In this document: in pieces, positions 1 to 39,232 of the stretch
How positions within the stretch are numbered: position 1 is the first letter of the stretch
Layout: each line of letters opens with the position of its first letter
From: a virus
IMG/VR virus record: IMGVR_UViG_3300014204_000373
Length of the DNA stretch: 39,232 nucleotides
Direction: 5' to 3' (one strand)
Made by a program: the position numbers and the translations under genes
Notes under the pieces: model-generated
What the model was told of the DNA's origin: nothing
What the model saw: the letters and a program-made list of their open reading frames with translations, nothing else
Databases searched by the model: none

Positions 1-149
1 AAGTAGCTCTGGCTCTCCGAAAGGATGATGAGGTGGTGTTTCCATTTGCTGAGGGATGTTGGGTAGTCAGGAAACGCCACTTAGTAATCCGCCAGGTAGA
101 CGGTAGCGCGTACATGACCCTTACTGTTGAACCAAGGGATGAGTTATGA
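1..149 (+). CDS. 3' end of a gene entering from the left edge (hypothetical protein, last ~48 aa)
   Basis: Frame 3 is open from the window edge to TGA at 147-149. The stop overlaps the ATG of the next small ORF (ATGA). Confidence 0.3.
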   Translation, partial: VALALRKDDEVVFPFAEGCWVVRKRHLVIRQVDGSAYMTLTVEPRDEL

Positions 150-241
150 AGTTCAAACGTGAATTAGCACTTGGAGTAGCCAAAGGACTGAGTATCGCCT
201 TGTTGATAATCGGAGTCCTTCTGGTGGTGTGCGAGCACTAA
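146..241 (+). CDS. small hydrophobic peptide (31 aa, one predicted TM helix: MKFKRELALGVAKGLSIALLIIGVLLVVCEH)
   Basis: ATG at 146 is preceded by AAGGGATGAG (SD-like). ATGA overlap with the upstream ORF. The core is strongly hydrophobic. It is below the 60 aa cutoff of the ORF track. Confidence 0.3.
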   Translation: MKFKRELALGVAKGLSIALLIIGVLLVVCEH

Positions 242-264
242 GTGGTGTACCTCTGGTCACCACT

Positions 265-588
265 ATGGACATCGGCGGCTACGATATCACGGTCCCAACT
301 AAGTTTGACCCTAAGCAAACCATAGTTGAGGCTATCAAAGCGATAGAGAGTGTGTGGGGGACTTCGGTAATTGAGGTTGATGTCTCAGCTGAGACGTTCG
401 TCTACCGGTCAAAGGAAGCTGCTGAAGCCTGGGATGCTGAAGGTTGGACTGAGCAGTACGGCTCAAGTATGATCAACCTACTACCAATTGGCAATACCCC
501 TGGAGAGTTCACCTTCATCATTGATAACAACGAAGACAACATCCTCTTGAATATTGTCGATGCCATCACCGATGCCCTGAAGCCTTAG
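265..588 (+). CDS. acidic hypothetical protein
   Basis: The ORF track gives 229..588 with a GTG start. The first ATG is at 265 (MDIGGYD...). The gene converges on the minus gene at 585. Confidence 0.5.
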   Translation: MDIGGYDITVPTKFDPKQTIVEAIKAIESVWGTSVIEVDVSAETFVYRSKEAAEAWDAEGWTEQYGSSMINLLPIGNTPGEFTFIIDNNEDNILLNIVDAITDALKP

Positions 589-1532
589 ATAGTGATGTTG
601 ATGGTCACCACTCGATGAGGGTTAGCTTGCCACTCAGCCCCGTACTCAACAAGAAATCGCATGGGATCTTCTTCGAAGGACCTCCTCAAGAACCCTTCAC
701 CCATAGAGGGCTGTACTTCCCACGTTGGTATCTGAAGAGCTAGTGGGGTCTCAGGAGCTCTACTTTGCATCGCGTGAACAAAGTGACTGTACAAGGACCC
801 TGAGGCTCTTCTTGGGGTTGATAGCATGGCGTAGCGCCCAGGGGTTAGGAGCGACGGCAAGTGTGCTTGGGTAACCTCCTGCTCATTCTGTATGTGGGCT
901 AACTCGTCGAAGATGAGAGCTGAACACGAGGTCCCATGTATTTGAGGTTGACCAGTCACAACTCTTAGTCTCAGGTTACCGCGTTGGGGGATACCAGTAT
1001 GATCCATAGCAGGAGTGCGAAAAGTGATGCCAGATCTAGAGTGTCCTGACCGGGCAGTACGAAGGTCTTGGACAGTATCCACTTGAGTACTCAACATGTC
1101 AGTTATATGCTGAACCATGTTGCTGCTGAAGGTCACACATCTCACCTCTAACATCTGAGAAAGGCTTAGTCCAAGAGTCTCGTGAGGGTTTCCCGCTTGC
1201 AGTAGTTGGATGATCTCGTAGTTGGCTATGACTGCTTCCAACAGGGTCTTCCCAGTCCTACGCCCCATGACTAGAACGATATTGTTGCGTGTGATAGTAT
1301 CTTGCTCTCGAACGCTACAGCGACCCTCTCCATATAGGTACCCGAGATACTCTTGCTCGGTGAGCCTGTAGAGATCCTCTTCTTGGAACCTATCAGTGAC
1401 AGTGATTGTCCGCTGAGTGTTGTCCAGCTCAAGTCCGTAGTAGATCTTTAGAATTAACCTCTGGACAGGGTACAACGTCCAGCGAAGACCATCAGGTCCT
1501 TCCACGAACTCCAAGATGTTGCTGAACGGCAT
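585..1532 (-). CDS. P-loop ATPase, terminase large-subunit ATPase-domain-like (315 aa)
   Basis: YPVQ (Q-motif-like) near the N-terminus. Walker A is VLVMGRRTGKT. Walker B is SALIFDELAH. No recognisable nuclease domain. AGGTGG lies immediately 5' of the ATG. Confidence 0.5.
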   Translation of the reverse strand: MPFSNILEFVEGPDGLRWTLYPVQRLILKIYYGLELDNTQRTITVTDRFQEEDLYRLTEQEYLGYLYGEGRCSVREQDTITRNNIVLVMGRRTGKTLLEAVIANYEIIQLLQAGNPHETLGLSLSQMLEVRCVTFSSNMVQHITDMLSTQVDTVQDLRTARSGHSRSGITFRTPAMDHTGIPQRGNLRLRVVTGQPQIHGTSCSALIFDELAHIQNEQEVTQAHLPSLLTPGRYAMLSTPRRASGSLYSHFVHAMQSRAPETPLALQIPTWEVQPSMGEGFLRRSFEEDPMRFLVEYGAEWQANPHRVVTINITI

Positions 1533-1553
1533 CCACCTGGGGCTACACCATAA

Positions 1554-1961
1554 CTAAATTACCCACTTGCGTTCATACCTAGTAGGTATTACTTGATTGT
1601 CAGGCTCGTTCGCAGGTTCAAGCGGAATACTGTCGAACCCTCTGTGATAGGCTCTATCACAGAGGCGAGGAAGCCTACATTGATTGGGTATTTTCCTCGG
1701 TAGCTCTGATCTTCGCTCCAAACAATCTGAGCATAGTACCGGTGACCCAGGCTTGCGACGACAGTCATCGCACTCAAAGAAGTTGGAGGCGAGGAAGACT
1801 GAATGGAGGTAGTCCCAGCGGGTCTTACGCAATCCGCTACCCGGCTCCTTCTCCTTAGTCCAAACGAAGTTTCCCTTGACCTCAATCACTTGGTACAGAT
1901 CACTTGGCTCTTCCTTGTCTCGAAGCCAAAGACCAACTCGTACCCAACCTGGCATTGCCAT
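1554..1961 (-). CDS. Cys-rich hypothetical protein (CxxC...CxxC) carrying the C-terminal tag IPTRYERKWVI
   Basis: ORF track. TAATG overlap with the upstream gene. The C-terminus belongs to the RYERxWVI family (see findings). Confidence 0.55.
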   Translation of the reverse strand: MAMPGWVRVGLWLRDKEEPSDLYQVIEVKGNFVWTKEKEPGSGLRKTRWDYLHSVFLASNFFECDDCRRKPGSPVLCSDCLERRSELPRKIPNQCRLPRLCDRAYHRGFDSIPLEPANEPDNQVIPTRYERKWVI

Positions 1962-2278
1962 TAGAAGGCAACCGAGGTGCTATGCCTGACACTAGCCTTC
2001 TTGTTCACCTCAATGACAACGTAGGGCTTCTTATTTGAACCAGTTGCCATCTCCTGGATACTGACGAACTCATCGAGCACGGCACGCTCGGTCGTTACCC
2101 AATGCTCAATCTCATCTAAGACATCAGTGTGCGCCGGGTAACCATGACCTGGACATGTCCTAGAACGCTCATCTCCTTCAAAATAGATACTCCGACTACC
2201 GTAAATGAGCACAGCGAAGTGAGGGCCACCTGGCACATCATTAGGCCCCTTGACTCGTTTCATTGCTGTTCGATTCAT
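1961..2278 (-). CDS. hypothetical protein
   Basis: ORF track. Translationally coupled to its neighbours by ATGA and TAATG overlaps. Confidence 0.5.
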   Translation of the reverse strand: MNRTAMKRVKGPNDVPGGPHFAVLIYGSRSIYFEGDERSRTCPGHGYPAHTDVLDEIEHWVTTERAVLDEFVSIQEMATGSNKKPYVVIEVNKKASVRHSTSVAF

Positions 2279-2679
2279 CCCTTGGGTCCCTTTACTGCCA
2301 GATCCAACGCTTTGGTTAGTGATTGGGTTGCCCCTAGCCCTAGGTCAACTGCCTCAACCAACGATTTGATTGCTCCCATGACACCGGTATGCCCAAAGAA
2401 CGGAGCCACATGGAGTTCTTTGCAGACCTCGCCGAACTCCTGATCTCGTCTACTCAGTAGGGACATGAGAACGTGTTGAGGTAGTACTGTCGAGATCACC
2501 AGCAATGTGTTCTCATTCAAACGGAATCCGAATATCGTGAGCCACTGCTCAATTAGGTCAGGGTGGTTAACCGGGAACGTTCCTCGAAACATAACCCCCT
2601 CAACCCACACCTGAAGGTCTTGGGCCTCTTGGTCGGTAAGTTCTTCGAAAAGTTTGGTACTCTTGTTGATGGTAGCCAT
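2275..2679 (-). CDS. hypothetical protein, first gene after promoter-like element a
   Basis: The ATG at 2677-2679 sits 5 nt downstream of ...TCGTAATAC-TGAGC. Confidence 0.55.
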   Translation of the reverse strand: MATINKSTKLFEELTDQEAQDLQVWVEGVMFRGTFPVNHPDLIEQWLTIFGFRLNENTLLVISTVLPQHVLMSLLSRRDQEFGEVCKELHVAPFFGHTGVMGAIKSLVEAVDLGLGATQSLTKALDLAVKGPKG

Positions 2680-2680
2680 G

Positions 2681-2714
2681 CTCAGTATTACGAATGGGAT
2701 CAGAATTTCAACCT
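2681..2714 (-). promoter_or_regulatory. promoter-like element a (GGTTGAAAT-N15-TCGTAATAC-TGAGC-ATG)
   Basis: Member of the repeated GTTGAGAT...GCGTAATA family. It ends 5 nt before the ATG of 2275..2679. Confidence 0.45.
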
Positions 2715-2737
2715 ACCACGCGGTGTATTCGAAAACA

Positions 2738-3052
2738 ATGGTCAGCATCGAAGACATTGAAGCTGAGAGCAGTAGGTTACTAGACCAAATGGCGGTTGAC
2801 TGGCTAGATAATCGACTAGCCCCGGATACCGTATTCAAGATCAGTGCCTCAGAAGGTTATAATCTTGAAACCGCGCTGAACTATATGGTATGGAAAGGGT
2901 TGATAGAACTTCCTCTGGTTGAAAATACTGACGGTAGAGTCACCACAGCAGTAACACTGACTCACCATGGTCAAGAGAGAGCGATGGCCGCTCTTAGCCT
3001 GATGAAGTACAAGTCCACTCCCAAACCGAGTAACCGATGCCCACCCTACTAG
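2738..3052 (+). CDS. hypothetical protein
   Basis: The ORF track gives 2654..3052. The first ATG that avoids the divergent promoter region is 2738 (MVSIEDIE...). Confidence 0.4.
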   Translation: MVSIEDIEAESSRLLDQMAVDWLDNRLAPDTVFKISASEGYNLETALNYMVWKGLIELPLVENTDGRVTTAVTLTHHGQERAMAALSLMKYKSTPKPSNRCPPY

Positions 3053-3744
3053 ACGATCTATCCGAAGGATTTGCGGAGAGCGTAGAGCTCCTCATCAAAT
3101 TGGCCGATTGTAGAATAAACGATGACCAGGGTGCTATTACCCCTGAGATGAGTGAGGTAGAGGGTAGGGCTGAGAAGCTCTGGTATGAGCTCAATGACAC
3201 GGACACAATCATTCTGGACGCTATGTCGGCTGACCTCTGGTACCTAGTCGATGGTGGACCCCTCAAGGGCAGGGAGCCTACCGACGAGCTTCGAGTACGG
3301 TACGAGAAAGCCAAGAGCGATGACAATCTACTTGAGATAGCTTGGTCGCTCCACGACTGCCCAAAGCTTGCCTCTGGCGTCGAAGGGGCAAGGATTCGTC
3401 TCTACCTGTGGAAGTCGCTTGGGCAATCGGAGATGACTCGCCGCTTCGAGACTCTGTGGACTCGAGAGAAGTTCAAAGAACTTCGAGATCAATGGCACAA
3501 TGACACCAATCTCTTGTCCTTCATCAAATCGGATCATCCGGCCTATCAGGGGATCATCAAGTTGGGCATGCCGGTGGTTCCGATCCTCTTGGAGGAGATG
3601 CGCGACGACCCTGACTGGTGGTCAGTTGCTCTGGAGGTCATCACCGGGGAGAATCCCTGCAAGTTCCCTGAGATGTCTGGAAACCTTGCAAAGATATCCA
3701 AAGCATGGGTAGACTGGGGGACCGCGAGAGGTCTCCTCAAGTGA
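3037..3744 (+). CDS. hypothetical protein (235 aa)
   Basis: ORF track. The start overlaps the 3' end of the previous ORF. Confidence 0.5.
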   Translation: MPTLLDDLSEGFAESVELLIKLADCRINDDQGAITPEMSEVEGRAEKLWYELNDTDTIILDAMSADLWYLVDGGPLKGREPTDELRVRYEKAKSDDNLLEIAWSLHDCPKLASGVEGARIRLYLWKSLGQSEMTRRFETLWTREKFKELRDQWHNDTNLLSFIKSDHPAYQGIIKLGMPVVPILLEEMRDDPDWWSVALEVITGENPCKFPEMSGNLAKISKAWVDWGTARGLLK

Positions 3745-3887
3745 TAGTATCCGTTTCCTGGCTCGAATCCCCTCACAACGTAGTGAACTACCGACGAAAA
3801 AGCCCTGGGTTGGTACTAGCCGCCGACGACAAGATCTGGGGAGTAAAGGCGCCCAGCGAGAACTCAAACTTTGGGTTCACCCTACCT

Positions 3888-4211
3888 ATGGCAGGGGTTC
3901 CTGACCCCAGGTTTGATCGTGACTTCAATGGGGGTCTCGCGATACGAGTTCAAATGCTTGTGGTCTATGCCTGGCGTCAAGGACTTCTTAACCAAGTAAG
4001 GTTTTTCGGTGCAGTCCACGACTACCGGCAGAATATCATGATCGGAGTTGGGTACTCGACAGTGAACGTCACCCCTTGTTTTGAGCATACCCCGACTAGT
4101 CTAGTACGGTGCTTGAAGTCTGATTTCGAGATGTCCTTGGACGACCTGATAGGGCCAGAGTATCAACCACCTCCGAAACAAACCCGAGCCCAAAGACCCT
4201 GGGTGATATGA
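3888..4211 (+). CDS. hypothetical protein with the C-terminal tag variant ...TRAQRPWVI
   Basis: First ATG after the stop of the 3037..3744 gene. It ends GGTGATATGA, with the stop overlapping the ATG of the next gene. The tag variant is QRPWVI. Confidence 0.4.
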   Translation: MAGVPDPRFDRDFNGGLAIRVQMLVVYAWRQGLLNQVRFFGAVHDYRQNIMIGVGYSTVNVTPCFEHTPTSLVRCLKSDFEMSLDDLIGPEYQPPPKQTRAQRPWVI

Positions 4212-4747
4212 AAGCACTGGCGTTCCTAGTAGTTCTCCTCTACTGCGGGTTGGCACGTGCCGAGTTTCCGGGGTGTGACGTCCACGCGATGGATGGTCAA
4301 ATGCTCGACGAGGTTCTGACCTTTGAAGATCTCCTCTACATCATCACGGAGGAGAACGATCCAAGGTTTGTGCCACTTGGCACAGCCATCACCTACACGA
4401 CTAAGCGGTACAATCATTGCAAAATCAGTTGCTGGGATCTAGCATGGCACAACGCTGAGGTGATGGCGGCTGAGAAGCTTTGGGACAAGGTGACCCTCAC
4501 CACTGGGGAGATTGTCGGCTGGGGTTGCGGGGGAGAAGTTGAGTGCAAAGAGCCAGTTCACGCGCACAACGTCCAGTGCACCGTCGAGATTGGGGACTGC
4601 GAACTCGACGGTTTAGTCGAGGGGAGCCCTTACTTCTTCTTCAAGATCAAGGAAACCAAGTACTTGGAGTGCCTAGGGGACTTGAGCTGCAAGTACGAGG
4701 GCCGGCCGATCACCGATTGCTGCATTATTGTATCCATAGAGTCCTAG
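4208..4747 (+). CDS. secreted Cys-rich protein (N-terminal signal peptide MKALAFLVVLLYCGLARA)
   Basis: Hydrophobic N-terminus with an A-R-A cleavage-like site, then 14 Cys. ATGA coupling to the tagged upstream gene. Confidence 0.55.
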   Translation: MKALAFLVVLLYCGLARAEFPGCDVHAMDGQMLDEVLTFEDLLYIITEENDPRFVPLGTAITYTTKRYNHCKISCWDLAWHNAEVMAAEKLWDKVTLTTGEIVGWGCGGEVECKEPVHAHNVQCTVEIGDCELDGLVEGSPYFFFKIKETKYLECLGDLSCKYEGRPITDCCIIVSIES

Positions 4748-5709
4748 TCTACAGGGATCTTGTCCTGCATCATCAAGTCAACAATATTTTGGGATTCAGT
4801 TTCGGATAGTGGTCTTCCGGATAGAAAATCACCCTCACCAAGCGGCTCTTCTGGTGGGCTTGAATGATGCCGAGTGTGCACAGGGGTTAGTGTAGTTAGA
4901 GGCTTATTAGGGGTAGACTCACTTTTGAGATGTGGGTTGTCACTAACTAGGTGGTAAACCCCACGCTTGCCACTTCTTTGGAATAACTCATTTGAAGACA
5001 GGGTGTACCTAATGTGGACCATTGGGTCATTCGACTCAGGTAGCCAACCTCTAGCGTCCAACAACTCATAAACTTCCCTCGATGTCAAATCCTTGTCGTG
5101 CATGACGATTTGAATAGCTTCAACAAGTTTAGGTGCGTTTGATCTGTCTTTTAACCTGCGCTTCTTCCTTGGGGGTGGGATGGTTTCGGGTGGGTAACTT
5201 CTAACTATTCCAATATCAGTATACTTTTGAGTCAATTGAAGTTCCTGACTAAAAAGTACCGGACCAGGGAAGTAGATCCGACCCACTCCGTAACCCCGCG
5301 TGATGATAACCTCACCCTCTTTGAAACCAGCTTTCAGAATGTTGTGTTTCAGTCCGGCACCAAGTACGCCACCTACAGCTCTAAGATCTACATCTCCAAG
5401 AGCACTGGCCAATCCTTGGCTTTTAATCCCTTCTGGATTGGACTTAATAGTTCTAAGCAGGATCATTTGCTTATCATTCACCAAGGACATCAGTATGTCC
5501 CAAGTCGAGTTAGATTTAGTGACTATGGTACTCTGATGCCTTTCAGCTTTAGGTGGAGCCGGAGCCACTTCGAATTGCTTTGATTGAGGGGGAGAGGGTT
5601 CTAACTCTCCGGCATTAATTACTGCCGACTTGACACCCAACTTACCTGCAGAGCATAGGATACTGATGATCGACTCGGCGTCATCTGACTCGATAGTCAA
5701 TAGGTACAT
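4744..5709 (-). CDS. hypothetical protein; the N-terminal ~35 aa module is paralogous to that of the next gene
   Basis: Real start taken at MYLLTIESDD (ATG 5707-5709, AGGTAAG upstream). The N-terminal module ESDD..S....LC.A..LGV resembles 5766..6722. A Pro/Ser linker follows. Confidence 0.5.
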   Translation of the reverse strand: MYLLTIESDDAESIISILCSAGKLGVKSAVINAGELEPSPPQSKQFEVAPAPPKAERHQSTIVTKSNSTWDILMSLVNDKQMILLRTIKSNPEGIKSQGLASALGDVDLRAVGGVLGAGLKHNILKAGFKEGEVIITRGYGVGRIYFPGPVLFSQELQLTQKYTDIGIVRSYPPETIPPPRKKRRLKDRSNAPKLVEAIQIVMHDKDLTSREVYELLDARGWLPESNDPMVHIRYTLSSNELFQRSGKRGVYHLVSDNPHLKSESTPNKPLTTLTPVHTRHHSSPPEEPLGEGDFLSGRPLSETESQNIVDLMMQDKIPVD

Positions 5710-5765
5710 CTTACCTAGCCTACCAGAACCTCTACTCACGAAAAACCATCATATACGATTGTGTT

Positions 5766-6722
5766 TCAACAATTAGTCAGCAATCCAGGGTATACTCCGG
5801 CGTAGCGAGCTTGAACAGCCAGAACTCCAAGATTATGGGCTAGTACCTTACATAGGATCTCATTAACCTGGGCTACCTCATCCTTGGACTTGACAGCCCC
5901 ACCAAACTTGGTCTTAATTATAGTGAAAGCAGACACTTTGCTCGGCTTTAGACTTAGCCTCGAGCTATTTGTACTCAACTCACTACATAATCTATTCCAC
6001 ATTGATAGAACACTAGATGGGATCTCAGCCTTGTGGGCTCTAGGAGCTCGTACTTTTGGTAGTAGCTCCGGTATTTCAGTTGGGCTTCCAACATACGCTG
6101 AACTGGTTTCGATCGACGAGATCAGATTCGTAGTAACGCCCACTAATGCACTGCAGATGATCCAGCGTTGAGGGGGTTTAGCTCCGTACTCCTTTGGTTT
6201 GGGGAGATATGTAGTCGTACTGAAGCTACTGACACTATGCTCAAATTTAGACTCCATAGGCATCAAAGGAGAAGCCGTCAGAGTGATTAAGCTATCGAGA
6301 ATCGATGCTAGTTCTGATAAACGAAAGTAGTTACTGAGTGAGTTGTAGTGGGGGGCTACATGGATCAATTTAGACTCGCTAATGTCTGAATATGCTCCAC
6401 GTAAGCTCTTGTTGGTATACACCTTGAGTACAGAGGCATAGATCACATCAGATAGAGGTAGCTTCGGACGTCCGTTGGTCTGGATGGGTTGCTCGATATT
6501 ATCACACAAGTACCTCAACAAGTACTCGAAGGTATTTTGACGCGACCTAATCACCTTGCTAGGACTGGTAGAGGGCAGGATCTCTGAGGCCCTAGAAACT
6601 GGAGGACTACTAGGCCCTCTAACCTCGGATATTGTAGCCCTAACCCCTAGCCTATTGGCTTCACATACCAACTGCAGCAGACTTTTCGGGTCACTCGACT
6701 CTAATCTAACAGAGAACTTCAT
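5766..6722 (-). CDS. hypothetical protein, paralog (N-terminal module) of 4744..5709
   Basis: MKFSVRLESSDPKSLLQLVCEANRLGVRA aligns with MYLLTIESDDAESIISILCSAGKLGVKS. Alternative GTG start at 6743. Confidence 0.5.
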   Translation of the reverse strand: MKFSVRLESSDPKSLLQLVCEANRLGVRATISEVRGPSSPPVSRASEILPSTSPSKVIRSRQNTFEYLLRYLCDNIEQPIQTNGRPKLPLSDVIYASVLKVYTNKSLRGAYSDISESKLIHVAPHYNSLSNYFRLSELASILDSLITLTASPLMPMESKFEHSVSSFSTTTYLPKPKEYGAKPPQRWIICSALVGVTTNLISSIETSSAYVGSPTEIPELLPKVRAPRAHKAEIPSSVLSMWNRLCSELSTNSSRLSLKPSKVSAFTIIKTKFGGAVKSKDEVAQVNEILCKVLAHNLGVLAVQARYAGVYPGLLTNC

Positions 6723-6857
6723 GAATTGAGTGATATACTTCACCTAAACTACGGATTAGTCAAGGTATGCCCCTAGTTTATTCGAGGTTCTACTTGATCT
6801 AATGGCCGACTGCATTATCACGTCGACTCATGAGTAGCATTGGTGTAGCCTAGTAGC

Positions 6858-7343
6858 GTGCTCTGCATTGGATTATTCGGAACCTGCGACAAAAATCGAT
6901 GGAGAGATCCATTTATGTCCAAGTACACTGAGCTTGGAATTGAATACTTCAACCCGATGGTCAATGATTGGAACCCAGGAATGGTCCCGTTGGAAGCCAA
7001 GCACTTGGCAGAAGACGAGGTGATTCTATTCCCGATTCTGGGGTGGTCCTATGGAGAGGGATCTCTCTCCGAGATGGGCTTTGGTCCGCTCAAGGCCATG
7101 AGGCAGAACATGAACCGGAGCTTCGTGTTCTATGTTGAGACCACTCTTCATGAGCGCCTGACCGATCCTGACCGGTGCAAATCGTCTTTGCGCGCACGCG
7201 AGTTAGTCCTAGGTCACTTGGATCAAACAGCTGCCCCAAACATCTATGTTGTGAGATCTCTTGACGAAATGCTTGAAGTCAGCATCAGGTTGTTTCAGAC
7301 CCACAAGGATCTGAATGAGATTCGGGATGGGATGGCTGGCTAA
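6858..7343 (+). CDS. nucleoside 2-deoxyribosyltransferase-like protein (Rossmann/SLOG-type)
   Basis: N-terminal IGLFGTCDKNRWRD, then DEVILFPILGWSYGEGSLSEMGFGP. This matches the family pattern G.C...WR ... S.G[ST]..E.G. GTG start per the ORF track. Confidence 0.5.
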   Translation: MLCIGLFGTCDKNRWRDPFMSKYTELGIEYFNPMVNDWNPGMVPLEAKHLAEDEVILFPILGWSYGEGSLSEMGFGPLKAMRQNMNRSFVFYVETTLHERLTDPDRCKSSLRARELVLGHLDQTAAPNIYVVRSLDEMLEVSIRLFQTHKDLNEIRDGMAG

Positions 7344-7347
7344 ATAG

Positions 7348-7386
7348 TTGTTGAGGTTCTATAGCCTTCATGCGTAATACACGGGC
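7348..7386 (+). promoter_or_regulatory. promoter-like element b (GTTGAGGT-N18-GCGTAATAC)
   Basis: Family member on the plus strand after the 6858..7343 stop. Followed by an ATG (29-aa ORF) and a 10-bp-stem hairpin. Confidence 0.4.
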
Positions 7387-7418
7387 ATGACGAGAATAGC
7401 GGCACTCAACCTACTTAA

Positions 7419-7443
7419 GGGTTGGATCGTAAAGATCCAACCC
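7419..7443. repeat. perfect 10-bp-stem hairpin GGGTTGGATC-gtaaa-GATCCAACCC
   Basis: Read directly. Lies ~35 nt downstream of element b. No U-tract. Confidence 0.5.
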
Positions 7444-7623
7444 TACAAGATAGTCTCGTCGAAGCCCGGAACCTGACAGTCACAACCGGACGCAAGCATG
7501 TTGTTCGAGTAAGTTGTGGGCGCTACTTCGTAGTTCCTCTGTTCGCTCCGGGCAAAGAAGGTTACAAGCACGACGCTGGTTTCACTTCTTTTGGCCAGTT
7601 AGTTGAAGAATCTATGGGGCCCG

Positions 7624-8037
7624 ATGTCAGCAGCGAAATGCCAATACTACGCAACTCCTGATGAGGCTGCTCAAGCAGCGACCAAGAAACTTCGTACCAA
7701 GTACGGTAGTGGACCTCAAGTATTCATCTTCAGGAGCCCGGAGGGCTTCGGGTTCTCGACGACGAAGCCTACCAGGGTAATGAAGCGATCTACCGTTCTC
7801 ATCATCCCCGAGCGCCCAAACTACTTCCGAGAGGCCCTCAAGGCCATCATTGGTCGGTACCCTCCCATACTTGTTCCGCCTTATGGCACAAGTGAGATGG
7901 GGGATGAGGTAATCGATCTGCAGGATTGGTGCTCTGACAATGCTCAACCCAGTTGGGCTACCGGACTCTCAATGATCGAAGCCGCTGAGCTGATAGTTAT
8001 CCAGGCGCTTGATAACGACAACATCAAACGGGTCTAA
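7624..8037 (+). CDS. hypothetical protein
   Basis: ATG at 7624 (MSAAKCQYY...). The alternative overlapping ORF 7422..7661 (TTG start) cannot be excluded. Confidence 0.4.
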   Translation: MSAAKCQYYATPDEAAQAATKKLRTKYGSGPQVFIFRSPEGFGFSTTKPTRVMKRSTVLIIPERPNYFREALKAIIGRYPPILVPPYGTSEMGDEVIDLQDWCSDNAQPSWATGLSMIEAAELIVIQALDNDNIKRV

Positions 8038-8176
8038 GATACTTTCTCACCCAAGTTATCCTGACAGTATCTACCCAAGGCTGCTTCAGCTGTAGATCTG
8101 TCATCGAATAGGCCGTGCTCAAAGTCGGACTCATCGAAGAACCATCAACCCTTGTCATTCTGGTAGGGGTTACCCA

Positions 8177-8686
8177 TCACTTGGATTCTTCCGTCATTGT
8201 CTTTACTAGCCTTGTCAAACCCCTCGTGTTGATCATGCCAGTGACAACCCAACAGTTGCGGTCATCTCCACCACGTTGGAGACACCCAATCAGACTAGAC
8301 CCGTTGGAGATGCTGAGCTCTCCGTAGCTGTCCTTCTCTACTGTCCACCTTAGGTGCTCCCCCCTGAGTCCAATGGCTGTATAGTCACGTCCTACAACCA
8401 AGTCCTCCGTCATAGGAACTGGGTCTGGACCAGGTTTCCCGTCGATGATTGGGTGTAGTTCAACCCCAGAGTACTCCTGAACAAACCATCCGAGGGTCTT
8501 ACGATGGGGTTCGTCCGCCGCTAGTACTGTCAGCTCACCTACAGGACGCAGTTCCTCGCCCTCTGGTAGTAGCCTAGCGACCACTGGTAGTACTGGTTCT
8601 TCGGGCATGCAAGGGCTTACACCAGGGCTTATTGCCACGTGGGGCATCTGCCAAAACTGAGGCTTATCAGGGATGTTACTTGCCAT
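8177..8686 (-). CDS. hypothetical protein
   Basis: ATG at 8684-8686 (MASNIPDK...). It lies directly downstream of the MVP gene. Confidence 0.5.
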   Translation of the reverse strand: MASNIPDKPQFWQMPHVAISPGVSPCMPEEPVLPVVARLLPEGEELRPVGELTVLAADEPHRKTLGWFVQEYSGVELHPIIDGKPGPDPVPMTEDLVVGRDYTAIGLRGEHLRWTVEKDSYGELSISNGSSLIGCLQRGGDDRNCWVVTGMINTRGLTRLVKTMTEESK

Positions 8687-8693
8687 AGTCAAA

Positions 8694-8736
8694 TGACTTG
8701 AACCCCCTCAGCATGGAGCCAAGGAGGTTCAAGTCA
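8694..8736. repeat. 11-bp perfect inverted repeat TGACTTGAACC / GGTTCAAGTCA with a 21-nt spacer, between the MVP stop and the next start
   Basis: Read directly. Possibly an MVP-gene terminator or a regulatory stem. Confidence 0.4.
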
Positions 8737-8749
8737 ACCTAGATGGGGT

Positions 8750-16948: not shown

Positions 16949-17782
16949 CTACTCTAGAATCATCGACAGGGGTTCAGTTGAGATCTTGAAGTCCACTCGT
17001 TGTTCGTACTTGACCGGGTGCTGAATGAAGGGGCCATCAAGGTACAGAATTCCGTCGCTGACCTTGGAGATGAGCCTGAAGCTTGTACCGTTCAAGAAAC
17101 ACCTCATAGACTCTCCAGAACCGTTGTAGGGCTCTCGGATGATAGCTTGAAGGCTCTTGTGCTCCGGTGGGTAATCGGTACCGCCTGCTGACTTCATGGC
17201 TCCGGTAGAGCCAGCGCCGGTCCCAACCCACAGACCCGAGCACCCGTAGCGAACCTTACCTAAGACAAATTTGGTCATAGCGGCAGGGCAAACGTGCGAG
17301 AATAGAGCCTCATTCAACACTCGATTCGAGACCACCTTACCCTCGACTAAGACCTGCAGTCGGGTGACCTTCTTGGTCATGCCCATGAAGCTTTTGACCT
17401 TCAGAAAGCCCTCGATGTCTGTTGCGTGAGCTGCGCAAAGGTAACCTGTTGAAGTCCTGGGGTCCGAGTTGACTCCGAGGATCGGAATACCAGCGGGGAC
17501 CTTGTGAGAGGCCGCAAGAAGTGTCCCGTCACCTCCGACTGTGATGACAAGCTTAGTGCTACTGGTGACTTTGAAGTCCTTTTCAGGCCCCCTAACTACT
17601 ACTACTTTTAGACCAAACTTCTCCAGAGCCTCGAGCACCTGATTGACCGACTTTACATGTCGTAGGTGAACTTTTCTAGCCCGGCAAACTGCAGGTAGGG
17701 CTACGCCTTTGAAGCCGTTAGTAGAGTGTAGTAACTGGTCCCATGTACTACGCTTCAGGACTACGATTACTTGTTCCTTCAT
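16949..17782 (-). CDS. nadK: NAD(+) kinase
   Basis: GGDGTLL motif, NEALFS motif and a Gly-rich GTGAGSTGAMKSAGG segment. AAGGAAGG SD. Confidence 0.8.
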   Translation of the reverse strand: MKEQVIVVLKRSTWDQLLHSTNGFKGVALPAVCRARKVHLRHVKSVNQVLEALEKFGLKVVVVRGPEKDFKVTSSTKLVITVGGDGTLLAASHKVPAGIPILGVNSDPRTSTGYLCAAHATDIEGFLKVKSFMGMTKKVTRLQVLVEGKVVSNRVLNEALFSHVCPAAMTKFVLGKVRYGCSGLWVGTGAGSTGAMKSAGGTDYPPEHKSLQAIIREPYNGSGESMRCFLNGTSFRLISKVSDGILYLDGPFIQHPVKYEQRVDFKISTEPLSMILE

Positions 17783-17993
17783 GGGCCTTCCTTGTATTTA
17801 CCCTAACCACCGCTTCTATCACTTCTATCGGCGCAACTCCAGTGGATATGTGAACGCTACCGCCGGATAACTTGACAATACAGTCGTACTCCCAGGTGAA
17901 TAGACAAGCCGCGAAGGTATCTCCGTCCTGTGCTTGCCATTCCCAGTCTTCCGGTAGCCTTGGCAGGTCGTACTCATCTCCCCAGGTGCTCAT
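17748..17993 (-). CDS. hypothetical acidic protein
   Basis: ATG at 17991-17993 (MSTWGDEYD...). It overlaps the nadK start. Confidence 0.35.
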   Translation of the reverse strand: MSTWGDEYDLPRLPEDWEWQAQDGDTFAACLFTWEYDCIVKLSGGSVHISTGVAPIEVIEAVVRVNTRKAHEGTSNRSPEA

Positions 17994-18018
17994 TGGCACC
18001 AATTACACCGAAGTTAGG

Positions 18019-18324
18019 TTACTTTTGGAGTTCCAGCTGGTGCCCCCAGAAATACGTGATTGGAATGTACGTTGGGGGGCCGTCGGCGCAGATTGGAATA
18101 GCTGGGTCCTTACCCTTGGGGCACTTGTCTTCCCAGAGTTGGATCAGGAGCTTCTGGTTCCTGTCATAGGCTGCTTGTTGCTGAGTAGCATGAGCATCCT
18201 CTTCTCGGTAGCGAGCGATCTGCTGCTCACGTCGTGCAGGGTCATTCTTGAAGGACTTGGTTCCAAGAACAAGTATGTTCACAAGTATAGATAGCCCTAA
18301 GGCTAGATTGATAAAGAACTTCAT
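18019..18324 (-). CDS. membrane-anchored coiled-coil protein (paralog 1; W.DKC...IC.DGPP motif)
   Basis: N-terminal TM helix, a helical region, then a conserved C-terminal WEDKCPKGKDPAIPICADGPP. ATGA overlap with paralog 2. Confidence 0.45.
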   Translation of the reverse strand: MKFFINLALGLSILVNILVLGTKSFKNDPARREQQIARYREEDAHATQQQAAYDRNQKLLIQLWEDKCPKGKDPAIPICADGPPTYIPITYFWGHQLELQK

Positions 18325-18623
18325 GGTACTACTTTCGGAGGTCCATCAATGCAGATCTGTATTTTGTTAGTCTGATCAGCTTCACACTTGTCCCGCCAGT
18401 ACTGGGATAGGATCAACCGGTTGTGCTCTTTGGCTAAGTGGCGCTCTTGAGTGAGCCTCAGCATATCCCGGTTGAACTCTTCTCGTTGCTTGTCCCCATT
18501 GGACTTCACAGCCTCAATCCGCAACTCCTTGACATTGGCATCATGGATTGGTTTTAGGTAATACATTGCTACCATTCCAACCGCAAACCCAAGAGAGAAC
18601 CAGGGCGCTGGGTAAATAGCCAT
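18321..18623 (-). CDS. membrane-anchored coiled-coil protein (paralog 2)
   Basis: Same architecture as paralog 1. C-terminal WRDKCEADQTNKIQICIDGPP. Possibly spanin-like or lysis-associated. Confidence 0.45.
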   Translation of the reverse strand: MAIYPAPWFSLGFAVGMVAMYYLKPIHDANVKELRIEAVKSNGDKQREEFNRDMLRLTQERHLAKEHNRLILSQYWRDKCEADQTNKIQICIDGPPKVVP

Positions 18624-18626
18624 AAA

Positions 18627-18818
18627 TCACCACGCTCTCCTGATGTCCGCCTTGTAGGTCTTTGAACCTTCAGGCAAGTCGGAGAGCTTAAGATCACTCT
18701 TCCACTCGCATGAGAAGTTTTTGCTATTCCTGCCCACATGCTCATTATGCGGAAATGTCTTCCAGCAAACTACATATTCTTGAGTCATTGAGTCATACTG
18801 TACGTGGTCACACATCAC
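18627..18818 (-). CDS. small hypothetical protein
   Basis: ORF track. ATGA overlap with the DUF262 gene. Confidence 0.3.
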   Translation of the reverse strand: MMCDHVQYDSMTQEYVVCWKTFPHNEHVGRNSKNFSCEWKSDLKLSDLPEGSKTYKADIRRAW

Positions 18819-19336
18819 AGTTCACCCTTTTCATGCGCGAGCATGATGCGCACCCGGTCAAGTTCTTCTTGGGTGTGCGGGGTCCCGCCGGCATTGATGT
18901 TCAGGTACAATTGCAAGATCTCAGCTCGGGTTTCAAGGCTGCAAACGCGCCACTTGAAACCCATGTGAAGTCTCATCCGGTCCGTGAACTCTGATTGGTA
19001 GTATCCATGGGCCTTGAACTCATCTCGGAGCCAGGCCCTAACAGCTTCAAGGCGTTGCTTACCGTCGACGATCTCGTAGGAACCAAGCTCGATAGAGGTA
19101 CCCCAACCTACTGCATTGAAGGTGAGGTTCTTACCAACCTCGCCACCTTGCATGACATACTCGACGTAGTCCTGCTGTTGTTGCTTGGACCACACGTGAG
19201 CTCGTTGGAAGTCAGGGTCGAGATTCAGGCCATCTTCATTGATGGCTGATTGGATGAAGCCCTCCAAGAAGTGCCAGTCGACATCGACCTCGTAGTGAGC
19301 GCGCGGGAGTAAGGGTATGTCTCGGAAACGGGCCAT
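18815..19336 (-). CDS. DUF262 / ParB-like nuclease-domain protein
   Basis: DPDFQR...VW and IVDGKQRL (the DGQQR-type motif of the GmrSD N-terminal / ParB-Srx fold). GAAGG SD before ATG 19334-19336. Confidence 0.6.
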   Translation of the reverse strand: MARFRDIPLLPRAHYEVDVDWHFLEGFIQSAINEDGLNLDPDFQRAHVWSKQQQQDYVEYVMQGGEVGKNLTFNAVGWGTSIELGSYEIVDGKQRLEAVRAWLRDEFKAHGYYQSEFTDRMRLHMGFKWRVCSLETRAEILQLYLNINAGGTPHTQEELDRVRIMLAHEKGEL

Positions 19337-19341
19337 AGTGT

Positions 19342-19518
19342 TCAACCTTCAACAAGGCTCAAGGCCTCAGAGATACTGCCGAACTGGATTTGCAAGGTGA
19401 TCTCGTAGGCAAGCTTCATCGAAACCGGCCGAACCACTTCTCGGAGTGCCGGAAGTGAGAATGACCGGGCTTCTTCAACCGTCCACCCAAGGGCTTTTGC
19501 AATTCGTTCGTGTAGCAT
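19342..19518 (-). CDS. small helical protein (59 aa), first gene after promoter-like element d
   Basis: The ATG at 19516-19518 is 5 nt downstream of CGCGCGTAATAA-GGTCC. The ORF track starts it further upstream. Confidence 0.45.
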   Translation of the reverse strand: MLHERIAKALGWTVEEARSFSLPALREVVRPVSMKLAYEITLQIQFGSISEALSLVEG

Positions 19519-19556
19519 GGACCTTATTACGCGCGAGGTGGGTAGAATCTCAATCA
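19519..19556 (-). promoter_or_regulatory. promoter-like element d (ATTGAGATTCTACCCACCTCGCGCGTAATAA-GGTCC-ATG)
   Basis: One of three near-identical copies (d, f, h). It ends 5 nt before the ATG of 19342..19518. Confidence 0.5.
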
Positions 19557-19882
19557 GTTTCCTTCTTAGTTTCTCCAATAGCTGCCAGGATCTCGGTACA
19601 TTGAGCGTTGAAGGCTTCCAACTTCTTCTTGGCCCGTCGAACTTCTTGCTCGATATCCTGCCTCATGGAGCTCAATGTTTCCTCAATGACGGACGGTAGC
19701 TCGCCAGCATGTTCTACGCTATTGCACCCTTTGGGGTACTGGACAATGGCCACCGCCTTGTTGTCTTTCCACCCAGGGAGGATCTTGAGCTTGAGTCCTT
19801 GGTCACCCCTTCCTTCGTACGTGTAAGAGGACCCATCTCCGGTGAGCACGAGATTACCGACCCTCATTGTATGCTCAGGCAT
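19550..19882 (-). CDS. hypothetical protein
   Basis: AGAGGAAA SD before the ATG at 19880-19882. Confidence 0.5.
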   Translation of the reverse strand: MPEHTMRVGNLVLTGDGSSYTYEGRGDQGLKLKILPGWKDNKAVAIVQYPKGCNSVEHAGELPSVIEETLSSMRQDIEQEVRRAKKKLEAFNAQCTEILAAIGETKKETD

Positions 19883-20480
19883 GGGTTTCCTCTTTCGGTA
19901 GGGCTTCAACGATCTTTACAACCCCTTGCAGGCGATCCGCATTGAGTCCTTGAGTAACCCCTACTAGTTCGACGATCGCCCGTACGCGCGCTTCGGTAAG
20001 CCCCTGGAGGCGTACACTAAAAAGGCACTCAGTCTGTGACATAGGGGTGATTAGGTCTGCGTACTCAGGCAGATCCTCTCGGAGTCGACCAAGGGATGCC
20101 ATGACTTCTCGACGTTTTTGCTCGTTCTCAGCCCGGCGCTCTTGCATCCGTTTGAACCAGCTGTTCTGCCGTAGGGCTTCCTCGAATAGCTCTTGGCCAA
20201 AGTCTTCCAGATCCTCTTGCATGACCACCCCTCGGTAGAGGATCTCATCATCGGGCTCCATTCGAATTGTGTCGAAGGACACTACGAGAACACCCTTGTC
20301 AACCCCTTCAGTGATTGTCATCGCCCGGTATATCTCAGGATCTTCAGTGACCGTGAGGCTGAACCAGTACCAGTTTTGATTCTTCTCAGACTTTATTCCG
20401 GCTCCTTCGAGCTTTGCTTGGAGAGACAGGATGATGTCTTGGGCTCTGGTTTCGGCTTCTGGGCTGCTGTAATGGGTCAT
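19875..20480 (-). CDS. hypothetical protein
   Basis: GAGGAAG SD ~10 nt before the ATG (MTHYSS...). Confidence 0.5.
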   Translation of the reverse strand: MTHYSSPEAETRAQDIILSLQAKLEGAGIKSEKNQNWYWFSLTVTEDPEIYRAMTITEGVDKGVLVVSFDTIRMEPDDEILYRGVVMQEDLEDFGQELFEEALRQNSWFKRMQERRAENEQKRREVMASLGRLREDLPEYADLITPMSQTECLFSVRLQGLTEARVRAIVELVGVTQGLNADRLQGVVKIVEALPKEETHA

Positions 20481-20784
20481 CAGGGTGTTCTTCCTCAGTT
20501 GGTACAATGGGTGCTGGTGGATAGTCTCTGTCTGTACCTCGAGCTATCTGTCCAAAGGTGGGTCGACAAGCAATCTTCTCGCGCCTACACCAGACTTCCT
20601 TCGTCGGTACATCCGATGGGTTTCCACGAGCCGCGCATTGAGGACAACACGCTACCTGCTGACCAGGCTTGCGATCAGAGAGTGCAGTCCACCACGGAGT
20701 GGCCCCTCGACAAAAACAACACACCTCAGACTCTGTATTCTGAGTCAGGTCATCGTCGGGCTCTTTTTGGATGGTGATCGGCAT
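20386..20784 (-). CDS. Cys-rich (CCFCRG...CCPQCAARG) zinc-finger-like protein, first gene after element e
   Basis: ATG 11 nt downstream of GCGTAATAC. The 3' part overlaps the next gene by ~95 nt. Confidence 0.4.
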   Translation of the reverse strand: MPITIQKEPDDDLTQNTESEVCCFCRGATPWWTALSDRKPGQQVACCPQCAARGNPSDVPTKEVWCRREKIACRPTFGQIARGTDRDYPPAPIVPTEEEHPDDPLQQPRSRNQSPRHHPVSPSKARRSRNKV

Positions 20785-20826
20785 GTACTCGTGGAGTATT
20801 ACGCATGAGTAAGTAACTTCTCAAGG
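20785..20826 (-). promoter_or_regulatory. promoter-like element e (CTTGAGAAG-N17-GCGTAATAC, 11 nt to the ATG)
   Basis: Family member upstream of 20386..20784. Confidence 0.4.
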
Positions 20827-20860
20827 GATTAGTTGAGAAAGTACGAGACCGAACGAAAGG

Positions 20861-21028
20861 TCAGCGCTTACCATCGACTGCATGAAGCTCACTGAGGAGC
20901 TTGTCCGCCAATCCTAGCTTACCTACCCGGCGAGCCCAGTTGATCTTGCGCAGCAGTTCTAAGCAGATCCCTAGCTTTACCGAGTAAGACTTCTCTTCAG
21001 GTTGCTGGGTAGGTTGTGTGGTATTCAT
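20861..21028 (-). CDS. small helical protein (55 aa)
   Basis: Not in the ORF track (under 60 aa). ATGA overlap with the stop of 21025..21369. Translation MNTTQPTQQPEEKSYSVKLGICLELLRKINWARRVGKLGLADKLLSELHAVDGKR. Confidence 0.3.
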   Translation of the reverse strand: MNTTQPTQQPEEKSYSVKLGICLELLRKINWARRVGKLGLADKLLSELHAVDGKR

Positions 21029-21369
21029 TGCTCACTCGCCACGCATGGCGTCACTTCAAGGGGGTACTTTAGAGAAGGCCAGTCCATTAATCGAGCCAGG
21101 TACCCAAGCTTGGAGCCCAGATCCATGTAAGCTTGTGCATACTTAGGGCGGCCTTTGGGGAAGACCCAGATGGAGTAGTTTGGTGGCTCACTCAAGGTCA
21201 GGACAGGTGTTGGAGCACCTTCATAGGGTATGCCTCGGAGGATTGTGAAGTCGAGTGATCCTCCGAACAAATCAGCGGCCAGGTAGATGAACTCCTGAGC
21301 CTTGTCGAAGTACTCGACTGACACGAACAAACCACCGTGCTCTCGAACATCAAATTCTACTTTGGGCAT
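21025..21369 (-). CDS. hypothetical protein
   Basis: ORF track. The upstream stop lies 2 nt before its ATG. Confidence 0.5.
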   Translation of the reverse strand: MPKVEFDVREHGGLFVSVEYFDKAQEFIYLAADLFGGSLDFTILRGIPYEGAPTPVLTLSEPPNYSIWVFPKGRPKYAQAYMDLGSKLGYLARLMDWPSLKYPLEVTPCVASEQ

Positions 21370-21371
21370 GG

Positions 21372-21638
21372 TTATATCTCGAAGTTACCAAGTAGTTTCT
21401 TGACCTTCTTCAGGTTAGCAATCAAGTCTTCTCGTGCGGCCTTCTCAGTCTTACCAGTGCCCCCAATGGTTGGACTTCCGAGAGGTAGTTGCACGGTGAA
21501 GCTCCAAGAGTCCTCCCCAAATTTGTTCAAGGTGATCTGAACATCACTACGGTTGTACCCGTTGATCCACATGTCAACCTTGGGTTCCTTCTTAAGCGTC
21601 CACCCTAAGACGTACTTGGTATCTGCTTCACTGGGCAT
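21372..21638 (-). CDS. HicB-like (UPF0150) domain protein
   Basis: SFTVQLPLGSPTIGGTGKTEKAAREDLIANLKKV resembles the HicB/UPF0150 core. GGAGGTG SD before the ATG (MPSEAD...). Confidence 0.4.
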   Translation of the reverse strand: MPSEADTKYVLGWTLKKEPKVDMWINGYNRSDVQITLNKFGEDSWSFTVQLPLGSPTIGGTGKTEKAAREDLIANLKKVKKLLGNFEI

Positions 21639-21933
21639 GACAGCACACCTCCGGTGGCAACCCCAGGTCACGACAACGCACCGTGGTGCTGCAGAGCAAG
21701 GGTGTTTGAACCCAACTCGGACCGAAACTCCCCGGCTCGACCCAACACTCGGCTAGCTCTAGGTAGCAGTTGGTCTCATGGTGACAGTAGACTTGAGAAG
21801 TGAACGAGGTCTCTGCCAAGTATCCAGCATTGGATACTGAGTTGGGAGACATGAGGATTTCGGAGGGTAGGTCTCCGAGACCTAGAGCTATTACGACCGG
21901 AGGGATGTACCCGCACAAGAACCACGGTAGCAT
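21628..21933 (-). CDS. possible Cys-rich membrane protein
   Basis: ORF track with the ATG at 21931. Hydrophobic N-terminus. No SD. Coding status uncertain. Confidence 0.25.
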   Translation of the reverse strand: MLPWFLCGYIPPVVIALGLGDLPSEILMSPNSVSNAGYLAETSFTSQVYCHHETNCYLELAECWVEPGSFGPSWVQTPLLCSTTVRCRDLGLPPEVCCHAQ

Positions 21934-21970
21934 GGCCGTCAAAGCTACCGTGGTTGAGGACCATTGTCAA

Positions 21971-22477
21971 TTAGGCTGATTGTTCCAAGGAGAATCCGCC
22001 ACACTCCGGACAATGGCAGTCATGTTCCTTGCTCGAGTACTTGGACCATTCTTCCGGGTAAGGGATGAGGAAAGACCAGTACAAGACTTCAATGAGGCCG
22101 GCCCGGCTCGGGTGCGGGTCCCAGATTAGTTCGCCATAGCGCGCGATGACAACGTGATTCTCTCTGCTCTTGATTGTCCTGGCCGTCTTGCCGGACATGA
22201 AGTGAATTCCCGGTGACTTCACCTCTAAGGCACCCATGAAGTACGGAGCTAGGCTTATGTAGGACAGCCCGTGATGCTTTCTCAGGTAAGCCCCAAGCTC
22301 ATTCTGGTAGAAGGGCTCCTTGCGCGTCCACGTTCCACTCTCTTCCGGGTTTGGCTTGTCCCAGAGGTCACATACAGTCTGATCTGGTAGGATCTCAGGA
22401 GAGACTTCAAGGACGGAGGCTACCGCTGTTTGCCAACAATTCCCGTGCACAACATTGGTTTGGGTGTACTCAATCAT
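21971..22477 (-). CDS. Cys/His peptidase-like protein (GNCWQT ... HVVIA)
   Basis: A candidate nucleophile Cys in the NCW context and a downstream His. GAGGA lies before the ATG (MIEYTQ...). Confidence 0.45.
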   Translation of the reverse strand: MIEYTQTNVVHGNCWQTAVASVLEVSPEILPDQTVCDLWDKPNPEESGTWTRKEPFYQNELGAYLRKHHGLSYISLAPYFMGALEVKSPGIHFMSGKTARTIKSRENHVVIARYGELIWDPHPSRAGLIEVLYWSFLIPYPEEWSKYSSKEHDCHCPECGGFSLEQSA

Positions 22478-22494
22478 CGTCCTCAATGTACACC

Positions 22495-22525
22495 AGGGGT
22501 AACCATTATAGTAATGGTTACCCCT
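22495..22525. promoter_or_regulatory. 14-bp perfect palindrome AGGGGTAACCATTA-tag-TAATGGTTACCCCT between two minus-strand genes
   Basis: Read directly. No U-tract, so it is more operator-like than terminator-like. Confidence 0.45.
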
Positions 22526-22542
22526 ATGTGATCTGGTCGTTA

Positions 22543-22953
22543 CTACTTGACCGCAAGCAACGATTGAGATGACCGGGTTCTCAGAGTCGACTCGAGGCTA
22601 CTAACTGCTGAGCGCATTGAGGCGACCGGGCTGATCTTCAATTGGGTTTCAACGCCAACTGCAAGTTGACTTGTTGCCGCTTCAATCTCTTCAATAGTGT
22701 CTGTAATGTTCAACAGATTCTCACCGATCTCAATAACTGCCGCCAGCAAAACTTCTGAGAACTCCTCGAACTGAGGAGTGAACCGTTGGGTTCCATTTAA
22801 CGGGGCCAAAGTGGACTTCAAAACCCCATCTTGAGTAATCTCGAAGTGAGTTACAGATTCGGAAAGTCTGGTCTGGGCGAGAGTCGCTTTTTGAATCAGT
22901 TCCGGGAGTAGCTTGAGTATCTGAGCTTGATTCTGGCTTGTGGTTTGTTTCAT
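22543..22953 (-). CDS. helical hypothetical protein
   Basis: GGGGGA SD 5 nt before the ATG. About 60 nt downstream of promoter-like element f. Confidence 0.5.
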   Translation of the reverse strand: MKQTTSQNQAQILKLLPELIQKATLAQTRLSESVTHFEITQDGVLKSTLAPLNGTQRFTPQFEEFSEVLLAAVIEIGENLLNITDTIEEIEAATSQLAVGVETQLKISPVASMRSAVSSLESTLRTRSSQSLLAVK

Positions 22954-23010
22954 TCTTGTCCCCCTAGTGGGTGCGTATTACCAACCTCGAGAGTATCGAG
23001 GTCTTTGGTC

Positions 23011-23045
23011 TATATTACGCGCGAGGGGTTGTAGAACTCAACAGG
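23011..23045 (-). promoter_or_regulatory. promoter-like element f (GTTGAGTTCTACAACCCCTCGCGCGTAATAT)
   Basis: Near-identical to d and h. About 60 nt upstream of 22543..22953, with a 7-bp hairpin and a GGGGGA SD in between. Confidence 0.45.
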
Positions 23046-23059
23046 TCAAGTCAAAAGAG

Positions 23060-23398
23060 TCATACATTGTGGGCAAACCCAACCCTAACCATTGGATATT
23101 GTTGAGTTCCGTCATCGGGCCCTCCCTCCTTACAGACCACTTGTGCCTCAGCTCCGATCCTTTCGAGCTCTTGTTGTAGAACCTCAGCCTCTAGTTCATT
23201 CGAGTTGAGAAGTTGGAGGGGTATCCTCACGGCCATTACTTCAGCCAGTGAGTAGACAAATCTTTGACGCAGGTACTGGCGCACTCTGTTCGGCGTAGGG
23301 CCAAAGGATATCAGCGTCACGTGGTATTCATCCATGTAGTCAACAAAGTACGAACATTCGTGAATCTCGATAGGATCTGGTGGTTCTTCGGGGGTCAT
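23060..23398 (-). CDS. hypothetical protein
   Basis: ORF track. ATGA overlap with the tagged gene F. Confidence 0.5.
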   Translation of the reverse strand: MTPEEPPDPIEIHECSYFVDYMDEYHVTLISFGPTPNRVRQYLRQRFVYSLAEVMAVRIPLQLLNSNELEAEVLQQELERIGAEAQVVCKEGGPDDGTQQYPMVRVGFAHNV

Positions 23399-23646
23399 AT
23401 CACCGGGTCCCTCTCGTATCGAGTTCTCACTGCGGATCTCCTCTTGATGTCGAGGTTCACCGCTACAATGAAGTCCCTCTTGGTCTTGAACTCAGCTCGA
23501 ATATCCGAACTATCGTTCCAGATAGCCGTGAACAACTCCGTGAACAAGTTGAGGGTGATGTCTTGAGCAGACTTGCCCGAGATACCATTGTCTTCTAATA
23601 TCCCTTCGACCGCCTCGATGAACTTGAGGAAGCGCAACCGATTCAT
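23395..23646 (-). CDS. small protein with the C-terminal tag ...RTRYERDPVI (paralog of the next gene)
   Basis: ORF track. Core TAIWNDSSDIRAEFKTKRDF is paralogous to RAAWDNSDDLKARFKTYDNF. Confidence 0.55.
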   Translation of the reverse strand: MNRLRFLKFIEAVEGILEDNGISGKSAQDITLNLFTELFTAIWNDSSDIRAEFKTKRDFIVAVNLDIKRRSAVRTRYERDPVI

Positions 23647-23915
23647 ATCACCGGATCTCGTTCGTATCGGCTCTTGATCCTAGTCACTGCAGGTTTTGAA
23701 TCAGGGTCTACGAGTCGTGTCCTGATAACGTGTACCCTGAAGTTGTCGTATGTCTTGAACCTTGCCTTGAGATCATCACTGTTGTCCCAGGCCGCCCTAA
23801 TAACCCTATCAAGCACTGAGATGACGGTGGTTTCGGCAACATCACTACTGATGTTGTCCTCCTTCATAGCACTCATCACCGAAGTGACTAGCTTGATGTA
23901 GGATGAGTTAGCCAT
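23643..23915 (-). CDS. small protein with the C-terminal tag ...KSRYERDPVI (paralog of the previous gene)
   Basis: Start placed at MANSSY (23913-23915). The ORF track gives 23990. Confidence 0.5.
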   Translation of the reverse strand: MANSSYIKLVTSVMSAMKEDNISSDVAETTVISVLDRVIRAAWDNSDDLKARFKTYDNFRVHVIRTRLVDPDSKPAVTRIKSRYERDPVI

Positions 23916-24171
23916 GGCCCGTATAGAACTCCCAAGACTCTTGCTCTTCACTCCAACACCAACCAAGCTTCTTGAGATGCTTGACCTCATCGGTCGTGAA
24001 GGACAAGTCTCTTTCGGGGCTGTCTAGAGGTCCAACGTAGACCCCCTTGTCAAGTCCAATCAAGGTGACCTTCGGGTTGTGTTTCTGGATAATCAGAATC
24101 CCTTGTAGGATCTTGCGGACTTGCTTTTCAGCAGGAGATCCTGGCTTGTTGTCTTCAGGAAGAGTGTTCAT
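23908..24171 (-). CDS. hypothetical protein
   Basis: ORF track. ATGA overlap with 24168..24620. Confidence 0.4.
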   Translation of the reverse strand: MNTLPEDNKPGSPAEKQVRKILQGILIIQKHNPKVTLIGLDKGVYVGPLDSPERDLSFTTDEVKHLKKLGWCWSEEQESWEFYTGHG

Positions 24172-24620
24172 GGGAGGACTAACTCCATCGGTAGCTGATT
24201 GGCGTCACAGAGGGCTTGGACTCGCTCTGGGACCCCGCAGGTGATGTTCTTCATTGGGTAGGTCGTGTAACCAAGTCCAATATGAACCCAATGCATAGTT
24301 TTCGTAGGTTCAGGATCAATGTGACTCATCAACCCACCTCGTATGAACCCGTAGAACTGGGCTCGTCCTTGATTCGGTAGCACCCCCTGCCAGGCAACAT
24401 AGAGGCTCTTCATAAGCCTTGTAATCTCATCCTTGACGTTACTTGGGTGTTGAGTGTTCGCTGACACCTCTACGAATTTGAATAAGACAGTGGTCTTATT
24501 CCGCTTGAATAGAATGTCGTGACCGTTCTCGCTTAGTAGCAAGAACGGTACTCCTGCATCCTTCTCGAGGATTGGAAAATCGGAGTCCTGCTTAACCCAG
24601 AACGCTGGAATAGTGATCAT
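24168..24620 (-). CDS. hypothetical protein
   Basis: ORF track. Confidence 0.5.
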   Translation of the reverse strand: MITIPAFWVKQDSDFPILEKDAGVPFLLLSENGHDILFKRNKTTVLFKFVEVSANTQHPSNVKDEITRLMKSLYVAWQGVLPNQGRAQFYGFIRGGLMSHIDPEPTKTMHWVHIGLGYTTYPMKNITCGVPERVQALCDANQLPMELVLP

Positions 24621-24863
24621 CTAGTCGACTACACCTGTCCCCCGCTGGGGTTCTAGCCAGGTGTCCTTGCAGTCTTTACAGCAGTACCACCGGTACCCTT
24701 GAAACTTATCGTCTAGTATCCAGGTGGTGCGATGCAAAAATCGACATCGCCAATAACCAAACCTTTTCAAACCCCTGCAATAGCGAATCCTTGTTTCGAT
24801 AGTTGGGCCAAACTTGAGTTCAAACCTGGATTCAAGTTCGAATCCAAGGAACTTCAGTTTCAT
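24621..24863 (-). CDS. small Cys-rich protein
   Basis: ORF track. YCCKDCKD cluster. Confidence 0.4.
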   Translation of the reverse strand: MKLKFLGFELESRFELKFGPTIETRIRYCRGLKRFGYWRCRFLHRTTWILDDKFQGYRWYCCKDCKDTWLEPQRGTGVVD

Positions 24864-25342
24864 CGGTTGGGGGCCTCGCTACCGGGATGCCGGTCACAGT
24901 TACCGTCTGTGTTGTGGTCTCGCTCGCAACAAGGTTGGGCATCGGCCTGTGTTTGATTTTCCTCAACCAAGAATTCTTCGCAAGTGACGAACGGCCTCTC
25001 GCTCAATAGTCCGATCAACTCCGCGAGAACTATGGCATCTGCAATATGCAGAGAGAGCTTCTCCTGGACGTACCGCCAATGAAGTAGCTGATTCTTATTG
25101 TCGATGACGACCATTGTGCGGATTGGGACTTGATTCAGGTAGGACACCAAAACCCCAGAACCATCCTCCCCTAGGCCCAACCGGTCCTTCGCTAATGGGG
25201 AAAACTTACTCAAATCCGTAAAGGACATCAAGTAAAGTGAGCCATTTCCTGGAACATATTCGACAATGGTGGTCTGACCGTAGCTACTCTCGTTTTGAAC
25301 TCCGGCCCTAATTGACTCTTTAGTACGTAGATCTAATGGCAT
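24860..25342 (-). CDS. hypothetical protein
   Basis: ORF track. ATGA overlap with 24621..24863. Confidence 0.5.
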   Translation of the reverse strand: MPLDLRTKESIRAGVQNESSYGQTTIVEYVPGNGSLYLMSFTDLSKFSPLAKDRLGLGEDGSGVLVSYLNQVPIRTMVVIDNKNQLLHWRYVQEKLSLHIADAIVLAELIGLLSERPFVTCEEFLVEENQTQADAQPCCERDHNTDGNCDRHPGSEAPNR

Positions 25343-25406
25343 CTGGGCAGGGTACCTCTATTGTCCTTGGTAATCAATGGCCTTCGTGCGTTATATCGAG
25401 GTTTTT

Positions 25407-25856
25407 TCAGATCACCCAACCTCGTTCGTATCGACTCACTCGACGTACCGGGGGGGCCTGAGTGCCCCACTCGAACGGCTTTTCAGGCTCACGGATCATA
25501 GCTTGGAACTGCGGAAATACCTCAGTGTTCGTGTAGATCATCCCATACTTGACCAAGGACCCAGGGGTCTCGTACCAGGTCACGAGGTTCATGATCCCAT
25601 CAGCGATGTTGAACCCGAACCAGTTCTTGGAAGTAAGACGCTCACCGCCCTCGCGCGCCTTTTCTTCAATGGTGTTGATGTTAGCAATAAGAAGTGGGAC
25701 TGAGATAATCTGGTTACCCCTTAGATCCGCGGAATACGGTGCTAGTAAGTGATTAGAGCCGTGGAAGACATACCCTTTGGCCCCTAGAGGAAATCTAAAG
25801 TTTACCTTGTCCTCCAAGTGGGTGATAACCTGCCATATTGTAGTAATTGCCATCAA
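25407..25856 (-). CDS. hypothetical protein with the C-terminal tag ...RRVSRYERGWVI
   Basis: ORF track. ATGA overlap with tagged gene D. Confidence 0.55.
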   Translation of the reverse strand: MMAITTIWQVITHLEDKVNFRFPLGAKGYVFHGSNHLLAPYSADLRGNQIISVPLLIANINTIEEKAREGGERLTSKNWFGFNIADGIMNLVTWYETPGSLVKYGMIYTNTEVFPQFQAMIREPEKPFEWGTQAPPVRRVSRYERGWVI

Positions 25857-26092
25857 ATCACCAGCTTGCGTTCGTATCTAGTGGGTATTGATGCCTTGTC
25901 AATGGCCTTGGCGAACTGATCCGCAAACTCTGGGTTATCCTTGAGTGCACTCTCCAACTCCATTGCACACTTCCAATGTTCCTCGCAGAGGGGGATAGAA
26001 GGACCAACCCTATCGGGATCTTCCAGGTGATGCGCTACCGGCATTGAGCAGGGTTTGAAGAGTCCTGCACAGACTTCGGGTTTATCCGCCAT
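25853..26092 (-). CDS. small 4-Cys protein with the C-terminal tag ...IPTRYERKLVI
   Basis: Start placed at MADKPE (26090-26092), overlapping the end of the upstream gene. The ORF track extends it to 26155. Confidence 0.5.
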   Translation of the reverse strand: MADKPEVCAGLFKPCSMPVAHHLEDPDRVGPSIPLCEEHWKCAMELESALKDNPEFADQFAKAIDKASIPTRYERKLVI

Positions 26093-26840
26093 CGTCCATA
26101 CCATAGTTCTCAAGTACTGAAGAGTAGGTCTCATCGATTGCGGACGGGACCCCACGCCCAGGATGAGAGAGTTTCATTCCATTCGGGCATAGCTTCTGAA
26201 TGGTTTCAAACCACCCATAGATTATTAGGTTCTCCACCCACGTGATCAAGTCACTTACACTAAAAACATCAAGATTGAGCTCACCAAACTTGATAGTCCA
26301 CGCTTCTTTGTGATGTTCAATAGGGGTGAATACAAGGTTACCGGAGAGTGCGCTTCCGGGGAATGGCCAAGTAGCTGGCTCAACCATGGGGTCACAGTTC
26401 AGCGGGCCCCAACTCATGCCTCTTGAATCGGCAAACGTGACAGTGTCCTTCGGGGTTACCTCAAGATCCTGGTTGAAGTCATGCACAGGGTCAATCAACC
26501 AATCATTGGAGGCCCAATCGTGAAACCAAGTCCCACTCCGGATCTTCCTGATCTCTACGTCGAGAGCTTCCACTCGACTCATGTAGTTGAAGACCCTGTC
26601 TAGATACGCAGCAGCAACCCCCTCATCATAGGGAACCAAGGTAGAGATCTTTGGTGAGTCAAACTTACGCTCACGCAGAGGCTCCAACATTGCCCAGTAA
26701 CCATCAACCTCGTAGTTATCATGTAGCTTCCACGGGAAACCACTCTGGTCGAGTAGAACCACATCATACCTCCACATCGGGGGGCTCGGTAGGGTGACAA
26801 GTTCTAAGGGTATCTGCTTACTTACCAGTGTCTTTGCCAT
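26082..26840 (-). CDS. hypothetical protein
   Basis: ATG at 26838-26840 (MAKTLV...). Alternative GTG start at 26855. Confidence 0.5.
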   Translation of the reverse strand: MAKTLVSKQIPLELVTLPSPPMWRYDVVLLDQSGFPWKLHDNYEVDGYWAMLEPLRERKFDSPKISTLVPYDEGVAAAYLDRVFNYMSRVEALDVEIRKIRSGTWFHDWASNDWLIDPVHDFNQDLEVTPKDTVTFADSRGMSWGPLNCDPMVEPATWPFPGSALSGNLVFTPIEHHKEAWTIKFGELNLDVFSVSDLITWVENLIIYGWFETIQKLCPNGMKLSHPGRGVPSAIDETYSSVLENYGMDDGG

Positions 26841-26918
26841 GCCAGTCCAATTCACTACACCTGATTGGCAGAGGGATCAAGACATTCCCGGTGTAAGGGT
26901 TCCCGGAGGAATTCAATT

Positions 26919-27092
26919 ATGGCTCAAGTAACAGGATCAGTGAAGAATGCAGCAGGGGTGTTGGAAGAGGTCATCAAGGTGACCGGGATCTCAGACGCAG
27001 AAACCCACGAAGTGCTTCTGGTTGTGATGGATCATCACCGCGAAGCCCGTGTCTTCGAAGTCAAGACCGACGTTGCCTTGAAACTAAGTTGA
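26919..27092 (+). CDS. small hypothetical protein (57 aa)
   Basis: GGAGGA sits 8 nt before ATG 26919. An isolated plus-strand gene inside a minus block. Followed by a terminator-like hairpin. Confidence 0.4.
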   Translation: MAQVTGSVKNAAGVLEEVIKVTGISDAETHEVLLVVMDHHREARVFEVKTDVALKLS

Positions 27093-27171
27093 CAAGAACC
27101 AGTGTTTGGTGATACTAGGGGATAAGCCCCTGGACGTATTTAGACTATTGTTCGGGGACACAGGTAAATAG

Positions 27172-27216
27172 GCCCCCGACCAGTGTCTAAACGGGTTTCG
27201 GGGGCTGTTCCCTTTA
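27172..27216. terminator. hairpin GCCCCCGA...TCGGGGGC (8-bp GC stem, 18-nt loop) followed by UGUUCCCUUUAAU on the plus strand
   Basis: Lies between the plus gene 26919..27092 and the minus gene 27218..27400. A plausible bidirectional terminator. Confidence 0.45.
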
Positions 27217-27217
27217 A

Positions 27218-27400
27218 TCACGAGTCAGAGAAGTCAGCTGGTACTGTAAACCCGCAATCATCACAGTCAACGCTATTGGTTTTCCGGTAGCCCGCTCGAT
27301 GTTTACCACCACACCAAGGACACGGGGTGCACCCGTAGATGTTCACTAGCTCGATGGGACCCTTACAGGTCACGGTGTTGGATGATACTTCGGCGTTCAT
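27218..27400 (-). CDS. small Zn-ribbon protein (C...CxxC...CxxC)
   Basis: ORF track. ATGA overlap with the upstream gene. Confidence 0.4.
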   Translation of the reverse strand: MNAEVSSNTVTCKGPIELVNIYGCTPCPWCGGKHRAGYRKTNSVDCDDCGFTVPADFSDS

Positions 27401-27624
27401 GACTTTAGCCGGTTGATTACCACATCACGGACCTTAGGTCCGTAGGTATCCACGATAGCTGCATCGATTTTCAACAAGACCCGGTCCCGATTCTTCATCC
27501 CGGCTACTTCAGCTTCTTGTACGAAGTGCTCCCAATCAGGGATACAATTGTGGGCTATCAAAGCGTCGAATAGAACATCCAAAGGGAGTCCTTGTCTCAT
27601 ATAGACGAAAAACTCCACAGACAA
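27397..27624 (-). CDS. hypothetical protein
   Basis: ORF track. Confidence 0.45.
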   Translation of the reverse strand: MSVEFFVYMRQGLPLDVLFDALIAHNCIPDWEHFVQEAEVAGMKNRDRVLLKIDAAIVDTYGPKVRDVVINRLKS

Positions 27625-27663
27625 CGGTCTTGCCGTCGGTTGTCGTACCGCTCTTGAACAGCA

Positions 27664-28122
27664 CTAGTTAGGTGCCCCTTTACCTGGCGGAGCGAAAGGG
27701 TTAGATCCCAAGTCGTGGTGCTTGCTCTTGTTGCAACCATGGCACTCACGGCATACTGGGCAGACCATCTGTCCACAAGTAGTGCACTTCGAGATGCCGC
27801 CTTGGGTTAGTATCTCATCCAGCATCTCCCGCCCCATATCCTTCATACCACTCAGGACAACCGTCTCGTCTTCTTCAGCATGCGCTTGCAGGTAAGTTTC
27901 AACTTCCTTGATACTACCTATCCGCTTGGCCATTCCAGACGAGAGCCAGAGTAAAGCCCTAAGTTCCAAAAGGATTGTCGGGCTAAGAAGCAACTTGAAG
28001 CTACCTTCTTCGCCAAGCTTTCGAGAGGCAGTCAAAGCCTTACCAAACTCAATGAGGATGCGGAGCATTGTCCGACCTGAAAGAGTAAGCCCCTTCTCGT
28101 CTCTAGATGGTTGGTCAGCCAT
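27664..28122 (-). CDS. hypothetical protein with a C-terminal Cys cluster (CTTCGQMVCPVCRECHGC)
   Basis: ORF track. Confidence 0.5.
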   Translation of the reverse strand: MADQPSRDEKGLTLSGRTMLRILIEFGKALTASRKLGEEGSFKLLLSPTILLELRALLWLSSGMAKRIGSIKEVETYLQAHAEEDETVVLSGMKDMGREMLDEILTQGGISKCTTCGQMVCPVCRECHGCNKSKHHDLGSNPFAPPGKGAPN

Positions 28123-28155
28123 GGTGTCCTAATAGATGCTAAATAACTCTAAAAG

Positions 28156-29094
28156 TCAAACGGATTGCAGTCTCTCCGCCAACGACATAAAATCGTTTGG
28201 CCAAAAACTCGGAGGTCGAGGTCTTTTGGACTTTGGATTATCAGCCGAGGGCCAGCAGTTGGCCACCGTGTCCTTCCAGTCCTGTGGAACCTTCTCCAAC
28301 CCATAGATTGCACCGAGTAGTGCACCAGCAATCGCTCCGTTCGTGTCTGTGTCCCCTCCTCGATTCACAGTATCGACGATACCCTCTTCCAATGAGGGTG
28401 CATGGAGCATCTGGTAGATAGCGTTTTGGAAGGAAGTGATAACCCATCCCATGTTCTCCATGTAGTCCTCAGGAGGGGCGGTACCCGCGCGGTCGATGGC
28501 TTCGAGGATGATGGGATGGGTTCCCATGTCGACGGCAGTTGACACTAAGGTTGCGTAGATGTTGTCTGGTCCCGGGTCTCCGCTGATGGCTTGAGCAAGC
28601 ATTGAGACATAGAGGGCATTCACGTGGAGACAGATTGGGTTTGGGTGGGTGAGCAGAGCGTCTTCCATTGCCCAGATCATGGTGTGCCGGATGCTCCTAT
28701 GGGCTCCAAAGATACCGATCGGACTCACGCGCATCAGAGCCCCATTGGCCTGACTGGAGAAGCTAGGGGTCCCCAGGATACCGTTCTGAGTGGTCTTCCC
28801 GAAGTCGAAGGGCTTACTATCGAACCAGTACTTGTACACCCCACGCATGATGGTCGAGCTGTAGAAGCCCTTGTCCACGAGAGTGCGCGCGAGTATCAAG
28901 GCCATCTCTGAGTCGTCTGTTGGCTGCCCAGCCAAGGTATCCCAGGTCCCACCGTCGGCAAGGTACCGCACTCTCTGAGTCGGGTTCTGCTTTCGGATGT
29001 GCTCTTCAGACTCGAACTCTACGAGGCTTCCAAGAGAGTCCCCCACGATTTGGCACAGAAGGCAAGCTTGGGCTTTACTCAAAGAGGTCGGCAT
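28156..29094 (-). CDS. ADP-ribosylglycohydrolase family protein (ARH / DraG-like)
   Basis: Start at MPTSLSKAQACLLCQIVGDSLG (29092-29094). GDSLG, GQPTDDSE and GGDTDTNGAIAGALLGA motifs. The ORF track extension to 29271 overlaps the tail-fibre gene start and is unlikely. Confidence 0.75.
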   Translation of the reverse strand: MPTSLSKAQACLLCQIVGDSLGSLVEFESEEHIRKQNPTQRVRYLADGGTWDTLAGQPTDDSEMALILARTLVDKGFYSSTIMRGVYKYWFDSKPFDFGKTTQNGILGTPSFSSQANGALMRVSPIGIFGAHRSIRHTMIWAMEDALLTHPNPICLHVNALYVSMLAQAISGDPGPDNIYATLVSTAVDMGTHPIILEAIDRAGTAPPEDYMENMGWVITSFQNAIYQMLHAPSLEEGIVDTVNRGGDTDTNGAIAGALLGAIYGLEKVPQDWKDTVANCWPSADNPKSKRPRPPSFWPNDFMSLAERLQSV

Positions 29095-29177
29095 AGGGCC
29101 TAAGCTACACCGAGTGAGTACCTCAGGGGTTAGTTTGTGAGGGGTCAGTATTCGTTTAGTTGTTTCAACTGGGAGGT

Positions 29178-30512
29178 ATGACAACAGAGAGATTCGCCAA
29201 CCAAGCCAGTACAACTTTGTCAGCTTCACTTGGGGCGGGGGACCTAACTCTCTCGGTTCAAAGTGTAGCACATTTCCCGGTACTACCCGAGTTCAGAATC
29301 AGGATCGGTCAAGAGCTTCTGCTGGTGACAGGGTTAGCAGGGGCAACTTGGACTGTAACAAGAGGTATTGAGGGTACAACAGCTGCGGACCACATACTGG
29401 GGACTACAGTTGTAGGGGTCCTTACCGCCGGTGGTCTCGATGAGATGAGAACCGAGATCGAAAGGGGTGCACTACCAACTCCCCCAACCATTACTAACTC
29501 TGGCTCTGCTGCCTTCGGTGACGTTGTTCGACTAGTCTCTGCTGGGGTATTAGCTAAAGCCCAGGCAGACTCTGTATCTCATGCTGCAGCCATCATAGGC
29601 ATGTGGGACAGCATTCAAGTAGTCCCATTCTCAGCTCAACCAATTGTCACCTTTGATTCAACACCTGTGGTAGGGCAACCCTGCTATCTATCCTCTACCC
29701 TTGCAGGAGCCTTGACCTCTACGGCGCCCGCGAGTGATGCTGTATCAGTCCCACCTGACTTGGTGGTGCTTCAAGACTACACGGTTGGAGTAGCCTACAA
29801 AGCCAGAGTTGGTCGTAGTTCATCCATCGTCTCATCATTGAGTGTGGACCAGCAGTTCATAGCTGATTCTGCTGCTCTAATAGGGGTCCTCCCAACCTCG
29901 TTGCATTACAAGTTCGACGACTTCAATACTCTTCCTACAACTGGGTATCCCGCTTTTGGTGCTATAACTTATGCAATCACACCAGGTACACACATAAATC
30001 AAACTAGCGCACCTTCCACCATTGACTTCTCTTCTACTGATGGAGCTTACCCAGAATGGGCGGTTCAACTAGCATCCCCATCTACCCCTACAGACCTGAA
30101 CTTACTCTCGAATGTAGCACTGACGTCTCAACTTTGGGCTTTTAGAATCAGATTCAAAGTTGCAAGGTTGAACGAAACTTTCAAATTCTATATTGATAGA
30201 GGTGCTGGGAGTGAGACAATAGGTTTAGGAATGGTCATAGTATCGACCGTGAATAGTTTCTATGCAATTTACGGAAACTTCAACCCACTAACTGTTGATC
30301 CTAGCCCGAGTCAACGACAGCTACTCATAGCAGAAGATGCTAACTGGCATGTGTTTACTATATGGAGTATAGGTGATGGATCAGTACGAGTTAGACTAGA
30401 TAGCGGTACAGTCTACACTTTTGCACTTCCTGCAATTAGCGCTGTTCCACCTAGGTTTAACATGGTCACAACGAATGCAATCTTCGACTATTGGATGTTG
30501 GCGGCTGTATAA
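29178..30512 (+). CDS. tail fibre / minor tail-like protein
   Basis: N-terminal ...GATWTVTRGIEGTTAADHILG (a VTRG..GT.A motif typical of phage tail-fibre N-termini). Ser/Thr/Ala-rich. GGGAGGT lies directly 5' of the ATG. Confidence 0.55.
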   Translation: MTTERFANQASTTLSASLGAGDLTLSVQSVAHFPVLPEFRIRIGQELLLVTGLAGATWTVTRGIEGTTAADHILGTTVVGVLTAGGLDEMRTEIERGALPTPPTITNSGSAAFGDVVRLVSAGVLAKAQADSVSHAAAIIGMWDSIQVVPFSAQPIVTFDSTPVVGQPCYLSSTLAGALTSTAPASDAVSVPPDLVVLQDYTVGVAYKARVGRSSSIVSSLSVDQQFIADSAALIGVLPTSLHYKFDDFNTLPTTGYPAFGAITYAITPGTHINQTSAPSTIDFSSTDGAYPEWAVQLASPSTPTDLNLLSNVALTSQLWAFRIRFKVARLNETFKFYIDRGAGSETIGLGMVIVSTVNSFYAIYGNFNPLTVDPSPSQRQLLIAEDANWHVFTIWSIGDGSVRVRLDSGTVYTFALPAISAVPPRFNMVTTNAIFDYWMLAAV

Positions 30513-31591
30513 TGCATCTTATTTCACCGCGTTGGAGTAATCGTTGGAATCAGAATCCAGCTCAATGGGCATCCATGAGAGCTGCATTCATAAATGTGAT
30601 TTACCCACATGGGTTACCAACTGATGGAGTAGATGTTGTTCAACAGAACTTCAACTACGCCGGAGTGGGCATTGCCCTACCCGCCAACTGCACTCACATG
30701 ACCCGGTACACGGTAGCATCACCCGGTCAGCGCCCAGGGGGTGATCCTCAGTACACCTATTTGTTGTACCCGACTACCCCGAACAATAAGTTGGTTGTTT
30801 GGATGGCGGGTCATGTGGGTTGGGTTGACTATGCCGGTCCTGCTGAGGGTAATACTATCCAAGCACTACTAGGTGCTGGCTATTACGTGCTTTTATGCCA
30901 ACAAATGGCGTTTGATTACCCAACGAATCCAGTGGGAACGAACATTGTAGTAGGTGGATCTTGGACTTATTCAGCAGGGGCTTGGAGCAATACTGGTGGT
31001 ACCCTAACTCACTTTGCAGAGCATGAAGCCTGGCCCCTTGCTAATGATGGGGGTCCAGATGGCATATTACAGTTTATCCACCACATCATTGTGAGTGCTA
31101 ATCAAGCTGTGACTGAGGTTAACCCAACAAGGTGCATTCTTGCTGGGCACTCAGGTGGTGGCATTTGCGGGAACATCGTTGCAGCTATCGATTCTCGATA
31201 CGCCTCTTGGTACTGCAATATCCCAGGTTTGCCTCTCATCCAAACTATTGTAACTAACCCAACAGGGTACCTCGGGTCCCCTGTTGATTGGGAGAGCTAC
31301 CTTCCAACTATTACCTACTCAAACCCACCTTACAGTCAGGACTATTGGGGGACTCTCAGAATAGCCGCGAGTTGGCCTGGGAGACACACAGATCTGGTAA
31401 GTGACATCAACGATGAGTATTGGTTCCCCTTGAACATCCCGCTATGGTACGAACTCAGTGAAGCAATTGTTGATTACATGCGTTCTGCTGGTTCAACCTT
31501 CACATATTATTTGGACCCAATAGTGTTCCCAGGGCACGTGATGAACACGGCCAGAATCAACAGAATGTTAGCTCTAATGGCAAACGACTGA
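30512..31591 (+). CDS. alpha/beta-hydrolase (GHSGG nucleophile elbow), possible tail-associated esterase
   Basis: TAATG overlap with the tail-fibre gene. ILAGHSGGGICG. Confidence 0.55.
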   Translation: MHLISPRWSNRWNQNPAQWASMRAAFINVIYPHGLPTDGVDVVQQNFNYAGVGIALPANCTHMTRYTVASPGQRPGGDPQYTYLLYPTTPNNKLVVWMAGHVGWVDYAGPAEGNTIQALLGAGYYVLLCQQMAFDYPTNPVGTNIVVGGSWTYSAGAWSNTGGTLTHFAEHEAWPLANDGGPDGILQFIHHIIVSANQAVTEVNPTRCILAGHSGGGICGNIVAAIDSRYASWYCNIPGLPLIQTIVTNPTGYLGSPVDWESYLPTITYSNPPYSQDYWGTLRIAASWPGRHTDLVSDINDEYWFPLNIPLWYELSEAIVDYMRSAGSTFTYYLDPIVFPGHVMNTARINRMLALMAND

Positions 31592-31597
31592 CGATTC

Positions 31598-31620
31598 CAT
31601 ATTGGTGTAACACCAATATG
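31598..31620. promoter_or_regulatory. 23-bp near-perfect palindrome CATATTGGTGT-a-ACACCAATATG whose last three bases are the start codon of the nucleotidase gene
   Basis: Read directly. 11-bp arms and a 1-nt centre. Confidence 0.45.
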
Positions 31621-32202
31621 CTCACGCCTACCAGAAGAGTCCCAAAGACACCGATACCCAAGGATGATCGTCTCGCTCTCATCGACTTGGACGGTACTGT
31701 AGCTGACTACGACACCAAGATGGGTAAGGAGCTGGCCAAGCTGGTAGCTCCTGGGGAGACCGGTAAGCAGGGTGAGTACTTGGAGAACCGGCGCAAGCTG
31801 GTACGAAGCCAGCCAGGATTCTACTTGAACCTGAAGCCACTTAAGCGAGGGTTCGAGGTTCTGGACCTGGTTCGAACGATAGGGTTTGAACTCGTAGTGC
31901 TCACGAAGGCCTCCGTCAAAGTACCCAACTCTTGGTCCGAAAAAGTGTCCTGGGCTCAAAAGTACCTGCCTGATGCTTCGATCACCATCTCGCAGACCAA
32001 AGAGATTGTCTACGGCCGGGTACTGGTCGACGATTGGCCAGAGTACTACGAAGCTTGGTTACAGAACAGGCCTCGGGGGCTAGTGATTGCCGTAGCCCAC
32101 CCTTACAATGACAAGCCCACCACCGACCCGCGCATCATCCGCTACGACGGAACAAACCTAGCACAGGTTGAAGAAGCTCTGATCAAAGCATACAACAGGT
32201 GA
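31618..32202 (+). CDS. HAD-superfamily 5'(3')-deoxyribonucleotidase-like phosphatase
   Basis: ALIDLDGTVADYD (DxDGT motif I). Sized like the phage NT5C-type nucleotidases. The start codon is embedded in a 23-bp palindrome. Confidence 0.6.
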   Translation: MLTPTRRVPKTPIPKDDRLALIDLDGTVADYDTKMGKELAKLVAPGETGKQGEYLENRRKLVRSQPGFYLNLKPLKRGFEVLDLVRTIGFELVVLTKASVKVPNSWSEKVSWAQKYLPDASITISQTKEIVYGRVLVDDWPEYYEAWLQNRPRGLVIAVAHPYNDKPTTDPRIIRYDGTNLAQVEEALIKAYNR

Positions 32203-32221
32203 GTACGAACGTCTTCATGAG

Positions 32222-32872
32222 CTAGGGCTTAGCATCGTCAGTGACCTTCTCGTCGATGGGTTCTGGGATGTCTCCGACTACCTTGTTGGACATCCATTGT
32301 AGGAATCCACTGATCCTGTTGTAGATCCACATCGAGATACGACGAGCTAGATCGTGGAATATTGTACCTACAATAGAGAAGACCCAGAAGCAAATCCAAC
32401 CAACTACCTTTCCCCTGTAGTCACGGATTCGGGGCGCTTTGCTGAGTGAGGTGTTCTTGTAGTGCCCACCAGATAGATGCTCACGATCAGTTCTATTGAG
32501 TAATAGTGAGTCAGTTGCATAAGCGTTGCCATTCCGCGCTCTGGTTCTAGCAGCTTCCTGGTCATCATGAAACTCATCCAAGGCTACTTTGCGAGCATCA
32601 TTGAATCGATGCAAGAACAGAAACCACTTGAATACCCCCCAGATAGTACCAGATGGGAAGTAACCCAGAACACACACTAGGGTTACCATAAAGTGATTCT
32701 TGATGAGGTCTACCATCGAGAATACATGTAAGAAGTGACTCGCTATCAGACCGGCAAGAATGAGTGTGAGAGATAGACCGTAGGACTCCATCTCTACTAG
32801 GACTACCATCCCCAAGTAGATTGCAACTTCGAGACAAAACAACCAAGGAGCGAGACCAAACCAGAGTAGCAT
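32222..32872 (-). CDS. multi-pass membrane protein (4-5 predicted TM helices)
   Basis: ORF track. Hydrophobic segments throughout. Confidence 0.5.
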   Translation of the reverse strand: MLLWFGLAPWLFCLEVAIYLGMVVLVEMESYGLSLTLILAGLIASHFLHVFSMVDLIKNHFMVTLVCVLGYFPSGTIWGVFKWFLFLHRFNDARKVALDEFHDDQEAARTRARNGNAYATDSLLLNRTDREHLSGGHYKNTSLSKAPRIRDYRGKVVGWICFWVFSIVGTIFHDLARRISMWIYNRISGFLQWMSNKVVGDIPEPIDEKVTDDAKP

Positions 32873-32957
32873 AGGCGCGGAGAATGCCAGTTATAGGTGT
32901 CAAAAGTCAATATCTTTGAGATCTCTTCTCAGATTAGGCCAGATGACCGTTACTAGT

Positions 32958-32998
32958 TTTATGTCGATGCCCACTTCTATAGGGGGCATCGACATAAA
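32958..32998. repeat. 15-bp perfect-stem hairpin TTTATGTCGATGCCC-(11 nt)-GGGCATCGACATAAA inside a 410-nt non-coding region
   Basis: Read directly. It is the longest perfect stem in the window. Confidence 0.55.
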
Positions 32999-33313
32999 TC
33001 CCCCTTCCTCGGATGCTGATTCTGAAAATAGCCCAGAGAGTCAGAACCAGAAGATTGCGAGTGGTCCAAGGCGTTGTTCCTCCAGATAGGCCTGGTCTTA
33101 ACCAGTTTCCAGCCGGGAGAACCACTTTCCGGCCAGCGATCGATTATTGAGAAGGTTCTTAGTCCTTATCGATCCTGGGGTTTGTGCGGATGACGTACCG
33201 CATGTCATTTTACCCGTTAGGAGGCCGCCTTGGACCCTCTGCCCACTAGGTACACCGGAAGCTCGTAGAAGTCAACTGGATTTCCATTCCGAATCGAGGT
33301 AGCCTCGGCCTCC

Positions 33314-33562
33314 ATGAGCTGTGAGAAGTTTGACCCCAAGTGTACTGATTGTCGTCCAGCAGTTATTGATGCCCAAACAGGTCAACCCTTCGATGCCAAT
33401 CACCCCGTGGTGAAGGCCATGAACAAGGTTTGGGATACCTCGCCTCTTGAAGAGCAAGAAGCCTACTGGAGGGTTATGGTCAAAAACAGTAGGGACCTCG
33501 ACGACATACGGTTGATGCGAAAGATAGCATCTCGTCTCGAAGCAAGAGTGAATCTGAACTAA
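33314..33562 (+). CDS. small hypothetical protein (CEKFDPKCTDC)
   Basis: ORF track. A small hairpin CGAGG-TAG-CCTCG lies just 5' of the ATG. Confidence 0.4.
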   Translation: MSCEKFDPKCTDCRPAVIDAQTGQPFDANHPVVKAMNKVWDTSPLEEQEAYWRVMVKNSRDLDDIRLMRKIASRLEARVNLN

Positions 33563-33909
33563 AGACGATAGGTACTCAACTCTGCGGCGGAGATGAGCGG
33601 AATATGTAACTGTCTCGCCAGCTCAATCTCTCTTCTAACTCCGGAAGATGTTCCCCAGCCCGGAACCAATACTAGGACGTCGCAAGTCCTGAGTATGACT
33701 AGAGCAGCCTCGAGCCAGAAGTCATAGTCCTGGAGGTCAGCAAAGGGGTGCCAATAGACAATCGGACACTGGGGTATCCACCCAGCCTTGATAGCATCCT
33801 CGATAACACGCTTCGCCTTTGAGACGTTGATCTCTGTCTCGGAGATACTACCTCCACTGTAAGCGCCCGAGATGAATGCTTTCCCTTTGATCTTCATGCT
33901 ATTTCTCAA
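33559..33909 (-). CDS. DUF4406-like (nucleoside 2-deoxyribosyltransferase-like fold) protein
   Basis: KAFISGAYSG near the N-terminus and CDVLVLVPGWGTSSGVRREIELA, which match the DUF4406 pattern. Confidence 0.6.
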   Translation of the reverse strand: MRNSMKIKGKAFISGAYSGGSISETEINVSKAKRVIEDAIKAGWIPQCPIVYWHPFADLQDYDFWLEAALVILRTCDVLVLVPGWGTSSGVRREIELARQLHIPLISAAELSTYRL

Positions 33910-34418
33910 TTACTAGGGCCTAGCAACGACTCGAGTTGGTTCTGAACCACCACACCATTTTCAGTAATTGGCATCATGATAAGCAACCGTTGCTTCGTGA
34001 AAACATAGGGTATGAAGTTCTCCAAGGTCGTATCCGCCTTTACTAAATCGGCTTTCGGGTCAGTGTTTACACTACGATGTGACTTAGTGATGTACTCAAT
34101 TGCCATGTCAAGATCTTCCGTACTTGCAAACTGAGTAATTGCCCCCTCAAACTGACATCGAACAAGAGCCCCGCTTTCCGACATCTTGTAGCAACCGAAT
34201 ATCTCAGGATTGGTTGGATAGAACCTCCACTGCGAACGATGCCTCGGTACCTCGAAGGCCCACGGGGTACCGCTCTCACAATGCGAGACGAAGCCCGACT
34301 TCTGAAGGGTCAAGCAGATAGTCTCGGGGGTGACTCTACTGTACCAGCTGAACCCTATGTTCGACAAGCCGATCACAAGAGCTACCTTGGTGAGAATACT
34401 TACGAGGTTCGTGGTCAT
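33906..34418 (-). CDS. signal-anchor/secreted hypothetical protein, first gene after element g
   Basis: The ATG at 34416-34418 is 5 nt downstream of GCGTAATAA-TGTGC. N-terminus MTTNLVSILTKVALVIGLSNIGF. Confidence 0.5.
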   Translation of the reverse strand: MTTNLVSILTKVALVIGLSNIGFSWYSRVTPETICLTLQKSGFVSHCESGTPWAFEVPRHRSQWRFYPTNPEIFGCYKMSESGALVRCQFEGAITQFASTEDLDMAIEYITKSHRSVNTDPKADLVKADTTLENFIPYVFTKQRLLIMMPITENGVVVQNQLESLLGPSN

Positions 34419-34455
34419 GCACATTATTACGCACCACCTCGAAGGATCTCAACAA
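34419..34455 (-). promoter_or_regulatory. promoter-like element g (GTTGAGATCC-N16-GCGTAATAA-TGTGC-ATG)
   Basis: It ends 5 nt before the ATG of 33906..34418. Confidence 0.5.
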
Positions 34456-34457
34456 GT

Positions 34458-34858
34458 TTAGGCGCTACCCACTGTGGCCTTAGAGCCGAATATTCGGTCC
34501 CATCCGGATCGATACTCATCGCTTGCAACCATGGCTGGACCATGCGGGGTCTTGGCCTGGGTTCCCATCGGAGCGCTGGTACCCTCCCGATTAGGGTTGT
34601 AGATCGATTCCACTTCAAAGTCCCCTACTTGAGAGTCATACTTGACTGAGAGCAGCTCCGCCCCATTCAGGGGTTCCCCTTGCTTCAGCGGTTTGACCCA
34701 CCCGTTGGTGATTCTGTGGTCTGGGTGATGACGTATACAAGGACGTTCCTCGCCGGCACCAACGTCCGGACCTATTACCATTCGGTCACCATCAAACTTG
34801 CACTTGTTATTGACCATTTGAGTATCTACGGTGTCAGGGGGAGCCCTCAATGTCAACA
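34458..34858 (-). CDS. hypothetical protein
   Basis: ATG at 34856-34858 (MLTLRAPPD...). The ORF track gives a TTG at 34871. Confidence 0.4.
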
Positions 34859-35090
34859 TCTTTAGAGGCAAGTTGACACTGAAAGTATGATACTTGTTTC
34901 GAGGTTAGGGTATCCAGTAGATGGTACCTATGGATAAACCTGCATTGACACGGCTTTAAATCGACAAGTCAAGAACAAAATAGATTGATTTGAATCAATC
35001 ACTAGTTTACTGGTTGAAAACCCGGGGCGGGCACGCCGAGTTTGGTAACTTTGAGATAAGTCATAAAAACAACAATGAATTCAAGGTGCT

Positions 35091-35594
35091 ATGAACATAC
35101 ACGAACTAGAAGATACGGTTGAGGCGCTGATTCATCTTAGGTGCTTGAGTAGACCTAGGAGTGGAAAACGGCTACATACTGAGACGGCTACCATGCTACT
35201 GAGTCAATTAGTGCAGGATAACGGATATGATCCGGGTAGCTCAGAGAGGGATGCTGAGAAGCTCAAACTATCTCTTGTAGAAGCTCATCCGTCTCAGAGT
35301 GGGTTCCACATACTCTATCGGCAGCTTGATGTGGTATTGGAGCAAACAGCAAAGATTACGGGAACCTTTGACTTGTTCAGAGAGTTGCAACGGTTTTGCA
35401 ATTTCTGCTCAAAGATGAGGGGTTATGGGGTTACTCAGGACCCTGTAGGGATGTCAATCTACACCTGGTGTCGAGAAGACCAGCGATACCCGGCAACAAC
35501 CCTGGATGGGGCTTCGAAGCTGTACTTGCAGTGGGTTATCGACTCCTATACTAAGGATGACGATTCCTTGTGGGTAAGTTTCAAAATGGCCTAG
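35091..35594 (+). CDS. hypothetical protein
   Basis: ORF track. AAGGTG just 5' of the ATG. Confidence 0.5.
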   Translation: MNIHELEDTVEALIHLRCLSRPRSGKRLHTETATMLLSQLVQDNGYDPGSSERDAEKLKLSLVEAHPSQSGFHILYRQLDVVLEQTAKITGTFDLFRELQRFCNFCSKMRGYGVTQDPVGMSIYTWCREDQRYPATTLDGASKLYLQWVIDSYTKDDDSLWVSFKMA

Positions 35595-35684
35595 AAAAGT
35601 TTGAGTATCTCATAGTATCCTATAGATACTATGCAAAAACTCTGGCGATGTATCATGGAAATCCAAAGTCAGTAAGGCCACTAA

Positions 35685-35891
35685 CGTGGTGGAACCATCG
35701 TACTTTTCCCAAGTCTAACTCTACTTGAGCGAGATACCAAGATGTACTACGTCCACAAGAAGAGCGTAGCCGAAATGGCTCATACCCTCGACGTACCAGA
35801 AGAAGCCGTTTCGTACCGGTTGAGCCGCGGTCGTCAAAGACTCCGAGACCTGCAGACTCGCTCACTTAGTCCCCGGGGCCGTTTAGTTTGA
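35685..35891 (+). CDS. small protein with a sigma-70 region-4-like HTH
   Basis: ...LLERDTKMYYVHKKSVAEMAHTLDVPEEAVSYRLSRGRQRLRD matches the ECF/sigma region 4.2 pattern L..L.eR.R.V......S..EIA..L.V..gTV.SRL.RaR..Lr. GTG at 35685 (AAGG SD) or ATG at 35742. The opposite-strand ORF 35653..35865 was rejected. Confidence 0.4.
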   Translation, partial: RGGTIVLFPSLTLLERDTKMYYVHKKSVAEMAHTLDVPEEAVSYRLSRGRQRLRDLQTRSLSPRGRLV

Positions 35892-35897
35892 TGTTGC

Positions 35898-36299
35898 GTG
35901 AAACCCTATGGTATTGTACGCTTGGGTTGTAAGTCCATGGAAAAGATCGTCAAGAACGTAGCCGCTAGGTTCCATCTAGAGGCAATGTCCAACCTTCTGC
36001 CTGGGGATACCGGGGTTGAAGGAGCTGTTATTTGGATCTCAGCGGGTGAGTTCTATGGTGTGGATGCCCAGCATGGTCCGCGAGTCAAGGTTGTACTTGG
36101 AAACAAGATCACAACTGAAGGGTTGAAAGAAGCAGTGTCAGTACGGATCACGAAGCCACCCGTGGTATTGGGCAAGCTCCCTGGTAAGATTCAAAAACAA
36201 GTCATTCGGTTCATTGAGAAGAATCGGGACGTGCTACTTCGGCATTGGAACGGAGATCTTGGTTCAAAAGAGACATTGAACTTGTTGGAACCTGTGTGA
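35898..36299 (+). CDS. DUF4160-like protein
   Basis: ...HGPRVKVVLGNK...PPVVLGKLPGK..KQVIRFIEKNRDVLLRHWN resembles the DUF4160 core. The start (GTG 35898 or ATG 35937) is uncertain. Confidence 0.35.
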   Translation: MKPYGIVRLGCKSMEKIVKNVAARFHLEAMSNLLPGDTGVEGAVIWISAGEFYGVDAQHGPRVKVVLGNKITTEGLKEAVSVRITKPPVVLGKLPGKIQKQVIRFIEKNRDVLLRHWNGDLGSKETLNLLEPV

Positions 36300-36307
36300 T
36301 CAACCTA

Positions 36308-37258
36308 ATGGAAAAGTATCCTTCAATCGTTCAGTTACCAGACTGCCCTGAGATCTTTCACGTCAAAGAGGTAGTCGCTACCGAGAAACTCCACGGGAGC
36401 AATTTTAGGTTGAGCTTTCCACTCGGCATGAAGAGTATCGAGGAGGTAGGGTACGGCTCGCGCGACCTTGAGTATGGGGTTGGAGACCAAAAGTTCCCCC
36501 TCGGTAGCGTGGTCAACAAGTTCAAGGCTCAAACCGATCTGCTGAACCGTATGCTCGAGGTCCTTATGATCTCGTACGGGTTCTCTGAGGTCACAGTCTT
36601 TGGAGAGGCCTACGGTCCTGGAATCAAAGCCAAAGGAGTCAGGTACAGCACCGGACAGGAACCGCTCTTTCGAGCCTTTGATATCATGGTGGCCCAAAAC
36701 TTCGTCACCTATGACCTGTTTTGCGAGATCTGTGACAAGATTGGTTTGCCTAGGGTTCATGAGGTTTGGCGCGGGGAGCCGACTCAAGCCAACTTCGATG
36801 CTCTACTGGAGAAGCCAAGCACCGAGGGCTTGCTCAATGGATTCGGAGTCGACAACATCTCTGAAGGAGTCGTACTCCGGTCGAATCCGCTCTTCCGGAA
36901 CGTGTTCGGGGAGTGGCTCATCTGCAAGCACAAGTGCGCAAAGTTTGCTGAGGTCGCCCAAGCCGCCTTGGAGAAGATCCCGCGGGGGCCAACGGCGGCA
37001 GATGACTTCGCAGCCAAGTATGTCACCGAGGGTCGTGTCATCAACGCCATCGGTCGACTTCATGACTCAGGTATCGGGCTATCCAATACTATGAAGGACA
37101 TGCCTACCCTCCTAGTAGCGGTTTGCTCTGACCTCGCCAAGGACTACCCCGATGAGATGGTTGAACTTGGGATCACCGAATCATCACTCAAAGGGAACGT
37201 CTCTCGAATACTCGGCCCAATGTACAGAGAGCTACTGAGTAGGGAATTACAAGAGTAA
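36308..37258 (+). CDS. ATP-dependent RNA ligase, Rnl2 family
   Basis: N-terminus MEKYPS... then VATEKLHGSNF (motif I, KxHGxN, as in T4 Rnl2 EKIHGTNF). EGVVLRS (motif IV) and WLICKHK (motif V). Length ~316 aa. Confidence 0.75.
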   Translation: MEKYPSIVQLPDCPEIFHVKEVVATEKLHGSNFRLSFPLGMKSIEEVGYGSRDLEYGVGDQKFPLGSVVNKFKAQTDLLNRMLEVLMISYGFSEVTVFGEAYGPGIKAKGVRYSTGQEPLFRAFDIMVAQNFVTYDLFCEICDKIGLPRVHEVWRGEPTQANFDALLEKPSTEGLLNGFGVDNISEGVVLRSNPLFRNVFGEWLICKHKCAKFAEVAQAALEKIPRGPTAADDFAAKYVTEGRVINAIGRLHDSGIGLSNTMKDMPTLLVAVCSDLAKDYPDEMVELGITESSLKGNVSRILGPMYRELLSRELQE

Positions 37259-37495
37259 GTCTTGCTCCGTACCGTCAGGTCGTTTCAAGACCAATTTTTC
37301 ACCCTGGTCAACATAAGCAGAAGAACCTCATACACGGAAGCTGACCGCCGAACTACCTCAGTGATGCTGTCGGCTTCCGTGAGGTTTTTAACTCGGTCCA
37401 GACGATTTCGTACTCGTTCTGACACTTCGAGGTTCAAACGTACCCTTGGTTCGGTACTGGCTGGTCGAGGCATGTCAAAAGTACACCAGAGTTAG

Positions 37496-37537
37496 ATTGA
37501 GGTTGAGATCTACCGTACCTCGCGCGTAATAGTAGGT
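37496..37537 (+). promoter_or_regulatory. promoter-like element h (GGTTGAGATCTACCGTACCTCGCGCGTAATAG-TAGGT-ATG)
   Basis: Near-identical to d and f. It ends 5 nt before the ATG of 37538..38098. Confidence 0.5.
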
Positions 37538-38098
37538 ATGACAACGATAAGTCTGAGTGCATCATCAGATTACGGTCAATCTGGACAGTACATTGCGATA
37601 TTGACCGGGAGAGCTCCTAAGGTTCATTTTACTCGGTCATTCGTTGGCTCCAAGTATGGGAAGCGCAACGAGGGGACCAGCTACGAAACTGACGAGGCGG
37701 GTCTCTATGAGTGCTGTGATCATACCCGTAAGGGCAAGGTCAAGCGGTACTACATTGTGCTTGAGTTCAATGGTGAGTTGAAGAGACTCCAAACCGACCT
37801 TGAGGACTCACTACTGATTGCCAAGAGGCTTGAGGGGGGTGAGTCCCTGGCTGACGTGGTCGAACTACTAGTTGAGGACGAGAAAGTCGTCTACCGGATC
37901 AACAGTAAGACCGAGGTAAAGAAGGCTAAGGCCGCCGGTGACATCGACGCGGCTGTTGCAGCCATCGTGTCTGCCCTTCAAGCCCTCCCCACCAACCTTC
38001 AGAAGAAAGCTCTCGCGCAAGCCAAAGAGCGTCTCTTCCCACCAACCCCCAAGACCACTACTGCCGAAGGAGAAACCCATGTTCCAGTGGCTACATAA
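37538..38098 (+). CDS. hypothetical protein, first gene after promoter-like element h
   Basis: The ATG is 5 nt downstream of CGCGCGTAATAG-TAGGT. Confidence 0.5.
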   Translation: MTTISLSASSDYGQSGQYIAILTGRAPKVHFTRSFVGSKYGKRNEGTSYETDEAGLYECCDHTRKGKVKRYYIVLEFNGELKRLQTDLEDSLLIAKRLEGGESLADVVELLVEDEKVVYRINSKTEVKKAKAAGDIDAAVAAIVSALQALPTNLQKKALAQAKERLFPPTPKTTTAEGETHVPVAT

Positions 38099-38402
38099 CC
38101 TGCTTGAAGTAGTAGTCCCTTCAGGAATATTAGTGAAGCAGAGGTACGCTAACCTTCAGCAGGACCTGAACGAACTACGAGTTGCCGAGATGTGGATCAC
38201 TGTTTGGTTGGATAACAACAAGGGATCACCTCACTTTCAGGAGATGACCGACATCAAAAACACCTTCAGTGAGCGTGTTGCCCGGTTGGGGGAGACCATT
38301 GATCAGCTCGGGGACACTCTTCAAAAGATAGAGTTTGAGGATGCAAAGAAGCGGCTTTTAGCCAAGAAATTCAGCGAGTCAACTTGGATTGAAAGTGAGT
38401 GA
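38079..38402 (+). CDS. hypothetical protein
   Basis: GAAGGAGAAA SD 3 nt before ATG 38079. Overlaps the previous gene by 20 nt. Confidence 0.5.
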   Translation: MFQWLHNLLEVVVPSGILVKQRYANLQQDLNELRVAEMWITVWLDNNKGSPHFQEMTDIKNTFSERVARLGETIDQLGDTLQKIEFEDAKKRLLAKKFSESTWIESE

Positions 38403-38404
38403 GT

Positions 38405-38773
38405 ATGAATACTGATTGGACCACAGCACCTGGTAAGGGCTCAAACACATCAGACTTGTACAACGAGATCAGCACCAAAGTTGCCGAGATCATCACTGAG
38501 TCTGGTCAGTCCCTCTTGTCGGGTCAAGTACTAAGGGTTGCCCACATGATAGTGTCACACATGGCACACCTCTACCGGTTGACGCCTCAAGACTCTGAAC
38601 CCTCTAAAGAACCCATAGTGCTCGAGGTAGGTGCTCGTTTAGAGCACCTTAGGAATGCTCTTGATGTGATCAGCAATGGTATGTCAGAGGCGACCGAGGA
38701 TGATCTTAGAATGGTGGCCCGAGAAGCTCTTTTGTGGTTAGCTGACCGTAAAGCAAAATGGGAACTTAAGTAA
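38405..38773 (+). CDS. hypothetical protein
   Basis: ATG at 38405 just after the previous stop. Followed by long inverted repeats. Confidence 0.5.
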   Translation: MNTDWTTAPGKGSNTSDLYNEISTKVAEIITESGQSLLSGQVLRVAHMIVSHMAHLYRLTPQDSEPSKEPIVLEVGARLEHLRNALDVISNGMSEATEDDLRMVAREALLWLADRKAKWELK

Positions 38774-38793
38774 TCGGACACCAGGTGTCCGGG

Positions 38794-38855
38794 AGATGGT
38801 TGACACCTGGTGTCATGGTTCTTTGGAGACCTAGGACAGCAGGTGTCAACCATCT
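38794..38855. repeat. 21-bp inverted repeat (one mismatch) AGATGGTTGACACCTGGTGTC / GACAGCAGGTGTCAACCATCT with a 20-nt loop, plus flanking small IRs, between convergent genes
   Basis: Read directly. A convergent terminator or protein-binding site. Nested GGACACC-AG-GTGTCC and TGACACC-TG-GTGTCA palindromes. Confidence 0.45.
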
Positions 38856-39232
38856 AGGTCCTGTACTGCCATCTCTGGACCTTGTCGAACGAACTTCCAA
38901 GTTTCGTTTTCGCCCATCACCCAAGTGTTCGTGATCTTGTGGAACATCTCTGGGTTTGCCTGCAGTAGAAGCATCTGAGCTAGCATTTGGTCGTGATCCG
39001 GAACTAAGTCCTCACTCACGATGCAATACATGTGAGTCTGTTTGCCATCCTCGATGCGAAACACATTGTGATGGTGCTTGTCCGTGATGAGGTATTGGTA
39101 GCCATCGCCTCCGATGACTGTAAACTCCCCAGTGGCCTCGAACTGAACCAGTTGCTCTTCACTGAGATGCTGGGTAAGAATAGCCCGAGCTTTGGCTAGT
39201 ATTCTCTCACGCTTTTCCTTCTTCGCGCGCCG
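38846..39232 (-). CDS. hypothetical protein, 5'-truncated by the right window edge (at least 128 aa)
   Basis: The minus-strand frame is open from the window edge through the track ORF 38846..39064 (...RRAKKEKRERILAKARAIL...HHNVFRIEDGKQ...). Confidence 0.45.
   Translation of the reverse strand, partial: RRAKKEKRERILAKARAILTQHLSEEQLVQFEATGEFTVIGGDGYQYLITDKHHHNVFRIEDGKQTHMYCIVSEDLVPDHDQMLAQMLLLQANPEMFHKITNTWVMGENETWKFVRQGPEMAVQDLDG

Follow-up and report, generated by a model that had tools for sequence, protein, structure and literature searches.

A conserved two-box element that places a predicted transcription start site on the ATG of the following gene in a clade of uncultivated huge phages

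Early promoters of the phages T4, T5 and SPO1 are read by the host holoenzyme and show the bipartite architecture of the sigma-70 family. Other sigma factors recognize different sequences, with the consensus TAAA-N15-GCCGATAA for sigma-28, CTTGAAA-N13-15-CCCCATNT for sigma-32, 'AAC'-N16-17-'CGT' for ECF sigma factors and CGTTAGA-N18-GATATT for gp33/34 of SPO1. To our knowledge, the promoters of virion RNA polymerases and T7-type promoters are single contiguous blocks. Leaderless mRNAs are known for lambda cI transcribed from PRM, for many genes of Actinobacteria and Deinococcus, and for Thermus and mycobacterial phages, and their translation needs a 5' AUG. For Deinococcus deserti, a leaderless proportion of 47-60% is reported (PMC4007540). 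In jumbo phages, strong conservation and a transcription start 6 nt downstream characterize the early promoters of AR9, phiKZ and phiR1-37, which are read by the virion RNA polymerase (PMC5312081). The UTRs reported for AR9 and phiKZ are 26-491 nt long, and no leaderless transcript was detected (PMC5312081, PMC8244752). Huge phages encoding their own sigma-70 are also on record (PMC7162821).

The window, by which we mean the whole stretch of 39,232 bp analyzed here, has a G+C content of 50.4%; searches of it for tRNA genes and for Rfam families gave no match. Its proteins include a terminase-large-subunit-like protein, a 927-aa protein with a major-vault-protein shoulder domain, a tail-fibre-like protein and an NAD kinase, and furthermore an HD phosphohydrolase, an Rnl2 RNA ligase, an ADP-ribosylglycohydrolase and a 5'-nucleotidase. 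No near-identical DNA was found among GenBank phages, and the terminase-like protein retrieved no relatives from IMG/VR. Relatives were reached through the protein database; their proteins are 46-85% identical to those of the window, the gene order is the same, and they are located on contigs of 226, 238, 435 and 443 kb. Because the relatives sit on contigs of this size, we regard the window as a fragment of the genome of an uncultivated huge phage. Related loci were collected by two routes, namely protein look-ups, which are not biased with respect to the motif, and a strict 17-base motif scan of IMG/VR. In the loci fetched by the strict motif (L015-L056) the copy density is biased; the ATG offset is not, because the search pattern ended at TAATA. 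In the IMG/VR scan, multi-hit contigs came only from this clade, one of them (98.5 kb) with 10 strict-pattern matches, and all other matches were singletons.

The original prediction had described eight copies of a repeated two-block element in the window, and the element was present at all eight intervals (Table 1). Seven of them have the strong form TTGAG(A/G/T)-N15/16-GCGTAATA, and the eighth, copy a, is degenerate. The 8-mer GCGTAATA occurs 7 times in the 39,232 bp compared to 0.29 occurrences expected, and the bipartite pattern TTGAGN{15,16}GCGTAATA was found 7 times compared to 0.00 times in 100 dinucleotide-preserving shuffles. A weight matrix trained only on the other phages of the clade, with the window left out, recovered the same seven strong sites with scores of 19.6-41.4 and no additional copies in the window, the best score in 20 shuffled windows being 7.3 on average and 18.1 at maximum. 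The motif search over the window and related phages that the original prediction had suggested thus returned these seven strong sites and, in ~400 kb of partly overlapping clade loci, 84 unique copies.

Table 1. Positions of the eight copies of the element in the window, listed with their boxes and with the start codon that follows each.
Copy	Strand	Core	Core to ATG	-35 box	Spacer	-10 block	Stretch before start codon	ATG	Gene or remark
a	-	2686-2711	2677..2711	TTGAAA 2711-2706	15 nt	TCGTAATA; TAATA 2690-2686	N6 (ctgagc)	2679-2677	degenerate; opens ORF 2275-2679
b	+	7351-7379	7351..7389	TTGAGG 7351-7356	18 nt	GCGTAATA, end 7379	N7	7387-7389	ORF of 29 codons only
c	-	15857-15884	15848..15884	TTGAGA 15884-15879	17 nt	GCGTAATA, end 15857	N6	15850-15848	HD-domain phosphohydrolase gene 15326-15850
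d	-	19525-19553	19516..19553	TTGAGA 19553-19548	18 nt	GCGTAATA, end 19525	N6	19518-19516	58-aa ORF 19342-19518; copy for which the original prediction was filed
e	-	20797-20824	20782..20824	TTGAGA 20824-20819	17 nt	GCGTAATA, end 20797	predicted +1 = G 20790; 6-nt leader	20784-20782	gene 20386-20784
f	-	23013-23041	22951..23041	TTGAGT 23041-23036	18 nt	GCGTAATA, end 23013	predicted +1 = A 23006; 53-nt leader	22953-22951	gene 22543-22953
g	-	34425-34452	34416..34452	TTGAGA 34452-34447	17 nt	GCGTAATA, end 34425	N6 (atgtgc)	34418-34416	
h	+	37503-37531	37503..37540	TTGAGA 37503-37508	18 nt	GCGTAATA, end 37531	N6	37538-37540	gene 37538-38098

With respect to the genes, the orientation stated in the original prediction was borne out, since all eight copies are aimed at the neighbouring downstream gene in a window that is 89% coding. 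Other details had to be corrected. The distance between TTGAGA and TAATA, given as 15-18 nt, is 17 or 18 nt in seven copies and 15 nt in the degenerate copy a. The copies are not all intergenic, as the TTGAGA of copy d overlaps the TGA stop codon of the upstream gene (19550-19909). The statement that each copy precedes the gene that opens a block does not hold for the majority, copies b, d, e, f and g being located between co-directional genes. Copy c is located at a divergent gene pair.

Several copies could be compared individually with their counterparts in related phages. The orthologue of copy a in L007 has the full consensus, a 17-nt spacer and an ATG at +6, and the ORF that follows copy b, 29 codons long in the window, corresponds to 77-91 aa in the relatives. 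Further along the unit after copy d are a GmrSD_N-like gene and the NAD kinase gene. Orthologues of copy e have a 6- or 13-nt leader. The leader of copy f contains a conserved hairpin (23002-22984) followed by the SD-like sequence GGGGGA; its stem is kept in L009 and L036, and the loop differs in L036. The ATG behind copy g is the second ATG of ORF 33906-34424, and we propose that it is the real start codon of this gene. Orthologues of copy h in L012, L013 and L014 are located just 3' of the Rnl2 RNA ligase gene.

The 84 copies of the clade yielded the consensus G-TTGAGA-TC...CTCG(C/T)G-CGTAATA. TTGAGA and TAATA are separated by 17 nt in 47 copies, by 18 nt in 35 and by 15 nt in two, which corresponds to the two conserved elements 17 +/- 1 bp apart that characterize sigma-70-type promoters. 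A G precedes TTGA in 75/84 copies, and TTGAGA is followed by T and then C. The proximal block reads C at -19 (70/84), T at -18 (73/84), C, G at -16 (66/84), C/T, G at -14 (77/84) and then CGTAATA. The three positions located 5 to 7 nt 5' of the first T of TTGAGA are each A or T in 70-71 of the 84 copies. Position -1 is a pyrimidine in 76/84 copies and the predicted +1 an A in 68/84. The G before TTGA and positions -19, -18, -16, -14, -1 and +1 were all outside the search pattern. When the hexamer is read as TAATAN, its second position is always A, and its sixth position is C in 40, G in 21, T in 13 and A in 10 of the 84 copies; of the two bases that define the TAnnnT pattern, the element therefore has the A and lacks a conserved T. 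Within the motif-unbiased loci, the perfect -10 8-mer GCGTAATA is present in 26 of 35 TTGAG-type sites with at most two mismatches in the -10 region, a rigidity that is plausibly more typical of dedicated factors. The copy density in the loci selected without the motif is ~1-2.5 per 10 kb. Our search of the literature on the motif and on leaderless promoters in jumbo phages gave no match; matches to GCGTAATA were T7-promoter primers only.

The defining feature of the element, which the original prediction overlooked, is a start codon fixed 6 nt past TAATA. Five copies of the window (a, c, d, g and h) have an ATG at this distance, and in copy b the ATG is found 7 nt past TAATA. The sequence CGTAATA-N6-ATG occurs 5 times compared to 0.06 times expected, and every TAATA-N6-ATG of the window is part of the motif. 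Across the clade, the ATG is located exactly 6 nt past TAATA in 56/84 copies, with any other offset represented by at most 4 copies. At offset 6, ATG was found 56 times and GTG and TTG not once, which is the AUG-only usage of leaderless genes. A start codon at offset 5-7 is present in 62/84 copies, and in 54 of these it opens an ORF of at least 50 codons. Together with the 8/8 copies of the window, these 62 start codons show the elements upstream of genes and in the same direction. The other 22 copies, without a start codon at offset 5-7, have kept both boxes and the purine at the predicted +1, and in copies without ATG a purine still tends to occupy this position. An ATG at the predicted start would mean a transcript without 5' UTR, so that the element would represent a promoter class for leaderless mRNAs. 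As a -10 region places the start ~6-8 nt downstream, transcripts would begin at or within 1-2 bases of the AUG, leaving no room for a Shine-Dalgarno sequence.

A phylogenetic footprint was obtained from seven groups of orthologous sites in phages whose proteins are ~50-85% identical. Identity was 95% in the -35 box and 97% in the -10 8-mer, compared to 53% in the spacer, 49% in the six bases past TAATA and 58% in the first 24 coding bases. Among orthologues the N6 sequence varies and the distance to the ATG is constant. Both boxes are thus under purifying selection, and the spacer is drifting. As selection acts on the boxes and not on the whole repeat, the footprint favours sequence-specific recognition of two separate DNA elements over gene conversion of a mobile repeat. 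Substitutions past the ATG are mostly synonymous, e.g., MTRIAALN, MTRTAALN and MTRKAALE after copy b, and coding therefore begins there.

On the basis of this conservation and geometry we consider it likely that the element is a conserved two-box promoter whose predicted start site lies on the ATG of the next gene. The promoter reading of the original prediction has thus gained strong comparative support from the selected boxes, the drifting spacer, the 17/18-nt spacing, the AT-rich stretch 5' of the -35 box and the pyrimidine and purine at the predicted start. In the mechanism that we propose, G-TTGAGA-T(C) would serve as -35 element with an AT-rich, UP-like stretch 5' of it, and CTCG(C/T)G-CGTAATA as an extended -10 region 17 or 18 nt past the -35 hexamer. 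The element would be read by a bacterial-type multisubunit RNA polymerase with a sigma-70-family factor. We infer that transcription starts at the purine 7 nt past TAATA, which in about two thirds of the copies would be the A of the ATG and give rise to a leaderless mRNA. Ribosomes would have to bind these transcripts directly at their 5' AUG, with no Shine-Dalgarno sequence to guide them. Short or structured leaders would be produced by a minority of copies, such as e and f in the window. The start-codon geometry indicates that the clade may depend on leaderless mRNAs to translate the leading gene of many units.

The position of the elements between genes is in line with a large number of such units. 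A co-directional ORF ends at most 150 nt upstream of the element or inside it in 61/84 copies, and in 19/84 the stop codon of this ORF falls within the element, in 10 cases over the -35 box and in 5 cases in the TAA of TAATA. Back-to-back divergent pairs of copies are present in L042 and L055. The genes flanked by copies are small and differ between related phages, and those served by the element are mostly small and uncharacterised, the HD phosphohydrolase gene being among the recognisable ones. This gene set appears to resemble early genes. Spread across the genomes and often placed between co-directional small genes, the elements could create many independent, probably early, transcription units. 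A terminator scan of the window was not enriched over shuffles and hence gave no information.

Other functions of the element have to be weighed against the promoter reading. It might be the promoter of a phage-encoded RNA polymerase outside the sigma-70 system, either a multisubunit enzyme of the phiKZ/AR9 type or a single-subunit enzyme, with the rigid 13-nt proximal block as recognition element. The near invariance of this block, CTCGYGCGTAATA, would fit, as would an inferred start fixed 6 nt past it as in the early promoters of AR9, phiKZ and phiR1-37 (PMC5312081), and the phages are huge, with relatives on contigs of 226-443 kb. However, a second conserved box is present at a sigma-like spacing of 17/18 nt and with an AT-rich upstream flank, the transcripts of AR9 and phiKZ have leaders, and full-consensus copies occur in a bacterial metagenome-assembled genome (MAG, see below). 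Furthermore, 62 window and 94 related-locus proteins, which represent a minority of any genome, yielded no polymerase domain. We regard a phage polymerase of this kind as improbable. The constant distance to the ATG could also be explained by a binding site of a regulator or by a translation signal within longer transcripts, acting by A/U-rich non-Shine-Dalgarno initiation or by termination-reinitiation. Most copies are located between co-directional, possibly co-transcribed genes, and an upstream ORF ends inside the element in the 19 cases mentioned above, five of them in the TAA of TAATA, as might be expected for such a signal. Yet the element is strictly directional and without dyad symmetry, and its TTGAGA equals the proximal box in conservation and is kept at a promoter-like spacing, neither of which a translation signal needs. 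Copies at divergent gene pairs (copy c of the window; L042 and L055) and the retention of both boxes and of the predicted +1 purine in the 22 copies away from a start codon also speak against this explanation, which we judge to be quite improbable.

For T4-type phages, promoter-stem-loop repeats have been discussed as recombination substrates. By analogy, the copies might mark the boundaries of mobile or shuffled gene cassettes and owe their similarity to gene conversion and not to function. Indeed, d, f and h are much alike over their full length, the genes flanked by copies are small and variable between related phages, and one of the MAG copies precedes an integrase gene. Across orthologues and paralogues, however, only the two boxes are conserved and the spacer is 53% identical, which is the opposite of whole-repeat conversion, and the exact register of the start codon would be left unexplained. 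This explanation is therefore highly improbable in our view.

If the element is a bipartite promoter of the sigma-70-family type as we prefer to assume, a sigma factor encoded by the host is the reader to which we assign the largest probability, somewhat short of an even chance. A factor encoded by the phage or by a mobile element appears less probable but is a serious candidate, and something else would come after both with a small share. The suggestion of the original prediction that the element does not follow the housekeeping consensus is plausible, as a generic TTGACA/TATAAT scan was not enriched in the window over shuffles, a result that we counted against the promoter reading, and as the -10 8-mer is rigid. 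The generic sigma-70 scan registered only 5/8 sites, two of them with the -10 hexamer in a different register. The -10 region is without the T at -7 on which sigma-70 usually depends, and the canonical -12 to -7 register reads GTAATA. The absence of a conserved last T in the -10 region, its GC-rich 5' extension and its unusual rigidity are all features against a housekeeping sigma factor. The missing T at the sixth position lowers membership in the housekeeping class and not the case for a promoter mechanism.

The phage-specific or alternative sigma factor suggested by the original prediction is no more than a candidate reader, since no sigma factor or RNA polymerase gene was found in the sampled phage DNA and two full-consensus copies are present in a bacterial MAG. 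Searches with Pfam of 62 window proteins (scanned in sets of 10, 10 and 52) and of 94 proteins from related loci, together less than one quarter of any genome, revealed neither an RNA polymerase subunit nor a complete sigma factor. The only sigma-like sequence of the window is a 49-aa ORF (35742-35891) whose match to Sigma70_r4 is above the Pfam thresholds. This fragment was treated as incidental and rejected as the factor of the motif, since the syntenic regions of the relatives lack it and since the database protein that matches it best is a 91-aa stand-alone region-4 protein. Among the 94 proteins of the related loci, a single protein with a weak GerE/r4-type HTH match was found. A dedicated sigma factor or a sigma-appropriation system that is common to the phage clade and to deltaproteobacterial integrative elements and starts transcription on the AUG is a conceivable but rather doubtful extension of the model. 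If true, such a system would represent an orthogonal programme by which dozens of phage genes are expressed independently of housekeeping promoters and of Shine-Dalgarno initiation.

The link to deltaproteobacteria came from the distribution of the motif in bacteria. Over 185,579 GTDB species genomes, the strict pattern gave 115 single matches. As this is less than the ~280 matches estimated roughly by chance, the total carries no signal. An excess of Acidobacteriota among these matches was attributed to chance, none of them having the extra conserved block or the ATG. Three matches also have the CTC(A/G)(C/T)G block, which had not been part of the search, compared to ~0.1 expected, and the same three have an ATG at +6. 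One of them is located on a 5-kb contig in an Omnitrophota MAG. Because its proteins are 31-63% identical to proteins of the clade, we consider this contig a mis-binned phage fragment. The other two are located on contigs of 571 kb and 821 kb of 'uncultured delta proteobacterium MFD01476.bin.3.99', and their matrix scores of 35-36 are at the level of the best sites of the phage. The first precedes a frameshifted tyrosine-recombinase gene; its region encodes a protein, by our reading of the sequence a HicB-like antitoxin, which shares 52% identity with proteins of the clade. The second precedes a 122-aa gene near a divergent protein with a borderline Sigma70_r2 match (24.6 bits). Homologues of this sigma-like protein were found neither in IMG/VR nor in the sampled clade loci; one homologue, 85% identical and encoded on a 2.3-kb contig, is present in a JGI metagenome whose sample also holds a related phage. 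Both MAG copies lie in mobile-element-like contexts and are thus compatible with a chromosomal as well as with an element-borne cognate factor. The two full-consensus copies suggest that this deltaproteobacterial lineage is a candidate host, and they show that the motif also occurs outside phage genomes.

With respect to other sequence words, the over-represented GAGTGTA had been considered as a second promoter and was rejected, as it derives from CRISPR repeats in related loci. The word GGTGTA was found upstream of other genes 30 times compared to 16.4 times expected.

For annotation, TAATA-N6-ATG offers a sequence rule for the true start codons and the transcription-unit boundaries of dozens of huge-phage genes. 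Gene callers disagree at such sites, as two assemblies give lengths of 105 and 134 aa for the product of the gene after copy a, and no record has the start of the gene after copy h proposed here. At the motif-unselected density, a genome of 440 kb would contain roughly 50-100 such units. The rigid motif also served as a probe for tracing hosts, having exposed the mis-binned phage fragment and the two copies in one deltaproteobacterial MAG, which provides a testable candidate host for a phage clade without one. Should the cognate factor be found, the element would be a compact and well-defined orthogonal promoter.

A comparison with described promoters shows extensive likeness to the sigma-70 type. 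The two blocks are 17-18 bp apart, TTGAGA matches TTGACA at 5/6 positions, the -10 core is AT-rich with an A as second base of TAATA, an AT-rich stretch is located 5' of the -35 box, -1 is a pyrimidine and +1 a purine, and many copies precede small genes in a large phage genome. Unlike sigma-70 promoters, the element has a 13-nt -10 block with a GC-rich 5' half and without a conserved final T in the hexamer, and its 8-mer, perfect in about three quarters of the sites, is far more rigid than in housekeeping promoters. High information content and a GC-rich 5' extension of the -10 region are shared with promoters of alternative sigma factors. 'CGT' inside the -10 region resembles ECF promoters and a TTGA(A/G)A -35 box those of sigma-32, whereas the -35 box G-TTGAGA-T is without the AAC of ECF promoters and the TAAA -35 box of sigma-28 promoters is missing. 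We know of no match of the element to the sigma-28, sigma-32, ECF, T4 late or SPO1 middle/late consensus sequences.

T7-type promoters, with one block of ~20 nt spanning the start, differ from the element in that the latter consists of two blocks with a variable spacer and in that its N6/start region is not conserved; no polymerase domain that could belong to a cognate T7-type enzyme was found in the sampled window and related-locus proteins. With the early promoters of jumbo phages the element shares the huge or jumbo phage context, its rigidity, a fixed distance of 6 nt to the start and tens of copies per genome. Those promoters are single AT-rich blocks without a -35 box, whereas the proximal block described here is half GC-rich and accompanied by a -35 box. 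phiKZ and AR9 have split beta/beta' genes, whereas the sampled loci, which cover part of the genomes, gave no RNA polymerase match in Pfam.

As in known leaderless genes, the start codon is located where the -10 region would place +1, which would leave no room for a Shine-Dalgarno sequence, and the codon is ATG in 56/56 cases. In contrast to these, the arrangement predicted here is tied to one rigid promoter motif. It concerns only the first gene of each unit; G-rich, SD-like sequences (GGGGGA, AAGGAAGG) precede several of the internal genes. The arrangement is clean and conserved and can be used to annotate genes and to trace hosts, but it is mechanistically unsurprising: its architecture is that of the sigma-70-family promoter type, and leaderless mRNA is already known in phages and bacteria.

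Besides the two-box promoter-like element, a candidate second signal was noticed in the window. GGTGTA(G/C/A/T) is placed 0 to 11 nt 5′ of about ten start codons, and the hexamer GGTGTA occurs 30 times compared to an expected number of 16.4 ± 3.8. The copy 5′ of the terminase-like gene is kept in four phages, in which the flanking sequence differs. GGTGTA could serve either as a promoter or as a non-Shine-Dalgarno initiation element.

With respect to the two-box motif itself, the base following TTGAGA is T in 59 of the 84 unique clade copies and the next one is C in 53 of the 84. The preferred -35 context, TTGAGATC, contains GATC, a Dam-type methylation site, which is present in about half of the copies, and a sensitivity to methylation is possible. 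In the leader following copy f, a short hairpin (ACCTCGA-TACTC-TCGAGGT) starts a few bases 3′ of the predicted transcript start; its stem is retained in the related phage contigs L009 and L036, the latter with a different loop. The ORF following copy b comprises only 29 codons in the window and in the related contig L001, whereas its counterparts in L004 and L007 encode 77-91 aa. An ORF at 7422-7661 continues in another frame; this is probably a frameshift, which would reflect a pseudogene or a misassembly.

The motif also occurs at full consensus on two contigs of a deltaproteobacterial MAG, once on each and both times with an ATG located exactly 6 nt after TAATA. One of them is followed by a frameshifted integrase gene; close to the other is a gene whose product gives a borderline match to Sigma70_r2. 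A further contig, binned with an Omnitrophota MAG (L084), is a mis-binned piece of the phage clade.

The window encodes a 49-aa protein matching sigma-70 region 4, with scores of 28.5 bits (Sigma70_r4) and 27.2 bits (r4_2), both above the Pfam thresholds. The ORF looks N-terminally truncated, because the Pfam alignment starts at profile position 15 and residues resembling region 4.1 are encoded 5′ of the ATG; the open frame reaches back to position 35685 without a start codon. No counterpart was found in the syntenic regions of the relatives, and the top database match is a stand-alone region-4 protein of 91 aa with 70% identity.

Coordinates of the features in the window and in other contigs
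Feature	Position	Strand	Basis or source
GGTGTA before terminase-like gene	1544-1549	-	sequence
Other GGTGTA sites before starts	6842 (+), 13466 (-), 13503 (+), 24635 (-), 26861 (-), 31604 (+)		
GATC in -35 boxes, examples	15878-15881, 34446-34449, 37506-37509		window
Hairpin in copy f leader	22984-23002	-	sequence
ORF after copy b	7387-7476	+	29 codons
49-aa ORF, sigma-70 region 4	35742-35891	+	Pfam
Full-consensus motif copy	L130 4901-4928	-	MAG 'uncultured delta proteobacterium MFD01476.bin.3.99'
Full-consensus motif copy	L134 1342-1369	-	same MAG
Neighbouring genes, ~330 aa each	4744-5739, 5766-6743	-	window
CRISPR array	L013 16332-17230		36-nt repeats
CRISPR array	L051 8245-9478		36-nt repeats
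Transposase-type genes (IS605 OrfB/TnpB-type and DDE transposase)	L008 12901-14121 (-), L014 16642-17865 (+)		related phage genomes
Tail-bearing gene, end	4211	+	shared C-terminal tail
Tail-bearing genes, ends	1554, 12000, 12444, 23395, 23643, 25407, 25853	-	shared C-terminal tail

Transposase-type genes and CRISPR arrays are present in related phages. The arrays of L013 and L051 each contain at least 13 copies of a 36-nt repeat (GCCTCAGTGGTTCATTGAGTGTATGGGGATTGGAGC) with spacers of about 37 nt and are adjoined by a protein of about 655 aa. This protein has no recorded Pfam family and no sequence match in the PDB; it is possibly a compact phage-borne effector. In the window, two neighbouring genes encode proteins with similar N-terminal domains (…ESDDAESIISILCSAGKLGV… and …ESSDPKSLLQLVCEANRLGV…), neither of which matched a Pfam family.

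Eight window proteins of 83-168 aa have a common C-terminal tail, (S/T)RYER-x-(W/P/L)-V-I, which is only partial (AQRPWVI) in the one encoded on the plus strand. For several pairs of these proteins, similarity is restricted to the final 10-20 residues. The stop codons of the tail-bearing genes frequently overlap the following start (e.g., GTGATATG), and in relatives the same tail is kept 5′ of the terminase-like gene. The tail may function as a peptide for targeting or for cargo loading; the window also codes for a protein of 927 aa that carries a vault-shoulder domain.

Follow-up and report, generated by a model that had tools for sequence, protein, structure and literature searches.

Genes of the window and its phage clade

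The organization of gene h, of the repeated element upstream of it and of the other copies of this element is shown in Table 1. The window, i.e. the whole stretch that was analysed, is phage DNA of 39,232 bp; it makes up an entire JGI metagenome contig and is also contained within a 65.6-kb ENA contig. Its recognisable genes encode a terminase-like protein, a tail-fibre N-terminus, an RNA ligase, an HD-domain protein, an ADP-ribosylglycohydrolase, a NAD-kinase-like protein and NT5C and GmrSD_N proteins; scans of the window for tRNAs and Rfam families retrieved neither. An additional window protein of 876-927 aa carries an MVP-shoulder domain. It has only distant relatives (~25% identity) in unannotated "uncultured phage" records of 462-735 kb. 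Closer relatives are carried by contigs of 225 kb and 443 kb from metagenomes, which places the window in a clade of uncultivated phages with large genomes. A megablast search with 12 kb of the window found no match among the GenBank phages, and no relatives were retrieved when viral contigs were scanned with the 927-aa protein. Genes for sigma factors or RNA polymerases were seen neither in the window nor in the fetched loci of ~20 kb, beyond which most of each genome lies.

A repeated element upstream of gene blocks

The element has the form GTTGAGA-N15..18-(Y)GCG-TAATA-N and is present in eight copies in the window (a to h; Table 1). Its block GCGTAATA occurs seven times, compared with 0.29 expected occurrences, and none of 100 shuffles reaches seven; the eighth copy (a) is the variant TCGTAATA, which lacks the first G. 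TTGA[AG] is located 15-18 nt upstream of TAATA in all eight copies, each of which points toward the next gene. An ATG follows exactly 5 nt past TAATA-N (N5) in copies a, c, d, g and h, and the binomial probability of five out of eight at one exact offset is ~5e-8, assuming an ATG frequency of 1/64. The respective ATGs open 134, 174, 58, 170 and 186 codons, and every one of these genes is at the head of its block. The ATG offset is 6 nt in copy b, 11 nt in copy e and 58 nt in copy f. The first-pass annotation had counted six of the eight copies for this spacing, copy b with 6 nt among them; five show it exactly, and copy b, whose start is doubtful, has to be set apart. In the literature, the motif string was matched by unrelated primer sequences only.

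Table 1. Copies of the repeated element in the window, the genes that follow them and associated hairpins
Feature	Position	Strand	Description
Copy a	2686..2711	-	TTGAAA, 15-nt spacer, (TCG)TAATA, C, TGAGC, ATG 2679
Gene a	2275..2679	-	134 aa, predicted leaderless; start validated by homologues
Copy b	7351..7379	+	TTGAGG, 18-nt spacer, TAATA, C, ACGGGC (6 nt), ATG 7387; doubtful
Copy c	15857..15884	-	TTGAGA, 17-nt spacer, TAATA, T, GGTGC, ATG 15850
Gene c	15326..15850	-	HD-domain protein, 174 aa, predicted leaderless
Copy d	19525..19553	-	TTGAGA, 18-nt spacer, TAATA, A, GGTCC, ATG 19518
Gene d	19342..19518	-	58 aa, predicted leaderless; called in Logan contig L062, not in ENA contig
Copy e	20797..20824	-	TTGAGA, 17-nt spacer, TAATA; ATG 20784, 11 nt past N
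ORF of copy e	20386..20784		132 codons; called by neither gene caller
Hairpin downstream of copy e	20744-20725		Terminator-like; follows 40 nt downstream
Copy f	23013..23041	-	TTGAGT, 18-nt spacer, TAATA; 58-nt leader, ATG 22953
Hairpin in copy f leader	about 23002-22984		ACCTCGA..TCGAGGT; GGGGGA SD precedes ATG 22953
Copy g	34425..34452	-	TTGAGA, 17-nt spacer, TAATA, A, TGTGC, ATG 34418
Gene g	33906..34418	-	170 aa, predicted leaderless
Copy h	37503..37531	+	TTGAGA 37503-37508, 18-nt spacer ending CTCGCGCG, TAATA 37527-37531
Copy h, 3' part	N 37532; N5 37533-37537; ATG 37538	+	N5 sequence TAGGT
Gene h	37538..38098	+	186 aa, no Pfam family, predicted leaderless; start validated by homologues

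Conservation of the element in related phages

Related loci were fetched via homologues of gene h and gene a. The element and its N5-ATG spacing recur in L001 (beyond the window), L004, L005, L006, L067, L079, L080 and L081, and the related contigs that carry the element range up to 443 kb. With a slightly relaxed -10 pattern, 25 N5-ATG sites were found in ~17 gene families, and 22 of these 25 open at least 50 codons. The spacing is kept between phages whose proteins are just 45-80% identical, and GCGTAATA is invariant among phages with protein identities of 45-60%. The element consensus is common to at least 34 sites of the clade, about three quarters of which are of the N5-ATG type. One of the relatives (L006) also has an IF1-like gene.

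The alignment of 29 non-redundant copies from the window and its relatives resulted in the consensus wwwnTnG-TTGAGA-(17 or 18)-...CTcRYGCG-TAATA-N-W-n-n-G-Y-A-T-G. The spacer to TAATA measures 17 nt in 19 sites, 18 nt in nine and 15 nt in one; a G precedes TTGAG in 25 of the 29, and A/T is enriched at -40/-41. Like this G and the A/T patch, the conserved C-19, T-18, R-16, Y-15 and G-14 are positions outside the search pattern. The orthologous promoters of gene a retain the spacing although their -10 region varies; TAATAC-TAGAC-ATG, TAGTAC-TGATC-ATG and TATTAA-CAGAGT-ATG are found among them.

The element is absent from the distant gene h relatives L065 and L068-L074. A scan of viral contigs with the alignment of the gene h family added one distant locus that lacks it, and a corresponding scan of metagenomes added 13 loci, among which only L067 harbors the element. 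Its absence from the distant relatives of gene h indicates a distribution restricted to a subclade. In L006, a DDE transposase that lies behind a copy of the element was considered as a guide to the host; its relatives are mostly found in Chloroflexota MAGs (44-57% identity), which is a weak hint only and no host assignment. The single DDE transposase match with 89% identity (L028) itself carries the phage element and probably represents a phage contig that was misbinned.

Start codons downstream of the element

The validity of the N5 start codons was assessed with homologous proteins. In the gene h family, 21 aligned members start within two residues of each other and have the N-terminus M-x-T-[IV]-x-L-x-A. 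Orthologues of gene h without the element (L006, L065-L078) have Shine-Dalgarno (SD) sequences such as GGAGG, AAGGA and AAAGGAAGAGG in front of the same codon, and the called N-terminal extension of one homologue, ISRVIEGM, is the promoter sequence read through. Seven homologues of gene a retain its N-terminus, MATINKTTKLFE..LTDQEA, from the first residue onward, with M1, A2, N5 and T8 among the invariant residues; the gene is called with 105 or 134 aa, one caller having chosen a start that follows GAGGGGG and lies 29 codons farther downstream. Homology thus confirms the start codons of both gene h and gene a. Gene c is supported by its domain, since the HD_4 profile already starts at residue 8, which makes a downstream start unlikely. 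The start of gene g is placed at 34418 by the JGI caller and at 34424 by the ENA caller. The ATG at 34424, which is in frame as well, falls within the -10 block and would therefore be absent from the predicted transcript.

Distribution of Shine-Dalgarno sequences

According to the first-pass annotation, the first genes of the blocks lack an SD, while the internal genes of the same blocks carry SDs of the GGAGG type. With an SD core defined as GGAG, GAGG or AGGA at -18..-4, none of the five N5 genes of the window has such a core, compared with 23 of the 57 other genes (~40%) and 11.7% of random positions. The statement on the first genes is borne out, and the one on the internal genes is correct for only ~40% of the other genes. 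All copies with leaders of 15-58 nt harbor a purine-rich SD (GGAGGAG, GGGTGAG, AAAGGA, GGGGGA or GAGGGGA) 5-10 nt before the ATG; the N5 copies offer no space for one. The start codon is ATG at all 25 N5 sites, and GTG or TTG in 18 of the 131 other called starts of the relatives. Within the clade, SD-led and putatively leaderless expression of orthologous genes is a natural comparison.

Promoter-like architecture of the element

The two halves of the element were compared with promoters of the sigma-70 family. TTGAGA/TTGAGT in the -35 half matches TTGACA at five of six positions, TTGA being fixed by the search; position 6, which the search left unconstrained, is a conserved A or T. A spacer of 17 +/- 1 bp is typical of sigma-70-family promoters, and the 17 or 18 nt of nearly all sites of the element agree with it. 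The -10 half departs from the TATAAT type: T1 and A2 are invariant in TAATA-N, but a T at position 6, the equivalent of T-7, is present in only five of the 29 sites. A generic sigma-70 scan showed no enrichment in the window, finding copy c directly and a few others by a shift of the hexamer, and a terminator scan of the window showed no enrichment either.

A pyrimidine at -1 followed by a purine at +1 is a signature of bacterial transcription starts; in sigma-70-family promoters, this purine is located 6-8 nt downstream of the -10. At the putative +1, which corresponds to the A of the ATG, 26 of the 29 sites have an A, and the same number have C or T at -1; leadered copies in which the TG is missing are among them. 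This retention of Y-1/A+1 without TG indicates that the start position is the conserved feature and that the ATG is usually placed there. In E. coli, sigma-70-dependent transcription usually starts at the seventh or eighth base downstream of the -10 hexamer. The start predicted here is the sixth base after TAATAN, i.e. one nucleotide nearer than the usual spacing.

We consider it likely that the element is a promoter of the sigma-70-family type and that transcription from the A of the ATG gives rise to leaderless mRNAs. The first-pass annotation had already proposed TAATAN as the -10 element with a start at or within 1 nt of this A, a proposal that gains support from the two-half layout, the Y-1/A+1 pattern and the spacing kept across phages. 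A multisubunit RNA polymerase with a sigma-70-family factor, which might be the primary or an alternative factor of the host or encoded by the phage, would recognize the -35-like GTTGAGA with its upstream A/T-rich patch and, across a spacer of 17-18 nt, the extended -10 block CTcRYGCG-TAATA. RNA synthesis would begin six bases past TAATA-N, on an A after a pyrimidine. This A is the first base of the ATG in most copies, so that the predicted transcript opens with the start codon and is devoid of an SD; by analogy with characterised leaderless mRNAs, its translation would proceed via direct ribosome binding of the 5'-terminal AUG. For copies of this promoter that lie farther from the gene, a normal SD-containing leader would be the product. 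The non-canonical -10, the close start, the invariant GCGTAATA and the poor outcome of the sigma-70 scan suggest a dedicated factor, which could be encoded by the phage or be an alternative sigma.

Alternative explanations

A genuine promoter might initiate at the seventh or eighth base, on T or G within the ATG, which would remain incomplete in the mRNA and leave a downstream start codon in use. Canonical sigma-70 geometry prefers these bases, the last base of the ATG is a purine that follows T, and one caller did place the start of gene a farther downstream, after GAGGGGG. We regard such a late start as highly improbable, however, given the conserved residues right after the N5 ATG in the gene a and gene h families, the SD-led gene h orthologues that start at the same codon and the HD domain of gene c from residue 8. 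Moreover, an untranscribed ATG would not stay at a fixed offset in ~17 gene families, and the conserved base in the leadered copies is A, not G. The element could also act within a longer or polycistronic RNA, as a translation-initiation element at a fixed position or as a processing site that creates a leaderless 5' end. Several copies lie within co-directional gene arrays, where read-through RNAs containing the element are likely, and the 5 nt upstream of GCG pair better with N5/ATG than with mismatched partners (mean stem 3.93 vs 3.59, permutation p = 0.025). This pairing signal is marginal, yet, and orthologous sites are not independent; the eight copies fold no better than shuffles (z -1.4 to +1.4), no Rfam family matches the element, and the spacer between the promoter-like halves varies in length and sequence. 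Leadered copies have an SD of their own in front of an ATG that lies at a distance of 15-58 nt, which indicates that ribosomes are not recruited by the element itself. The folding and the leadered copies thus count against the RNA-level element that the first-pass annotation had named as an alternative, and we judge an RNA-level role of either kind distinctly improbable.

Other explanations concern the protein that binds the DNA. Despite the likeness to TAATAC, a T7-like promoter was rejected based on the variable sixth base, the two blocks and the variable spacer between them; downstream of the -10, conservation is limited to Y-1, A+1 and the ATG, unlike the single contiguous block of about 20 bp and fixed length that extends across +1 in T7-like promoters. 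ECF-sigma promoters have a -35 with AAC and a -10 with CGT, about 16-17 bp apart. GCGTAATA does contain a CGT; the -35 TTGAG, however, is without AAC and the gap between TTGAGA and CGT amounts to 13-16 nt, and this class was rejected as well. Promoters of the N4 virion polymerase are characterized by a conserved inverted repeat that forms a short hairpin just upstream of +1. For the element, the arms flanking GCGTAATA give the above 3.93 bp vs 3.59 bp in the control (p = 0.025), a marginal difference. A phage-encoded polymerase, either a single-subunit or a non-virion multisubunit enzyme, could nevertheless read the element; its likeness to -35 and -10 would then be coincidental and the leaderless outcome unchanged, and sigma-70 rules would no longer predict the geometry of the start site. 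The contigs of 225 kb and 443 kb in the clade are of interest in this respect, since some jumbo phages encode RNA polymerases (PMC5312081, PMC8244752), and GCGTAATA is more informative than typical host promoters and its -10 is without T-7. The spacing of 15/17/18 nt and the upstream A/T patch are in turn typical of recognition by sigma and alpha-CTD, unlike contiguous T7-like promoters, and the mapped promoters of phiKZ and AR9 differ, with leaders of 26-491 nt and no leaderless transcripts (PMC8244752, PMC5312081). The available sequence, with most of each genome beyond view, contains no polymerase gene, and we rate a phage polymerase as unlikely. An operator for a phage DNA-binding regulator, or another DNA-level signal to which the position of the start codon is secondary, would account for a sequence identity that is very high for a promoter, and for the partial dyad around the -10, which reads CATGC..GCATG in some copies. 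The strict orientation to the downstream gene, the -35/-10 layout with its 17/18-nt spacing and Y-1/A+1 argue against it, and SD and N5-ATG are mutually exclusive; an operator would not fix the offset of the ATG to one base, which makes this explanation extremely improbable.

Copies b and e

The ATG of copy b opens merely 29 codons in the window. In the JGI variant L002, a 2-nt insertion at copy b lengthens a hairpin to 20 perfect base pairs, and the 240 nt downstream of the copy fold with z = -3.5; the sole match of an Rfam E-value scan of this downstream region was a chance hit to a snoRNA and was dismissed. The orthologous promoter in L079 is followed by an N5-ATG and an intact ORF of 91 aa. 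The downstream 79 codons at copy b of the window show 84% identity to the L079 protein, yet they are one base out of frame. The intact orthologue and the shifted frame are indicative of an ancestral, presumably leaderless gene whose 5' end was remodelled in the lineage of the window, and copy b is hence no clean case. For copy e, the predicted leader has ~6 nt and no SD, and the downstream ORF is found by neither caller (Table 1). Given the terminator-like hairpin behind it, its product may be a short terminated RNA instead of an mRNA. The copy e region of L062 is identical in sequence, which makes the comparison uninformative.

Comparison with known leaderless systems

Lambda PRM-cI is a phage precedent of leaderless expression. 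In Cluster O mycobacteriophages, the SigA-like promoters PL1, PR2 and PL2 are predicted to be leaderless, with several per genome and some divergent pairs (PMC4351075). The Cluster O promoters match the SigA consensus of the host and few per genome are leaderless, whereas the element of the current study follows one non-canonical consensus of high information. In bacteria, a -10-like signal ~12 bp before the start codon is an accepted signature of leaderless genes, and genes with such a "TA-like signal" occur in Actinobacteria, Deinococcus-Thermus and Chloroflexi (PMC3160421). The "-10-motif" genes of Deinococcus radiodurans, in which the motif lies 6-7 bp before the ORF, have been validated experimentally (PMC12340547). 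The N5 genes share with them the fixed short distance from the -10 to the start, the lack of an SD, the ATG and, where present, the -35 at ~17 bp, and in both cases leadered genes of the same genome use SDs. The bacterial motif is TANNNT at 6-7 nt from the ATG, whereas the phage element has TAATA-N without the final T at 5 nt and within the invariant GCGTAATA; it is a clade-specific consensus and far more conserved than the host promoters of bacterial leaderless genes. With phiKZ (PMC8244752) and AR9 (PMC5312081) the clade has in common a large phage genome and a repeated phage-specific promoter consensus upstream of gene blocks. However, none of the mapped phiKZ transcripts is leaderless (PMC8244752) and the leaders of AR9 measure 26-491 nt (PMC5312081), while the N5-ATG genes are predicted to be leaderless, and the promoters of both phages are read by phage RNA polymerases and lack the -35/-10 layout seen here.

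The mechanism as such is already known, and the current understanding of leaderless translation is unchanged; the new aspects are the consensus, how strictly it is kept and the clade of large uncultivated phages in which it occurs. For the clade, an annotation rule can be formulated, i.e. the start codon is the ATG five bases past GCGTAATA-N. It is at the N5 genes that gene callers disagree, as documented by the length of gene a, by gene d, which is sometimes missed, and by the homologue that was extended through the promoter. The element would furthermore delimit transcription units in phage genomes that reach 443 kb and lack a cultured representative. If a phage-specific factor reads these promoters, the consensus provides a handle to find this factor and to order the gene-expression programme.

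A second motif upstream of start codons

The motif GGTGTA is present 30 times in the window, compared with 16.6 expected occurrences. In the window and its relatives, an ATG that opens at least 50 codons lies 7-15 nt past the motif, with a mode of 9-10 nt, in 43 of 97 cases; in the first five sources, half of the 62 occurrences have such an ATG at 8-15 nt vs 2.9% in the background. None of ten cases in the window has an SD between GGTGTA and the ATG, and two copies at a distance of 21-23 nt from the ATG contain GGAGG. Four phages have the motif conserved at an orthologous site ahead of the terminase-like gene. GGTGTA sites show no -35 consensus; with the element described above they appear to share the core GYGTA and the same distance to the ATG (GTA + 9-10 nt). 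We tentatively distinguish a putative class 1, GTTGAGA-N17/18-GCGTAATA-N6-ATG, from a putative class 2, YGGTGTA-N9-11-ATG without a -35. GGTGTA may represent a second promoter class that consists of the -10 only and gives very short or no leaders, and its distribution suggests that short or absent leaders are a phage-wide trait. A bolder extension, which we regard as doubtful and rather unlikely, is that leaderless or near-leaderless expression is the default for the first genes of the clade, with both GYGTA promoter classes under the direction of a sigma-like factor of the phage and a pool of mRNAs independent of SD and anti-SD. If this were true, such an SD-independent pool, together with phage translation factors (IF1-like, L006), might favour the translation of the phage over that of the host.

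A second motif upstream of start codons

Besides the main element, our analysis revealed a second repeat, (Y)GGTGTA, which lies 8-15 nt (mode 9-10) upstream of the ATG of many genes in the window and is also present in seven metagenomic loci (L001, L004-L006 and L079-L081). Its positions and example genes are listed in the table. A close downstream ATG follows 43 of the 97 occurrences, and four phages retain the motif at orthologous sites. A Shine-Dalgarno site is absent between (Y)GGTGTA and the ATG, as is a -35 consensus at the motif, and the core GYGTA is common to both repeats. The motif probably represents a second promoter class, whose transcripts would have very short leaders or none.

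Features of the window and of related metagenomic loci (L-numbers)
Feature	Sequence	Position	Strand
(Y)GGTGTA starts	window	244, 2722, 6842, 13503, 31604	+
(Y)GGTGTA starts	window	37487, 29111, 26861, 24635, 22494, 18009, 13466, 8623, 1549	-
Terminase-like gene behind (Y)GGTGTA	window	1532	
ADP-ribosylglycohydrolase gene behind (Y)GGTGTA	window	29094	
Further genes behind (Y)GGTGTA	window	13519, 31618, 24620	
Gene a	window	2275-2679	
Gene d	window	19342-19518	
Gene g (with the early called start)	window	33906-34424	
Example sites of flank complementarity	window	15884-15845, 37503-37545	
Region downstream of copy b	window	7387-7661	+
Region downstream of copy b	L002	3868-4193	-
Region downstream of copy b	L079	6732-7007	-
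Region of the uncalled ORF past copy e	window	20386-20796	-
Terminator-like hairpin in this ORF	window	20744-20725	
Leader of copy f	window	22954-23012	-
MVP-shoulder protein	window	8750-11380	-
MVP-shoulder protein	L079	1086-3701	
MVP-shoulder protein	L081	1457-4093	
Transposase and IF1-like observations	L006	2666-3935, 6120-6356	
89% identical transposase copy	L028	1441-2674	
TnpB-like and MerR/resolvase genes	L080	9976-12023	

Start sites of the predicted leaderless genes

The gene callers disagree precisely on predicted leaderless genes behind the main element (class 1). Gene a measures 134 aa in the JGI annotation versus 105 aa in the ENA contig, gene d is annotated in one assembly only, and the called start of gene g is two codons too early, within the -10. 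In one homologue of gene h (P0004), the 13 extra called residues are the promoter in translation (ISRVIEG). At all class 1 sites the 4-6 nt directly 5' of GCG tend to complement the N5/ATG region (CACCA/TGGTG, TACCT/AGGTA, GCCCT/AGGGC), a complementarity just marginally above that of mismatched partners (p = 0.025).

Regions downstream of copies b, e and f

Past copy b, the 443-kb contig (L079) has an orthologue with an uninterrupted ORF of 91 aa. In both the window and L002, the initial ~10 codons are out of frame (-1 and +1) relative to the remaining 79, which are well conserved (84% identity). Where the frame breaks, a perfect hairpin is present, 10 bp long in the window and 20 bp long in L002 (GGGTTGGATC-GTAAA-GATCCAACCC). 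Folding of the initial 240 nt gives z = -3.5, and GACGAGA at the 5' side pairs with TCTCGTC further downstream. This 5' region could have been remodelled, with an internal TTG start; alternatively, it could hold a site of frameshifting or act as a regulatory leader.

Behind copy e lies an uncalled 132-codon ORF that encodes two Cys pairs and whose 3' end shares ~95 nt with the next gene. About 40 nt inside it, a terminator-like hairpin is followed by a T-rich tail, and the transcript predicted from copy e may be a short RNA or else an mRNA. Within the 58 nt that lead from copy f to its ATG, the segment ACCTCGA-TACTC-TCGAGGT forms a 7-bp hairpin, which has a terminator-like score on the opposite strand.

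Mobile and conserved genes in relatives

A 411-aa DDE_Tnp_1 transposase in L006 sits behind the element with N5-ATG (ATG exactly 5 nt past TAATA-N) and would itself be driven by this predicted promoter. In L028, a copy at 89% identity is likewise preceded by the element; the 74-kb contig that carries it was assigned to a 'delta proteobacterium' bin and is probably a misbinned phage contig. Other relatives are mostly found in Chloroflexota MAGs (44-57% identity). Among the other products of L006 is an IF1-like protein of 78 aa (PF01176). In L080, a TnpB-like gene (Cas12f1-like_TNB, 475 aa) adjoins a MerR/resolvase gene, a pair that looks like an IS607-type insertion in a phage.

Conservation throughout the clade was seen for a protein of 870-880 aa with a major-vault-protein (MVP) 'shoulder' domain. 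Among the window's proteins, it alone has detectable relatives in the 462-735-kb 'uncultured phage' records of GenBank, and these are distant (~25%).
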